Source of the DNA: Escherichia coli | Lineage (GTDB): Bacteria > Pseudomonadota > Gammaproteobacteria > Enterobacterales > Enterobacteriaceae | Length of the DNA stretch: 64,000 nt | Strand: one strand, 5' to 3' | Assembly: GCF_017348835.2 (NCBI RefSeq) | Contig: NZ_CP071375.1 | Shown: positions 1 to 64,000 of the stretch, in pieces | Numbering within the stretch: position 1 is the first letter of the stretch | Layout of the letters: every line of letters starts with the position of its first letter | Notes under the pieces: generated by a model | What the model was told of the DNA's origin: nothing | Seen by the model: the letters and a program-made list of their open reading frames with translations, nothing else | Databases searched by the model: none | Position numbers and translations under genes: made by a program

Positions 1-1133
<1,133 letters not shown>

Positions 1134-2567
1134 CTATTTCAAGCGATAGTAAAGCTCACGGTACGACTTCGCCGCGACCTGCCAGCTAAAATCCATTGCC
1201 ATAGCCTGACGTTGCACAAACCGCCACAGTGAAGGACGGGACCACAGTACAAAAGCACGTCGAATAGCCCGTAACAGCGACCAGGCATTACTATCTTCAA
1301 AGACAAACCCACTGGCGACGCCATCTGCAAGGTTCTCAAGAGAACAGTCAGAAACCGTATCAGCAAGCCCACCGGTGCGCCGCACTAACGGCAGCGTACC
1401 GTACTTCAATCCATAAAGTTGCGTTAAGCCGCACGGTTCAAAACGGCTGGGCACCAGAATGACGTCCGCGCCGCCCATAATGCGATGCGAAAATGCTTCG
1501 TGATAGCCAATCTGAACGCCCACCTGGCCGGGGTATTCCGCTGCCGCCGCAAGGAAACCTTCCTGCAGCACCGGATCGCCCGCGCCGAGTAGCGCCAGCT
1601 GCCCGCCCTGCTCCAGAAGGCCCGGTAAGGCTTCCAGCACCAGGTCGAGACCTTTCTGGCTGGTCAGACGGCTCACCACTGCAAAAAGCGGCACTTTATC
1701 GTCAACCTTAAGCCCCATTGCGATTTGTAACTGGCGCTTATTTTCCGCTTTATCTTCCAACGTATCGCGGGTGTAACGCGAGGCCAACAGTAAGTCCGTC
1801 TCTGGACTCCAGATTTTCTCGTCCACGCCGTTCAGTACGCCGGAAAGACGCCCTTCACGGTGACGCTGTTGCAACAGACCTTCCATACCGTAGGCAAACT
1901 GCGGTTCGGTGATCTCGCGAGCGTAGGTTGGACTGACCGCCGTAATGTGATCGGCATAGTACAGACCGGCCTTCAGGAAAGAGATTTGTCCGTTGAATTC
2001 CAGCCCATGAATATTAAAGAATGACCATGGCAATTGGATGTCATTCATGTGATGTGCATAAAACATGCCTTGATAGGCCAGGTTGTGCACAGTAAACACC
2101 GACTTCGCCGGACGCCCGCGCGCCGCCAGATACGCAGGCGCAAGGCCTGCATGCCAGTCGTGCGCATGCACCACATCAGGACGCCAGAATGGGTCAAGCC
2201 CACTGGCCATTTCTGCCCCAACCCACCCCAGTAGCGCAAAACGCAATACGTTGTCGGTATAGGCAAATAAGTTGGTATCGTGATACGGGCTTCCCGGACG
2301 ATCATAGAGATGCGGCGCGTCAATCAGGTATATGCCAACCCCGTTGTAATGACCGAACAACAGCGTGATATGCCCGGCGAAGGTATCACGACGGGATACT
2401 ACCTGCGCATCGGTCACGCCACGGCGAATATCGGGAAATGCAGGCAACAGTACGCGAGCGTCAACGCCGTCTGCGATTTGTGCTGCGGGTAATGCCCCAA
2501 TAACATCAGCCAGACCGCCGGTTTTAAGCAGCGGGAACATCTCTGAACATACATGTAAAACCTGCAT
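1134..2567 (-). CDS. glgA: Glycogen synthase GlgA
   Basis: 477 aa [25 protein letters not shown]..., GT5 glycogen synthase signature; operon position. Confidence 0.95.
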
Positions 2568-3862
2568 TATCGCTCCTGTTTATGCCCTAACTTCCGTAGC
2601 ATTTCGCGCGTTACCAGCACGATGCCTTCTTCTGAACGATAGAAACGACGTGCATCTTCCTCTGCGTTTTCACCAATCACCATGCCTTCCGGAATAACAC
2701 AAGCACGATCGATGACGCAGCGGCGCAGACGGCACGAGCGACCTACCCATACTTCCGGTAACAATACGGCGGAATCAATGTTGCAGAATGAATTCACGCG
2801 AACGCGCGAGAACAGAACGGACTGCACCACCACCGAACCGGAGATCACACAACCGCCGGAAACCAGTGAGTTAAGGGTCATCCCGTGGCTACCGGAGCGA
2901 TCCTGCACGAATTTCGCTGGCGGTAATGATTCATTGTAGGTGCGAATTGGCCAATTGCGATCGTACATATCCAGTTCCGGCACCACAGAGGCCAGATCGA
3001 GGTTCGCTTTCCAGTAAGCTTCCAGCGTACCCACATCGCGCCAGTACGGCTCGGCATCCGGGTCGGATTGTACGCAAGAGAGCGGGAACGGGTGCGCATA
3101 GGCCAGACCGGCTTCGGTGATCTTGGGAATCAAATCTTTGCCAAAGTCGTGGCTGGAGTTCTCATCGCGATCGTCTTCTTCCAGCAGTTCATACAGATAG
3201 TCGGCGTCAAAGACGTAGATACCCATACTCGCCAGAGATTTGCTCGGATCGTTCGGCATTGACGGCGGGTTAGCAGGTTTTTCAACGAATTCGATAATTT
3301 TATCGTTCTCATCAACCGCCATAACGCCAAATGCGGAGGCTTCTTCAATCGGTACTGGCATACAAGCAACAGTGCAACGTGCGCCTTTTTCGACGTGATC
3401 GATAAGCATACGCGAGTAGTCTTGCTTGTAGATATGGTCGCCCGCCAGGATCACCACGTATTCCGCTTTATAACGGCGGATAATGTCGAGGTTTTGGGTG
3501 ACCGCATCTGCGGTGCCGCGATACCAGTTTTCCCCTTTCATTCTCTGCTGTGCTGGCAGCAGATCGACAAACTCGTTCATTTCTTCATTGAAGAATGACC
3601 AGCCGCGCTGAATGTGCTGCACCAGAGTGTGGGACTGGTACTGGGTGATCACGCCCATACGACGGATCCCGGAGTTGATGCAGTTAGACAGCGCAAAGTC
3701 AATAATGCGGAACTTACCGCCGAAGTGTACGGCCGGTTTTGCTCGCTTATTGGTTAAATCCTTCAGGCGGGTACCACGTCCTCCCGCCAGTATCAGGGCA
3801 ACAGATTTCAATGGCAGCTGGCGCGCCAACATTAAGTGATCGTTCTTCTCTAAACTAACCAT
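2567..3862 (-). CDS. glgC: Glucose-1-phosphate adenylyltransferase GlgC
   Basis: Track ORF 2567..3898; start moved to ATG at 3862 ([17 protein letters not shown]...) matching the conserved GlgC N-terminus; 1-nt overlap with glgA. Confidence 0.9.
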
Positions 3863-3879
3863 GACTAACTCCTTTTTTA

Positions 3880-5853
3880 TCATCTCTGGAACACACACAA
3901 TCCGTGTGCAGGTCCCTGCCAGACAGCCGTAATCACTGGGTTATCCTCTCCAGCGAATGGGGGAATGGCGTGCCACTCCCCAGCAGGTAAAACAATCTCT
4001 GTTACCTCAAGCGTGGCGTTAATTGCGATCAAAAAGCGATCCGAGAGCAGAATTTGCAGCTGTTTCGGCCCGTTTTGCCACTCATCCGTGCTTAAAGGTT
4101 GAGCATATCGATTTAGCCAACGGACATTGCCGTCGCCTTCTTCCCACCAGCGATTCTCCACCAAAGCGGGAATACGCTTGCGCAGATGGATTAACGCGGC
4201 GGTAAATGCGGTTAAACCACTGCTTGCCTGCGACCAGTCCAACCAGGTTAATTGGTTATCCTGACAGTAGGCATTGTTATTGCCATGCTGGCTGTGACCA
4301 TGTTCGTCACCGGCCAGTAACATCGGCGTACCCTGGGAGAGCAACAACGTTGTTAACAGGGCATGAATGCTGTCGCGCCGCCGTTCAACCAGGTCAAGAG
4401 AACCGCCTAACCCTTCTTTACCATGATTGTTACTGTAATTGTTGTTGGTCCCGTCGCGATTTTCTTCTCCGTTTGCTTCATTGTGTTTATGGTTGAAACA
4501 AACGCAGTCGCGAAGCGTAAAACCGTCATGCGCGGTGACGAGATTAATCGCGGCACTCGGCAGACGACCATTACGTTTAAAAACATCGCTGGAGGCAGCA
4601 AAACGCCCGGCAAACGCCCCCAGAGGCAAATCATAATGTAGCCAGAAACGACGGGCAGCATCGCGGAAATGATCGTTCCACTCGGCAAACAGCGGCGGGA
4701 AATTTCCCACCTGATAACCACCAGGAGCGATATCCCACGGTTCAGCAATTAACTTCACCTGCGAGAGCACCGGGCAGTTCTGGATAGCGGTAAACAACGG
4801 CGCATCCTGACGGAACTCAGGCGTACGGCCCATGACTGCCGCCAGATCAAAGCGGAAACCATCGACGTGGCAGGTTTCTACCCAATAACGCAGGCAGGCG
4901 CAGGCATAATCCACCACCGCCGGATGACTCAAATTGAGCGTGTTGCCACAACCGGTCCAGTTGTGATAATCGCCGTCTTCTCTTATCCAATAATAGCTAC
5001 GGTTGTCGATCCCACGCAGCGAGAATAACGGGCCGTCGAGGTCCAGTTCCGCACTATGGTTGAGCACGATATCAAGAATGACTTCGATACCCGCTTTATG
5101 CAGTGCTTTGATTGCATCGCGAAACTCATCCAGCGCCGTTTCTGGCGAGCAGGCATACGCCGGATACAGCGCAAACATCGCCACCGGGTTGTAACCCCAG
5201 TAGTTACTTAGTCCCATGCGTTGCAGACGTGGTTCACTGGCAAACTGCGCCACCGGCAGCAGTTCCAGCGCGGTAATGCCCAACTGTTTCAAATAGTTGA
5301 TCATCACCGGATGCCCGAGGGCTTTATAAGTGCCACGGATCTCGACCGGGATCTCCGGGTGCAGGTACGTTAATCCTTTGACATGGGCTTCATAAATGAT
5401 GGTGCTGCCCCACGGCGTGCGCGGCGGAGCATCATCTTCCCAGTCATAGTGATCAACCACCACTACGCATTTCGGCGCAATGGCGGCGTTGTTGCGATAG
5501 TCAGGTTCATTATGACCGGCGTGCAGCAGCGGGTTATCTTTAAACTCCCCGTCAATTTGCCGCGCGCAAGGATCAATCAACAACTTCGCCGGGTTAAAGC
5601 GATGCCCCTCGGCGGGTTGCCAGGGGCCATGAACGCGATAACCATAACGTAAACCCGGGCGCGCATCCGGCAGATAACCGTGCCAAATGTCGCCACTGTG
5701 CCCTGGCAAGTCATAGCGATGTTCCTGGCCATTGGCGTCAAAGACACACAGCTCTACCCGCTCGGCATGAGCGGAGAAAAGTGTGAAGTTGACGCCCTGA
5801 CCGTCGTAATGCGCGCCGAGGGGAGCGGGTTTGCCAATGGCGAGTTGTGTCAT
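3880..5853 (-). CDS. glgX: Glycogen debranching enzyme GlgX
   Basis: 657 aa [30 protein letters not shown]..., GH13 debrancher; overlaps glgB stop. Confidence 0.95.
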
Positions 5854-8036
5854 TCTGCCTCCCGAACCAGCCAGATAGTGGCCAGCGGTGGTAGCGTCAG
5901 GCTTAGTGAATGCTGACGACCGTGGCTGGCAATCTCATCGCTGTGTACCGTGCCGCCATTGCCTGCATTACTGCCGTGATAGTGCATGGAATCGGTATTG
6001 AGGATCTCACGCCATTTGCCTGGCTGATTAATGCCGAAGCGATAATCATGACGCGGCACCGGCGTAAAGTTACTGGCAACGATGATTTCGTTACCCTCTT
6101 TATCGCGACGCACAAAGATAAGCACCGAGCGTTCTTTGTCATCCACCACCAGCCATTCAAAGCCGTACGGGTCAAAATCCAGTTCATGCATCGCTTTATG
6201 GTGGCGGTAGGTGAGGTTCAGATCGCGCACCAGACGCTGGACACCGTGGTGCCAGTTATCGCCGCCTTCCAACAGATGCCAGTCGAGGCTGGCGTCATGG
6301 TTCCACTCGCGGCCCTGGGCAAATTCGTTCCCCATGAACAGCAGTTTCTTGCCCGGGAATGCCCACATCCAGCCATAGTAGGCGCGCAGGTTAGCGAATT
6401 TCTGCCATGCGTCGCCCGGCATCCGGTCGAGAATCGATTTTTTACCGTGGACCACTTCATCATGCGACAACGGCAGGACGAAGTTTTCAGTGTAGTTGTA
6501 GAGCATCCCGAAGGTCAGTTTATCGTGATGATACTGACGATAAATCGGGTCGAGTTTCATGTAGTCCAGGGTGTCATGCATCCAGCCGAGGTTCCACTTG
6601 TACCAGAAGCCCAGACCGCCCATATCCTGCGGACGAGAAACGCCAGGGAAATCGGTAGACTCCTCAGCCATTGTCACCGCACCGGAAACCTGCTCACCAA
6701 GAATACGGTTGGTATTACGCAAGAATTCAATCGCTTCAAGATTCTCGCGCCCGCCAAATTCGTTCGGGATCCACTCCCCCTCTTTACGGCTGTAGTCGCG
6801 ATAAATCATTGACGCCACCGCATCGACGCGCAGCGCATCAATACCAAAACGTTCAATCCAGTAAAGCGCGTTACCGACAAGGAAGTTACTGACTTCACGG
6901 CGACCATAGTTGTAGATTAGCGTGTTCCAGTCCTGATGATAGCCTTCACGCGGATCGCTGTGTTCATACAAGTTCGTGCCATCAAATTCGGCAAGCGCAA
7001 AGTCATCAGTCGGGAAGTGGCCTGGCACCCAGTCGAGAATCACGTTCAGACCAGCTGCGTGTGCGGCATCAATGAAATAACGGAAGTCGTCGCGAGTACC
7101 AAAACGGCGGGTCGGTGCATACAGGCCGGTTGGCTGATAACCCCAACTGCCATCGAAGGGATGCTCGTTAATGGGCAGTAGTTCGAGGTGGGTAAAGCCC
7201 ATCCATTTAGCATAAGGCACCAGTTGATCGGCCAGCTCGCGGTAGCTCAACCAGAAATTGTTGTCGGTGTGGCGACGCCAGGAGCCCAGGTGAACTTCAT
7301 AAATAGAGATTGGCGCATCAAACTGATTCGCTTTTTTGCGCTCTTCAGTCTGTACAACCTTTTCCGGCAGCCCGCAAATAAGAGACGCGGTTTCCGGGCG
7401 CATTTGCGCTTCGAAGGCATAAGGGTCGGACTTCAGACGCAAGTTGCCATTGGCATCAATCATCTCGTATTTATAGAGCTGACCGTTATGCGCCCCAGGG
7501 ATAAACAGTTCCCAGATGCCGCTCTCTTTACGCAGACGCATCGGGTGACGGCGACCGTCCCAGTAGTTGAATTGCCCAACCACCGAGACCCGACGGGCGT
7601 TTGGAGCCCAGACAGAGAAACGCGTACCTGTGACGCCATCCATAGTATCTGCATGCGCGCCTAAGGTTTCATACGGGCGCAGGTGAGTACCTTCAGATAA
7701 TAGCCAGGCATCCATTTCCTGGATTAGCGGACCAAAACGGTAAGGATCATCAATCAGGTTTTGCTGACCATGCCAGACAACAGCCAACTGATAGCGGAAA
7801 AAATTCTTACGTCGCGGAATGACGCCGCTAAAGAATCCCCGTGAGTCGAGACACTCCAGTTTTGCGAGTTTGCGCCCGGTTTTCGGTTCAATCACCCACA
7901 CATCGGTAGCGTCGGGTAAAAGGGCACGGACTTCCAGTCCCGCGGTGGTTTTATGCATTCCCAGTACGGAAAAAGGATCCGCAAAATGGCCTGCAATTAG
8001 CGCGTTAATCACGTCTCTATCGATACGATCGGACAT
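5850..8036 (-). CDS. glgB: 1,4-alpha-glucan branching enzyme GlgB
   Basis: 728 aa [31 protein letters not shown]...; first gene of glg operon. Confidence 0.95.
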
Positions 8037-8308
8037 GCTTGTCTTCCTGTTTTATTGTGTCACCCCATCCAATTGGATTTTTGACTTCTGGTTGTGACAT
8101 TTTTTTGACCTGAACGGCGCAGCACTCTGTGCATCCTCTCTGCGTCGTCCTCACTTCAGGTAAGGCTGTGAATACTCATGTATTCAGCCACCCTTAAAGA
8201 ATAGCCAATGCTCTATTTAACTCCCGGTAAATCATGAAACATCTGCGCTTACTCCTGTATTACGCACTAACAGGGGCGGCATCGCGCCCCAGATTTAATG
8301 AATAAAGA

Positions 8309-9412
8309 TTACGCCAGTTGACGAAGCATCCGACGCAGCGGCTCCGCGGCCCCCCACAGCAGCTGGTCGCCCACGGTAAAGGCTGACAGGAACTCTGGTC
8401 CCATATTCAGCTTACGCAGGCGGCCTACCGGCGTGGTCAGCGTGCCGGTAACGGCAGCTGGGGTTAGCTCACGCATAGTGATTTCCCGATCGTTCGGAAC
8501 GACTTTCGCCCACGGATTGTGCGCAGCCAGCAGTTCTTCCACGGTCGGAATAGACACATCTTTTTTCAATTTAATAGTGAATGCCTGGCTGTGGCAGCGC
8601 AATGCACCGACACGCACACATAAACCATCTACCGGAATTACGGAAGATGTGTTGAGGATCTTGTTGGTTTCCGCCTGCCCTTTCCACTCTTCGCGGCTCT
8701 GACCGTTATCGAGCTGTTTGTCGATCCACGGAATCAGGCTACCCGCCAGTGGCACGCCAAAGTTATCCACCGGCAGCTCACCGCTACGGGTTAAGGTTGT
8801 GACTTTGCGTTCGATATCGAGAATAGCAGAGGACGGGGTCGCGAGTTCATCTGCTACATGGCCATACAGATGGCCCATCTGGGTTAATAACTCACGCATA
8901 TGTCGCGCACCACCGCCGGAAGCGGCCTGGTAGGTTGCAACGGACACCCAATCAACAAGATCATTGGCGAATAAACCACCCAACGACATCAACATCAGGC
9001 TTACGGTACAGTTACCGCCAACAAAAGTCCTGATGCCATTATTTAATCCGTCGGTAATGACTTCCTGATTGACGGGGTCAAGAATGATGATGGCGTCATC
9101 TTTCATGCGCAGAGACGATGCTGCGTCAATCCAGTAACCCTGCCATCCGCTTTCACGAAGCTTTGGATAGATTTCGTTGGTATAATCGCCGCCCTGACAG
9201 GTCACAATGATATCGAGGGCCTTTAGCGCCTCCAGATCAAAGGCATCCTGAAGTGTGCCAGTGGTTCCGCCAAAAGACGGCGCAGCCTGACCAAGCTGAG
9301 AAGTAGAAAAGAAGACAGGGCGAATGGCGTCGAAGTCGCGCTCTTCAACCATGCGTTGCATGAGAACGGAGCCGACCATACCGCGCCAGCCGATAAAACC
9401 AACATTTTTCAT
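8309..9412 (-). CDS. asd: Aspartate-semialdehyde dehydrogenase
   Basis: Track ORF 8309..9472; start moved to ATG at 9412 ([21 protein letters not shown]...), the conserved Asd N-terminus. Confidence 0.93.
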
Positions 9413-9603
9413 AAGCGTTTTTTCCTGCAAAGATGTGTGCTGTATAAATGTGCCGGTCTCCTCTTGGCACATCTTTCACCATACAAAAAGCAGCCAAAGT
9501 CGCAAGTGAAATTAATCAATGATAGCGAAGCCATCAGTAATGCGACTTATCCTGCTTTGTTAGCACGCAGAAAGTCCGCGGCAATTATCAGGGAATTTGA
9601 GTT

Positions 9604-10197
9604 ATGAATGAAATCATTTCTGCAGCAGTTTTATTGATCCTGATTATGGATCCGCTCGGAAACCTACCTATTTTCATGTCCGTACTGAAACATACTGAAC
9701 CGAAAAGACGGCGGGCAATCATGGTGCGAGAGTTGCTTATTGCTCTCCTGGTGATGCTGGTGTTCCTGTTTGCGGGTGAGAAAATTCTGGCATTTCTCAG
9801 CCTGCGAGCAGAAACCGTCTCCATTTCTGGCGGCATCATTCTGTTTCTGATCGCCATTAAGATGATTTTCCCCAGCGCTTCAGGAAATAGCAGCGGGCTT
9901 CCGGCAGGTGAAGAGCCGTTTATCGTGCCGTTGGCAATTCCGTTAGTCGCCGGGCCGACTATTCTCGCCACGCTGATGTTGTTGTCTCATCAGTACCCGA
10001 ATCAGATGGGACATCTGGTGATTGCTCTGCTGCTGGCCTGGGGCGGCACCTTTGTCATTCTGCTACAGTCTTCGCTATTTTTACGTCTGCTGGGCGAGAA
10101 AGGGGTGAACGCACTTGAACGCCTGATGGGATTGATTCTGGTGATGATGGCAACCCAGATGTTCCTCGACGGCATTCGAATGTGGATGAAGGGGTAA
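9604..10197 (+). CDS. yhgN: MarC-family inner membrane protein YhgN
   Basis: 197 aa multi-TM ORF, MNEIISAAVLLILIMDPLGNLPIF... Confidence 0.9.
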   Translation: MNEIISAAVLLILIMDPLGNLPIFMSVLKHTEPKRRRAIMVRELLIALLVMLVFLFAGEKILAFLSLRAETVSISGGIILFLIAIKMIFPSASGNSSGLPAGEEPFIVPLAIPLVAGPTILATLMLLSHQYPNQMGHLVIALLLAWGGTFVILLQSSLFLRLLGEKGVNALERLMGLILVMMATQMFLDGIRMWMKG

Positions 10198-10202
10198 GGT
10201 TC

Positions 10203-10242
10203 AAACAGGTGCTGCACACAACCAGACGCGGCACCTGTTTTA
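10203..10242 (+). terminator. Intrinsic terminator after yhgN (10-bp inverted repeat aaacaggtgc/gcacctgttt followed by TTTTATT)
   Basis: Inverted repeat plus T-tract immediately 3' of the yhgN stop; abuts the stop codon of the DprA-like gene on the opposite strand. Confidence 0.55.
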
Positions 10243-11445
10243 TTACCTGAACTGATAATGACCTTCGCCCAATCGGATAACCCTTCCCTCTTCTTCTGCG
10301 CGGTTCAGCCACACACTAATTTGTTCGATGGTTAAACCAGTACAAGACGCCAGCCTTTCAATACTTATCGATTCCTTTGCAAGGATCGCCAGTTCCGCCA
10401 CAAAGAGTTGATAAAAATCGACAGGCGTATACGCGGGCATTACTGCGTAATTTGCGTCATCTTCATGCAGCGAAAACAGTTCTGGTTGAGCGTTACGGAG
10501 TGCTCTGTCATACATCAGCCCAGGAACGTCTGGCAGTCTGATCGTCACATTCTCAGCCTGTTCAGCACTCCATGACGCCCCATTTTCTACTAATCGTGAA
10601 TTGGCTGATTGCATATCCTGATTTGGTTTAACCTGCACAGGCAGCCACTGATGTTTTAATGCCTCCATCGCCCCGGTTATCGTTCCACCGGTCATTCCCG
10701 CACGTACAACCATTGCGCTTTCAGCAAGGCAATAAATATATTTATTTCGCGCCATCGCATTGCCGACGGTGAAACGTACCTCTGGGTAAAACGGCGAAAT
10801 CAACACCAGGTTGCCTGCTATAAGCCCTTCACGCCATTTCACTAACGTACTCGTTTTTAACAAGCTATCAGCTAATACGCCAACGGCAGTTCCCCCGGCC
10901 TCCAGTGCCGACGCCATTGCACATTCATCAATACCTCGCGCACCACCAGAGATAACGCAAATCCCCTGTTGGGCCAGTTTCGCGGCCAGTTGTTGGGTAT
11001 AGCGCAAATCGTCAGTCGGAGCATCTCGCGAGCCAACAATCGCCATACCTTCCGCTTGCAGTAATGCTTTATTCCCGCAGCCAAATAAAACGGGAGGTGC
11101 ATCCGTTCGCAATCGGTTTTTCAAGCGAACGGGATAATCGGCATCTCCGCGGGTTAAGATCCATAAACCGGCGCGTTGCCACTTATCTACCGCCAACGCC
11201 AGACTATGACCGCGCGCCAGCAAGCCAAGAATACGCTCCTGAGAAATACGCGGATCGCTCCAGCCTGTAAGTTTATCTTGCGGTTGCGGCACCAGAAGCT
11301 CGGCGGGACTGATACGTTGGTGCTTCAGCCATAATGCAAACTTCCCCCATTCACTATTACTAAGAGGTTTATACTCACTCGCCGCCGCGCGAGAAAAATC
11401 GCTGGTTAGCAGGAGAGTTGCTTGTGCATTGGCTGAAAGATTCAT
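10243..11445 (-). CDS. DprA/Smf-like protein (SAM-like N-term, Rossmann DprA core with GGARGID motif, C-terminal winged-helix-like tail); partner of helicase-PRTase gene
   Basis: Track ORF 10243..11538; start set to ATG 11445..11443 (MNLSANAQATLLL...), which overlaps the upstream gene stop as TGATG; motif VISGGARGIDECAMASALEAGG typical of DprA Rossmann domain. Confidence 0.75.
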   Translation of the reverse strand: MNLSANAQATLLLTSDFSRAAASEYKPLSNSEWGKFALWLKHQRISPAELLVPQPQDKLTGWSDPRISQERILGLLARGHSLALAVDKWQRAGLWILTRGDADYPVRLKNRLRTDAPPVLFGCGNKALLQAEGMAIVGSRDAPTDDLRYTQQLAAKLAQQGICVISGGARGIDECAMASALEAGGTAVGVLADSLLKTSTLVKWREGLIAGNLVLISPFYPEVRFTVGNAMARNKYIYCLAESAMVVRAGMTGGTITGAMEALKHQWLPVQVKPNQDMQSANSRLVENGASWSAEQAENVTIRLPDVPGLMYDRALRNAQPELFSLHEDDANYAVMPAYTPVDFYQLFVAELAILAKESISIERLASCTGLTIEQISVWLNRAEEEGRVIRLGEGHYQFR

Positions 11446-13541
11446 CAATTTTTTACCGAGGTAGAAGCAAGGGCAAGAGGATAAACCGTCGGGCAACCTG
11501 CCTGGCCTAACAGTGCTGTCAGAACTGTCAGCGTCCATGCAGAATCCACGATATCGTCAACCAGCAACGCCGGACCAGGCATCAAAGGAGGGGTAATCAC
11601 AAACGCCCCGTCGAGATTTTGACACTGGTGGAAACGGTTTTGCTGCATTTTCTGCGGTGGATTGTCCACGACTTTTTCAATGGCATCAATAAAAGGTAAG
11701 CCAAGTTTCGCCGCCAGTCGCCGGGCAAAATCAGGAACCAGGTCGAGGTGCTTTAATGAAGGAACGCAGCATACCCAGGTTGGTTCAGGATGCGGATTCC
11801 AGCGTTGGCGAACCATTTCCGCACATGCCTCCACCAGTTCATCACTGAATCGCCCCGTTTTTTTCTCCTGTGCTACCTGCTTTCCCCACCCGGAATCTCC
11901 CCAACGAGAAAGGATTCGCCCCGTAGATCCTTGTAAACTCGCAGGCAAGTTCCCTTTAAATCCGTATTGCGTAAAAGCCCCAGCTGCCACCTGTTTATTG
12001 AGATTTAATGGCAGGTCAGCGTGTTTAATAAATAAGTTTGCCGCATGGAGTAAGCCGCTATCAATGTCGGGCGACAACAACGGATGCTGAAGACAACTGC
12101 TACATTTACCACAATGTTCGGCACCTGGCTCATCGAGTGCGCGGCGCAGAAATTGCATTTTGCACTCCTTGGTCGTGATATAGCTTTCAACGTCTGCCAG
12201 CTCACTTTTTCTCTGATTCATCAAATGGTTAATTCGTTCATGGTCAGGAGAAAAACTGACAATTGTTCTGCGCCATAATTTCTCGGTATACACCACAGGC
12301 GATGGATTTTCAGCTACCAATAATTTCAGTGCTTTTTCTATTTGCCCGTAACGGAGATTCGTCCGTTGTTCAATGCCTCGTAAGGTAAGACCGTCATTCA
12401 CGCTAAGTACGTTGAGTATTTCATGAATTTGCGCCTCCGCAGGAAAGGCGCTTTCACGGAAGAATTTATGAATAGCACGGTCTTCACTGCCGCAAAGCAG
12501 TATGCCAACAGCAGAATCGATACCGCGACCGGCACGCCCCACCTGTTGGTAGTAACCAACTATCGAACCTGGCATCTGGTAATGAATAACAAACCCCAAA
12601 TCCGGTTTGTCAAAGCCCATTCCCAGCGCCGTTGTCGCAACCAGCACTTTAATTTTATTTGCCAGCAACGCCTGCTCCAGATATTCCCTGGCAGTATTAG
12701 AATCTTCCGCGCCTTCACAAGTCACGCCGCTGTAGTAAGCAAATGCACTGATACCATTTTTCCTTAACCACTCGGCGACAAGTTCGGCATCGCGAGTAGT
12801 CAGGGTATAAACAATTCCCGATTTGGAAAACTGAGGGATAACTGTTGCTAACCATGCCAGACGGGATGACTGTTCACCTAAGACTAAGGCATCAAGCGCC
12901 AAACTTTCGCGAGCCAGCGTTCCACGCTGAATCACAATGTCACCCAATTGCTGACGGATATCCTCAACGACACGGTTATTCGCTGTCGCGGTTGTACCCA
13001 GAACAGGGGTATTCGCAGGTAGTTGGCGCAAAATATCTAATATACGTCGGTAATCCGGGCGAAAATCGTGGCCCCAATCAGAGATGCAGTGCGCCTCGTC
13101 GACCACAAGCAAGCCAATACGATCGGCTATAGGATATAAAACCGTTTCGATAAAGTCCTGGTTTGCCAAACGTTCCGGGGAAACCAGCAAGCAATCGACC
13201 TCACCTTGCAGCAACTTATCGCTAATGCGCTGCCATTCTTCTCTGTTTGTAGAATTCAACGTTTCAGCCGTAATACCTAACCGTTCAGCGGCGGCAACCT
13301 GGTTACGCATCAGGGCAAGCAAAGGAGAGATGATAATTGTCGGGCCAGCGCCGCGATCGCGGAAGATTTTACTGGCGATGAAGTACACAGCACTTTTCCC
13401 CCAGCCAGTGCGTTGGACAACCAGCAGTTTTCGCCGTTGGTTCACCACCGCGTCTATGGCTTCCCATTGCCCTTCCCTGAAAGTAGCGGTGGTATTTCCT
13501 AACATCCGCTGTAAAAGCAATTCAGCTGCGTGCTTTTCCAT
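11445..13541 (-). CDS. RecQ-family SF2 helicase fused to C-terminal ComF/GntX-type PRTase-like domain
   Basis: 698 aa; helicase motifs TGWGKS (Walker A), VVDEAHCISDWGHDFRPDY (DEAH), TATA, QQVGRAGR; RecQ-type Zn cluster CK...C..C..C (HCGKCSSC); C-terminal QNLDGAFVITPP...ALLVDDIVDSAWTLT resembles a PRTase fold with substituted PRPP loop; AGGAG SD 5 nt before ATG. Confidence 0.8.
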   Translation of the reverse strand: MEKHAAELLLQRMLGNTTATFREGQWEAIDAVVNQRRKLLVVQRTGWGKSAVYFIASKIFRDRGAGPTIIISPLLALMRNQVAAAERLGITAETLNSTNREEWQRISDKLLQGEVDCLLVSPERLANQDFIETVLYPIADRIGLLVVDEAHCISDWGHDFRPDYRRILDILRQLPANTPVLGTTATANNRVVEDIRQQLGDIVIQRGTLARESLALDALVLGEQSSRLAWLATVIPQFSKSGIVYTLTTRDAELVAEWLRKNGISAFAYYSGVTCEGAEDSNTAREYLEQALLANKIKVLVATTALGMGFDKPDLGFVIHYQMPGSIVGYYQQVGRAGRGIDSAVGILLCGSEDRAIHKFFRESAFPAEAQIHEILNVLSVNDGLTLRGIEQRTNLRYGQIEKALKLLVAENPSPVVYTEKLWRRTIVSFSPDHERINHLMNQRKSELADVESYITTKECKMQFLRRALDEPGAEHCGKCSSCLQHPLLSPDIDSGLLHAANLFIKHADLPLNLNKQVAAGAFTQYGFKGNLPASLQGSTGRILSRWGDSGWGKQVAQEKKTGRFSDELVEACAEMVRQRWNPHPEPTWVCCVPSLKHLDLVPDFARRLAAKLGLPFIDAIEKVVDNPPQKMQQNRFHQCQNLDGAFVITPPLMPGPALLVDDIVDSAWTLTVLTALLGQAGCPTVYPLALASTSVKN

Positions 13542-13639
13542 CTTTATCTCCTGCGATCTTTAGGCAGTGATTAGAACGGATTATTTGCAGGTAAATTTGC
13601 GAGAGAGATCAAAAAGATGAAGAGAGGAGAAAAGAGAAA

Positions 13640-13667
13640 TGAATTACTGCGAGCAAGCTCGCAGTAA
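13640..13667 (-). terminator. Intrinsic terminator after gntU (palindrome ttactgcgagc-aa-gctcgcagtaa, U-tract on minus-strand RNA)
   Basis: Near-perfect 11-bp inverted repeat just 3' of the gntU stop (13681), followed by T/C-rich run on the transcribed strand. Confidence 0.55.
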
Positions 13668-13680
13668 TTTGTCGCAGTAA

Positions 13681-15021
13681 TTAACTCAACAGCTGGAACG
13701 CAATCATCCCAACGATGGCACCAACAGTGCCGAGGATGGTTTCCATCATGGTCCAGGTTTTCAGCGTTTCGGCTTCGGTCGCGCCGGTAAATTTACCGAA
13801 CAACCAGAAACCGGCGTCGTTAACGTGGCTGACAACAATCGAACCACCGGCGATACAAATCGACAGCGCCGCCATTTGCGCACCGGAATAGTTCAGTTGT
13901 TCAATGACCGGCATCACCAGCCCCACCGCCGTTAAACAGGCAACGGTGGCAGACCCCTGAATGATGCGCACTGCAGCTGCCAGCACGAAGCAGGTGATAG
14001 CAATCGGCAGGCCCATGCCGGTTAACGCTTCGCCCAGTGCCGGACCTACGCCAGAGTCAACCAGCACCTGTTTGAACACGCCGCCCGCACCAATCACCAG
14101 CAGAATGATCCCCGCCGGTTGCAGCGCGTGACCGCAAATCTCCATCACTTTGTCTTTTGGCATGCCCTGACGCATTGCCAGACCGTAAATCGCCACCAGA
14201 CAAGCAACCAGAATCGCGGTAAACGGATGACCAATAAACTCGAACCATTCGTAAGCGGTAGAGCCTTCCGGCACAAAACGCGCGGCAATGGTTTTCAGCC
14301 CCACCAGCACCAGCGGCAGCAGGATCAGCGACAGGCTGAATCCGAAGGACGGCATTTTGCCTTCGCCGAGATGCGGCTCGCTGATGTCGTCAGGAATATG
14401 CAGCTCAACGTAACGGCTGATGAAGTTACCCCACAGCGGCCCGGCAATAATCATTCCCGGAATTGCCGCACACAGGCCAATCAGGATCATCCAGCCAAAA
14501 TCGGCGTTCATCTGCGATGCCAGCAGCATTGGCGCTGGCCCTGGCACCAGGAACGCCGCCGCTGCCGCCACGCCTGCGAATAATGGGATTACCAGCTTCA
14601 CCAGGTTCGTACCGGTGTGGCGCGCCATTGAAAAAGCAACGCTAATCAGCAGAACAATCGCCACTTCAAAGAACAGCGGTAGCGCACAGACCAGCCCCGC
14701 AAGGCCGATGGCATAATGCGCGCGGCTGTGACCGAAGGATTTGAGCATTTTGACGGCAATCTGATCGACTGCGCCGGTTTCATGTAAGATCTTGCCAAAC
14801 ATAGCTCCCAGGGCGACAACCACCGCCAGGAAGCCGAGGGTGCCTCCCATCCCTTTTTCCATCGTCGCTGCGATTTTATCGAGCGGCATACCGGAAAAAA
14901 GGCCAGCCCCCATGGACACCACCATCAAAGCCAGGAAAGCGTGCATACGCGCCTTCATGACTAAAAACAGCAGCAGTAAAACAGACCCTACTGCTGTTAA
15001 AACAAGCGTTAATGTAGTCAC
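13681..15021 (-). CDS. gntU: Low-affinity gluconate transporter GntU
   Basis: 446 aa GntP-family permease ORF, MTTLTLVLTAVGSVLLLLFLVMKARMH... Confidence 0.93.
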   Translation of the reverse strand: MTTLTLVLTAVGSVLLLLFLVMKARMHAFLALMVVSMGAGLFSGMPLDKIAATMEKGMGGTLGFLAVVVALGAMFGKILHETGAVDQIAVKMLKSFGHSRAHYAIGLAGLVCALPLFFEVAIVLLISVAFSMARHTGTNLVKLVIPLFAGVAAAAAFLVPGPAPMLLASQMNADFGWMILIGLCAAIPGMIIAGPLWGNFISRYVELHIPDDISEPHLGEGKMPSFGFSLSLILLPLVLVGLKTIAARFVPEGSTAYEWFEFIGHPFTAILVACLVAIYGLAMRQGMPKDKVMEICGHALQPAGIILLVIGAGGVFKQVLVDSGVGPALGEALTGMGLPIAITCFVLAAAVRIIQGSATVACLTAVGLVMPVIEQLNYSGAQMAALSICIAGGSIVVSHVNDAGFWLFGKFTGATEAETLKTWTMMETILGTVGAIVGMIAFQLLS

Positions 15022-15024
15022 TAC

Positions 15025-15552
15025 TTATTTGCCTTTTTTAATAACCTCAATGGTGCTTGCCACAACACCTTCCAGCGGTTGATCGATATCCACCACCAGT
15101 ACATCGGTTTCGTCCGCACCCGGCTCCTGCAGCGTTTCAAACTGCGTCACCAACATTTGGGTTTTAAAGAAATGGCCTTTGCGCGCTTTCAGGCGGCTTT
15201 CAATCACATCAAAATCGCCTTTCAGGTAGATGAAAGAGAGATTCGGATTACCTTCACGCAGCAAGTCGCGATAGTGTTTTTTCAATGCAGAACAGACGAT
15301 CAGTGACACTTTATTAGTGCGCTGCATAGCAAACGCGGCGTCGTTCAGCGCCTGCAACCACGGTTTGCGATCATCGTCATTCAGCGGTTCGCCAGACGCC
15401 ATTTTTTCGATATTGCGCCGTGGATGGAGGAAATCGCCATCAAGAAACGCGGCATGAAGTTGATGCGCCACTTCACTGGCGACCGCAGATTTGCCGCTGC
15501 CCGATACGCCCATCAAGACGTAAATGTGGTGATCATGGTTAGTCGTGCTCAA
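15025..15552 (-). CDS. gntK: Gluconokinase GntK (thermoresistant)
   Basis: Track ORF 15025..15573; conserved N-terminus STTNHDHHIYVLMGVSGSGKS preceded by in-frame TTG at 15552 taken as start; P-loop kinase. Confidence 0.85.
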   Translation of the reverse strand: MSTTNHDHHIYVLMGVSGSGKSAVASEVAHQLHAAFLDGDFLHPRRNIEKMASGEPLNDDDRKPWLQALNDAAFAMQRTNKVSLIVCSALKKHYRDLLREGNPNLSFIYLKGDFDVIESRLKARKGHFFKTQMLVTQFETLQEPGADETDVLVVDIDQPLEGVVASTIEVIKKGK

Positions 15553-15584
15553 AGTGGTGCCCCCACAATACAAGAATTAAAAAT

Positions 15585-15610
15585 GTTACGGGTAACTGTT
15601 ATCGGTAACA
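15585..15610 (-). promoter_or_regulatory. Tandem GntR operator-like palindromes (GTTAC-GG-GTAAC and TGTTA-TCGG-TAACA) upstream of gntK
   Basis: Two adjacent inverted repeats matching the GntR operator consensus ATGTTACCCGTAACAT in the gntR-gntK intergenic region. Confidence 0.55.
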
Positions 15611-15690
15611 TTGTCCGGCCGGACAATATCAGAAGCAATATCCATCCGTGCCTTAAGTGTATAAGTGTGAGCTACTTCAAATTTGTGGGC

Positions 15691-16686
15691 TTAAATAGAT
15701 CCACCCGGTGACAAGGTGAAACCTAAATCTAACATTTTCGGTGTCACAGATTCGCCACGAATACGCGCCAGCAGGCGTTCAGCGCCAATACTGCCCATCC
15801 GCTCACGCGGCGTCAGCACGCTCGCAAGTCGTGGCTCCATCACCTGACCAATGTCATGACCGTGGAAACCGGCAATCGCCATATCGTCAGGAACTTTTAA
15901 CCCCAGACGCTGACATTCAAACGCCGCACCGACCGCCAGATCATCATTAGTACAGAACACGCCATCCAGCTGCGGATATTCCCGCCGCGCCTGGCGAATC
16001 AGTTCAATACCGGAAGAGTAAGAAGAAGATTGCTCAACCATCACGCTATACGGCACCAGGCCTGCATCCCGCATCGCCTGTTCGTATCCCTTCTGTTTGA
16101 TGATAGTACGTTCGTCGAGACGTGCGCCGAGATAGGCAATATGGCGATGCCCGCGAGCAATAATGGCGGCGGTCATCTGGCGTGCCGCTTCAAAGTTATC
16201 AAAACCGACGGCGATATCGAGACACGGCGACTGGCTGTCCATCAACTCCACCACCGGGATCCCCGCCACTTCAATCATCTTTAAGGTGCGCGGCGTGTGG
16301 GTACGTTCGGTGAGGATCAGTCCGTCGATATTCCATGAGAGCATTGATTCGAGACGTTCTTGCTCCATTTCCGGTTTATAACCGTAGTGGGCCAGCATGG
16401 TCTGATAACCGTGCGCGTCGGTGACGCTTTCGATTCCGCGTAATACTTCCGCAAAAACCTGGTTGGTGAGAGAAGGTAACAGGACGCCAATCGCCCGGCT
16501 GGTGGCGTTAGAGAGGATATCGGGCGCACGATTGGGAATATAGCCCAGTTCATCAAGAGCCGCGGCAATCTTGCCGCGTAGAGCGACGGAAACCTGATCC
16601 GGGTTGCGTAAAAAACGGCTGACCGTCATTTTGGTCACGCCTACACGGTCAGCCACATCCTGAAGTACGGGTCTTTTCTTTTTCAT
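15691..16686 (-). CDS. gntR: LacI-family gluconate repressor GntR
   Basis: 331 aa, N-terminal HTH MKKKRPVLQDVADRVGVTKMTVSRFL..., periplasmic-binding-like core. Confidence 0.93.
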   Translation of the reverse strand: MKKKRPVLQDVADRVGVTKMTVSRFLRNPDQVSVALRGKIAAALDELGYIPNRAPDILSNATSRAIGVLLPSLTNQVFAEVLRGIESVTDAHGYQTMLAHYGYKPEMEQERLESMLSWNIDGLILTERTHTPRTLKMIEVAGIPVVELMDSQSPCLDIAVGFDNFEAARQMTAAIIARGHRHIAYLGARLDERTIIKQKGYEQAMRDAGLVPYSVMVEQSSSYSSGIELIRQARREYPQLDGVFCTNDDLAVGAAFECQRLGLKVPDDMAIAGFHGHDIGQVMEPRLASVLTPRERMGSIGAERLLARIRGESVTPKMLDLGFTLSPGGSI

Positions 16687-16909
16687 CGTCCTGAAGGTAC
16701 AAAAGAGATAGATTCTCTTAGTTTAACACGGACGCATCAGAACCTTCCCGGGGAAAACAGTGCTTGTTTACAATTATTAGATATACACTAAATCAATTGC
16801 ATCGCATTGTGCTAACGACGCGGCAAAACCCCGGAAGCGTACATCAGCACGCGACCAGAGCGAGCGAGGAAGCCTGCAAAAAGGCAGGCTTCAAAGATGC
16901 TGTTGAGTT

Positions 16910-17605
16910 TTAAACCGGCGGCAGATCGAACAGTAACACTTCGCTGTCGCTATCCGCATGGATGGAGATTGCCTGCTCATCCCAGATTGCCAGACCATCG
17001 CTGGTCGAGGCTTTCGCGCCGTTAATGGTGACATTGCCTTTCACCACCTGGATCCAGACGCGGCGTTCAGCGGCAATCTGATGCACCGACTGCTCATCTT
17101 TCAGCAACGCCCAGCGGTACAGTTCCATATCCTGATGCACTTTCAATGAACCATCTCGCGCATCTGGCGAAAGCACCAGTTGTTTGCCCTGCACGGCATC
17201 GAAGCGACGCTGTTCATAACGCGGCGTAATACCGTTTTCTTCAGGCATGATCCAGATCTGATACAGATGCAGACGCTCGGTGCTGCTTGGGTTGTACTCT
17301 GAGTGACGAATACCCGTACCCGCACTCATAATCTGGAACTCGCCCGCCGGAACCTGCTCTTTATTGCCCATGCTGTCCTGGTGCTCAACAGTACCTTCCA
17401 GCACGTAGGTCAAAATTTCCATATCTTTATGCGGGTGAGTGCCGAAGCCCTGCCCTGCTTCAATCACGTCGTCGTTAATCACGCGCAGCGCGGAGAAGCC
17501 CATAAAGTTCGGATCGTAATAGTTGGCAAAAGAGAAAGTATGCCAGGAGTCCAGCCAGCCATGATTTGCATGACCACGTTCATTTGCTTTGCGTAAGTAG
17601 ATCAT
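16910..17605 (-). CDS. yhhW: Pirin-like quercetin 2,3-dioxygenase YhhW
   Basis: 231 aa cupin ORF MIYLRKANERGHANHGWLDSWHTFSF... Confidence 0.9.
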   Translation of the reverse strand: MIYLRKANERGHANHGWLDSWHTFSFANYYDPNFMGFSALRVINDDVIEAGQGFGTHPHKDMEILTYVLEGTVEHQDSMGNKEQVPAGEFQIMSAGTGIRHSEYNPSSTERLHLYQIWIMPEENGITPRYEQRRFDAVQGKQLVLSPDARDGSLKVHQDMELYRWALLKDEQSVHQIAAERRVWIQVVKGNVTINGAKASTSDGLAIWDEQAISIHADSDSEVLLFDLPPV

Positions 17606-17727
17606 TTGTATTCGCCCCCTGAATGATTTCGATGGGCTTAGTGTGGACCCGATCTGCCTGGGATGATAGAGGGTGAAAATTGACCCCTCTGTTCAAAAAA
17701 ATTGAACTATTTAAGGGGCCATCAAAC

Positions 17728-18765
17728 TTACTTCGCGAGAGTCACGGTGGAGGGAGAGGCTTGCTCAAATCCGCGTTCAAGGATTTCCAGATTGGTAAGA
17801 ACTTCAGATTCCTTGACGTAATTTGGCGCACCGTGGGTGATGGTTTGATACAACGCATCATAAACGCACCCGTAATCGCCCATCTCCGGCTTCATCTCTT
17901 CTCTGACCGTCACGCCCTCGTCATTGACATACTCCAGCACACCGACCGAATCATCCGCTGCGAATCCCGGTTCGCCCGGCATAATATTAGCCTTCAGGCT
18001 GGTTTCCTGCTGGTCGATACCGTATTTAATAAACGAACCTTTCTTACCGTGAACGATAAATTTCGGATAATCGATTTTCACCAGATGGCTGGTTTTGACG
18101 ATGGCTTTCAGGTCACCATAAAACAACTGCGCTTCGAAGGTGTCGTCAGGATTGGCTTTATCACGCAGGCTGCGGATGTCATAAGCGACGTGATCCGGGC
18201 GACCGAACAGAGAAATAATCTGGTCCATCGTATGCACACCAAGGCCATAGAATGCGCCATCCTGCGGCAACCCAGGTTTGGTTTCTGCGACCGGGCGGTA
18301 ATAGTCAAAATGGCTTTCCACTTCAACAATCTCTCCCAGCTTGCCGCTTTCAATCGCTTTTTTCGCCGTCAGGAAGCAGGAATCAAAGCGACGATTCTGA
18401 TACGGCGTGACGGTCAGCCCTTTGCTTTTCGCCAACGCAAACAGCTCCTTCGCCTGGGCAAGCGTCGGGGTGAACGGTTTTTCGACCAGCACATTTTTCC
18501 CGGCTTCCAGCGCGCGTTTCGCGTACTCGAAATGGCTGTCCGCGTGGGTGCAGACAACAACCAGCTTAACATCGGGATCGTTTAGTACTTCGTCGAGATC
18601 GCTGGTGAAATGGATATGGGAATAAATGGGAGCCTGTTCTTCCGGCTTCGCATGGCGACGAAAAATATGCGCGACATGCCAGCTATCCTTGCGGTTAAGT
18701 ACATACGGCAGATGGTAACGGGTGGTGCTTTTGCCGAAGCCAATAAAGGCGCAGTTGATGACCAT
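17728..18765 (-). CDS. yhhX: Gfo/Idh/MocA-family NAD(P)-dependent oxidoreductase YhhX
   Basis: 345 aa, MVINCAFIGFGKSTTRYHLPYV... Rossmann N-terminus. Confidence 0.9.
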   Translation of the reverse strand: MVINCAFIGFGKSTTRYHLPYVLNRKDSWHVAHIFRRHAKPEEQAPIYSHIHFTSDLDEVLNDPDVKLVVVCTHADSHFEYAKRALEAGKNVLVEKPFTPTLAQAKELFALAKSKGLTVTPYQNRRFDSCFLTAKKAIESGKLGEIVEVESHFDYYRPVAETKPGLPQDGAFYGLGVHTMDQIISLFGRPDHVAYDIRSLRDKANPDDTFEAQLFYGDLKAIVKTSHLVKIDYPKFIVHGKKGSFIKYGIDQQETSLKANIMPGEPGFAADDSVGVLEYVNDEGVTVREEMKPEMGDYGCVYDALYQTITHGAPNYVKESEVLTNLEILERGFEQASPSTVTLAK

Positions 18766-18886
18766 GATTTCGTCCTTTTTAAGGTGGTTATTTACACCTT
18801 AGCGCAAAGCGGACGTGGTTCCTACTGGAGTGCGCATAACGAACACAAGCACTCCCGTGGATAAATTGAGAACGAAAGATCAAAAA

Positions 18887-18976
18887 AAAAGCCAGCACCC
18901 GGCTGGCTAAGTAATACTGGAAGCAATGTGAGCAATGTCGTGCTTTCAGGTTCTCCGCGAGGGTCTTCCTGATCGC
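18887..18976 (-). ncRNA. ryhB: RyhB small RNA (Fur-repressed, iron-sparing regulator)
   Basis: Minus-strand sequence GCGATCAGGAAGACCCTCGCGGAGAACCTGAAAGCACGACATTGCTCACATTGCTTCCAGTATTACTTAGCCAGCCGGGTGCTGGC + U-tract matches RyhB; located between yhhX and yhhY as expected. Confidence 0.9.
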
Positions 18977-18980
18977 GAGA

Positions 18981-19000
18981 CAATAATAATCATTCTCATT
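18981..19000 (-). promoter_or_regulatory. Fur box overlapping ryhB promoter
   Basis: caataataatcattctcatt resembles Fur consensus GATAATGATAATCATTATC, immediately upstream of the RyhB 5' end. Confidence 0.7.
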
Positions 19001-19098
19001 CGCACTTGTCCAACACTTTTTGCAAAAAAATGCATTTGACTCGTATTTGAAAGTCAATGATGTTGAAAGGGACATTTACCCCAAATGAGGACAAAGGA

Positions 19099-19587
19099 AT
19101 GAGTGAGATAGTGATACGCCATGCTGAAACGCGCGATTACGAGGCCATCAGGCAGATTCACGCCCAGCCGGAGGTGTATTGCAACACGCTACAAGTGCCT
19201 CATCCTTCCGATTATATGTGGCAGGAGCGACTCGCCGATCGTCCCGGCATCAAGCAACTCGTCGCCTGTATTGATGGAGACGTCGTGGGCCATCTCACCA
19301 TTGACGTGCAACAGCGCCCACGCCGCAGTCATGTTGCCGATTTTGGTATCTGTGTCGACTCCCGTTGGAAGAATCGCGGCGTCGCCAGCGCCTTTATGCG
19401 AGAGATGATTGAAATGTGCGACAACTGGTTGCGGGTAGATCGTATCGAGCTAACGGTGTTCGTCGATAACGCGCCAGCAATTAAGGTCTATAAAAAATAC
19501 GGCTTTGAAATTGAAGGGACTGGTAAGAAGTACGCATTGCGTAATGGTGAATATGTTGATGCGTATTATATGGCGCGGGTGAAATAA
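19099..19587 (+). CDS. yhhY: GNAT-family N-acetyltransferase YhhY
   Basis: Track ORF from 19057; conserved start MSEIVIRHAETRDYEAIRQIH at ATG 19099. Confidence 0.88.
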   Translation: MSEIVIRHAETRDYEAIRQIHAQPEVYCNTLQVPHPSDYMWQERLADRPGIKQLVACIDGDVVGHLTIDVQQRPRRSHVADFGICVDSRWKNRGVASAFMREMIEMCDNWLRVDRIELTVFVDNAPAIKVYKKYGFEIEGTGKKYALRNGEYVDAYYMARVK

Positions 19588-19612
19588 AGAATTTGCAATC
19601 TAAGTTTGCCAT

Positions 19613-19643
19613 TTAAGCCCTCACCTACCGGGAGAGGGCTTAA
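19613..19643. terminator. Bidirectional hairpin between convergent yhhY and ggt (ttaagccctc / gagggcttaa)
   Basis: 10-bp perfect inverted repeat with 11-nt loop in the 60-bp yhhY-ggt gap. Confidence 0.45.
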
Positions 19644-19647
19644 GATA

Positions 19648-21381
19648 TTAATAACCCGCCGTTAAATCATCCACCGAGCGCGGATCGGATGCGCCGTACA
19701 ACTCACCGTCCGGCCCAACCATAATGCTTTGTGTACTGCCCATCGCCTCTTTCAGCGCCACTTTCTGACCTTTTGCTTCCAGCAGCTTGAGCGTATCCGG
19801 GCTAAACCCTTTTTCGACACGCAGCTCGTCCGGCAACCACTGATGGTGGAAACGCGGCGCATTGGTCGCTTCGGCGACGTTCATGCCATAATCGATGCTA
19901 TTCACCACCATTTGAAGCACTGTAGTGATGATCCGGCTCCCGCCAGGGCTACCGGTGACCAGCCAGGTTTTACCGTCTTTCACCAAAATGGTGGGTGACA
20001 TCGACGACAGCGGGCGTTTATTCGGCCCGACCGCGTTGGCATCACCGCCCACCAGCCCGTAAACGTTCGGTACGCCCGGTTTGGCGGAGAAATCATCCAT
20101 CTGGTTATTAAGCAGAATACCGCTCTCGCCCGCGACAATACCCGTACCGAAGGTGGTGTTCAGCGTATAGGTCACCGCCACGGCGTTACCGTCTTTATCC
20201 ACCACTGAGTAATGGGTAGTTTGATTACTCTCATAAGGCGCAAGCTTGCCAGGGCGAATCTCGCTGGACGGTTTCGCTTTATTGATATCGATTTGCTCGG
20301 CAATAGATTTGGCATAGGCTTTATTGGTCAGCGCCTGCCACGGGACTTTCATAAAATCCGGGTCGCCAAGATATTCCGAGCGGTCAGCGTAGGCATATTT
20401 CTCCGCTTCTGCCATGATCTGCATCGCATCGGCGCTGCCAAAGCCGTATTTCTTCATATCGAAGTTTTCCAGAATATTGAGGATTTGTACGATATGGATC
20501 CCGCCGGAGGATGGCGGTGGCATGGAGTAAACCTGATACCCGCGATAATCGCCGCTTATCGGTGTGCGTTCGACCGCTTTATACGCCGCTAAATCTTCTT
20601 TAGTGATCAGGCCACCGTTTTTCTGCATCTCCTGGGCAATCTGTTCCGCTATCGTGCCTTTGTAGAATTCGTCCGGGCCGTTTTCGGCAATCATCTCCAG
20701 GCTCTTTGCCAGGTTCGCCTGCACCAGCTTGTCGCCCTTTTTCAGCGGCTCGCCCTCTTTCCAGAAGATAGCCTTGCTGTTTTCGTGATTCGGCAGCACT
20801 TCGCTCCCGTAGGTTTTGAGATCGTCAGCCAGCGCGTCGTTAACGATAAAACCATCGCGTGCCAGTTTAAACGCTGGCTGCACCACTTTGTTCAACGGCA
20901 TTGTGCCGTATTTATCCAACGCCAGCGAGAAACCAGCGACCGTACCGGGCGTGCCGGAAGCCAGATGCGAAGTGAGTGATTTTTTGCTGTCCGGGTTACC
21001 CTGATCATCAAGGAACATATCGCGGGTCGCTTTGGCGGGTGCCATTTCGCGGAAATCGATAGCGGTGGTATTGCCATTTTTCGAGCGGATCAGCATAAAA
21101 CCACCACCGCCCAGATTCCCTGCCTGCGGATGCGTTACCGCCAGCGCGTAGCCCACAGCCACGGCGGCATCAACGGCATTCCCGCCCTCCTTGAGGATAT
21201 CCACCCCCACCTGAGTGGCAGTAGCATCTACAGATGCCACCATCCCCTGTTTCGCGCGTACCGGATGGAAGACATCTTCCTCCACGCCGTAAGAAACAGG
21301 AGGCGCAGCGGCGGCGCTAAAACAACTTCCTGAGAGCAGAGCAGCAATGGCCACCCGGCGTAAAAACGTCGGTTTTATCAT
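19648..21381 (-). CDS. ggt: Gamma-glutamyltranspeptidase
   Basis: Track ORF 19648..21408; start set to MIKPTFLRRVAIAALLSGSCFSAAA (signal peptide) at 21381; Ntn-hydrolase. Confidence 0.9.
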   Translation of the reverse strand: MIKPTFLRRVAIAALLSGSCFSAAAAPPVSYGVEEDVFHPVRAKQGMVASVDATATQVGVDILKEGGNAVDAAVAVGYALAVTHPQAGNLGGGGFMLIRSKNGNTTAIDFREMAPAKATRDMFLDDQGNPDSKKSLTSHLASGTPGTVAGFSLALDKYGTMPLNKVVQPAFKLARDGFIVNDALADDLKTYGSEVLPNHENSKAIFWKEGEPLKKGDKLVQANLAKSLEMIAENGPDEFYKGTIAEQIAQEMQKNGGLITKEDLAAYKAVERTPISGDYRGYQVYSMPPPSSGGIHIVQILNILENFDMKKYGFGSADAMQIMAEAEKYAYADRSEYLGDPDFMKVPWQALTNKAYAKSIAEQIDINKAKPSSEIRPGKLAPYESNQTTHYSVVDKDGNAVAVTYTLNTTFGTGIVAGESGILLNNQMDDFSAKPGVPNVYGLVGGDANAVGPNKRPLSSMSPTILVKDGKTWLVTGSPGGSRIITTVLQMVVNSIDYGMNVAEATNAPRFHHQWLPDELRVEKGFSPDTLKLLEAKGQKVALKEAMGSTQSIMVGPDGELYGASDPRSVDDLTAGY

Positions 21382-21500
21382 CGTTATTCTCCAGAGATTA
21401 ATGGGCAACCCCAGCTAAGCCTGGTATATAACTCTGAATTAATCCTGATGATTGCAGGAAAGGAGTAAACTTAAAGAATATCTTCAGAGGAGGATACGCG

Positions 21501-21941
21501 ATGAAACGACTTCTGATTCTTACGGCACTCCTGCCGTTTGTCGGCTTTGCACAGCCCATTAATACTCTGAATAACCCTAACCAGCCGGGGTATCAGATCC
21601 CCAGTCAGCAGCGGATGCAAACCCAAATGCAAACGCAGCAAATCCAGCCAAAAGGGATGCTGAATCAGCAACTGAAAACGCAAACTCAGTTGCAACAGCA
21701 GCATTTAGAAAACCAGATAAACAATAATTCTCAGCGGGTGTTGCAGTCACAGCCGGGGGAGCGAAATCCCGCCCGGCAGCAAATGCTGCCCAACACCAAC
21801 GGCGGGATGTTAAACAGCAACCGTAATCCGGATAGTTCGTTGAATCAGCAGCATATGCTGCCGGAGAGGAGAAACGGCGACATGCTGAATCAGCCCAGCA
21901 CGCCGCAGCCTGATATACCGTTGAAAACTATTGGGCCGTAA
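21501..21941 (+). CDS. yhhA: Secreted Q-rich DUF2756 protein YhhA
   Basis: 146 aa, signal peptide [17 protein letters not shown] followed by Gln-rich low-complexity region. Confidence 0.85.
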
Positions 21942-22671
21942 AGTTCGGACCTATCACGTCAATGGCATCGGTACAGATGCAATCCACGCCCCAGCGCAGC
22001 AACTCTGCCGCGCGCTGGGGTTTATTGACGGTATAAACCAGAATCCGTAATCCGGCGTCTTTTAACTGCATCACTCGCGCTTTATCGAGCAACTTATGAT
22101 TGAGATGAATAGAGACGCAGCCCAGCCGCGTGGTCAGTTCGCGCCAGTCGTCGCGCCATTCATCCAGCAACAAACCGCGCGGCAGTTCTGGTACTGCCTG
22201 TTGTGCGGCTTCTAAAGCATCAATCTCAAACGATGACAGCAGCGGCGGCGTCATTCCGGCCCACAGTTCGCGTGCCGCCAGCGCCACCATTTTGCCCGTT
22301 AATGGCCCAGTGCCAGTGGTGGGTTTGATTTCGATATTCGCCATCATCCCATGTTCGCGACAGCGTTCCGCCACCTGCGAAAGCAACGGCAGCGGCTCAC
22401 CTTTAAACGCTTTGCTGTACCAACTGCCCGCATCCACGCGCAGTAAATCCTGCCAGTTCAGTTCACCCGCGACGCCCCAGCCGTTGCTGGTGCGTTCGAG
22501 GTTGTCATCATGGAGCAGAAAGATCTCGCCATCTTTCGATAACTTCGCGTCAAATTCGATCATCTTATGACCGTATTTTGCCCCAACGTCGATTGCCGCC
22601 AGGGTGTTTTCCGGGGCCAGCTTACCGCCGCCACGATGAGCGACGATGCGGGGATAAGGCCAGTTACTCAT
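21928..22671 (-). CDS. ugpQ: Glycerophosphodiester phosphodiesterase UgpQ
   Basis: 247 aa, [23 protein letters not shown]... GDPD motif HRG. Confidence 0.93.
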
Positions 22672-23738
22672 ACTCGTTGTCCTGTTTCACCATCAAAAAG
22701 ATGCAGCTGATTTTCCGCCAGATGCAGCCACAGCGTGCTGCCTGCCGTCGGGCGCTCCTGATGCGCCAGTCGCACCACCAGCTTCTGTTCGCCCCAGCGT
22801 CCGTGCGCCAGGTTATCTGCGCCGAGGATCTCCAGCGTGTCCATCACCAGCGGAACGCCACCTTCTGCCTGCGAGCTTAGCGCAATATGTTCCGGGCGAA
22901 TGCCGAGAGTCATTTTACGCCCGGCATACTGACGGTAGCCACCGTTTAGCGGCAGCACAATACCGCCGTCCAGTTCGAAATGCGTGCCTTCGTTATTCAC
23001 GCGGCCTGTCAGCAGGTTCATCGCCGGGCTACCGATAAAACTCGCCACAAACAGACTGGCGGGCTTTTCGTAGACTTCAACTGGCGTGCCAATCTGTTCA
23101 GCAACGCCGCCGTTCATCACCATTACTCGCTGGGCGAGGGTCATCGCCTCAACCTGATCGTGAGTAACGTAGAGTGAAGTCGTTTTCAGGCGACGGTGCA
23201 GCTGTTGCAGTTCAAGACGCATCTGTACGCGCAGCTTGGCATCGAGGTTAGAGAGCGGCTCATCAAACAGGAACACCGCCGGATCGCGCACAATTGCGCG
23301 GCCCATCGCCACACGCTGACGCTGACCACCGGAAAGCTCGCGTGGGCGACGTTTGAGCAGGCCGTCCAGCTCCAGAATGCGCGCCGCTTCTTTAACGCGC
23401 TCGGCAATTTGCTGCTTGCCCATGCCGCGAATTTTCAGCCCCCACGCCATGTTTTCTTCAACACTCATATGCGGATAAAGCGCGTAGTTCTGGAACACCA
23501 TCGCAATCCCGCGATCTTTCGGCTCCATTTCGGTCACCCGCTGGTCGTTGATCCAGATATCGCCTTCCGTCACCCGCTCCAGCCCAGCAACCATGCGCAG
23601 CAGCGTCGATTTCCCGCAGCCTGACGGCCCGACCATCACGATAAATTCGCCATCCGCCACATCAAGGGTCAGCGGTTTAATCACCTGGGTTTTGCCATCC
23701 CAGCTTTTAGTTACTGCCTGTAATTTCAGTCCTGCCAT
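22668..23738 (-). CDS. ugpC: sn-glycerol-3-phosphate ABC transporter ATPase UgpC
   Basis: Track ORF to 23777; conserved start [15 protein letters not shown] at 23738; Walker A GPSGCGKS. Confidence 0.92.
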
Positions 23739-23739
23739 C

Positions 23740-24585
23740 TTATTTCTCACTATCGACCAGGCCGCGCACGAAGGCACGCTGCATCACTAAAACAATCACT
23801 ACTGGTGGGATCAGGGTTAACAACATCGCAGCCATCACCGAGTTCCATTCTGTGGTGCCTTCGCCAGTGGCGATCATCCCTTTGATCCCTGCCACGGTGG
23901 TGCCGAGATCCACGTCGGTAATAATCAACAACGGCCACAAATACTGGTTCCAGCCGTAAATAAAGGTGATCACAAACAACGCCGCCAGATTAGTTTTGGA
24001 CAACGGAAAAACGATGTCGCAAAAGAAGCGCATTGGCGACGCGCCGTCGATCCGCGCGGCTTCCACCAGTTCATCCGGTAGGGTCATAAAGAACTGGCGG
24101 AAAAGAAACGTCGCGGTCGCCGAGGCCATCAGCGGCAGCGTTAAACCTGCGTAGCTGTCGAGCATCTTCAGGTTGGCGATGACTTCCACCGTCGGGAAGA
24201 TACGTACTTCAACCGGCAACATCAGGGTGATAAAAATCATCCAGAAAAAGAGGTTACGCAGCGGAAAACGAAACCAGACAATGGCGAATGCCGAGAGCAT
24301 CGAGACGGTAATTTTGCCGAGCGTAATGCTGAACGCCATCACGAAGCTGTTAAGCAACATCCGCCAGAACGGCGCACTATTTGTGCCTACCCCGTTTACC
24401 CAGATGTTGTGGATGTTTTCCAGCAGATGCGTGCCGGGGATGAGCGTCATCGGCGCGGCGTAGACGGCCTGTTTATCCAGCGTCGCCGCGACAAACGCCA
24501 CGTACAGCGGGAAGAGGATCACCGCGATCCCGAGGATCAGCATGGTATGGCTGAATATCGTCAGCCACGGACGGTTCTCAATCAT
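23740..24585 (-). CDS. ugpE: sn-glycerol-3-phosphate ABC transporter permease UgpE
   Basis: 281 aa multi-TM ORF. Confidence 0.93.
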
Positions 24586-25469
24586 TGGTAACGCACCTTG
24601 CTTTCAACATAGCGGAACTGCACCACCGTCAGCACGATGACGAGGAACATCAACACCACCGACTGTGCGGCAGACGAAGCCAGATCCAGTCCGGTAAAGC
24701 CTTCGCGGTAGATCTTATAAATCAGCGTCGTGGTGGCCTGAACCGGCCCGCCGGACGTGGCGGCGTCGATCACCGGGAAGGTGTCGAAGAAGGCATACAC
24801 CAGGTTCACTACCAGCAGGAAGAAACTCACCGGGGCGATAAGCGGCAGCGCAATCTTAAAGAAGCGGCGAATCGGCCCTGCACCGTCGATGGCTGCGGCT
24901 TCGATCAACGAACGGGGAATGGATTGCAGCGCGGCATAGAAGAACAGGAAGTTGTAGCTGATTTGCTTCCACACCGAGGCAAACACCACCAGAAACATTG
25001 CCTGACCGCTGTTTTGTGCGTGGTTCCAGTCGTAGCCGAACTCAGCGAGAAAATGGGTGATCAGCCCGCGACCGGGGTTAAACAGGAAGATCCACAATAC
25101 GGCGGCAACGGCGGGAGCCACGGCATACGGCAGCAGCATCAAGGTTTGATAGAAACGACTGCCGCGCACGATGTACTCCACCAGCGCCGCAAAGAACAGC
25201 GATACCAGCAAACCGCTGACGGTGACAAAGGTGCTGAATTTAATCGTCGTCCAGAAGGAGTCGATATAGTAGCTGTCATGAAACAGCGCGACGAAGTTAT
25301 CCAGGCCGACAAACTGGCTGGAGAAACCAAACGGATCGACGCTTTGCAGCGAGTACCACAACGCTTCGCCCGCAGGCCAGATAAAAAAGATAACGGTGAT
25401 GATGAGCTGCGGCGCGACCAGCAAATAAGGCAGCCAGCGCGAGCGGAACACCAGACGGGATGATGACAT
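24582..25469 (-). CDS. ugpA: sn-glycerol-3-phosphate ABC transporter permease UgpA
   Basis: 295 aa multi-TM ORF, overlaps ugpE start. Confidence 0.93.
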
Positions 25470-25566
25470 TACGGTTAATTCCTGAACTGTGCCGGATGCG
25501 CTTCGCTTATCCGGCCTACACGCGATGCCAGGTCAGATAAGCGAAACGCATCCGACATTACACTGA

Positions 25567-26883
25567 TTAAGACTTCGTCGATTTCTCAAAGCGGCGCAGC
25601 AACTGATTTCCACGCTCAACGGCGGTATCCAGTGCCTGCTGTGGTGTCTTCTTACCGGTCCACACGCTCTCCAGCTCTTCATCCACAATCACGCGGATCT
25701 GCGGCATGTTGCCCAGACGCAGACCTTTGGTGAACGGCAACGGCGGCTTGTTCAGCATCTGACGCGTCGCGGTATCCGCCCCTGGGTTTTTCTCGTAAAA
25801 GCCCTGCTCACGAGTCAGGTCATACGCCGCTTTGGTGATTGGCAGATAACCGGTTTTCTGATGCCACTCGGCAGCATTTTCTGGCTTCGCGAGGAAGTCG
25901 AGGAACTTCGCCACACCTGTATACGTTTCTTTATCTTTGCCCTGCATCACCCACAGGCTGGCTCCGCCGATAATGGCATTTTGTGGCGCATCTTTCGCAT
26001 CAGCGTCGTAAGGCATCATGCCTACGCCGTAGTTAAATTTGGCGTACTCGCGAATGTTGGCAAGAGAACCGGAAGAGGCGGTCGTCATCGCGCAATCACC
26101 GTTATAGAACTTCTCGGTGGATTCATCCTTACGCCCGACGTAGCTGAAATCGCCCTTCTTGTTCATATCTTCGAGCATGGCGATGTGTTTCACCTGCTCC
26201 GGCTTGTTGAACTCCAGCACCGCATCCGTGCCGTCAAAGCCGTTGTTTTTGCTGGCAAACGGCAGACCGTTCCAGGCGCTAAAGTTTTCCAGTTGGATCC
26301 AGCCCTGCCAGCCGCTGGCGTAGCCGCACTTCATTCCGGAGGCTTTCAGTTTTGCAGAATAGTCCGCCAGATCCTGCCAGGTTTTCGGCGGCTGTTCCGG
26401 GTCTAATCCTGCTTTCTTGAAGGCGTCTTTGTTGTAATAGAGAACGGGGGTCGAGCTGTTGAATGGCTGGGAGAGTAAGTGGCCCGTTTTGCTGTCGGAG
26501 TAGTAACCGGAAACCGTCGGCACAAACTGCGACTCATCGAATTGAATCCCCGCCTCTTTAAACACGTCATATACCGGTTTAATGGCATTCGACGCCATCA
26601 TGGTGGCGGTGCCAACTTCATAAACCTGCAAAATAGCCGGAGCATTGCCGGTACGAAATGCGGCAATCCCCGCGCTTAAATTCTGTTCGTAGTTGCCTTT
26701 ATAGGTCGGTACAATTTTGTAATCCGGGTTTTCGGCGTTAAAACGTTGGGCCAGAGAATCCACCTCTTTACCCAGTTCCCCTTCCATAGAATGCCAGAAC
26801 GGAATGGTTGTCACTGCCTGTGCATTCCCCATTAACGCCAGTCCGAGCGCCAGTGCTGAAGCTGTATAATGTAACGGTTTCAT
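25567..26883 (-). CDS. ugpB: sn-glycerol-3-phosphate periplasmic binding protein UgpB
   Basis: 438 aa with signal peptide [23 protein letters not shown]. Confidence 0.93.
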
Positions 26884-27001
26884 CGTTTATCTCTCTTGTT
26901 GTACCGAATGCGCGAATTCACGCGTTTTATGCTCGCGGGGTAACATGAAATGCTCGAATTACAGAAAAATAACTTTTTTGTTACATTTGTAAGATAGTAA
27001 G

Positions 27002-27019
27002 GTGTCAGAAAGATGACAA
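27002..27019 (-). promoter_or_regulatory. Pho box (PhoB binding site) upstream of ugpB
   Basis: Minus-strand TTGTCAT-CTTT-CTGACAC matches Pho box consensus CTGTCAT-N4-CTGTCAC about 120 bp upstream of ugpB start. Confidence 0.6.
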
Positions 27020-27081
27020 GGCGGTGACGGTACGGGTGAGGGAAAATGGGAGAAGGGGCACGGATATCCCGAGAATGCACT

Positions 27082-27113
27082 GAAAAGAGGCGATTAACGG
27101 CCAGCTAATCGCC
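27082..27113 (-). terminator. Intrinsic terminator 3' of the PLDc_N/TPR gene (ggcgatta...taatcgcc stem + U-tract)
   Basis: 8-bp inverted repeat followed on the minus-strand RNA by UCUUUUC. Confidence 0.5.
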
Positions 27114-27242
27114 AGAACTCCTTACCATGAAGAGCAAAAATGGCAGCAAATTCTGCGTCCAGTTTTGCTGCCCGATGAGAGCTACATTTTTCAATTTTAA
27201 CAAAAGATTGCCGCGACACTGGTCTAACGGCAAAGAAGATTT

Positions 27243-27989
27243 TCATTGCACCACACTCTGCTTCAACCATTCATTGGCGGTCTTAATCCATTCCCGGTGG
27301 TGTTTTCTATAATGAGGTCTTGAGCGTTTAGCCGTATCAACTACAGCAACATACTGCTCGTTGGCTTCACGTAACCGACTCATTTTCGCCAACATTTCCG
27401 CATAGTAAATACGCGCCTGCGGGCCGGGGTAATAAGAAATCAATACTTCAAACTCGCTTTCCGCATCAGCGTATTTTTCTTGTGCGGCTAACGTTCTGGC
27501 AAATAACAAATGCCCGTCTGCCGACTGAAAATCAGGGTTATAACGCATCACATCTTCCAGCGTCTGCTGACAGGCGGCGAACTCCTGAATAGCAAACTGT
27601 GCCTGCGCCAGGCTTAGCATCATTGCCGCTTCATGGGCGAATATCCCGCTTAACGCCTGCTGATAATGGGGAACAGCTTCGTGATAACGCCCCAGGCGCG
27701 CCAGTTCATTAGCCAACGCATAATGGTTTTGATTCGTCTCGGCAATCGCCAGTTCTTCGGTTAATTTGCGCAGGTGGCGCTCAGGGTTGAGTTTGTCCTG
27801 CAGGCGCATCAGCAAAGTATGCCCGTGACGGTCAGCGCCCGTTTCAGGCAGCATCACTATGACGAAATACGCCACGCAGCCAATCACCGGAAAACAGAAA
27901 ATGATAAAAATCCAGTACCGCTCTTGTCCGGTACGGTAAGCGTGAATACAGCAAAGCAGTTCAAGCATGACAACAACGGCATAATGCAT
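27243..27989 (-). CDS. Membrane-anchored protein: N-terminal PLDc_N-like two-helix domain + TPR-like repeats
   Basis: 248 aa ORF; N-terminus YWIFIIFCFPVIGCVAYFVIVM resembles the PLDc_N small membrane domain; remainder has TPR-like helical repeats; sits between ugpB and livF. Confidence 0.65.
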   Translation of the reverse strand: MHYAVVVMLELLCCIHAYRTGQERYWIFIIFCFPVIGCVAYFVIVMLPETGADRHGHTLLMRLQDKLNPERHLRKLTEELAIAETNQNHYALANELARLGRYHEAVPHYQQALSGIFAHEAAMMLSLAQAQFAIQEFAACQQTLEDVMRYNPDFQSADGHLLFARTLAAQEKYADAESEFEVLISYYPGPQARIYYAEMLAKMSRLREANEQYVAVVDTAKRSRPHYRKHHREWIKTANEWLKQSVVQ

Positions 27990-28107
27990 GGGAGGGAACC
28001 TTTCCGTGGCAAATAAGTGGTCTGGTTTTAATCCTCCCGGTCAGTTGAAACAAGTCTGTATACGGACGAATAACCCGGCAGAACTTAGCTGCCGGGTTAT
28101 CGATAAT

Positions 28108-28821
28108 TTACCCGCCTAAATACGCACTTCTCACTGCTTCGTTCGCCAGCAGCGCATCGCCGGTATCGGAGAGCACAACATGGCCGTTTTCCAGCACGTA
28201 GCCGCGATCAGCGAGCTTCAGCGCCTGGTTGGCGTTCTGCTCGACGAGGAAGATAGTCATCCCCTGCTCGCGCAGCTGCTCGATGGTGTCGAAAATTTGC
28301 TGGATGATAATCGGCGCAAGACCGAGCGATGGCTCATCAAGCAACAACAAACGCGGGTTGCTCATCAGCGCGCGACCAATCGCCAGCATCTGCTGTTCAC
28401 CGCCGGACATGGTGCCTGCCCGCTGAACACGGCGCTCATGCAGACGCGGGAACAGTTCATACACCCACTTTATGCGCTCCTGGAACTGGTCGCGTTCGGC
28501 AAAGAAGCCGCCCATCGCCAGGTTCTCTTCCACCGTCATCCGCGAGAAGACGCGACGCCCTTCCGGGACAATCGCTACCGCTTCGCGCATGATTTTCGCC
28601 GTCTGCCAGTCGGTAATGTCTTTATCATCAAACACAATTCGCCCGCTGGTGGCGCGTGGATCGCCGCATAATGTGCCAAGCAAGGTGGTTTTCCCCGCCC
28701 CGTTCGCGCCAATGAGGGTGACAATCTCACCCTGATTGATATGCAGGCTCACCTCATGCAGCGCCTGGATTTTGCCGTAGTGGGCGCTGACTTTGTCAAA
28801 GGACAACATGACTTTTTCCAT
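28108..28821 (-). CDS. livF: Branched-chain amino acid ABC transporter ATPase LivF
   Basis: Track ORF to 28833 (GTG); conserved start MEKVMLSFDKVSAHYGKIQALH at 28821. Confidence 0.92.
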   Translation of the reverse strand: MEKVMLSFDKVSAHYGKIQALHEVSLHINQGEIVTLIGANGAGKTTLLGTLCGDPRATSGRIVFDDKDITDWQTAKIMREAVAIVPEGRRVFSRMTVEENLAMGGFFAERDQFQERIKWVYELFPRLHERRVQRAGTMSGGEQQMLAIGRALMSNPRLLLLDEPSLGLAPIIIQQIFDTIEQLREQGMTIFLVEQNANQALKLADRGYVLENGHVVLSDTGDALLANEAVRSAYLGG

Positions 28822-28822
28822 C

Positions 28823-29590
28823 TTATGCCTCACCTAAATAGGCACGGATCACGTCCGGGTTATTACGGATTTGCTCCGGCGTACCGTTTGCCAGCGGCGT
28901 CCCCTGATTGACCACGTAAATTCGGTCCGAAATTCCCATCACCAGCTTCATATCGTGTTCAATCAACAAGATAGTGGTGTTGTGATGATTGCGCAGTTCG
29001 GCAATCAGCTCATCCAGCTCTTTCGTTTCTTTCGGGTTAAGACCTGCCGCAGGTTCGTCGAGCATTAAAATCTCCGGCTGCGTCACCATGCAGCGGGCGA
29101 TCTCCAGACGGCGCTGGTCACCGTAGGCCAGGTTACTCGCCTGACGGTTGGCGTGTTCCAGCAAACCAATGCGCTCAAGCCAGGTGGCGGCGCGGTCGAG
29201 CGCTTCACTTTGGGCGCGACGGAAAGACGGCGTTTTCAACAGGCCTGAGAACAGCCCGGTTTTCAGTTGCTGATGCTGCGCCACCAGCAGGTTTTCAATT
29301 ACTGTCATTTCACGGAACAGACGCACATGCTGGAAGGTACGCACCACGCCCATGCGGGCGATTTGCTGCCCCGGCAAACCCTCCAGATGCTGATCGCGCA
29401 GTAAAATAGTGCCGCCGGTGGGTTTGTAGAATCCGGTCAGGCAGTTGAAGACCGTCGTTTTTCCGGCACCGTTAGGGCCGATTAACGAGACGATCTCCTG
29501 CGGGTACAGTTCGAGATTGACGTTGTTCACCGCCAGCAGGCCGCCGAAGCGCATCATCAGGCCGTTAACAGATAATAATGGCTGACTCAT
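28823..29590 (-). CDS. livG: Branched-chain amino acid ABC transporter ATPase LivG
   Basis: 255 aa, Walker [10 protein letters not shown]. Confidence 0.93.
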
Positions 29591-30864
29591 GCCTGCTCTC
29601 CTTTCGCTGCGCCGTTTTTCAGCTTCAGTTGCGGGCGCGTCATGGGCAGCAAGCCCTGCGGACGCCAGATCATCATCAGCACCATCAAACCACCGAGCAT
29701 TAACATGCTGTATTCGTTGAAATCACGCATCAACTCGCGCGATACCACCAGCAGAACAGCCGCCAGAATCACTGCAAATTGCGAGCCCATACCGCCGAGC
29801 ACCACTATCGCCAGTACAAAGGCTGATTCGGCAAAGGTGAAGGATTCCGGGCTGACAAAGCCCTGGCGCGCAGCAAACAGCGTTCCGGCAAAACCGGCAA
29901 ACGCGGCGCTGATGGTAAAGGCAGTCAGCTTGATACGACGCGGGCTTAAGCCCAGCGAACGGCAGGCGATCTCGTCTTCACGCAACGCTTCCCACGCACG
30001 CCCCAGCGGCATCCGCAGCAGGCGGTTAATGACAAACAGGCTTAACACCACCAGCAGCAACGCCACCAGGTAGAGGAAGATGACGCGATCGGAGGGATCG
30101 TATTTCAGGCCAAAGAAATTACTGAACGTGTCCCAGCCGCCTTCGCGGGCGGTACGGCTGAACTCAAGGCCGAAGAAAGTCGGTTTCGGGATCTGACTGA
30201 TACCGTTCGGGCCGCCGGTAATTTCGGTGTTATTGAGCAGCAATATGCGCACAATTTCGCCGAAACCGAGGGTAACGATCGCCAGATAGTCACCGCGCAG
30301 ACGCAGCACCGGAAAGCCGAGCAGGAAGCCCGCCGCCGCCGCCATTAACCCGGCAATCGGCAGACAGGTCCAGAAGCCCAAACCGTAATAGTGATTGAGC
30401 AGCGCAAAAGTGTAAGCGCCGATGGCGTAAAAGCCGCCGTACCCCAGCACCAGCAGACCAGAAAGACCAACAACCACGTTCAGCCCGAGTCCGAGGATAA
30501 TGTAGATCATGGTCAGGGTGGCGATATCCACCGTCCCGCGTGAGACCATAAACGGCCACGCCACCGCAAGCACCAGCAGCGCCACGAGAAACAGCTTTTG
30601 CTTCACCGTGGAGCCATCAATGGCGGGCAGAATAAACTTCGGTCCGGAAACGCTTTTCAACCCTTTCTGGAAAGCCGGTCGCAAAAGCTGGAAGAAAAAG
30701 ACCACCGCCGTGCCGATAAACACCCACTGCCAACGGATGTCTGAAGCCGTGTCGACCACCAGTTTGGTGCCATCCAGCTCCAGTTGTACGCCCATAAAGA
30801 CGCCCGCCAGGACAAAAAACATCGCGGCAGAGAGCAACGCCATTGCAATATGCATCGGTTTCAT
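29587..30864 (-). CDS. livM: Branched-chain amino acid ABC transporter permease LivM
   Basis: 425 aa multi-TM ORF. Confidence 0.93.
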
Positions 30865-31787
30865 ACTTTCTCTACCTCCGGGCGACCCAGAATACCGGTC
30901 GGCATCACCAGCAGCACCAGAATCAGCAAGGCGAATGAGACCACATCTTTATATTCCGTACTCAGATAGGCAGAAGAGAGCGCCTCCGCAATCCCCAGGA
31001 TCAGCCCGCCAATCATCGCTCCCGGAATGCTGCCAATCCCACCGAGCACCGCCGCGGTAAAGGCTTTCATCCCGGCCATAAAGCCGATATAGGGGTTAAT
31101 GACGCCGTAGAACTGACCGAGCAGTACACCGGCCACCGCCGCCATCGCTGCGCCAATTACAAAGGTCAGCGCAATCACCCGGTCGGTGTTAATGCCAAGC
31201 AGACTCGCCATTTTCAGATCTTCGGCGCAGGCACGACACGCGCGCCCCATGCGGGAATAGCGAATGAAAATCGTCAGCGCCAGCATGGCGAGGAAGGTGA
31301 CAATCCAGATCACCGCCTGCATGGTGGTAATAGAGGCAGAGAAGTTTTCGCTATGACCCACTACCCACTGACCATTAAACAAGCTGGGCAGCGCCACGTC
31401 GCGCGAACCTTCAGTCAGGCTGACGTAGTTTTGCAGGAAGATGGACATACCGATTGCCGAGATGAGTGCAATCAGGCGCTTAGAGTTACGCACCGGGCGG
31501 TAAGCCACCCGTTCGATACTCCAGCCGTAGGCGCTGGCAATGACGATTGCGCCGACGAATCCCGCCGCTACCAGCAGCCAGCCGGTATCAATGCCCATCA
31601 TCATCAGTGCGGCGATGATCATAAATGAGACGTAGCTGCCGATCATGTAAACCTCGCCGTGGGCGAAGTTGATCATGCCGATAATGCCGTAAACCATGGT
31701 GTAGCCGATGGCAATCAGCGCGTAAGTACTGCCCAGCGTGACGCCGTTAAACATCTGCTGCAAGAAATACAAAAACTGCTCAGACAT
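30861..31787 (-). CDS. livH: Branched-chain amino acid ABC transporter permease LivH
   Basis: 308 aa multi-TM ORF. Confidence 0.93.
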
Positions 31788-31834
31788 AAGGTAACCTTTC
31801 TAAACCCGCCCGCATTTCACGGGCGGTGGGATTT

Positions 31835-32944
31835 TCACTTGGCTGCCGTGGATGAACCGTCGGCGTGCCACTGGAAGACACCAAAATCAAATCCCTTAAG
31901 ATCGCCTTTTTCATCCCAGTTCAGCGGCCCAATCACGGTGTTTGCACCGTTAGCTTTTAAATCTTTCACCAGCGCCAGCGGCTCATCGCTGCCGGTACGC
32001 TCAAGGGCAGTTGCCAGAGATTGCACCGCCGCGTAGGTGATCCAGACATAAGGCCCGGACGGATCTTTCTTGTCTGCTTTCAGCGCATCAACGATGCCCT
32101 GGTTTGCCGGATCCTGGTCATAGCGTTTTGGCATAGTGACCAACATGCCTTCGGCGGCATCACCGGCAATGTTCGACAACGACGCATTACCCACACCTTC
32201 CGGCCCCATAAACTGGGTTTTCAGGCCAACGGAACGGGCCTGGCGCAGCATCTGCCCCATTTCCGGGTAGTAACCGCCGTAGTAAACGAAGTCGATGTTT
32301 TCTTTTTTCAGGCGGGCGATCAGCGCGGAGAAATCTTTCTCCCCGGCGGTAATACCGTCGAAGAAGACGACGTTGGCGTTAGCCGCTTTCAGCCCGTCCT
32401 GCACCGAACGCGCCAGCCCTTCGCCATACTGTTGTTTGTCGTGAATGATGGCGATGCGCTGAGGCTTCACCGTCTCAAGAATGTATTTTGCCGCCGTTGG
32501 CCCCTGGGAAGAGTCCAGCCCGGCAGTACGCATAATGTGTTGATAACCGCGTTGGGTCAGCTCCGGGTTGGTCGCTCCCGGCGAGATCATCAGAATACCT
32601 TCGTCTTCATAGATATCTGACGCAGGCTGGGTAGAAGAAGAACACAGATGACCAATAACGTATTTAATGCCGTCATTAACGATTTTGTTGGCGACCGCAA
32701 CGGCTTGTTTCGGGTCGCAGGCGTCGTCATATTCCACGCCAACCAGCTTATCGCCTTTAATTCCCCCTTTGGCATTAATGTCTTTAATCGCCTGACGCGC
32801 GCCGTTAAATTCCATATCGCCCCACTGGGCAATCGGGCCGGACATCGCGCCGACAACGGCAACTTTAATATCGTCGGCTAAAGCGGTGTGTGAAATTGCC
32901 AGTGCAATCATCCCTGCGATGATAGTTTTCGCATTCCGTTTCAT
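31835..32944 (-). CDS. livK: Leucine-specific periplasmic binding protein LivK
   Basis: Track ORF to 32998; conserved start [23 protein letters not shown] (signal peptide) at 32944. Confidence 0.9.
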
Positions 32945-33367
32945 AGTCAAAAATCCCCATTCGTGATGTTGTGTTGCTTTGTTTTTATGTGTTAACAAAT
33001 CAGACTGTTCTTTTTTTATACTGCACTGTTTTTGCCTGTCTGATTAAGGGTTTAGCGCAGTATTTTGTGATAATAGCGATTAAAGTCCCTATTTTTCAGT
33101 CGATTAAGAACAGATAATATTCTGAATTTATTGATAGATAAACAGAAAAAAGTGCCTTTGTCAGCATAAAATAACGGCACAAAGGGCGGAATAATTCACT
33201 ACCATTCAGGGGATTATGCTGGGTATTTTTCATTCTCTAATGTTTTAACTTTGTAATTATTGCTGTTAAAAAATTAATCACCTGCCAAAAGAAATAAAAA
33301 AGAGAAAGCCTCCGATTAAATTATTTCGCTACACTGGTTCCACTTTTGTGATTTACACGGGTTACCC

Positions 33368-33751
33368 ATGAAGCTGACCATCATTCGATTAGAAAAATTT
33401 AGCGACCAGGACCGGATTGACCTGCAAAAGATCTGGCCGGAGTATTCCCCTTCCTCTTTACAGGTTGACGATAACCACCGCATCTACGCCGCACGTTTCA
33501 ACGAGCGCCTGCTTGCTGCTGTACGCGTAACCTTGAGCGGCACCGGGGGGGCACTGGATTCTCTGCGCGTGCGGGAAGTCACCCGACGTCGCGGCGTGGG
33601 GCAATATCTGCTGGAAGAGGTGTTAAGTGATAATGCCAGCGTTTCATCCTGGTGGATGGCGGATGCAGGCGTAGAAGATCGCGGTGTGATGACGGCGTTT
33701 ATGCAGGCACTGGGATTTACGGCACAGCAGGGCGGCTGGGAGAAGCGTTAA
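33368..33751 (+). CDS. panM: PanD maturation factor PanM/PanZ (GNAT-like)
   Basis: 127 aa MKLTIIRLEKFSDQDRIDLQKIWPEY... Confidence 0.88.
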   Translation: MKLTIIRLEKFSDQDRIDLQKIWPEYSPSSLQVDDNHRIYAARFNERLLAAVRVTLSGTGGALDSLRVREVTRRRGVGQYLLEEVLSDNASVSSWWMADAGVEDRGVMTAFMQALGFTAQQGGWEKR

Positions 33752-34275
33752 TCGCTCTGTGTAAAAAGCAGTTCAATGGATTTGGTTGGGAAAAATAACG
33801 CATTTTCGTTTTCCCCGACTAAAGGGATAAAGCCCAGCGATTTATAAAACGTATGGGCTTTTTCATTCAGCGCCTCGACAAAAAGACCGTGAATACCTAC
33901 CGCTAAAGAGGCTGACCAGACGACTTTCATGGCATGAGCAACCAGTGTTGCTCCCCATCCCTGCCCCTGTAATGAACGATCAATTGCCAGACGCCCAAGA
34001 GTGACGCTGGGAATATTTTTGTAGGGAATTTTTTTCTGTTTCGATTTCGAGGGCAATGCGGCTCGTTCAAAACAACTGCCGGATAATGTGTAATATCCCA
34101 GCACCTGACGTTCTGGAGTGTTGCGACAAAGGATATACGCTCGCAGAATTTTGTTGCGATGTTGACGAACGAGATGTGTCGTCAGAAAGAGATTTAACGC
34201 TTCCTCGCCGCAGTCGAATCGCTGTAGATCATAATCTGCATCATCGGTCAGAATCTCTATCGTCAGATCATCCAT
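33748..34275 (-). CDS. ataT: GNAT-family acetyltransferase toxin (AtaT/ItaT/TacT-like tRNA-acetylating toxin)
   Basis: 175 aa MDDLTIEILTDDADYDLQRFDCGEEALNLFL...; lies directly downstream of a DUF1778 antitoxin gene; 4-bp convergent overlap with panM. Confidence 0.7.
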   Translation of the reverse strand: MDDLTIEILTDDADYDLQRFDCGEEALNLFLTTHLVRQHRNKILRAYILCRNTPERQVLGYYTLSGSCFERAALPSKSKQKKIPYKNIPSVTLGRLAIDRSLQGQGWGATLVAHAMKVVWSASLAVGIHGLFVEALNEKAHTFYKSLGFIPLVGENENALFFPTKSIELLFTQSD

Positions 34276-34281
34276 AAATTA

Positions 34282-34548
34282 TTACATTCCCTGAAGACGT
34301 TTTGCCGCACGTTTTAGCTTTTCACCTGGTGACGGTGGATTACTCAGCGCATCCATCACCCGCATCCAGGATTCCTCATTGAGGATCACCCGCCGATGTT
34401 GTTCAATCACTTCCGCAGCCCGCTGCGAAGCGCTGTTCAACATAAATTGGCTGACGGACTGATTAGATATCGCTGCCGCTTCCTCAATCATACTTTTGTC
34501 ATCGTCAGTTAAACGCAGATCGATACGCTGCTTTTTAACAGCAGACAT
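34282..34548 (-). CDS. ataR: DUF1778 (RHH) antitoxin of GNAT toxin (AtaR-like)
   Basis: 88 aa MSAVKKQRIDLRLTDDDKSMIEEAAAISNQSVSQFMLNSA...; ribbon-helix-helix N-terminus; AGGAG SD. Confidence 0.7.
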   Translation of the reverse strand: MSAVKKQRIDLRLTDDDKSMIEEAAAISNQSVSQFMLNSASQRAAEVIEQHRRVILNEESWMRVMDALSNPPSPGEKLKRAAKRLQGM

Positions 34549-34563
34549 GTGAACTCTCCTGCT

Positions 34564-34594
34564 CCGTATAATATGTACGGCATATCACCGTACA
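34564..34594 (-). promoter_or_regulatory. Putative ataRT promoter/operator: interlocking inverted repeats CCGTA..TACGG..CCGTAC
   Basis: ccgtataatatgtacgg and gtacggcatatcaccgtac overlapping a TATAAT-like -10 immediately upstream of the antitoxin start. Confidence 0.45.
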
Positions 34595-34645
34595 ATAAGC
34601 ATATCCTGGATTGTTTAATCTTTCTACAACCATTTCGACAAACAC

Positions 34646-34678
34646 AAAAAAACCCGATGGACGTTAAGCGCACCGGGC
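34646..34678 (-). terminator. Intrinsic terminator of livJ
   Basis: Minus-strand RNA hairpin CCCGGUG...CAUCGGG followed by U7, 20 nt after the livJ stop. Confidence 0.7.
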
Positions 34679-34697
34679 ATTTTCATTTATCTAACAA

Positions 34698-35801
34698 TTA
34701 CTTCGCATCGGTCGCCGTGCCGTTGGCGTGCCAGTCAAATACGCCGAACTCAAAGCCTTTCAGATCGCCTTTCTCATCCCAGGTCAGCGGTCCCATTACG
34801 GTATCCACGGAGTTCGCTTTCAGGTATTTGGCGATTTCAGCCGGATCGTCAGACTGATTCAGGCCCGCCTGCAAAGATTGCAGCGCGGCGTAGGTGGTCC
34901 AGACGAATGCGCCGCTTGGGTCCTGTTTTTTCGCTTTGATCGCATCAACAATGGGTTTGTTCGCCGGAACCTGATCGTAGTTCTTCGGCTTGGTCACCAG
35001 CAGCCCTTCCGCTGATTCGCCCGCAATGTTAGACAGCGAAACGTTAGCCACACCTTCCGGCCCCATAAACTGAGTTTTCAGCCCTGCCGCGCGTGCCTGA
35101 CGCAGGATTTGCCCCATTTCCGGGTGATAACCGCCGTAGTAAACGAAGTCGATATTCTCTTTTTTCAGACGCGCCACCAGCGTTGAGAAATCTTTTTCCC
35201 CGGCGGTGATACCATCAAAGAACACCACGTTAGCATTGCCTTTCTTCAGGCCGTCCTGCACCGCTCGCGCCAGACCTTCGCCGTATTGCTGTTTGTCGTG
35301 AACGATAGCAATACGCTGCGGTTTCACTTTCTCAAGAATATATTTCGCCGCCGTCGGCCCCTGGTCGGAGTCCAGGCCGGTGGTGCGCAGGATCAGCTGA
35401 TAGCCACGGGCGGTCAGCTCCGGCGCGGTTGCCGCTGGGGTGATCATTAAAATGCCTTCGTCTTCGTAGATGTCAGACGCAGGCTGCGTTGATGAAGAAC
35501 AGAGGTGACCAATCACGTATTTAATGCCGTCGTTAACGACTTTGTTCGCCACCGCAACCGCCTGTTTCGGGTCACAGGCATCGTCATATTTTACGATTTG
35601 CAGTTTGTTGCCTTTAATGCCGCCTTTAGCGTTGATATCCGCAACCGCCTGCTCTGCGCCGGTAAACTCCTGGTCACCGTACTGCGCAACCGGACCGGAC
35701 ATTGCGCCCACGACCGCGACTTTAATATCTTCTGCCAGAGCCATATTGCTGAATGCCAGCGCGATACATCCTGCCAGTAACGCTTTACCCTTTATGTTCA
35801 T
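34698..35801 (-). CDS. livJ: Leu/Ile/Val periplasmic binding protein LivJ
   Basis: Track ORF to 35858; conserved start [23 protein letters not shown] at 35801. Confidence 0.9.
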
Positions 35802-36018
35802 CCTGAGAATCCCCATTCTTCTGGTTATTACGTGTGTTGTGATGTTGTTGTTCAGCACTTTATTTCGTTTTATGCATGACTACCCGTGCTTTAGCAGCAT
35901 ACTCTGCTAAAACATACCCGATTTTTATGATATTGGAATAGCTATTTTGACAGTTTATTAACAATCTGCGTGGGGATTGGCGTTTTGCCGGAGGGGAAAT
36001 TGATTATTGTAGAGGCCC

Positions 36019-36050
36019 AAAAAACAAAAACCCCGGACTCGCATCCAGGG
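36019..36050 (-). terminator. Intrinsic terminator of rpoH
   Basis: Minus-strand hairpin CCCUGGAUGCGAGUCCGGGG followed by UUUUUGUUUUUU. Confidence 0.7.
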
Positions 36051-36071
36051 TTCTCTGCTTAATAGCGGAAA

Positions 36072-36926
36072 TTACGCTTCTATAGCAGCGCGCAGTTTTT
36101 TCATCGCGTTCTTTTCCAGCTGGCGTACACGTTCAGCGGAAACACCGTAACGGTCAGCCAGTTCCTGCAACGTGGACTTGTTGTCTTCGTCCAGCCAGCG
36201 CGCACGGATGATGTCCTGGCTGCGTTCGTCCAGACCCTGCATCGCGTCGGTCAGACGATTTGCTGCCTGCTCTTCCCAGTTATCATCTTCAATGCCGTCG
36301 GCAAAGTTAGATGATTTATCCTGCAGATAGAGCACCGGTGCCATCGGTTGGCTGTCGGAATCGTCGTCGGAAGACAGGTCAAAGGTCATGTCCTGTGCCG
36401 CCATACGTGATTCCATCTCACGTACGTCTTTGCTGGTTACGCCCAGTTCACGGGCCACCATTTCGACTTCATCCTGGTTAAACCAGCCCAGACGCTGCTT
36501 GGTTTTACGCAGGTTGAAGAACAGTTTGCGCTGCGCTTTGGTGGTCGCAACTTTGACGATACGCCAGTTACGCAGAACGTATTCGTGGATCTCTGCTTTG
36601 ATCCAGTGGACGGCGAAGGAGACCAGGCGCACACCCACTTCCGGGTTGAAACGGCGCACTGCTTTCATCAGGCCGATGTTACCTTCCTGAATCAAATCCG
36701 CCTGTGGCAGGCCATAGCCCGCATAATTACGAGCAATATGAACAACAAACCGCAGGTGAGACAGGATCAGCGTTTTAGCTGCTTCCAGATCGCCATGGTA
36801 ATGCAGCTTTTCAGCCAGCGCCCGCTCCTCGTCAGCCGACAACATCGGCCACGCGTTAGCTGCCCGGATGTAGGAATCCAGGTTGCCAACTGGGGCTAAA
36901 GCTAAACTTTGCATTTTGTCAGTCAT
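36072..36926 (-). CDS. rpoH: RNA polymerase heat-shock sigma factor sigma-32
   Basis: 284 aa [46 protein letters not shown]... Confidence 0.96.
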
Positions 36927-37170
36927 TCAAATCCTCTCAATCGATATCTTCTGGCGCTTCAGTGGTAGCAACAACTGTGCCAGAGCTTAAGAGCAACGAG
37001 GTTATCATTCACTGTTTTATCAGACCGTGATTTTATCCACAAGTTCAATGCAAGCTTGTGAATAAATTACGCACAAAATGTGACATAGAGATGAAATACC
37101 GGGAAGAGACAACGGGGTCTCTCTCCCTGCTACGGAACCCATTGCAGGGAAAGAGTATAACACGCTTTTA

Positions 37171-38229
37171 TTATTCAGGCGTAAAGTGGCGTAAATGTTG
37201 TACCGTGGCAAGCCACGCTGCCACCCAGCCAATCATCGAGCATACCAGCAGCAATAGCAGGCATTCATCGAACGATAAGCCATTGATATCAAACTTCGTT
37301 CCGAAAACCTGTGCCACTTCCGCAACCGCCGATGACAATCGCAGCACCAGAATTTCTGACAAAATTAATGACAACAATGCGCCAGAAAATCCCAGCAGTG
37401 CGCCACCGTACAGGAACGGGCGCAGGATGAAACCATCCGTCGCACCAATCAGTTTCTGCACGTTGATGGAGTCACGACGAGCAAAGATACTCAGGCGTAC
37501 ACTGTTACCGATGACGAGGAACACTGCCGCCACCATCAACACGCCGATCATCGCCGAAACGCGCCCGACCAGCCCGGTCAACGCCGCCAGACGGGCAAAC
37601 CAGCTGTCATCCATCCGCACTTCGTCAATGCCGTTAATCTGCGTGATACGATCACGCAGCGTATTGAGTGATTCCGTCCCCTGAAAATCGAGTTTCGGGA
37701 TCACCACCGCCACTGCCGGAAGCGGGTTTTCTTCCAGCATATCCAGCGCACCACCAAAACCAGACCAGTTACGGAACTCGCCCAGTGCGTCTTCACGAGA
37801 AAGATAGTTCACTTTCTCCACGCCTTGCTCGGCCTGCAACTGTGCCACCACGCCCGCAGCGGCGTCATCGTCCAGCGTTTTTTGCAGATAAACAGTGATT
37901 TGCGGCGACGGATAATACTGCGTCGCCGCCTGGTTAACGTTTTTGTACACCATATAACAGACGCTGGGCAGCGTCAGGGAGATGGCGATAACCATCACCG
38001 TTAAAAACGTGGCGAACGGTTTGCTTTTCAGATCCTGCAATGCGCCGTGGAAGGCATAGCGCACCTGTTCGTTGAAAACGTTGGTTTTGCGATTTACCGG
38101 TTTTGGCGAGGATTTCGCGCGTTTCGGTGCGTTACGACCGCCGTCGCCTGAGCCGCCGACCGATTTACGGAAGCGATCAAGACGCCCGCCAAACTGCCGA
38201 ATATGATTGATTGCATCGCGCTTATTCAT
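37171..38229 (-). CDS. ftsX: Cell division ABC-type permease-like protein FtsX
   Basis: Track ORF to 38256; conserved start [20 protein letters not shown] at 38229. Confidence 0.92.
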
Positions 38230-38890
38230 GGCCCACGCCTCCATGCAAGTGACCATCGCTCAGGGTGAGCATGCGATAGGAACGCCGTGAAATCAGGTTG
38301 ATGTCGTGCGTTGCCATCAATACGGTTACCCCAACGCGGTTAAACTCTTCAAACAGACGTAGAATCCCTTCCGACAACGCGTCGTCCAGGTTACCAGTCG
38401 GTTCGTCCGCCAGCAGTACCGCGGGCTTATTCACCACCGCGCGGGCAATGCCAACACGCTGTTGTTCACCGCCGGAAAGCTGAATAGGAAAGTTCTTCGC
38501 TTTGTCCAGTAGCCCGACTTTATCCAGCGCCGCCGACACCCGGCGACGAATATCGTCACCGCTGGCACCGGCGATAATCAGCGGGATCGCCACGTTATCG
38601 TAGACAGTACGGTCCATCAGTAGATGGTGATCCTGGAAAATCATGCCAATCTGGCGGCGCAGAAACGGAACTTCACGGTTTTTCAGACGCGTGATGTCAT
38701 GGCCGCTAAACCAGATTTTCCCGGCGCTGGGCCGCTCAATCCCACAGATCAGCTTCAGGAGGGTACTTTTCCCTGCGCCGGAATGACCGGTCAGAAACGC
38801 CATCTCACCCGGCTGCATATGGAACGTAACGCCCTGCAGCGCCTGTCTCCCACCGAGATAAGCCTTGCTGACATGTTCAAAGCGAATCAT
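38222..38890 (-). CDS. ftsE: Cell division ATPase FtsE
   Basis: 222 aa [23 protein letters not shown]..., Walker [10 protein letters not shown]. Confidence 0.95.
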
Positions 38891-38892
38891 TG

Positions 38893-40389
38893 TTAATCCT
38901 CTCGGGCAAAAAGTGCCTCTATAAAGTCGTCCGCCTTAAACGGACGCAAATCCTCAATACGTTCGCCGACACCAATGTAGCGGATAGGGATACCAAACTG
39001 GTCAGCCACCGAGAAAATTACCCCGCCTTTCGCCGTGCCGTCCAGTTTCGTTAGCGTGATGCCGGTTAAGCCAACAGCTTCGTGGAACAGTTTGGCCTGG
39101 CTTACCGCGTTCTGCCCGGTGCTGGCATCAATAGTCAGCATAACTTCATGCGGCGCTTCAACGTCGAGTTTCTTCATCACGCGGACGATTTTCTTCAACT
39201 CTTCCATCAGATGCGATTTGTTCTGCAGACGTCCGGCGGTATCGGCAATCAGGACGTCGATATTACGCGCTTTAGCTGCCTGAATGGCGTCGAAGATAAC
39301 AGAGGCGGAATCCGCACCGGTATGCTGGGCAATCACCGGAATATTGTTGCGCTGACCCCAGACCTGAAGCTGTTCAACCGCTGCTGCACGGAAAGTATCG
39401 CCCGCCGCCAGCATCACCGATTTACCCTGCTGCTCAAACTGACGCGCCAGCTTACCAATCGTCGTGGTTTTACCCACACCGTTGACGCCCACCATCAGGA
39501 TCACGAACGGCGTTTTACCTTCAACATTCAGCGGCTCATCGACTTTCGCCAGAATCTCGCCCATCTCTTCTTTCAGCAGGCCATAGAGCGCCTCGGCATC
39601 ACGAAGCTGCTTGCGGGATGCGCCTTCCGTCAGATTGGTGATAATTTTACGTGTGGTTTCCACGCCCACATCGGCGATCAACAGCTGTTCTTCCAGCTCT
39701 TCAAAAAGATCATCGTCGATTTTTTTACCGCGGAACAGGCTGATAAATCCGGAACCGAGATTTTCTTTGGTTTTTAACAGGCTGCGTTTCAGGCGCGCGA
39801 AAAAACCTTCTTTGGTTGGTTTTTCCTGCTCCTGAGCGATTTCTTCCACCGGCTGCTCTTCTTCTGCCGGAGGAACCACTATCACCGCTTCTTCTGCCGC
39901 TTCGGCAGCCAGCGCCTGTGCTTCCAGCTCTTCGTCGGTGATTTCTTCTTTAGCCGCTTCTTCTTCCGCCACTTCGACAATCTCTACGGTTTCCGCTTCA
40001 GCCTGCCACTCTTCTGGCGAAACCTCTTCGGCGTTGACGTCTTCCGGCAACGGCAGCTCTTCACGTTCGATAGCCACTGGCTCCGGCGTTTCTTCTACGA
40101 CCGGTTCCGGCTGTGCAACGACTTCCGCTTCAGGCTGCGCTTTTTCACTTTCAGCAACCTGTTCAGTGACTTCCACAACGTCGGCAGCAAAAGTTTCCGC
40201 CTCGGCTTCAGTATGCGCCTGCGGCTGCTCTTCAACGGCGTGTTCAGAAGCCTTCACAGGCTCTTGCGCCTGAACGATTTCTTCTACAACCGGTTGTTCA
40301 TTCTGAACTTCTGTCTCTTTTTCCGGGGTCTGCTCTTTTTGACCAAAGCCCAGCCAGGAAAAAAAGCCACGTTTTTTTTCTTTCGCCAT
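38893..40389 (-). CDS. ftsY: Signal recognition particle receptor FtsY
   Basis: 498 aa; acidic E/A/V-rich N-domain then SRP GTPase NG domain. Confidence 0.95.
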   Translation of the reverse strand: MAKEKKRGFFSWLGFGQKEQTPEKETEVQNEQPVVEEIVQAQEPVKASEHAVEEQPQAHTEAEAETFAADVVEVTEQVAESEKAQPEAEVVAQPEPVVEETPEPVAIEREELPLPEDVNAEEVSPEEWQAEAETVEIVEVAEEEAAKEEITDEELEAQALAAEAAEEAVIVVPPAEEEQPVEEIAQEQEKPTKEGFFARLKRSLLKTKENLGSGFISLFRGKKIDDDLFEELEEQLLIADVGVETTRKIITNLTEGASRKQLRDAEALYGLLKEEMGEILAKVDEPLNVEGKTPFVILMVGVNGVGKTTTIGKLARQFEQQGKSVMLAAGDTFRAAAVEQLQVWGQRNNIPVIAQHTGADSASVIFDAIQAAKARNIDVLIADTAGRLQNKSHLMEELKKIVRVMKKLDVEAPHEVMLTIDASTGQNAVSQAKLFHEAVGLTGITLTKLDGTAKGGVIFSVADQFGIPIRYIGVGERIEDLRPFKADDFIEALFARED

Positions 40390-40538
40390 TTGCGACTACA
40401 CTCCTCGCTGTTGCTTCATGGCACAGCGTTAACGCTATGTACATAGCAGCTAAAAAAATGATGAAATAGTCTATCACTTAACTTAATTCACATCACCGCC
40501 TGCAATTATGTGTTATCTGGCGGATTGAGCAATTTATC

Positions 40539-41135
40539 ATGAAAAAACCGAATCATTCCGGCAGCGGCCAAATCCGCATTATTGGCGGGCAGTGGCGAGG
40601 CCGTAAACTCCCGGTTCCTGATAGCCCAGGTCTGCGCCCCACCACCGACCGCGTACGCGAAACGTTATTTAACTGGCTGGCTCCGGTCATTGTTGACGCC
40701 CAATGTCTGGATTGCTTCGCCGGAAGCGGCGCGCTGGGGCTGGAAGCGTTATCACGCTACGCTGCGGGGGCCACGTTGATTGAGATGGATCGTGCAGTTT
40801 CTCAGCAGTTAATTAAGAATCTGGCGACACTAAAAGCAGGCAATGCACGCGTGGTGAACAGCAACGCGATGTCATTCCTGGCGCAAAAAGGCACACCGCA
40901 TAATATCGTTTTTGTCGATCCACCGTTCCGCCGTGGCTTGTTAGAAGAGACGATAAATTTACTGGAAGATAACGGCTGGCTGGCTGACGAAGCCCTGATT
41001 TATGTCGAAAGCGAAGTCGAAAACGGTCTGCCCACTGTTCCGGCAAACTGGTCATTGCATCGGGAAAAAGTGGCGGGTCAGGTGGCTTATCGGCTGTATC
41101 AACGCGAAGCACAAGGAGAAAGTGATGCTGATTAA
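40539..41135 (+). CDS. rsmD: 16S rRNA m2G966 methyltransferase RsmD
   Basis: 198 aa MKKPNHSGSGQIRIIGGQWRGRKLPVPDSPGLRPTTDRVRETLFNWL. Confidence 0.92.
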   Translation: MKKPNHSGSGQIRIIGGQWRGRKLPVPDSPGLRPTTDRVRETLFNWLAPVIVDAQCLDCFAGSGALGLEALSRYAAGATLIEMDRAVSQQLIKNLATLKAGNARVVNSNAMSFLAQKGTPHNIVFVDPPFRRGLLEETINLLEDNGWLADEALIYVESEVENGLPTVPANWSLHREKVAGQVAYRLYQREAQGESDAD

Positions 41136-41394
41136 TATTGGACGTTTGTTAATGCTCTGCGTTTGGGGATTTTTAATCCTCAACCTGGTGCATCCCTTCC
41201 CGCGCCCGCTGAATATTTTCGTTAACGTGGCGCTGATTTTTACCGTGCTGATGCATGGTATGCAGCTGGCGCTATTGAAATCCACTTTACCGAAAGATGG
41301 CCCGCAGATGACCACCGCCGAAAAGGTGCGAATTTTCCTTTTCGGCGTGTTTGAACTGCTGGTCTGGCAGAAGAAATTTAAAGTTAAAAAATAA
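41125..41394 (+). CDS. yhhL: DUF1145 small membrane protein YhhL
   Basis: Track ORF from 41002 is over-extended; conserved start MLINIGRLLMLCVWGFLILNL at ATG 41125, overlapping rsmD 3' end. Confidence 0.8.
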   Translation: MLINIGRLLMLCVWGFLILNLVHPFPRPLNIFVNVALIFTVLMHGMQLALLKSTLPKDGPQMTTAEKVRIFLFGVFELLVWQKKFKVKK

Positions 41395-41396
41395 CC

Positions 41397-41756
41397 TTAT
41401 TGTTCGCCAACAAAGCTAACAAAGCGCGTTCCTTTATAGCTCAGCGTACCTTTATCGCCCACTGTCAGGGCGTGGTACTGCTGGGCGTCGAGGCGAAACG
41501 TCTGCTCCATTCCTCCGCTTTGCGGTTTGAAGCTTGCCTCATAGCGCATACTGGTGCCTGCCGGAGTCACTTCCTGCTGGCGCGAACGGCGATCGTTAAT
41601 CGGTTTTTCCCGCTTGTTGCTCACCACCACCAGCTTTTGCTGGAGCGGTGCCATATCATTATCAGCTTTTTCCCGTCGCTGTTGCATAAAACGAAACGAT
41701 GCGGCGACGATAATTAAGCCAATGATAACAATAAAGAAAAGAGGTGGTTTGCTCAT
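41397..41756 (-). CDS. yhhM: DUF2500 protein YhhM
   Basis: 119 aa with N-terminal TM helix MSKPPLFFIVIIGLIIVAASF. Confidence 0.85.
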   Translation of the reverse strand: MSKPPLFFIVIIGLIIVAASFRFMQQRREKADNDMAPLQQKLVVVSNKREKPINDRRSRQQEVTPAGTSMRYEASFKPQSGGMEQTFRLDAQQYHALTVGDKGTLSYKGTRFVSFVGEQ

Positions 41757-41896
41757 CTTTATCCCTCATCGGAAAATGCGGAATTAAGCATACCCTGCCA
41801 GTTATGGTGTTGTCATCCGTCCACCCTCGCCACTAAACTGGAAGCAAGACCGTAGGCATTCCGCTTACGAAAAAATAACGAATTCAAGGAACTAAG

Positions 41897-42523
41897 ATGC
41901 TTTGGTCGTTTATCGCTGTCTGTCTTTCCGCATGGCTATCTGTGGATGCATCGTATCGTGGGCCAACCTGGCAACGCTGGGTGTTTAAACCGTTAACCCT
42001 TCTTCTCCTGTTGTTACTGGCCTGGCAAGCGCCGATGTTCGACGCCATTAGCTATCTGGTGCTGGCGGGGCTGTGCGCCTCACTGCTGGGCGATGCGCTA
42101 ACCCTGTTGCCACGTCAACGTCTGATGTACGCCATCGGCGCGTTTTTCCTCTCGCACCTGCTGTACACCATCTATTTCGCCAGTCAGATGACGCTCTCTT
42201 TCTTCTGGCCTCTGCCGTTGGTACTGCTGGTTCTGGGCGCGCTGTTACTGGCGATTATCTGGACGCGACTGGAAGAGTATCGTTGGCCTATCTGCACGTT
42301 TATCGGCATGACGCTGGTGATGGTGTGGCTGGCAGGTGAACTGTGGTTCTTCCGTCCGACCGCTCCGGCGCTCTCTGCGTTTGTCGGCGCTTCGTTGCTG
42401 TTTATCAGTAACTTTGTCTGGCTGGGTAGCCACTATCGCCGACGCTTCCGTGCGGATAACGCGATTGCTGCGGCCTGCTACTTTGCCGGTCACTTCCTCA
42501 TCGTCCGCTCGCTGTATCTCTGA
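41897..42523 (+). CDS. yhhN: Lysoplasmalogenase-family (YhhN) membrane protein
   Basis: 208 aa multi-TM ORF. Confidence 0.88.
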
Positions 42524-42529
42524 TAAAAC

Positions 42530-42561
42530 TTGACTCTGGAGTCGACTCCAGAGTGTATCCT
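42530..42561 (+). promoter_or_regulatory. zntA promoter with ZntR (MerR-type) operator: -35 TTGACT, 22-bp palindrome ACTCTGGAGTCGACTCCAGAGT, 20-bp spacer
   Basis: Perfect 22-bp palindrome at 42533..42554 between -35 and -10 elements with the long spacer typical of MerR-family promoters, 40 bp upstream of zntA. Confidence 0.8.
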
Positions 42562-42596
42562 TCGGTTAATGAGAAAAAACTTAACCGGAGGATGCC

Positions 42597-44804
42597 ATGT
42601 CGACTCCTGACAATCACGGCAAGAAAGCCCCTCAATTTGCCGCGTTCAAACCGCTAACCACGGTACAGAACGCCAACGACTGTTGCTGCGACGGCGCATG
42701 TTCCAGCACGCCAACGCTCTCTGAGCTCTCTGAAAACGTCTCCGGCACCCGCTATAGCTGGAAAGTCAGCGGCATGGACTGCGCCGCCTGTGCGCGCAAG
42801 GTAGAAAATGCCGTGCGCCAGCTTGCAGGCGTGAATCAGGTGCAGGTACTGTTCGCCACCGAAAAACTGGTGGTTGATGCCGACAATGACATCCGTGCAC
42901 AAGTTGAATCTGCGGTGCAAAAAGCGGGCTATTCCCTGCGCGATGAACAGTCCGCCGACGAGCCACAAGCATCGCGCCTGAAAGAGAATCTGCCGCTGAT
43001 TACGCTAATCGTGATGATGGCAATCAGCTGGGGTCTGGAGCAGTTCAATCATCCGTTCGGGCAACTGGCGTTTATCGCGACCACGCTGGTTGGGCTGTAC
43101 CCGATTGCTCGTCAGGCATTACGGCTGATCAAATCAGGCAGTTACTTCGCCATTGAAACGTTAATGAGCGTAGCCGCTATTGGTGCGCTGTTTATTGGCG
43201 CAACGGCTGAAGCTGCGATGGTGTTGCTGCTGTTTTTGATTGGTGAACGACTAGAAGGTTGGGCCGCCAGCCGCGCGCGTCAGGGCGTCAGCGCGTTAAT
43301 GGCGCTGAAACCAGAAACCGCCACGCGCCTGCGTAACGGTGAGCGGGAAGAGGTGGCGATTCACAGCCTGCGCCCTGGCGATGTGATTGAAGTTGCGGCG
43401 GGCGGGCGTTTGCCTGCCGACGGTAAACTGCTCTCGCCCTTTGCCAGTTTTGATGAAAGCGCCCTGACCGGCGAATCCATTCCGGTGGAGCGCGCAACGG
43501 GCGATAAAGTTCCTGCAGGAGCCACCAGCGTAGACCGTCTGGTAACGCTGGAAGTGCTGTCAGAACCGGGTGCCAGCGCCATTGACCGGATTCTGAAACT
43601 GATCGAAGAAGCCGAAGAGCGCCGCGCCCCCATTGAGCGGTTTATCGACCGTTTCAGCCGTATTTATACGCCAGCAATTATGGCCGTCGCCCTGCTGGTA
43701 ACGCTGGTGCCGCCGCTGCTGTTTGCCGCCAGCTGGCAAGAGTGGATTTATAAAGGGCTGACGCTGCTGCTGATTGGCTGCCCGTGTGCGTTAGTTATCT
43801 CCACGCCCGCGGCGATTACCTCCGGGCTGGCAGCAGCGGCACGTCGTGGGGCGTTAATTAAAGGCGGTGCGGCGCTGGAGCAGCTAGGTCGTGTTACCCA
43901 GGTGGCGTTTGATAAAACCGGTACGCTGACCGTCGGTAAACCGCGCGTTACCGCGATTCATCCGGCAACGGGTATTAGTGAATCTGAACTGCTGACACTG
44001 GCGGCGGCGGTCGAGCAAGGCGCGACGCATCCACTGGCGCAGGCGATCGTGCGCGAAGCACAGGTTGCTGCACTCGCCATTCCCGCCGCCGAATCACAGC
44101 GGGCGCTGGTCGGGTCTGGCATTGAAGCGCAGGTTAACGGTGAGCGCGTATTGATTTGCGCTGCCGGGAAACATCCCGCTGATGCATTTGCTGGTTTAAT
44201 TAACGAACTGGAAAGCGCCGGGCAAACGGTAGTGCTGGTAGTACGTAACGATGACGTGCTTGGTGTCATTGCGTTACAGGATACCCTGCGCGCCGATGCT
44301 GCAACTGCCATCAGTGAACTGAACGCGCTGGGCGTCAAAGGGGTGATCCTCACCGGCGATAATCCACGCGCAGCGGCGGCAATCGCCGGGGAACTGGGGC
44401 TGGAATTTAAAGCGGGCCTATTGCCGGAAGATAAAGTCAAAGCGGTAACCGAGCTGAATCAACATGCGCCGCTGGCGATGGTCGGTGACGGTATTAACGA
44501 CGCGCCAGCGATGAAAGCTGCCGCCATCGGGATTGCAATGGGCAGCGGCACAGACGTGGCGCTGGAAACCGCCGACGCAGCATTAACCCATAACCACCTG
44601 CGCGGTCTGGTGCAAATGATTGAACTGGCACGCGCCACTCACGCCAATATCCGCCAGAACATCACTATTGCGCTGGGGCTGAAAGGGATCTTCCTCGTCA
44701 CCACGCTGTTAGGAATGACCGGACTATGGCTGGCGGTACTGGCAGATACGGGTGCGACGGTGCTGGTAACGGCGAATGCGTTAAGGTTGTTGAGCAGGAA
44801 ATAA
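42597..44804 (+). CDS. zntA: Zn(II)/Cd(II)/Pb(II)-translocating P-type ATPase ZntA
   Basis: 735 aa; N-terminal metal-binding GMDCAAC, CPC motif (IGCPCALVIS), DKTGT phosphorylation site. Confidence 0.95.
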   Translation: MSTPDNHGKKAPQFAAFKPLTTVQNANDCCCDGACSSTPTLSELSENVSGTRYSWKVSGMDCAACARKVENAVRQLAGVNQVQVLFATEKLVVDADNDIRAQVESAVQKAGYSLRDEQSADEPQASRLKENLPLITLIVMMAISWGLEQFNHPFGQLAFIATTLVGLYPIARQALRLIKSGSYFAIETLMSVAAIGALFIGATAEAAMVLLLFLIGERLEGWAASRARQGVSALMALKPETATRLRNGEREEVAIHSLRPGDVIEVAAGGRLPADGKLLSPFASFDESALTGESIPVERATGDKVPAGATSVDRLVTLEVLSEPGASAIDRILKLIEEAEERRAPIERFIDRFSRIYTPAIMAVALLVTLVPPLLFAASWQEWIYKGLTLLLIGCPCALVISTPAAITSGLAAAARRGALIKGGAALEQLGRVTQVAFDKTGTLTVGKPRVTAIHPATGISESELLTLAAAVEQGATHPLAQAIVREAQVAALAIPAAESQRALVGSGIEAQVNGERVLICAAGKHPADAFAGLINELESAGQTVVLVVRNDDVLGVIALQDTLRADAATAISELNALGVKGVILTGDNPRAAAAIAGELGLEFKAGLLPEDKVKAVTELNQHAPLAMVGDGINDAPAMKAAAIGIAMGSGTDVALETADAALTHNHLRGLVQMIELARATHANIRQNITIALGLKGIFLVTTLLGMTGLWLAVLADTGATVLVTANALRLLSRK

Positions 44805-44812
44805 AGGTGTTG

Positions 44813-44835
44813 CCTGATAGCCTCTGGCTATCAGG
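44813..44835. terminator. Bidirectional hairpin after zntA (cctgatagcc-tct-ggctatcagg)
   Basis: Perfect 10-bp inverted repeat 9 nt after the zntA stop, abutting the stop of the convergent small ORF. Confidence 0.5.
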
Positions 44836-44836
44836 G

Positions 44837-45145
44837 TTAGTGCTGGGCCGGGAACGGTGGCATGGTCAGGAAAGTGTAATATAGCGCTAACATCAGAATG
44901 ACGGAGATAACACAACATGTAGCAACCAGGCGGGACGTGAATGATGGCCTTTTGAACATCAACCACAGGGCATAAGCAAGCCCGACGCCGTTAAGTAAAG
45001 GTAAAAAAATCATTAGCCAGAGCCAACCACAGGCAAGTACCCCCAGCCATCCCCCCACGGCGATTAAAACAGGCATCAGCCAATTGGGGGCGAACATCGC
45101 GAACAATCCCAGCAATCCCAGGCAAACAGGAATTAAATAATCCAT
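44837..45145 (-). CDS. Hypothetical small membrane protein (about 3 TM helices)
   Basis: 102 aa ORF, strongly hydrophobic with W/L/G-rich helices; no clear SD; no family recognised. Confidence 0.3.
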   Translation of the reverse strand: MDYLIPVCLGLLGLFAMFAPNWLMPVLIAVGGWLGVLACGWLWLMIFLPLLNGVGLAYALWLMFKRPSFTSRLVATCCVISVILMLALYYTFLTMPPFPAQH

Positions 45146-45169
45146 TTGTGTATTCCATTACACTTGCTT

Positions 45170-45203
45170 GCCGGATGCGGCGTGAACGCCTTATCCGTCC
45201 TAC
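45170..45203. repeat. REP (repetitive extragenic palindrome) element
   Basis: gccggatgcggcgtgaacgccttatccgtcctac matches the canonical E. coli REP GCCGGATGCGGCGTGAACGCCTTATCCGGCCTAC with one mismatch. Confidence 0.8.
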
Positions 45204-45289
45204 GTACCGGTTTCAAGCAGCAACATTGAGTGCGATCGGTCCACTCGCCCCTCTGGGGAGAGGGTTAGGGTAACAGTCCGTGATCCACC

Positions 45290-45535
45290 TTAACCACCTT
45301 TACGAATCAAATAACGATAAGGCAGTCCATCCGTCTCTTTAGCAACCAGTTCGTGTTCCATAAAGGTACAAAACCCAGGAATATCGCGGGTCGTCGCCGG
45401 ATCGTCAGCAATAATCAGCAACGTTTCACCTGGCTGCATATTGCGCACTGTTTTGCGCACCATCATGACTGGTTCCGGGCAGCGCAGGCCAAGTGCGTCG
45501 AGTGTGTGGTCAGGGCTGGAAAAGAGATCGGTCAT
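45290..45535 (-). CDS. tusA: Sulfur carrier protein TusA
   Basis: 81 aa [33 protein letters not shown]... CPxP motif. Confidence 0.95.
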
Positions 45536-45744
45536 TTTCTTCTCATCACATAAAAAAACGGCGCTAGTTTACGCCCTGTGAGTCCGTAAGCAAACCAGGT
45601 TAACGATTGCGTGAAAATTAACCATTGCATTGTCAACGTAAAGCAGTATCATGCGGCGGCTCGAAAAAAGGGTAAGCACGTATAAAATAGCGTGTCGCAC
45701 GTATTGGGTTCCCTCACCCCAATGGTTAATCAAAAAGGTACAAT

Positions 45745-46410
45745 ATGAACGTTTTCTCGCAAACTCAACGCTATAATGCGTTGTTCTGGTTATCGTTATT
45801 TCATCTGCTGGTGATCACCTCCAGTAACTATCTGGTTCAGCTTCCCGTCTCCATTTTTGGTTTCCATACCACCTGGGGCGCGTTTAGCTTCCCGTTTATT
45901 TTCCTTGCTACCGACCTGACCGTGCGTATTTTTGGCGCACCGCTGGCCCGTCGTATCATCTTTGCGGTGATGATCCCGGCGTTGCTGATCTCCTACGTCA
46001 TCTCGTCGCTATTCTATATGGGTTCCTGGCAGGGATTCGGCGCACTCGCCCACTTCAACCTGTTTGTCGCCCGTATCGCCACCGCCAGTTTCATGGCCTA
46101 CGCGCTGGGACAGATCCTCGACGTGCACGTTTTTAACCGCCTGCGTCAGAGTCGCCGCTGGTGGCTGGCACCGACAGCGTCCACACTGTTCGGTAACGTC
46201 AGCGACACGCTGGCCTTTTTCTTCATTGCCTTCTGGCGTAGCCCGGATGCCTTTATGGCTGAACACTGGATGGAAATCGCGCTGGTCGATTACTGTTTCA
46301 AAGTGTTAATCAGTATCGTTTTCTTCCTGCCAATGTATGGCGTATTACTCAATATGCTGTTGAAAAGACTGGCAGGTAAATCCGAAATCAACGCTTTGCA
46401 GGCGAGTTAA
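45745..46410 (+). CDS. yhhQ: Queuosine precursor transporter YhhQ
   Basis: 221 aa multi-TM ORF MNVFSQTQRYNALFWLSLFHLLVITSSNYL. Confidence 0.9.
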   Translation: MNVFSQTQRYNALFWLSLFHLLVITSSNYLVQLPVSIFGFHTTWGAFSFPFIFLATDLTVRIFGAPLARRIIFAVMIPALLISYVISSLFYMGSWQGFGALAHFNLFVARIATASFMAYALGQILDVHVFNRLRQSRRWWLAPTASTLFGNVSDTLAFFFIAFWRSPDAFMAEHWMEIALVDYCFKVLISIVFFLPMYGVLLNMLLKRLAGKSEINALQAS

Positions 46411-46482
46411 AGGTTCGTTATCAGAGTTGTGATAAGATGGATGAATGAGCCGTTATGGCCGTTTATCGAAAGGAAGAAGTCA

Positions 46483-47040
46483 ATGCGCAATCTGGTTAAA
46501 TATGTCGGAATTGGCCTGCTGGTTATGGGGCTTGCGGCCTGTGATGATAAAGACACTAACGCTACGGCGCAGGGTTCGGTCGCGGAAAGTAACGCTACCG
46601 GGAATCCCGTCAACCTGCTTGATGGCAAGTTAAGTTTCTCGCTGCCAGCGGATATGACCGACCAGAGCGGTAAGCTGGGAACGCAGGCCAATAACATGCA
46701 TGTCTGGTCCGACGCCACCGGGCAGAAAGCAGTCATCGTCATCATGGGCGATGATCCGAAAGAAGATCTGGCGGTGCTGGCGAAGCGTCTGGAAGATCAG
46801 CAACGTAGCCGCGATCCGCAGCTGCAAGTAGTGACCAACAAAGCCATTGAGCTGAAAGGTCACAAAATGCAGCAGTTAGACAGCATTATCTCCGCGAAAG
46901 GCCAGACGGCGTACTCTTCCGTTATTCTGGGTAACGTGGGTAATCAACTGCTGACCATGCAAATTACGCTGCCCGCTGACGATCAGCAAAAAGCGCAGAC
47001 CACCGCAGAAAACATCATTAATACGCTGGTTATTCAGTAA
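46483..47040 (+). CDS. dcrB: Periplasmic lipoprotein DcrB
   Basis: Track ORF from 46429; conserved start [20 protein letters not shown] (lipobox) at 46483. Confidence 0.88.
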
Positions 47041-47043
47041 GTT

Positions 47044-48261
47044 TTAAGATGATGAGGCGGCCTCAGGGACGTGTTCCGGAGGCCGTTTTTTTAATCGCCA
47101 CGTCAGTAATAACGCGATTGCGACCAGTCCCGCCGCCGCCAGATAAATCACCGGTACGCCCGCCCAACTCATCACCAGCCCAGCCAGTGGTCCAGTCACG
47201 CCAAGCGATAAATCCATAAATACGGTGTAAGTTGCCAGCGCCGCCCCCTGATTTTGCTGCGGAACCGCTTTTACCGCCACTACACCCAATGCCGGGAACA
47301 CCAGCGAAAACCCGGCCCCCGCCAGTAAGACGCCGATTTTCGCCATCCACGGCATAGTCGCCACGCCAACCAGTAGCAGGCCGATTATCTCAACGCTAAA
47401 GCAAATCATCGCTACGTTTAAGCCGCCGATACGGTTAATGCCGTTAGGGAATAACAAACGCGTACCGACAAACGCACAGCTAAACAGCGTCAGCGCGAAA
47501 GCCGCACCGTCCCAACCTTTAGCGTCATAAAACAGCGTGATAAAGGTGGCGATGACGCCAAATCCGGCGGAAGCCAACGCCAGCGCCATACCGTACAGCC
47601 AGACGCGCCCAAGCACCGCGCGAAACGGCAGCGGTTTGCCTTTACTGGCTTTTACCGTCGGACGCGGGATCGCCAACAAAATGGCCACCAGCGCCACGGC
47701 CATAATGATTAACGCTAACGCCTGCAAGCCGCCCCAGTGATAAAACACGACACCTAACGGCGCACCCATCGCCATCGCCCCATAAGTGACAATACCGTTC
47801 CACGAAATCACCCGTCCGATATGCAGCGAGCCAACCACGCCAACGCCCCACAGGGTCGATCCCGTTCCGGCAAAACTTTGCCCAATCCCAAGGATGACGC
47901 GTCCCAGGCAAAGTAATAACAGGCTGATGACGGGCAGACTGGCGGTTAATCCTGCCGTCAGATATCCCAGACCGCTCAAAAAGCAGCCGCATAAACCGAA
48001 GACGACAATCTTTTTGGGGCCCAGCAAATCGGCGTAACGTCCGGCATGAGGACGGCTCAGCAAGGTGGCAAAATATTGCAGGCTGATAACCAATCCTGCC
48101 CAGAAAGCGCTAAAGCCCATCACATCATGGACATAGCCCGGTAATACAGCGAGCGGCAACCCGATGGTGAGGTAGCTGGCGAAGTTAAACATGACAATGG
48201 AGACAATGCGCAAATTCAGGCGCAATCCGTTTAGCGCGGGTTCGGCTACGGGTTCGGGCAT
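47044..48261 (-). CDS. yhhS: MFS transporter YhhS
   Basis: Track ORF to 48303; conserved start MPEPVAEPALNGLRLNL at 48261; 12-TM MFS. Confidence 0.88.
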   Translation of the reverse strand: MPEPVAEPALNGLRLNLRIVSIVMFNFASYLTIGLPLAVLPGYVHDVMGFSAFWAGLVISLQYFATLLSRPHAGRYADLLGPKKIVVFGLCGCFLSGLGYLTAGLTASLPVISLLLLCLGRVILGIGQSFAGTGSTLWGVGVVGSLHIGRVISWNGIVTYGAMAMGAPLGVVFYHWGGLQALALIIMAVALVAILLAIPRPTVKASKGKPLPFRAVLGRVWLYGMALALASAGFGVIATFITLFYDAKGWDGAAFALTLFSCAFVGTRLLFPNGINRIGGLNVAMICFSVEIIGLLLVGVATMPWMAKIGVLLAGAGFSLVFPALGVVAVKAVPQQNQGAALATYTVFMDLSLGVTGPLAGLVMSWAGVPVIYLAAAGLVAIALLLTWRLKKRPPEHVPEAASSS

Positions 48262-48392
48262 GAGGATCACCACATTTTTACAACAGTGTTTCATTTTTAC
48301 CACGTGCTGACGTGAAAATCAGCAGTAAGAATCAGAATATTGCTGGCGTGACTCCCGCTACACTTAATACAAAAAGTCACAAGGAAGCCCCA

Positions 48393-49442
48393 ATGGAAAC
48401 CCCTCAACCCGATAAAACGGGCATGCACATTCTGCTCAAGCTGGCCTCGCTGGTAGTGATCCTCGCGGGCATTCACGCAGCGGCAGATATCATTGTGCAG
48501 CTGTTACTGGCGCTGTTTTTTGCCATCGTCCTCAACCCGCTCGTTACCTGGTTTATTCGACGGGGAGTAAAACGCCCCGTTGCCATTACGATTGTGGTGG
48601 TGGTGATGCTGATCACACTAACCGCGCTGGTCGGCGTACTGGCGGCATCGTTTAACGAATTTATCTCTATGCTGCCGAAGTTTAATAAGGAGCTGACGCG
48701 CAAACTTTTTAAATTGCAGGAGATGTTGCCTTTTCTTAATTTGCATATGTCGCCGGAGCGAATGCTGCAGCGGATGGACTCGGAAAAAGTGGTTACCTTC
48801 ACCACAGCGCTAATGACCGGGCTTTCCGGGGCAATGGCGAGCGTGCTTTTGCTGGTGATGACCGTAGTTTTTATGCTGTTTGAAGTGCGCCACGTCCCTT
48901 ACAAAATGCGTTTTGCATTGAATAATCCACAGATTCATATCGCCGGACTACACCGCGCCTTAAAAGGTGTTTCGCACTATCTTGCATTGAAGACGCTACT
49001 CAGTTTATGGACAGGTGTCATCGTCTGGCTGGGGCTGGAGCTGATGGGGGTGCAGTTTGCGCTGATGTGGGCAGTACTGGCGTTTTTGCTCAACTACGTG
49101 CCCAATATCGGCGCGGTAATTTCCGCCGTACCGCCAATGATTCAGGTGCTGCTGTTTAATGGTGTTTACGAATGTATTCTGGTCGGCGCATTGTTTTTAG
49201 TTGTCCATATGGTTATCGGCAATATTTTAGAACCACGGATGATGGGCCATCGCCTGGGGATGTCCACCATGGTGGTATTTCTTTCATTGTTAATTTGGGG
49301 ATGGCTGCTCGGCCCGGTAGGGATGCTACTTTCGGTGCCATTAACCAGCGTGTGTAAAATCTGGATGGAAACCACCAAAGGCGGTAGCAAACTGGCGATT
49401 TTACTGGGGCCAGGCAGACCGAAAAGTCGGTTACCGGGATGA
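48393..49442 (+). CDS. yhhT: AI-2E family transporter YhhT
   Basis: Track ORF from 48312; conserved start METPQPDKTGMHILLKLAS at 48393. Confidence 0.88.
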   Translation: METPQPDKTGMHILLKLASLVVILAGIHAAADIIVQLLLALFFAIVLNPLVTWFIRRGVKRPVAITIVVVVMLITLTALVGVLAASFNEFISMLPKFNKELTRKLFKLQEMLPFLNLHMSPERMLQRMDSEKVVTFTTALMTGLSGAMASVLLLVMTVVFMLFEVRHVPYKMRFALNNPQIHIAGLHRALKGVSHYLALKTLLSLWTGVIVWLGLELMGVQFALMWAVLAFLLNYVPNIGAVISAVPPMIQVLLFNGVYECILVGALFLVVHMVIGNILEPRMMGHRLGMSTMVVFLSLLIWGWLLGPVGMLLSVPLTSVCKIWMETTKGGSKLAILLGPGRPKSRLPG

Positions 49443-49496
49443 GGCGACAAGTGATACGATACGCACTTTCATTTTCCATTAAACGTTGGCCCTGAT

Positions 49497-50084
49497 ATGT
49501 ATCGGATAGTTCTGGGGAAAGTTTCGACCTTAAGCGCAGCTCCACTGCCACCGGGTTTACGCGAGCAAGCACCGCAAGGTCCACGACGCGAACGCTGGCT
49601 GGCGGGGCGTGCATTGCTTTCGCACACGCTTTCCCCGCTACCGGAGATCATCTATGGCGAACAAGGCAAACCGGCATTCGCGCCGGAAACGCCGCTATGG
49701 TTCAACTTAAGCCATAGCGGTGACGATATCGCCCTGCTGTTGAGCGATGAAGGCGAAGTCGGCTGCGATATCGAAGTGATTCGCCCGCGCGCCAACTGGC
49801 GCTGGCTGGCGAACGCCGTATTCAGCCTCGGGGAACACGCTGAGATGGACGCCGTGCATCCTGATCAGCAACTGGAAATGTTCTGGCGCATCTGGACGCG
49901 CAAAGAAGCCATCGTTAAACAACGTGGCGGCAGCGCCTGGCAAATCGTCAGCGTAGACAGCACCTATCACTCCTCGCTGTCAGTCAGCCATTGTCAGCTA
50001 GAAAATTTAAGTCTGGCGATCTGCACCCCCACCCCCTTTACGCTCACCGCCGACAGTGTGCAATGGATCGATTCAGTTAACTGA
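49497..50084 (+). CDS. acpT: 4'-phosphopantetheinyl transferase AcpT
   Basis: 195 aa MYRIVLGKVSTLSAAPLPPGLREQAPQGPRRERWLAGRALL... Confidence 0.9.
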   Translation: MYRIVLGKVSTLSAAPLPPGLREQAPQGPRRERWLAGRALLSHTLSPLPEIIYGEQGKPAFAPETPLWFNLSHSGDDIALLLSDEGEVGCDIEVIRPRANWRWLANAVFSLGEHAEMDAVHPDQQLEMFWRIWTRKEAIVKQRGGSAWQIVSVDSTYHSSLSVSHCQLENLSLAICTPTPFTLTADSVQWIDSVN

Positions 50085-50129
50085 TCCGCCCACCCGACTG
50101 CCCATCTATTGATCCAGAACAGGTAATCA

Positions 50130-50157
50130 GTATGACGAATACTTAAAATCGTCATAC
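50130..50157 (+). promoter_or_regulatory. NikR operator (GTATGA-N16-TCATAC) in nikA promoter
   Basis: Exact match to the NikR dyad GTATGA-N16-TCATAC, 38 bp upstream of the nikA start. Confidence 0.85.
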
Positions 50158-50194
50158 TTATTTTCGCCATCTATTTTAATCCATTGGGGTTACC

Positions 50195-51769
50195 ATGCTC
50201 TCCACACTCCGCCGCACTCTATTTGCGCTGCTGGCTTGTGCGTCTTTTATCGTCCATGCCGCTGCACCAGATGAAATCACCACCGCCTGGCCGGTGAATG
50301 TCGGGCCACTAAACCCGCACCTTTACACGCCTAACCAGATGTTCGCCCAGAGCATGGTTTATGAACCATTGGTGAAATATCAGGCAGACGGTTCGGTGAT
50401 CCCGTGGCTGGCAAAAAGCTGGACTCATTCAGAAGATGGCAAAACCTGGACCTTCACCCTGCGTGATGACGTGAAATTCTCCAACGGTGAACCGTTCGAT
50501 GCCGAGGCGGCGGCAGAAAACTTCCGCGCAGTACTCGATAACCGTCAACGTCACGCCTGGCTGGAGCTGGCAAACCAGATTGTTGATGTTAAAGCACTCA
50601 GTAAAACAGAGCTGCAAATTACCCTGAAAAGCGCCTACTATCCTTTCCTGCAAGAACTGGCCCTGCCCCGTCCTTTCCGTTTTATCGCTCCCTCGCAGTT
50701 TAAAAACCATGAAACCATGAACGGAATTAAAGCGCCGATTGGCACCGGACCGTGGATTTTGCAGGAATCGAAACTGAATCAGTACGATGTCTTCGTCCGT
50801 AACGAAAACTACTGGGGCGAAAAGCCAGCGATTAAAAAGATCACCTTTAACGTCATCCCGGACCCGACTACCCGCGCGGTGGCGTTTGAAACTGGCGATA
50901 TCGACCTGCTGTACGGAAACGAAGGGTTATTACCGCTCGATACCTTCGCCCGCTTTAGCCAGAATCCGGCTTACCACACCCAACTGTCACAGCCGATCGA
51001 AACCGTGATGCTGGCGCTCAATACCGCCAAAGCCCCCACCAACGAGCTGGCAGTACGTGAAGCTCTTAATTACGCGGTGAACAAAAAATCGCTGATTGAT
51101 AACGCGTTGTATGGCACCCAGCAGGTCGCCGACACCCTGTTTGCCCCTTCTGTGCCCTACGCCAACCTCGGTCTGAAACCGCGCCAGTACGATCCGCAGA
51201 AAGCGAAAGCGTTGCTGGAAAAAGCCGGTTGGACGCTGCCTGCGGGCAAAGACATCCGCGAGAAAAATGGTCAGCCGCTGCGCATTGAACTGTCGTTCAT
51301 CGGCACCGATGCGTTAAGCAAATCGATGGCGGAAATCATTCAGGCTGATATGCGCCAGATTGGCGCAGATGTCTCGCTGATTGGCGAAGAAGAGAGCAGT
51401 ATCTATGCTCGTCAGCGCGACGGTCGTTTTGGCATGATTTTCCACCGCACCTGGGGCGCGCCATACGATCCACACGCCTTCCTGAGTTCAATGCGCGTAC
51501 CGTCGCACGCTGACTTCCAGGCACAGCAAGGATTAGCCGACAAGCCGCTGATTGATAAAGAGATCGGCGAAGTGCTGGCGACCCATGACGAAACGCAACG
51601 TCAGGCGCTGTATCGCGACATTCTGACCCGTCTGCATGACGAGGCGGTTTATCTGCCTATCAGTTACATCTCAATGATGGTGGTATCAAAACCGGAGCTG
51701 GGTAACATCCCCTACGCGCCGATCGCCACCGAAATTCCGTTCGAACAGATTAAACCGGTGAAACCTTAA
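50195..51769 (+). CDS. nikA: Nickel ABC transporter periplasmic binding protein NikA
   Basis: 524 aa with signal peptide [25 protein letters not shown]. Confidence 0.95.
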
Positions 51770-52709
51770 TGTTGCGTTACGTATTACGCCGCTTTCTGCT
51801 GCTGATCCCGATGGTGCTCGCCGCCTCGGTGATCATTTTTCTGATGCTGCGCCTCGGCACCGGCGACCCGGCGCTCGATTATCTGCGTCTGTCTAACCTG
51901 CCGCCGACGCCGGAGATGCTGGCCTCTACCCGCACCATGCTCGGGCTGGATCAGCCGCTGTACGTCCAGTACGGTACCTGGTTGTGGAAGGCGCTGCATC
52001 TTGACTTTGGTATCTCATTCGCCAGCCAACGCCCGGTGCTGGACGATATGCTGAACTTCCTGCCCGCCACGCTGGAACTTGCAGGTGCCGCGCTGGTATT
52101 AATTCTGCTCACTTCCGTGCCGCTCGGTATCTGGGCGGCGCGCCATCGCGACCGTCTGCCGGATTTCGCCGTACGTTTCATCGCGTTTCTTGGCGTGTCG
52201 ATGCCTAACTTCTGGCTGGCGTTTTTACTGGTGATGGCGTTTTCGGTATATCTGCAATGGCTACCCGCGATGGGCTACGGCGGCTGGCAGCACATCATTT
52301 TGCCTGCGGTTTCCATTGCCTTTATGTCGCTGGCGATTAACGCGCGGCTGCTGCGCGCCAGTATGCTGGACGTCGCCGGTCAGCGTCACGTCACCTGGGC
52401 GCGGCTACGCGGCCTGAATGACAAACAGACCGAGCGTCGCCATATTCTGCGTAATGCCTCGCTGCCGATGATCACCGCCGTGGGGATGCACATTGGCGAA
52501 CTGATTGGCGGGACGATGATTATCGAAAACATCTTTGCCTGGCCTGGCGTCGGGCGCTATGCGGTGTCGGCGATTTTTAACCGTGACTATCCGGTGATCC
52601 AGTGCTTTACGCTGATGATGGTGGTGGTTTTTGTAGTCTGTAATTTGATTGTCGATTTGCTCAACGCCGCGCTGGACCCGCGCATTCGTCGTCATGAAGG
52701 AGCGCACGC

Positions 52710-52713
<4 letters not shown>
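51769..52713 (+). CDS. nikB: Nickel ABC transporter permease NikB
   Basis: 314 aa permease ORF. Confidence 0.95.
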
Positions 52714-55517
<2,804 letters not shown>

Positions 55518-55534
55518 GTTATTTCTAAAACGAG

Positions 55535-55582
55535 GAAAGAAAAGATATTAACTGAACTTAATTTATAAAATTAAGTTCAGTT
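55535..55582 (-). terminator. AT-rich perfect hairpin (15-bp stem aactgaacttaattt / aaattaagttcagtt) with U-tract, 3' of hicB-like gene
   Basis: Perfect 15-bp inverted repeat with 3-nt loop at 55550..55582; minus-strand RNA continues AAUAUCUUUUCUUUC. Confidence 0.5.
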
Positions 55583-55636
55583 GCATAGATAGATCCTGTA
55601 AAGGCAGATATTCTGCGTAATGTACGCCGCTATAAG

Positions 55637-55996
55637 TTATAAATGATTCAAACGCTCATTCAGTGTTTCAATAATATAGGTATTAACAGAGACTTGTTGC
55701 TGCGCAGCCGCATTATTAAGGCGTTCACTCAGCGATTCTGGATAACGTAACGTAAAGGTTTTAATCTTTTCTGTACGCGCATACGGCTCAATACCCGCAG
55801 CTTTACAATCCTCAAGATACTCTCGCAGGGAAAGCTCTCCTTCTTTTTGCAGCCCCTGAATACTGTCAGAGACAAAATCACAATAACCTGACAAGCCCAG
55901 GAATTTGCCACGAAATGCATTCAGTTCTGGCACGTAAGTGATAACTGCAGGTTGCCCGGCAATCTCCATAGAGTTTGGCGTCTTCAGTTTGATCAT
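55637..55996 (-). CDS. hicB: HicB-like antitoxin (RNase-H-like N-domain + C-terminal ribbon-helix-helix)
   Basis: 119 aa; C-terminus KTFTLRYPESLSERLNNAAAQQQVSVNTYIIETLNERL is a CopG/RHH DNA-binding motif; start overlaps upstream hicA-like stop (ATGA). Confidence 0.7.
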   Translation of the reverse strand: MIKLKTPNSMEIAGQPAVITYVPELNAFRGKFLGLSGYCDFVSDSIQGLQKEGELSLREYLEDCKAAGIEPYARTEKIKTFTLRYPESLSERLNNAAAQQQVSVNTYIIETLNERLNHL

Positions 55997-56268
55997 GGTT
56001 TTACCCCTATACTTAGTAACCAGTCACGCACGCTTTCTACAGCGCCTTTATCGGTATCTGGCGACGGATGAGGCCGATGGAAACACGCAACGCTCATATT
56101 TAGTATGAACTTACAACGCGAACCTCTTCCTTCCTTAATTTCTCCGCCTAACGCTTTAACCAGAGATTCTATATCAGTCCATTTGATTCCTTGAGGTAAA
56201 GGTGATTTAAATAGCTGATCCAGTGTGTTTTTTTGTTTCTTTCGTAAAGCCTGTACCTGTGTTTACAT
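55993..56268 (-). pseudogene. hicA: HicA-like mRNA-interferase toxin reading frame interrupted by TAA at codon 2
   Basis: Frame reads ATG-TAA-TQVQALRKKQKNTLDQLFKSPLPQGIKWTDIESLVKALGGEIKEGRGSRCKFILNMSVACFHRPHPSPDTDKGAVESVRDWLLSIGVKP-TGA; TTGACT/TAAAGT promoter-like elements and AGGGA SD precede the ATG; only in-frame ATG downstream is 34 codons from the end. Confidence 0.5.

Positions 56269-64000: not shown

Follow-up and report, generated by a model that had tools for sequence, protein, structure and literature searches.

The interval between panM and livJ of this Escherichia coli chromosome almost certainly bears ataR–ataT, a type II toxin–antitoxin operon that codes for a ribbon-helix-helix (RHH) antitoxin and a GNAT superfamily toxin. 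We analyzed it within a 64-kb stretch of DNA, hereafter the window. The system is not new: its structures have been solved by crystallography, its substrates are defined, a model of its regulation has been published and RefSeq gives it by name. The locus carries little weight as a discovery and is a real but ordinary system at its usual chromosomal site. It had been recognized correctly from the raw sequence in the original prediction, which proposed an AtaRT-type pair corresponding to the AtaR/AtaT of enterohaemorrhagic E. coli (EHEC).

Table 1. Coordinates in the window of the genes and other features of the ataRT locus
Feature	Position	Strand	Basis and remarks
ataR, 88-aa ORF	34282..34548	−	ORF list; predicted RHH (TacA1/DUF1778) antitoxin and autorepressor
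ataT, 175-aa ORF	33748..34275	−	ORF list; predicted GNAT toxin, aminoacyl-tRNA N-alpha-acetyltransferase
panM (= panZ), 127-aa ORF	33368..33751	+	Pfam PanZ PF12568, E=3e-54; convergent neighbor of ataT
livJ	34698-35858	−	3′ end at 34698
livK	31835-32998	as livJ	
livJ terminator-like hairpin with a run of seven T	~34645-34678	−	directly 3′ of livJ; precedes the ataR promoter region
Shine-Dalgarno AGGAGAG	34554..34560	−	5 nt upstream of the ataR ATG; read from the sequence, putative function
Perfect inverted repeat TGTACGG-N7-CCGTACA	34574..34594		candidate AtaR/AtaRT operator
Weak sigma-70-like promoter candidate TTGTAC-16 nt-TATTAT	34568..34595	−	overlaps the palindrome; picked by eye, putative
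Segment with no K-12 counterpart	33755..34696		942 bp against a ~183 bp REP-containing spacer in MG1655

Gene layout and protein identity

The two genes of the operon are co-directional, with the antitoxin gene upstream, and 6 bp separate the stop of ataR from the start of ataT. At its other end ataT converges on panM in a stop-over-stop configuration in which the two genes have 4 bp in common: the TAA stop of panM occupies 33749-33751, and the stop of ataT, which reads TTA on the plus strand, occupies 33748-33750 of the minus strand. The placement of the pair between the livJ terminator and the 3′ end of panM, convergent overlap included, agrees with what had been claimed at the outset, as do the lengths, order and family assignments of the two proteins.

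Folding of a 76-nt stretch containing the livJ hairpin gave a minimum free energy of −24.1 kcal/mol (z=−3.9), a stability reached by 0 of 200 shuffled sequences; this terminator-like element is kept in other ataRT alleles. A promoter and terminator consensus scan of 33600-34800 reported nothing, the livJ hairpin included. We also considered a hairpin within ataT (33826-33863, plus strand) as a terminator for panM, and rejected it as not significant (z=−1.75, with 13 of 200 shuffles equally stable). Farther out, livJ and livK are paralogues with ~75% DNA identity over ~1 kb that bracket the panM–ataRT segment in the same orientation; they could recombine with each other across the ataRT cassette. 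Elsewhere in the window, RyhB (18883-18947, minus strand, 83.1 bits) is the sole Rfam family above the gathering threshold.

A phmmer comparison against all PDB chains, which bears out the expected similarity to characterized GNAT toxins at a level that chance could not produce, identified both proteins. The window AtaT is identical to chain 6gts_A at 174 of 175 positions over its full length (E=8.7e-116), with C65S as the sole difference, and the window AtaR is identical to 6ajm_C at 87 of 88 positions (E=5.3e-51), with T62M as the sole difference. AtaT additionally matches 6AJM, 6AJN, 6GTP/Q/R and 7CHD, all of them AtaT of E. coli O157:H7, which together with 6GTS make up the structures of the O157:H7 AtaR–AtaT pair. 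Pfam places the 88-aa protein in the TacA1/DUF1778 family (E=8.6e-26) and detects GNAT domains in the 175-aa protein.

Both ORFs are full length, and the residues with a published role are in place. In AtaT, G108 has been implicated in acetyl-CoA binding and Y144 in catalysis, and a further set of residues, namely F30, H34, R37, R40, N41, R71, S76, K77, S78, K79, K81, K82, P84, Y85, R95 and K165, in tRNA contact or toxicity (PMC7595197). The window AtaT retains all 18 residues named in that study, that is, G108, Y144 and the 16 tRNA-contact or toxicity residues. Likewise, the window AtaR has R8, D10 and R12, the positions for which DNA reading has been demonstrated in the homologue KacA (PMC6698736).

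Upstream region and proposed mode of action

On the minus strand, the sequence upstream of ataR reads ...GCTTATTGTACGGTGATATGCCGTACATATTATACGGAGCAGGAGAGTTCACATG. In addition to the ribosome-binding site, it features the perfect 7+7 inverted repeat listed in Table 1, which stands 26-46 bp upstream of the ataR start and is accompanied by a third, imperfect arm, CCGTATA, at 34564-34570. Three intact ataRT alleles, those of the window, of O157:H7 and of a 96%-identity variant, have the same palindrome arms, and the spacer between the arms varies. For both AtaRT and KacAT, binding of the hexamer to a palindrome within its own promoter has been published (PMC6698736, PMC8138530). We propose that 34574-34594 is probably the AtaR operator because of its position, its symmetry and the conservation of its arms. 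The TTGTAC/TATTAT promoter candidate fits only 8 of 12 consensus positions; the scan of 33600-34800 yielded no sigma-70 promoter of consensus quality, and did not report this candidate either.

The mode of action that follows is transferred from what has been published for the O157:H7 proteins, which are nearly identical. AtaT would be a GNAT enzyme active as a homodimer, which is expected to recognize the acceptor stem of charged tRNAs and acetylate them; the modified tRNAs would be unusable in translation and protein synthesis would stop. AtaR, made from the upstream gene, would bind AtaT through its C-terminal part and block the productive dimerization of the toxin. An AtaT–AtaR4–AtaT heterohexamer could then sit, via its two RHH dimers, on a palindromic operator within the promoter of ataRT, repressing the operon, and surplus toxin would weaken this binding. 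For the O157:H7 system, it has been reported that AtaR hinders the formation of the AtaT dimer, that the heterohexamer is the repressor of the operon and that it binds the operator less tightly when toxin is in surplus (PMC8138530). For the particular pair encoded in the window, AtaT S65 with AtaR M62, toxicity, neutralization, substrate range and repression are thus predicted by analogy.

The aminoacyl-tRNA that is acetylated has already been addressed in the literature for the O157:H7 AtaT (PMC7595197), and its primary target is disputed. As summarized in PMC7470980, the first report on AtaT gave Met-tRNAfMet as the sole target, as against the broader set of later work, in which Gly-, Trp-, Tyr- and Phe-tRNAs were also efficiently acetylated; there, a tRNA was recognized by its consecutive acceptor-stem G-C pairs and by the kind of aminoacyl group that it carried (PMC7595197). 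The biological role of AtaRT is similarly unsettled in the literature, with persistence, stress response, genome stabilization and virulence all under consideration (PMC8138530).

Forms of the panM–livJ site and their evolutionary setting

To survey the distribution of the cassette, positions 33748-34697 were compared by megablast with 5426 complete E. coli genomes. The ataRT segment is present in 1624 of them (~30%), in one copy each and always on the chromosome. For each of the 29 near-full-length matches listed, the RefSeq (PGAP) annotation of the aligned stretch shows ataT, ataR and panM; the 30th match listed is the rare form with a shortened ataT that is described below. The best match, at 100% identity, is from the pig isolate PE164, where the context is livK–panM–ataT–ataR–livJ–rpoH. 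The O157:H7 genomes have ataT and ataR annotated at the same site between panM and livJ, with DNA 98.8% identical over 946 bp. Within the window, tblastn recovered no second GNAT/RHH pair of the ataRT2 kind or other.

The presumption that K-12 lacks the pair at this position also holds. In MG1655, panZ and livJ are separated by a spacer of only 187 bp (3369-3555 of the locus extracted from that genome), which contains REP-type palindromic units instead of the ataRT pair; the window and MG1655 run collinear up to 33754 and again from 34697. Approximately 3751 of the 5426 genomes (~69%) carry this K-12-type spacer at nearly its full length, a count rendered approximate by the REP parts of the spacer, which recur at a median of 40 places in each genome. 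The panM–livJ site exists in two main forms in E. coli, the ataRT form in ~30% and the REP-type form in ~69% of genomes, which together account for ~99%.

A rare third form is seen in 10 of the 5426 genomes, in which ataT is cut to its C-terminal 60 codons. Its representative L003 (3001-3763, from E. coli UID2309220033) codes for a 94-aa AtaR-like antitoxin with 66% identity, and looks like an orphan antitoxin remaining after the decay of its toxin. This antitoxin has H8, A10 and S12 where AtaR has R8, D10 and R12, and the livJ-proximal arm of its palindrome is altered, a joint pattern that would be expected if the RHH strand reads the arms. L003 further displays ~126 additional bases between the livJ stop and the livJ terminator (3640-3763). 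These carry a GC-rich repeat (…CCCCTCGCCCCTTCGGGGAGAGGGTTAGGGTGAGGGG…) that matches many places in ~2500 genomes and therefore belongs to a dispersed repeat family.

The alleles of the window were also traced by exact-sequence look-up. AtaT with S65 was recorded in at least 1000 contigs, against 787 for the crystallized C65 form, and AtaR with M62 in at least 1000 contigs, against 167 for the crystallized T62 form. Strain H105, with its 96%-identity allele, has S65 in AtaT as well, and AtaR position 62 is variable among functional homologues, being T or M, and S in KacA. The window alleles are accordingly common natural forms distinct from the crystallized O157:H7 form, and we call them common rather than defective because their exact-sequence contig counts are high.

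Beyond E. coli as labelled, the AtaT cluster includes members that their sources assign to E. albertii and E. ruysiae, and the contigs carrying them display the same livJ–ataR–ataT–panM–livK order with the same 4-bp overlap at panM. Therefore, the cassette at this site would either be older than E. coli or have been exchanged between species via its conserved flanks. Two of these contigs (L006 and L007), which bear the AtaT P0008 labelled E. albertii, have mannose/sorbose-type PTS genes on the upstream side of livJ, the position that rpoH occupies in E. coli. L007 additionally has an IS1 transposase gene next to panM, in the place of livK.

The neighboring panM is itself diverged: it is 92.45% identical to K-12 panZ, as against 99.46% for livJ, 99.10% for livK and 98.71% for rpoH. 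PanM ends in R in each of the four ataRT-site loci examined, and in C in K-12. These differences suggest that the diverged panM allele has been co-inherited with the ataRT cassette as a linked haplotype. One could go further and propose that ataRT and this panM form an old co-inherited haplotype in which the stop-over-stop overlap couples toxin expression to PanM, a proposition that we consider very unlikely. It would find a footing in the overlap being common to the E. coli alleles examined and to the loci with E. albertii- and E. ruysiae-labelled AtaT, in there being no convincing terminator between ataT and panM, and in the Pfam family of PanM (PanZ) being itself a GNAT acetyltransferase domain. 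If true, an acetyl-CoA-dependent toxin would be linked in its expression to PanM, by transcriptional interference or by antisense RNA.

Alternative readings and comparison with known systems

The identification of the pair as ataR–ataT has to be weighed against other functional interpretations of the same genes. In one study of EHEC, a ΔataT strain was reported to be less adhesive and less virulent, and K206 of EspB, a component of the type III secretion translocon, to be acetylated by AtaT (PMC7957018); from this one could argue that AtaT mainly, or additionally, promotes virulence as a lysine acetyltransferase of proteins and is not a growth-arresting tRNA toxin. This is unlikely, if still deserving of some consideration: the acetylation of EspB comes from a single report, whereas tRNA as the substrate of AtaT is backed by crystal structures with tRNA and by in vivo and in vitro data on acetyl-aminoacyl-tRNA (PMC7595197). 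Moreover, the 30% of E. coli genomes that carry the cassette are of many sources, and the contigs with AtaT labelled E. albertii and E. ruysiae carry it too. That the proteins are no toxin–antitoxin system at all, but an ordinary housekeeping GNAT acetyltransferase next to a small transcription factor, has a probability close to nil. The NCBIfam HMMs gave both proteins only weak, sub-threshold generic matches, for example to RimI, and no family assignment (the names ataT and ataR come from the RefSeq annotation itself and not from such matches), and PADLOC has no anti-phage defense model that matches either AtaT or AtaR; yet the near-identity to proteins with published toxicity, neutralization and structures (PMC7595197) effectively refutes such an interpretation.

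Accepting the pair as AtaR–AtaT, it might be supposed that the copy in the window is inactive or attenuated through AtaT C65S, AtaR T62M or both, given that these two positions differ from the crystallized sequences and that AtaR residue 62 lies within the C-terminal region of the toxin-bound fragment (6gtq_C, residues 44-88). Against this stand the intactness of both ORFs and of every residue with a published functional role, the greater frequency of S65 and M62 in public data, the recurrence of S65 in the H105 allele and the variability of position 62 among functional homologues. On the strength of allele frequency and residue conservation we reject this possibility, to which we would assign a very small probability.

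As an intact ataR–ataT operon, the locus is closest to the AtaR–AtaT of E. coli O157:H7, which bears the Sakai locus tags ECs4308–ECs4307 (PMC7470980). The two are alike in gene order, the 6-bp spacing, the panM–livJ site, the 4-bp overlap with panM and the arms of the palindrome, and are unlike in having S65 in place of C65 in AtaT, M62 in place of T62 in AtaR, and two differing bases in the spacer between the palindrome arms. The next relatives after AtaRT are KacA–KacT of Klebsiella pneumoniae HS11286 (5XUN, 5ZGN), with KacT matching the window toxin at E=2e-74 and KacA the window antitoxin at E=4e-38. The published identities of KacT to AtaT and of KacA to AtaR are ~67% and ~73%, respectively, and the KacAT heterohexamer binds a palindromic operator with conditional cooperativity (PMC6698736). 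This system shares with that of the window its GNAT–RHH family and its protein lengths, and differs in its host and its locus. Several remoter PDB chains, of GNAT toxins and DUF1778 proteins, match the window proteins at E=1e-11 to 1e-21. Among the known systems of this kind, TacA–TacT of Salmonella, ItaR–ItaT of E. coli HS and AtaR2–AtaT2 of O157:H7 likewise combine aminoacyl-tRNA-acetylating GNAT toxins with DUF1778/RHH antitoxins (PMC7470980, PMC7367177). These systems are far remoter from AtaRT: AtaT2 is 29% identical to AtaT (PMC7470980), and the tRNA specificity in these other systems is for Ile in ItaT and for Gly in AtaT2.

Follow-up and report, generated by a model that had tools for sequence, protein, structure and literature searches.

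A conserved palindrome upstream of ataR as the very probable operator of the Escherichia coli ataRT module, with an overlapping second repeat confined to E. coli

Introduction

The ataRT toxin-antitoxin module of Escherichia coli raises the question of how many operators lie in front of its antitoxin gene, and where they stand in relation to the promoter. In the 64-kb stretch of E. coli DNA analysed here (hereafter, the window), the + strand reads CCGTATAATATGTACGGCATATCACCGTACA at positions 34564-34594 (direct read), a segment in which CCGTA (34564-68), TACGG (34576-80) and again CCGTA (34588-92) build two overlapping inverted repeats, CCGTA-N7-TACGG and GTACGG-N7-CCGTAC, that share their central arm. 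The original prediction described these repeats exactly, as the reading of the + strand confirms, and interpreted them as tandem, interlocking palindromes laid across a TATAAT-like promoter element and serving as the autoregulatory operator of an RHH antitoxin. Each of these propositions can be addressed by comparing the locus with its homologues and with a structurally characterized relative.

The existence of an operator in ataRT and kacAT, and its repression by an antitoxin-toxin heterohexamer, are already known structurally and biochemically. The binding of AtaR4AtaT2, its stoichiometry and the derepression of ataRT are taken here from the literature: a 4:2 AtaR:AtaT complex represses the operon and is released by an excess of AtaT, and free AtaR or KacA is insufficient for repression (reviews including PMC10776004). 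A statement in PMC6698736 indicates that the AtaRT heterohexamer has been solved on a palindromic operator sequence at 3.36 Å.

The ataRT locus

The genes and signals surrounding the repeats are the following.

33748..34275, − strand: ataT, GNAT acetyltransferase toxin and co-repressor within AtaR4AtaT2 (GNAT domains; RefSeq annotation ataT)
34282..34548, − strand: ataR, RHH antitoxin of family PF08681 (TacA1-like/DUF1778; E 8.6e-26; RefSeq annotation ataR)
34556..34560, − strand: AGGAG, the ataR Shine-Dalgarno sequence, at a distance of 7 nt from the ATG (direct read; kept in all Escherichia alleles)
34646..34677, − strand: likely livJ terminator, hairpin CCCGGTG...CATCGGG followed by a run of seven T, directly after livJ (direct read)

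Over 1 kb, this region matches, at 96-100% identity, the chromosomal panM-livJ locus that carries the annotation ataR/ataT in 1,612 complete E. coli genomes out of 5,426. The assignment of ataR to the RHH antitoxins, already made in the original prediction, is supported both by its match to PF08681 and by the identity of its product to the crystallised AtaR (PDB 6AJM/6GTO/6GTS) at 87 of 88 positions; residue 62 is a methionine in the window and a threonine in the crystallised protein. On the livJ side, the hairpin is conserved among Escherichia loci, and it is likely the livJ terminator, separating ataRT from upstream transcription. Our terminator scan missed it, as its loop is 11 nt as read and the scan accepted a maximum of 8.

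The module is a presence/absence polymorphism in E. coli, being found in 1,613 of the 5,426 complete genomes, always between panM and livJ and never on a plasmid. The panM-livJ spacer of one genome without ataRT (L055:1253-1451) holds REP-like palindromic repeats. In the window, panM (+ strand, ending at 33751) and ataT (− strand, ending at 33748) are convergent and overlap by 4 nt at their stop codons, leaving no room for a terminator between them. The promoter allele of the window is rare, as at least 99% identity over 78 nt (34549-34626) was observed in 12 of the 1613 genomes; most of these genomes carry an O157:H7-type promoter allele, with 3 differences from the window. Another E. coli allele (L047) displays a better -10 (TATGAT) and a linker to the operator that is 1 nt shorter. 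In E. coli HH97 (L053:121-292), ataR is a frameshifted, truncated pseudogene, but its operator and promoter are intact, as is the third half-site discussed below; decay of the ataRT module evidently begins with the coding sequence.

A palindrome matching the crystallised KacAT operator

34574..34594, no strand assigned: core operator TGTACGG-N7-CCGTACA (perfect 7-nt arms; matches the KacAT crystal operator; 47/47 chromosomal and 3 plasmid loci)

The distal of the two repeats has arms of 7 nt that are 100% complementary (TGTACGG, 34574-80, and CCGTACA, 34588-94), and 45 nt separate the start of the palindrome from the ATG of ataR. The palindrome is located directly upstream of a gene for a DUF1778 antitoxin, after which comes the gene for a GNAT toxin. 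The KacA4KacT2 heterohexamer of Klebsiella pneumoniae was crystallised on AAATGTACGGTTATTAACCGTACATGA (PDB 5ZGN; PMC6698736), and positions 34574-94 of the window present the same 7-nt arms and the same N7 spacing as this duplex, that is, two inverted GTACGG hexamers 7 bp apart. In the KacAT-DNA complex, the contacts R12-G5, D10-C8 and R8-G9/G20 define the GTACGG hexamer, one per RHH dimer: R12 of KacA recognises the first G and D10 the C, R8 reads the Gs in the CpG step, and DNA binding is abolished in the R8A or R12A mutants (PMC6698736). AtaR carries the same three residues on β-strand 1 (KKQRIDLRL), and R8, D10 and R12 are invariant in an alignment of 12 AtaR homologues of 74-100% identity. 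A full-text search with the operator sequence matched only the KacAT paper (PMC6698736).

Within the window, each of the two repeat patterns occurs a single time. Dinucleotide-preserving shuffles gave chance expectations of 0.06 for GTACGG-N7-CCGTAC with at most one mismatch, 0.03 for the exact CCGTA-N7-TACGG, and 0.11 for the pattern of three half-sites with at most two mismatches. The strongest evidence against chance for the distal palindrome is nonetheless comparative, because it is present in all homologous chromosomal loci. Our sample comprised 44 species loci with AtaR relatives of 53-99% identity which, together with the E. coli alleles, amounted to 47 chromosomal loci. GTACGG-N7-CCGTAC was found exactly once upstream of the antitoxin start in 47/47 of them, at a distance of 33-141 nt, ruling out a chance origin of the main palindrome. 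In the palindrome-anchored alignment, the arms reach 2.0 bits at all 12 positions, and the spacer varies, with an A/T content of 93%; within E. coli alone, there are four spacer alleles with unchanged arms. The arms being invariant, with no compensatory change, they therefore fit a protein-binding site and do not fit an RNA stem. The conservation extends from orthologous to paralogous operons, as GTACGG-N7-CCGTAC was also present in the three plasmid homologues of at least 46% identity (76%, 69% and 46%). It was not found upstream of plasmid homologues of 31-35% identity. The comparison thus shows that the operator arms are invariant over at least 44 enterobacterial species plus plasmids.

From these sequence comparisons, the 21-bp palindrome at 34574-34594 is very probably the operator of ataRT, located at the likely start site and bound by the AtaR-AtaT heterohexamer. 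The autoregulatory operator that had been proposed for this region can be retained for the distal palindrome, with its KacAT-identical arms and spacing and the invariant R8/D10/R12, and is not supported for the second repeat, as detailed below.

Position of the promoter

34598..34603, − strand: likely -10 TATGCT, ending 4 nt before GTACGG (positional homology to the family consensus)
34621..34626, − strand: likely -35 TAGAAA, 17 nt upstream of TATGCT (aligns with the family TTGAAA)
34567..34572, + strand: TATAAT hexamer (direct read; strand opposite to ataR)

Motif scores alone do not point to a single ataRT promoter. A default promoter/terminator scan of 34200-34900 on both strands, with a threshold of 9/12, yielded no site. 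The pair TAGAAA/TATGCT is weak, at 8/12, and two other candidates in the window score about alike, TCGAAA-N17-AACAAT (8/12) and TTGTAC-N16-TATTAT (8/12, or 7.5 after a penalty of 0.5 for the 16-nt spacer). When the 44 species were anchored on the palindrome, a conserved sigma-70 promoter emerged upstream of it, with the family consensus TTGAAA-N17-TAnnnT-N4-GTACGG. An unbiased scan covered -10 positions within 25 nt on the upstream side and 45 nt on the downstream side of the start of the palindrome. In 28 of the 47 loci, the best -10 stopped 4 nt short of the palindrome, in 40 it stopped 1-5 nt short, and outside Escherichia it was never located inside or beyond the palindrome. By positional homology, the ataRT promoter is probably TAGAAA-N17-TATGCT, which would set the start at about 34591, inside the distal arm. 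About 4 nt would then lie between this -10 and the palindrome, so that the operator would cover the likely transcription start. This predicted layout agrees with that of kacAT, in which the palindrome spans the transcription start site (PMC6698736). The literature searched, in which the primary AtaRT-DNA papers were not covered, contained neither transcription-start data for ataRT nor a report of a second palindrome.

In the original prediction, the repeats extended across a TATAAT-like promoter element. Such a TATAAT does exist at 34567-72 but on the + strand, whereas ataR is encoded on the − strand and the conserved promoter lies upstream of the palindrome. As a sigma-70 -10 element, it is neither on the right strand nor preceded by a -35 at 16-18 bp, since the direct read of the + strand upstream of it shows no -35-like hexamer. 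A divergent promoter using this TATAAT is likewise ruled out, as it would have no -35 and nothing to transcribe but livJ antisense. The annotation of the region should therefore be corrected to one conserved palindrome, with the probable promoter upstream of it and the TATAAT on the wrong strand.

A different way of placing the repeats across the core promoter would be to read the same bases on the ataR strand, where they give ATTATA/TATTAT and where the overlapping hexamer TATTAT (34568-73), between half-sites 2 and 3, could act as the -10 of a promoter whose -35, TTGTAC, lies in the distal arm. TATTAT agrees with TATAAT in 5 of 6 positions, and the score of the pair is approximately equal to that of the alternative. 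We nevertheless consider this arrangement unlikely. Its -35 varies within E. coli, being ATGTAC (2/6) in O157:H7 (L001) and in the alleles L002 and L047, and transcripts from it would begin only some 15 nt from the ATG, at the border of the Shine-Dalgarno sequence. Moreover, in no other species is the best -10 inside or downstream of the palindrome; E. whittamii is devoid of TATTAT, and the exact TATAAT lies on the other strand. The promoter upstream of the palindrome is thus the reading that we retain in the following sections.

The third half-site

34564..34568, no strand assigned: third, promoter-proximal half-site TACGG (ataR strand; hexamer ATACGG), in E. coli alleles only

The second repeat of the original prediction depends on this third half-site. 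It is intact in the 8/8 E. coli alleles that were read, including the locus with the ataR pseudogene, and the 53-nt segment that runs from the palindrome up to the ataR start shows at most two mismatches in 1612 of 1613 genomes. Beyond E. coli, the picture is different. The same genomic position reads TATGG in E. albertii (L004) and TAAGT in E. whittamii (L005), and the few changes that distinguish the 31-nt leaders of the Escherichia species are concentrated exactly at this half-site. None of the 40+ homologous loci outside E. coli shows a half-site at this phase, and there is no enrichment for additional half-sites around the palindrome (3 in 40 loci). The hexamer itself is imperfect: in ATACGG, an A replaces the first G, the base that R12 contacts and that none of the 88+ arms lacks. 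Finally, the CpG centres of the three half-sites (34565.5, 34578.5 and 34589.5) are separated by 13 and 11 bp. The second repeat consequently has neither the half-site sequence and centre spacing of a tandem operator (ATACGG; 13 vs 11 bp) nor conservation in homologous promoters, and the notion of tandem or interlocking palindromes is not supported for this locus.

A functional alternative can still be formulated, in which the ataRT promoter region would be an alternating double operator, the third half-site allowing one more AtaR dimer, or the complex in a second register, to bind across TATTAT and thereby, by analogy with the mazEF promoter, extending or tuning repression in E. coli. The three pentamers are indeed spaced exactly N7/N7, and the probability of a phased third pentamer arising by chance is about 0.002 per locus (2 positions × 1/1024); the presence of the site in all 8 E. 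coli alleles, the near-identity of the 53-nt segment in the 1612 genomes and the precedent of an alternating palindrome in a toxin-antitoxin promoter also speak for it. However, across the approximately 41 independent lineages considered, one phased pentamer is expected by chance with a probability of about 0.08, and the site is absent outside E. coli and mutated in both sister species. It also lacks the invariant first G, and its centre is 13 bp away, instead of the 11 bp (one turn, same face) of the true pair. With this 13-bp spacing and with hexamers that face outward, the heterohexamer therefore cannot dock in the same way on the second repeat. We regard a double operator as quite improbable.

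Most likely, the third half-site is either a coincidence or a weak auxiliary site, its lack of function being deduced from the sequence comparisons above, although its fixation in E. coli is compatible with function. It seems rather improbable that E. coli recently gained, between the operator and the Shine-Dalgarno sequence, an imperfect third half-site for AtaR or, alternatively, a small hairpin of the leader that uses the proximal arm of the operator. If such a gain were true, it would represent a species-specific extra control of the ataRT promoter, absent from the Klebsiella system that has been studied, for example another register in which free AtaR or non-repressing complexes could bind. 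This raises a small and cheaply testable question, namely, whether repression is altered by the E. coli-only third half-site.

Hairpins in the leader

The proximal repeat could also act in the RNA. CCGUA-N7-UACGG would then form a small hairpin in the 5′ leader of ataRT, 3 nt upstream of the Shine-Dalgarno sequence, and would be the E. coli counterpart of a hairpin that precedes the Shine-Dalgarno sequence in homologues with a long leader. These latter hairpins are located as follows.

L016:1431-1503, L019:1431-1503, L020:738-810, L023:1431-1503 and about 20 further loci: long-leader hairpin, stable, ending at the antitoxin Shine-Dalgarno sequence
L035:728-800, L042:1431-1503, L048:831-903 and L049:831-903: long-leader hairpin, stable, ending at the antitoxin Shine-Dalgarno sequence

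In 28 long-leader loci, the 40 nt before the Shine-Dalgarno sequence fold better than shuffled sequences (mean z of -2.0; 19/28 below -1.5), and in an alignment of 8 sequences, 8 of the 10 pairs of the stem display compensatory changes. No Rfam family matches the homologous leaders. The long-leader hairpin could affect mRNA stability or translation.

That long-leader homologues carry a hairpin abutting the Shine-Dalgarno sequence, that the E. coli repeat occupies the equivalent position, and that RNAfold draws a 4-bp stem there are in favor of a leader hairpin in E. coli. Nevertheless, the E. coli stem would have only 4-5 bp; the minimum-energy structure of the leader pairs other bases, and the whole leader has a z of -1.05 relative to shuffles, 24 of 200 of which fold at least as well. 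Moreover, the hairpin is missing in E. albertii and E. whittamii, as well as in 11 other short-leader homologues. Both the formation of such a hairpin in E. coli and its correspondence to the long-leader structure are, in our opinion, highly improbable. The short-leader loci, E. coli included, are devoid of the long-leader hairpin.

Proposed mechanism of repression

Taking the distal palindrome as the operator, repression of ataRT would proceed as follows. Two AtaR RHH dimers would be kept in register by two AtaT monomers in an AtaT-AtaR2-AtaR2-AtaT heterohexamer, and the β-sheet of each AtaR dimer would enter the major groove at one of the GTACGG hexamers. One helical turn (11 bp) would separate the sites of the two dimers, with the minor groove compressed at the A/T-rich spacer between them. 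As about 4 nt separate the likely -10 TATGCT from the operator downstream of it, the bound complex would lie over the likely start and block initiation. An excess of AtaT would alter the stoichiometry of the complex, leading to the release of the DNA.

Plasmid-borne homologues

Plasmid modules of the AtaR family (L048:700-903, L049:700-903 and L050:700-903) share the operator GTACGG-N7-CCGTAC with the chromosomal ataRT, and 728 plasmid records match, 277 of them from Escherichia. The DNA-reading residues are kept in the plasmid AtaR homologues as R-x-D/E-x-R. Having the same operator and conserved reading residues, a chromosomal and a plasmid module that reside in one cell should be able to repress each other's promoters. 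Cross-neutralisation between chromosomal and plasmid modules (“anti-addiction”) is reported in the literature, and the cross-repression predicted from these sequences should add a transcriptional layer to it.

A more distant homologue, on a Rhizobium plasmid (L052:700-867, 35% identity), lacks the full palindrome and shows tcCCGG-N7-CCGTACa about 30 nt before its start codon, together with a β-strand reading R-L-E-T-R. Judging from its sequence, this element may be a diverged form of the same operator.

Comparison with known systems

One of the closest described relatives of the ataRT operator is that of kacAT in K. pneumoniae (5ZGN; Qian et al., 2019, PMC6698736). The 7-nt arms are identical, the spacer is likewise a 7-bp A/T-rich segment, and both systems are operons of a GNAT toxin and a DUF1778 antitoxin whose RHH β-strand presents R8/D10/R12. 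The palindrome of kacAT is also located just downstream of a -10 (L034: TATATT-aaat-GTACGG). The two systems differ in the spacer sequence (ataRT vs kacAT: CATATCA, + strand, vs TTATTAA), and E. coli ataRT has a shorter leader and an extra TACGG 7 bp downstream that is missing in Klebsiella.

The ataRT operon of E. coli O157:H7 (L001) comprises the same genes at the same locus as in the window, with promoter differences at 3/78 nt, none of them in the arms or in the third half-site. An AtaR-AtaT-DNA structure was reportedly obtained for this system by Jurenas, Van Melderen and Garcia-Pino in 2019 (Nat Chem Biol 15:285). An alternating palindrome is likewise said to have been described by Marianovsky et al. 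in 2001 in the E. coli mazEF promoter. In this toxin-antitoxin promoter, overlapping inverted repeats share a central arm, which is the arrangement that had been proposed earlier for ataRT. In contrast to mazEF, only one of the two ataRT repeats is conserved and matches a structurally defined site, and the second has another spacing and an imperfect hexamer.

Finally, the operators of CopG/RelB/ParD-type RHH proteins resemble that of ataRT in that two dimers in contact with each other occupy neighbouring major grooves, at a distance of about one turn, and in that repression depends on the toxin:antitoxin ratio (PMC10776004). In ataRT and kacAT, by contrast, the toxin bridges both antitoxin dimers and is required for high-affinity binding.

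Follow-up and report, generated by a model that had tools for sequence, protein, structure and literature searches.

Does the spacer between zntA and tusA in Escherichia coli hold a gene of its own, or does a long reading frame happen to stay open there among repeats? The question was raised by a 64,000-nucleotide stretch of E. coli contig NZ_CP071375.1 (assembly GCF_017348835.2), which is referred to here, in its full length, as the window. The original prediction, made from the letters of this DNA, described a 102-residue, very hydrophobic open reading frame (ORF) together with a REP element and a second short palindrome, and it left the choice between an unannotated small membrane protein and a chance frame in GC-rich repeat DNA.

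The spacer of the window strain is 485 bp long and occupies exactly positions 44805-45289, bounded by the zntA stop codon (44802-44804, + strand) on one side and by the tusA stop (45290, − strand) on the other. Read from zntA (42597-44804, +) towards tusA (45290-45535, −), it contains a perfect hairpin (44813-44835, no strand assigned), the ORF of 102 codons (44837-45145 including the stop codon, − strand, ATG start), a weak Shine-Dalgarno-like GGA (45154-45156, −), a single REP, or palindromic unit (45170-45203, no strand assigned), and a palindrome contained in a truncated BoxC/PIT/TMECO repeat (45242-45271, +). The ORF shares its strand with tusA, its upstream neighbour, and is convergent with zntA downstream. 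Over the 701 bases around the locus strain PE164 is a 100% match, and O145:H28 strains share the ORF allele of the window.

The flanking zntA gene shows a peculiarity of its own. It encodes 735 residues in the window, compared with 732-733 in all other loci examined, and the additional length corresponds to a tandem three-codon repeat (…TLSELSENVSG… versus …TLSENVSG…) at approximately 42715-42735, codons ~41-46, which sits N-terminally, ahead of the metal-binding domain.

The ORF encodes a protein with a GRAVY of 1.35, in which D2, K65, R66, R72 and H102 are the only charged residues, in agreement with the strongly hydrophobic product first described. An AlphaFold2 model based on an 18-sequence family alignment is all-helical (mean pLDDT 80), with helices at residues 4-18, 24-65 and 69-94, the same number as had been predicted. 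The middle helix spans 42 residues and contains the conserved motif PLLNGVG; being long enough for two spans, it may form a helical hairpin, which would give the protein three or four membrane spans. The sole polar loop, KRPSFTSR (65-72), is probably cytoplasmic by the positive-inside rule, and the C-terminus reads PPFPAQH. From these predictions we infer both the membrane insertion and the topology of the protein.

A further observation concerns its N-terminal part. Residues 1-20 (45086-45145, MDYLIPVCLGLLGLFAMFAP) resemble residues 21-40 (45026-45085, NWLMPVLIAVGGWLGVLACG), with the corresponding motifs YLIPVCL and WLMPVLI. The first ~20 residues, which the distant homologue described below lacks, could be the product of an internal duplication in the Escherichia lineage, and with a DNA similarity of only ~50% we leave this as a remark.

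The protein is already present in databases as a hypothetical one, so that it cannot be called unannotated: RefSeq lists it as WP_000385059.1, PGAP annotates it as a hypothetical protein or CDS in every carrier E. coli genome sampled, and the exact protein, "uncharacterized" in UniProt, is present on at least 1000 contigs. A literature search with the protein's accessions returned nothing. Searches against Pfam, NCBIfam, PHROGs and PADLOC gave no above-threshold family for the ORF, for its distant homologue or for the orphan gene next to it (both described below); the only NCBIfam match of the ORF reached 15 bits against a cut-off of 95. A profile search of PDB sequences with the ORF gave no meaningful match, and neither did Foldseek with its AlphaFold2 model against the PDB (best E = 2). 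Rfam returned for the region only a sub-threshold match to the REP-derived naRNA4 (32.7 bits; cut-off 59.5); this match lies outside the ORF body and is due to the REP. The G+C content of the ORF itself is 50%, and its DNA does not belong to a repeat, which departs from the GC-rich repeat character first ascribed to it.

To determine how widely the ORF is distributed, we surveyed 5426 complete E. coli genomes. It is present in 317 of them, chromosomal and in single copy, with no plasmid copies. The carriers comprise two allele classes, one at ≥99% identity (49 genomes) and one at 90-95% (266 genomes). The whole block is missing from about 94% of E. coli genomes, among them K-12; besides the carriers, 5099 genomes have a 101-bp spacer of the K-12 type, which in the alignment is without one block consisting of hairpin, ORF and REP. 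The ORF also occurs in E. marmotae, E. whittamii, E. albertii and the cryptic Escherichia clades, and the type strain of E. albertii has it intact, with 102 codons. Among 100,044 species-representative genomes scanned, only Escherichia had the ORF.

Its genomic position is strictly maintained. At every locus examined the ORF follows tusA on the same strand, and where zntA adjoins (E. coli, E. marmotae, E. whittamii and the cryptic clades) the order is tusA, repeats, ORF, 32 nt, zntA. The orthologous copies compared in E. marmotae, E. whittamii, several cryptic lineages and the type strain of E. albertii all measure 102 codons and are free of indels. Across the genus the ORF was never found off this one core-genome position, and it is located in neither a prophage nor an island.

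Several features of the alleles and spacers merit separate mention. The two E. coli allele classes, represented by the window and by strain MS 198-1 (L002), are only 91-92% identical in DNA, and tusA shows a dS of 0.15 between them, far more divergence than E. coli core genes typically show. Nearest to the window allele is that of Escherichia sp. E1V33 (98% amino acid identity), which suggests recombination between clades at the tusA/ORF locus. Strain GmF052 (L003, 1606-1630) carries a rare third spacer type of 260 bp, with BIME and BoxC and no ORF; it opens directly after the zntA stop with AGGCTATCAGTCTACGGTCCAACA, in which one hairpin arm (GGCTATCAG) is followed by sequence absent from the window.

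Is the frame translated into a protein on which selection acts? An ORF of at least 102 codons arises in 11% of shuffles of the 485-bp spacer, so that in one genome the frame by itself is not beyond chance and its credibility rests on comparative evidence. We therefore performed the comparison of synonymous and nonsynonymous change that the original prediction had proposed, using 14 distinct alleles from across Escherichia (86-99% DNA identity), all of which are open and free of indels. Parsimony on a neighbour-joining tree of these alleles yielded 146 changes, distributed 43/29/74 over the three codon positions. Of these changes, 67 are synonymous, compared with a null mean of 46.6 (sd 5.5) when the same mutations are placed at random sites (P = 1.5e-4). 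By expectation ~5.8 of the changes would have created a stop codon, and none of the 14 alleles contains one. The other reading frames across the ORF all contain stops, and most give higher ratios.

The strength of this constraint is modest. Pooled dN/dS is 0.45-0.47 (Nei-Gojobori), more than ten times the 0.02-0.04 obtained for tusA, yhhQ, zntA and yhhN in the same genomes. Both the dN (0.07) and the mean dS (0.17) of the ORF are below the dS of the flanking genes (0.25-0.35, same genome pairs), and therefore the DNA is constrained rather than evolving neutrally. An open frame with synonymous bias across orthologues is the usual mark of protein coding; the ORF shows it, and is probably a genuine protein-coding gene, weakly constrained at the protein level. 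A dN/dS of 0.45 would also be compatible with a gene drifting towards loss.

The dS of the ORF, about half that of the four flanking genes, is an observation in its own right. An additional constraint at the nucleic-acid level, the recombination history of the locus, and estimator bias in a very hydrophobic protein are candidate causes.

The repeats between tusA and the ORF were then identified. The REP at 45170-45203 was correctly described as canonical, with one mismatch to the 34-nt consensus, where shuffles give an expectation of 0 matches; the REP family is defined by an imperfect palindrome of roughly 35 nt (GCCGGATGCGGCGTGAACGCCTTATCCGGCCTAC). It is extragenic, with a predicted stem-loop of −15.6 kcal/mol, and occupies the same position in every ORF-bearing locus aligned, ending 24 nt before the ATG and abutting the ribosome-binding region. 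The window strain has a single REP here, and orthologous spacers of other strains contain two to three REPs arranged as a BIME. One REP copy was found in the 64-kb window. With a 701-bp query, megablast placed a median of 20 matches in each genome, a figure in which REP and BoxC are mixed.

The second palindrome proved real, with its coordinates off by 3-4 nt: CCCTCTGGGGAGAGGG is located at 45249-45264, not at 45245-45261. It is also no separate motif. BoxC, PIT and TMECO are names of one intrastrand-triplex repeat with the consensus CCCTCNCCC N3-6 GGGNGAGGG N3 GGGNGAGGG (Holder et al. 2015; PMC4666352), and the window matches its blocks 1 and 2 (CACTCGCCC-CTCTG-GGGAGAGGG) at 45242-45264 with one substitution, in block 1, followed by the TTA linker. 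Block 3, the purine block that would supply the third strand of the triplex, is cut to GGGT, after which unrelated sequence follows: the linker (ending at 45267) and block read TTA-GGGTAACAG, with GGGTAACAG in place of GGGTGAGGG, and the full consensus finds no match in this copy even with up to three substitutions. The palindrome thus corresponds to the hairpin half of a truncated BoxC/PIT/TMECO repeat, and the window copy can fold into a Watson-Crick hairpin only, not into a triplex.

The K-12 orthologue, in which block 3 is intact, identifies the window copy as a remnant. The zntA–tusA spacer of K-12 contains a perfect, full 35-nt BoxC copy, and the same 35-mer is found upstream of fabI; the MG1655 annotation has no repeat feature in this spacer. 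The 101-bp K-12 spacer that carries the element matches, at the median, 19 places in an E. coli genome, in keeping with a family dispersed between genes at about 20-30 copies. MG1655 has 23 intergenic BoxC/PIT/TMECO copies, elements reported to have no promoter or terminator activity and, as TMECO, to lie within flanks that are unusually variable or unstable between strains (PMC4666352).

Elsewhere in the window, an intergenic hairpin between convergent ORFs (19617-19640, GCCCTCACCTACCGGGAGAGGGC) fits BoxC blocks 1 and 2 with one substitution, but a third block is missing. Rather than a BoxC copy, this is probably an ordinary hairpin of the terminator type.

At the opposite end of the spacer, the hairpin at 44813-44835 forms a perfect 10-bp stem with a 3-nt loop (CCTGATAGCC-TCT-GGCTATCAGG), 1 nt past the ORF stop and 8 nt past the zntA stop, and it is perfectly conserved in all loci with zntA directly downstream. 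As RNA on the ORF strand it has a folding energy of −18.6 kcal/mol (z = −3.5). The promoter and terminator scan did not call it a terminator, and it is not a canonical intrinsic one because an adjacent U-run is absent. It is more likely an RNA 3′-end stabiliser or a weak two-way terminator; the two convergent transcripts would both have their 3′ ends protected or terminated by it. In E. whittamii-type loci (L013 and L031, ~3323-3325) the loop (window 44823-44825) is inverted, reading TCT instead of AGA on the ORF strand, with both stem arms unchanged, the pattern expected from a palindrome flip.

These elements suggest how the ORF might be expressed. The promoter scan found no sigma-70-like site between tusA and the ORF, and the REP ends close before the ATG, which makes read-through from tusA the likeliest route. 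We infer that the ORF is co-transcribed with tusA and read at a low level from the tusA promoter, through the BoxC remnant and the REP. Translation would start from the weak GGA 8 nt upstream of the ATG; the statement that no obvious ribosome-binding site exists was roughly right.

The frame is not intact in all Escherichia. In one E. albertii strain W33 is changed to TGA, together with a scrambled stretch. A −1 deletion in a G6 run is found in E. marmotae-like contigs and another, in a T7 run, in the E. coli B093 lineage (15 contigs), and the ORF of O145 strain RM8995-C1 is annotated as frameshifted. Frame-disrupting indels in close relatives, which the original prediction had named as evidence against a gene, are thus found in a minority of lineages, but the full-length, ungapped 309-bp frame is kept in 59 of 60 evenly sampled E. 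coli carriers. We read the disruptions as sporadic pseudogenisation of a gene that is dispensable, not as a sign that it never coded; its dispensability follows from their occurrence in several lineages and from the ~94% of E. coli genomes that do without the block.

Given the observed reading frame, synteny, coding signature, losses and repeat identities, we consider it fairly probable that the ORF is a real gene of a narrow lineage. Its product would be a polytopic inner-membrane protein of 102 residues with three predicted helices and probably four spans. The gene itself would be the remnant of an old tusA-linked gene, kept under weak purifying selection, pseudogenised several times, dispensable, and expressed at a low level by tusA read-through. 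Its role would most likely be that of a non-essential accessory membrane protein.

A closely related account holds that the ORF was functional in the Escherichia ancestor, is no longer selected in present-day E. coli and persists undeleted in a minority of strains. We regard this as rather unlikely. It would readily explain why dN/dS stands at 0.45 when tusA, yhhQ, zntA and yhhN are at 0.02-0.04, why the frame was disrupted repeatedly and independently, and why ~94% of E. coli genomes lack it. It would also suit the REP and BoxC insertions that part the ORF from tusA, which the distant homologue adjoins, and the presence of a BoxC/TMECO element, whose flanks are reported to be unusually unstable (PMC4666352). 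However, such a relic would hardly be expected to remain full-length and ungapped in 59 of 60 sampled carriers, to show a significant synonymous excess over the genus-wide tree, or to be intact as far as E. albertii and E. whittamii. This account and the preferred one, a gene still weakly selected, differ only in whether selection acts today, and the present data fit both.

Evidence from beyond the genus bears on whether the frame codes at all. A profile search carried through all of 1.84 billion representative proteins retrieved the ORF's own family, fragments and one distant homologue, P0039 (83 aa, E = 9e-5). Another candidate, P0040 (360 aa), gave a repetitive match and was dismissed as compositional. 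Used alone as query, P0039 retrieved only itself. In pairwise comparison with the ORF protein it is 36% identical over residues 21-102 (E = 1e-14), including an identical C-terminal FPAQH. Its gene starts 35 nt downstream of the tusA stop, on the same strand, behind an AAGGA Shine-Dalgarno sequence (contig L026). The motif GGAAT(G/A)C around the GGA site of the ORF is common to this locus, which has AAGGAATGC. The TusA of L026 clusters with that of Superficieibacter, and Superficieibacter genomes with a TusA at least 90% identical show no ORF homologue downstream of tusA.

P0039 differs from the ORF protein in several respects. It is without the first ~20 residues, that is, one helix; its gene adjoins tusA without repeats between them and has a stronger Shine-Dalgarno sequence; and it is known from one sample only.

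That the ORF is a chance frame in a non-coding spacer, conserved through close kinship or through a role of the DNA or RNA itself, is improbable in light of this homologue. At such divergence non-coding DNA would be unrecognisable, and a similarity at the protein level, with a shared C-terminus and an unchanged place behind tusA, is hard to explain in that way. Equally long frames in 11% of spacer shuffles, the weak ribosome-binding site, the failure to find a dedicated promoter or to match a protein family, and the existence of disrupted alleles are all what a chance frame would show, and an ORF dS below that of the neighbours hints at constraint not at the protein level. Against this stand the 43/29/74 distribution of changes, the synonymous excess (P = 1.5e-4) and the ~5.8 expected stops of which none was kept, as well as the other frames, which all contain stops and mostly have higher ratios; Rfam offers no match besides the sub-threshold REP-derived one outside the ORF body. 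Of the two alternatives first proposed, the small membrane protein is favoured over the chance frame by 14 open alleles, third-position bias, synonymous excess and a 36%-identical homologue after tusA.

In L026, P0039 is followed by a convergent orphan gene (688-1176, 162 aa). It is homologous to a gene of 164/165 aa that separates the ORF from zntA both in the type strain of E. albertii (L030, 3369-3866) and in Escherichia sp. MOD1-EC7003 (L029, 3378-3872). NCBI names the gene "DUF2004 domain-containing"; against Pfam and NCBIfam it gave nothing at E ≤ 0.1. The orphan gene is absent from the window, where only the hairpin 44813-44835 stands at its position.

Small hydrophobic proteins are also known from conflict systems. 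Type I toxins are under ~60 aa, have a single membrane span and are paired with an antisense RNA, and class I holins belong to phage lysis cassettes and have a charged C-terminus. That the ORF encodes such an effector (a membrane toxin, a holin-like protein or an orphan bacteriocin/microcin immunity protein) is very improbable: its small size, extreme hydrophobicity and three to four spans, its presence/absence polymorphism within E. coli, which an effector role would explain, and the uncharacterised orphan adjoining it in E. albertii and its homologue in L026 are set against the lack of PHROGs and PADLOC matches and of plasmid copies, a single core-genome position across the genus that speaks for vertical inheritance and loss rather than mobility, a location outside prophages and islands, and a product that with 102 residues and several spans is unlike type I toxins and with an uncharged C-terminus unlike class I holins.

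Under the preferred reading of a weakly selected, tusA-linked gene, the history of the locus may be reconstructed as follows. The ancestral order would have been tusA, the small ORF, a convergent DUF2004-like gene and zntA. The E. coli/E. marmotae group would then have lost the DUF2004-like gene, with only the hairpin left at its place. BoxC and REP/BIME elements would have colonised the spacer between tusA and the ORF, and the hairpin, ORF and REP would then have been lost in most E. coli lineages. The loss of this block fits the reported instability of TMECO flanks (PMC4666352), with the repeats as a possible cause.

TusA-like proteins pair with sulfur-compound transporters, and by analogy a functional link may be considered. 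The ORF protein and its Superficieibacter-like homologue might represent a hitherto unnoticed family of small, polytopic membrane proteins acting together with TusA, a partner with which most E. coli would have dispensed; one possibility is that they tether or modulate this sulfur-relay protein at the inner membrane. We consider the proposal highly doubtful. Were the protein to act with TusA, or to take part in handling metal or sulfur at the membrane, studies based on K-12 would have overlooked it.

Collectively, the analysis adds a coding signature and a distant tusA-linked homologue to a protein so far listed as hypothetical, and it describes a genus-level gene that is absent from ~94% of E. 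coli genomes, including K-12. Sites of the BoxC/TMECO type are reported as unstable, and the locus is an example of reductive evolution at one of them. REP and BoxC are textbook E. coli repeats and the ORF was already in RefSeq and UniProt; the result matters little beyond a tidier annotation.

Compared with known systems, the elements of the spacer are largely familiar. About 485 PU/BIME copies are present in E. coli (PMC2267715), and the window REP is typical of REP/PU and BIMEs in its consensus, extragenic location and stem-loop; it differs in standing 24 nt before a start codon, not after the last gene of an operon. The BoxC/PIT/TMECO remnant resembles reported TMECO loci, being intergenic with flanks that are hypervariable between strains. 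With respect to the general class of small accessory inner-membrane proteins of enterobacteria, the ORF protein exceeds the classical single-span ones in size and number of spans, and it is related to no characterised member in sequence or fold. It nevertheless resembles the class in its length of 102 residues, its very high hydrophobicity, its weak ribosome-binding site, its narrow taxonomic range and the position of its gene, which trails a housekeeping gene.
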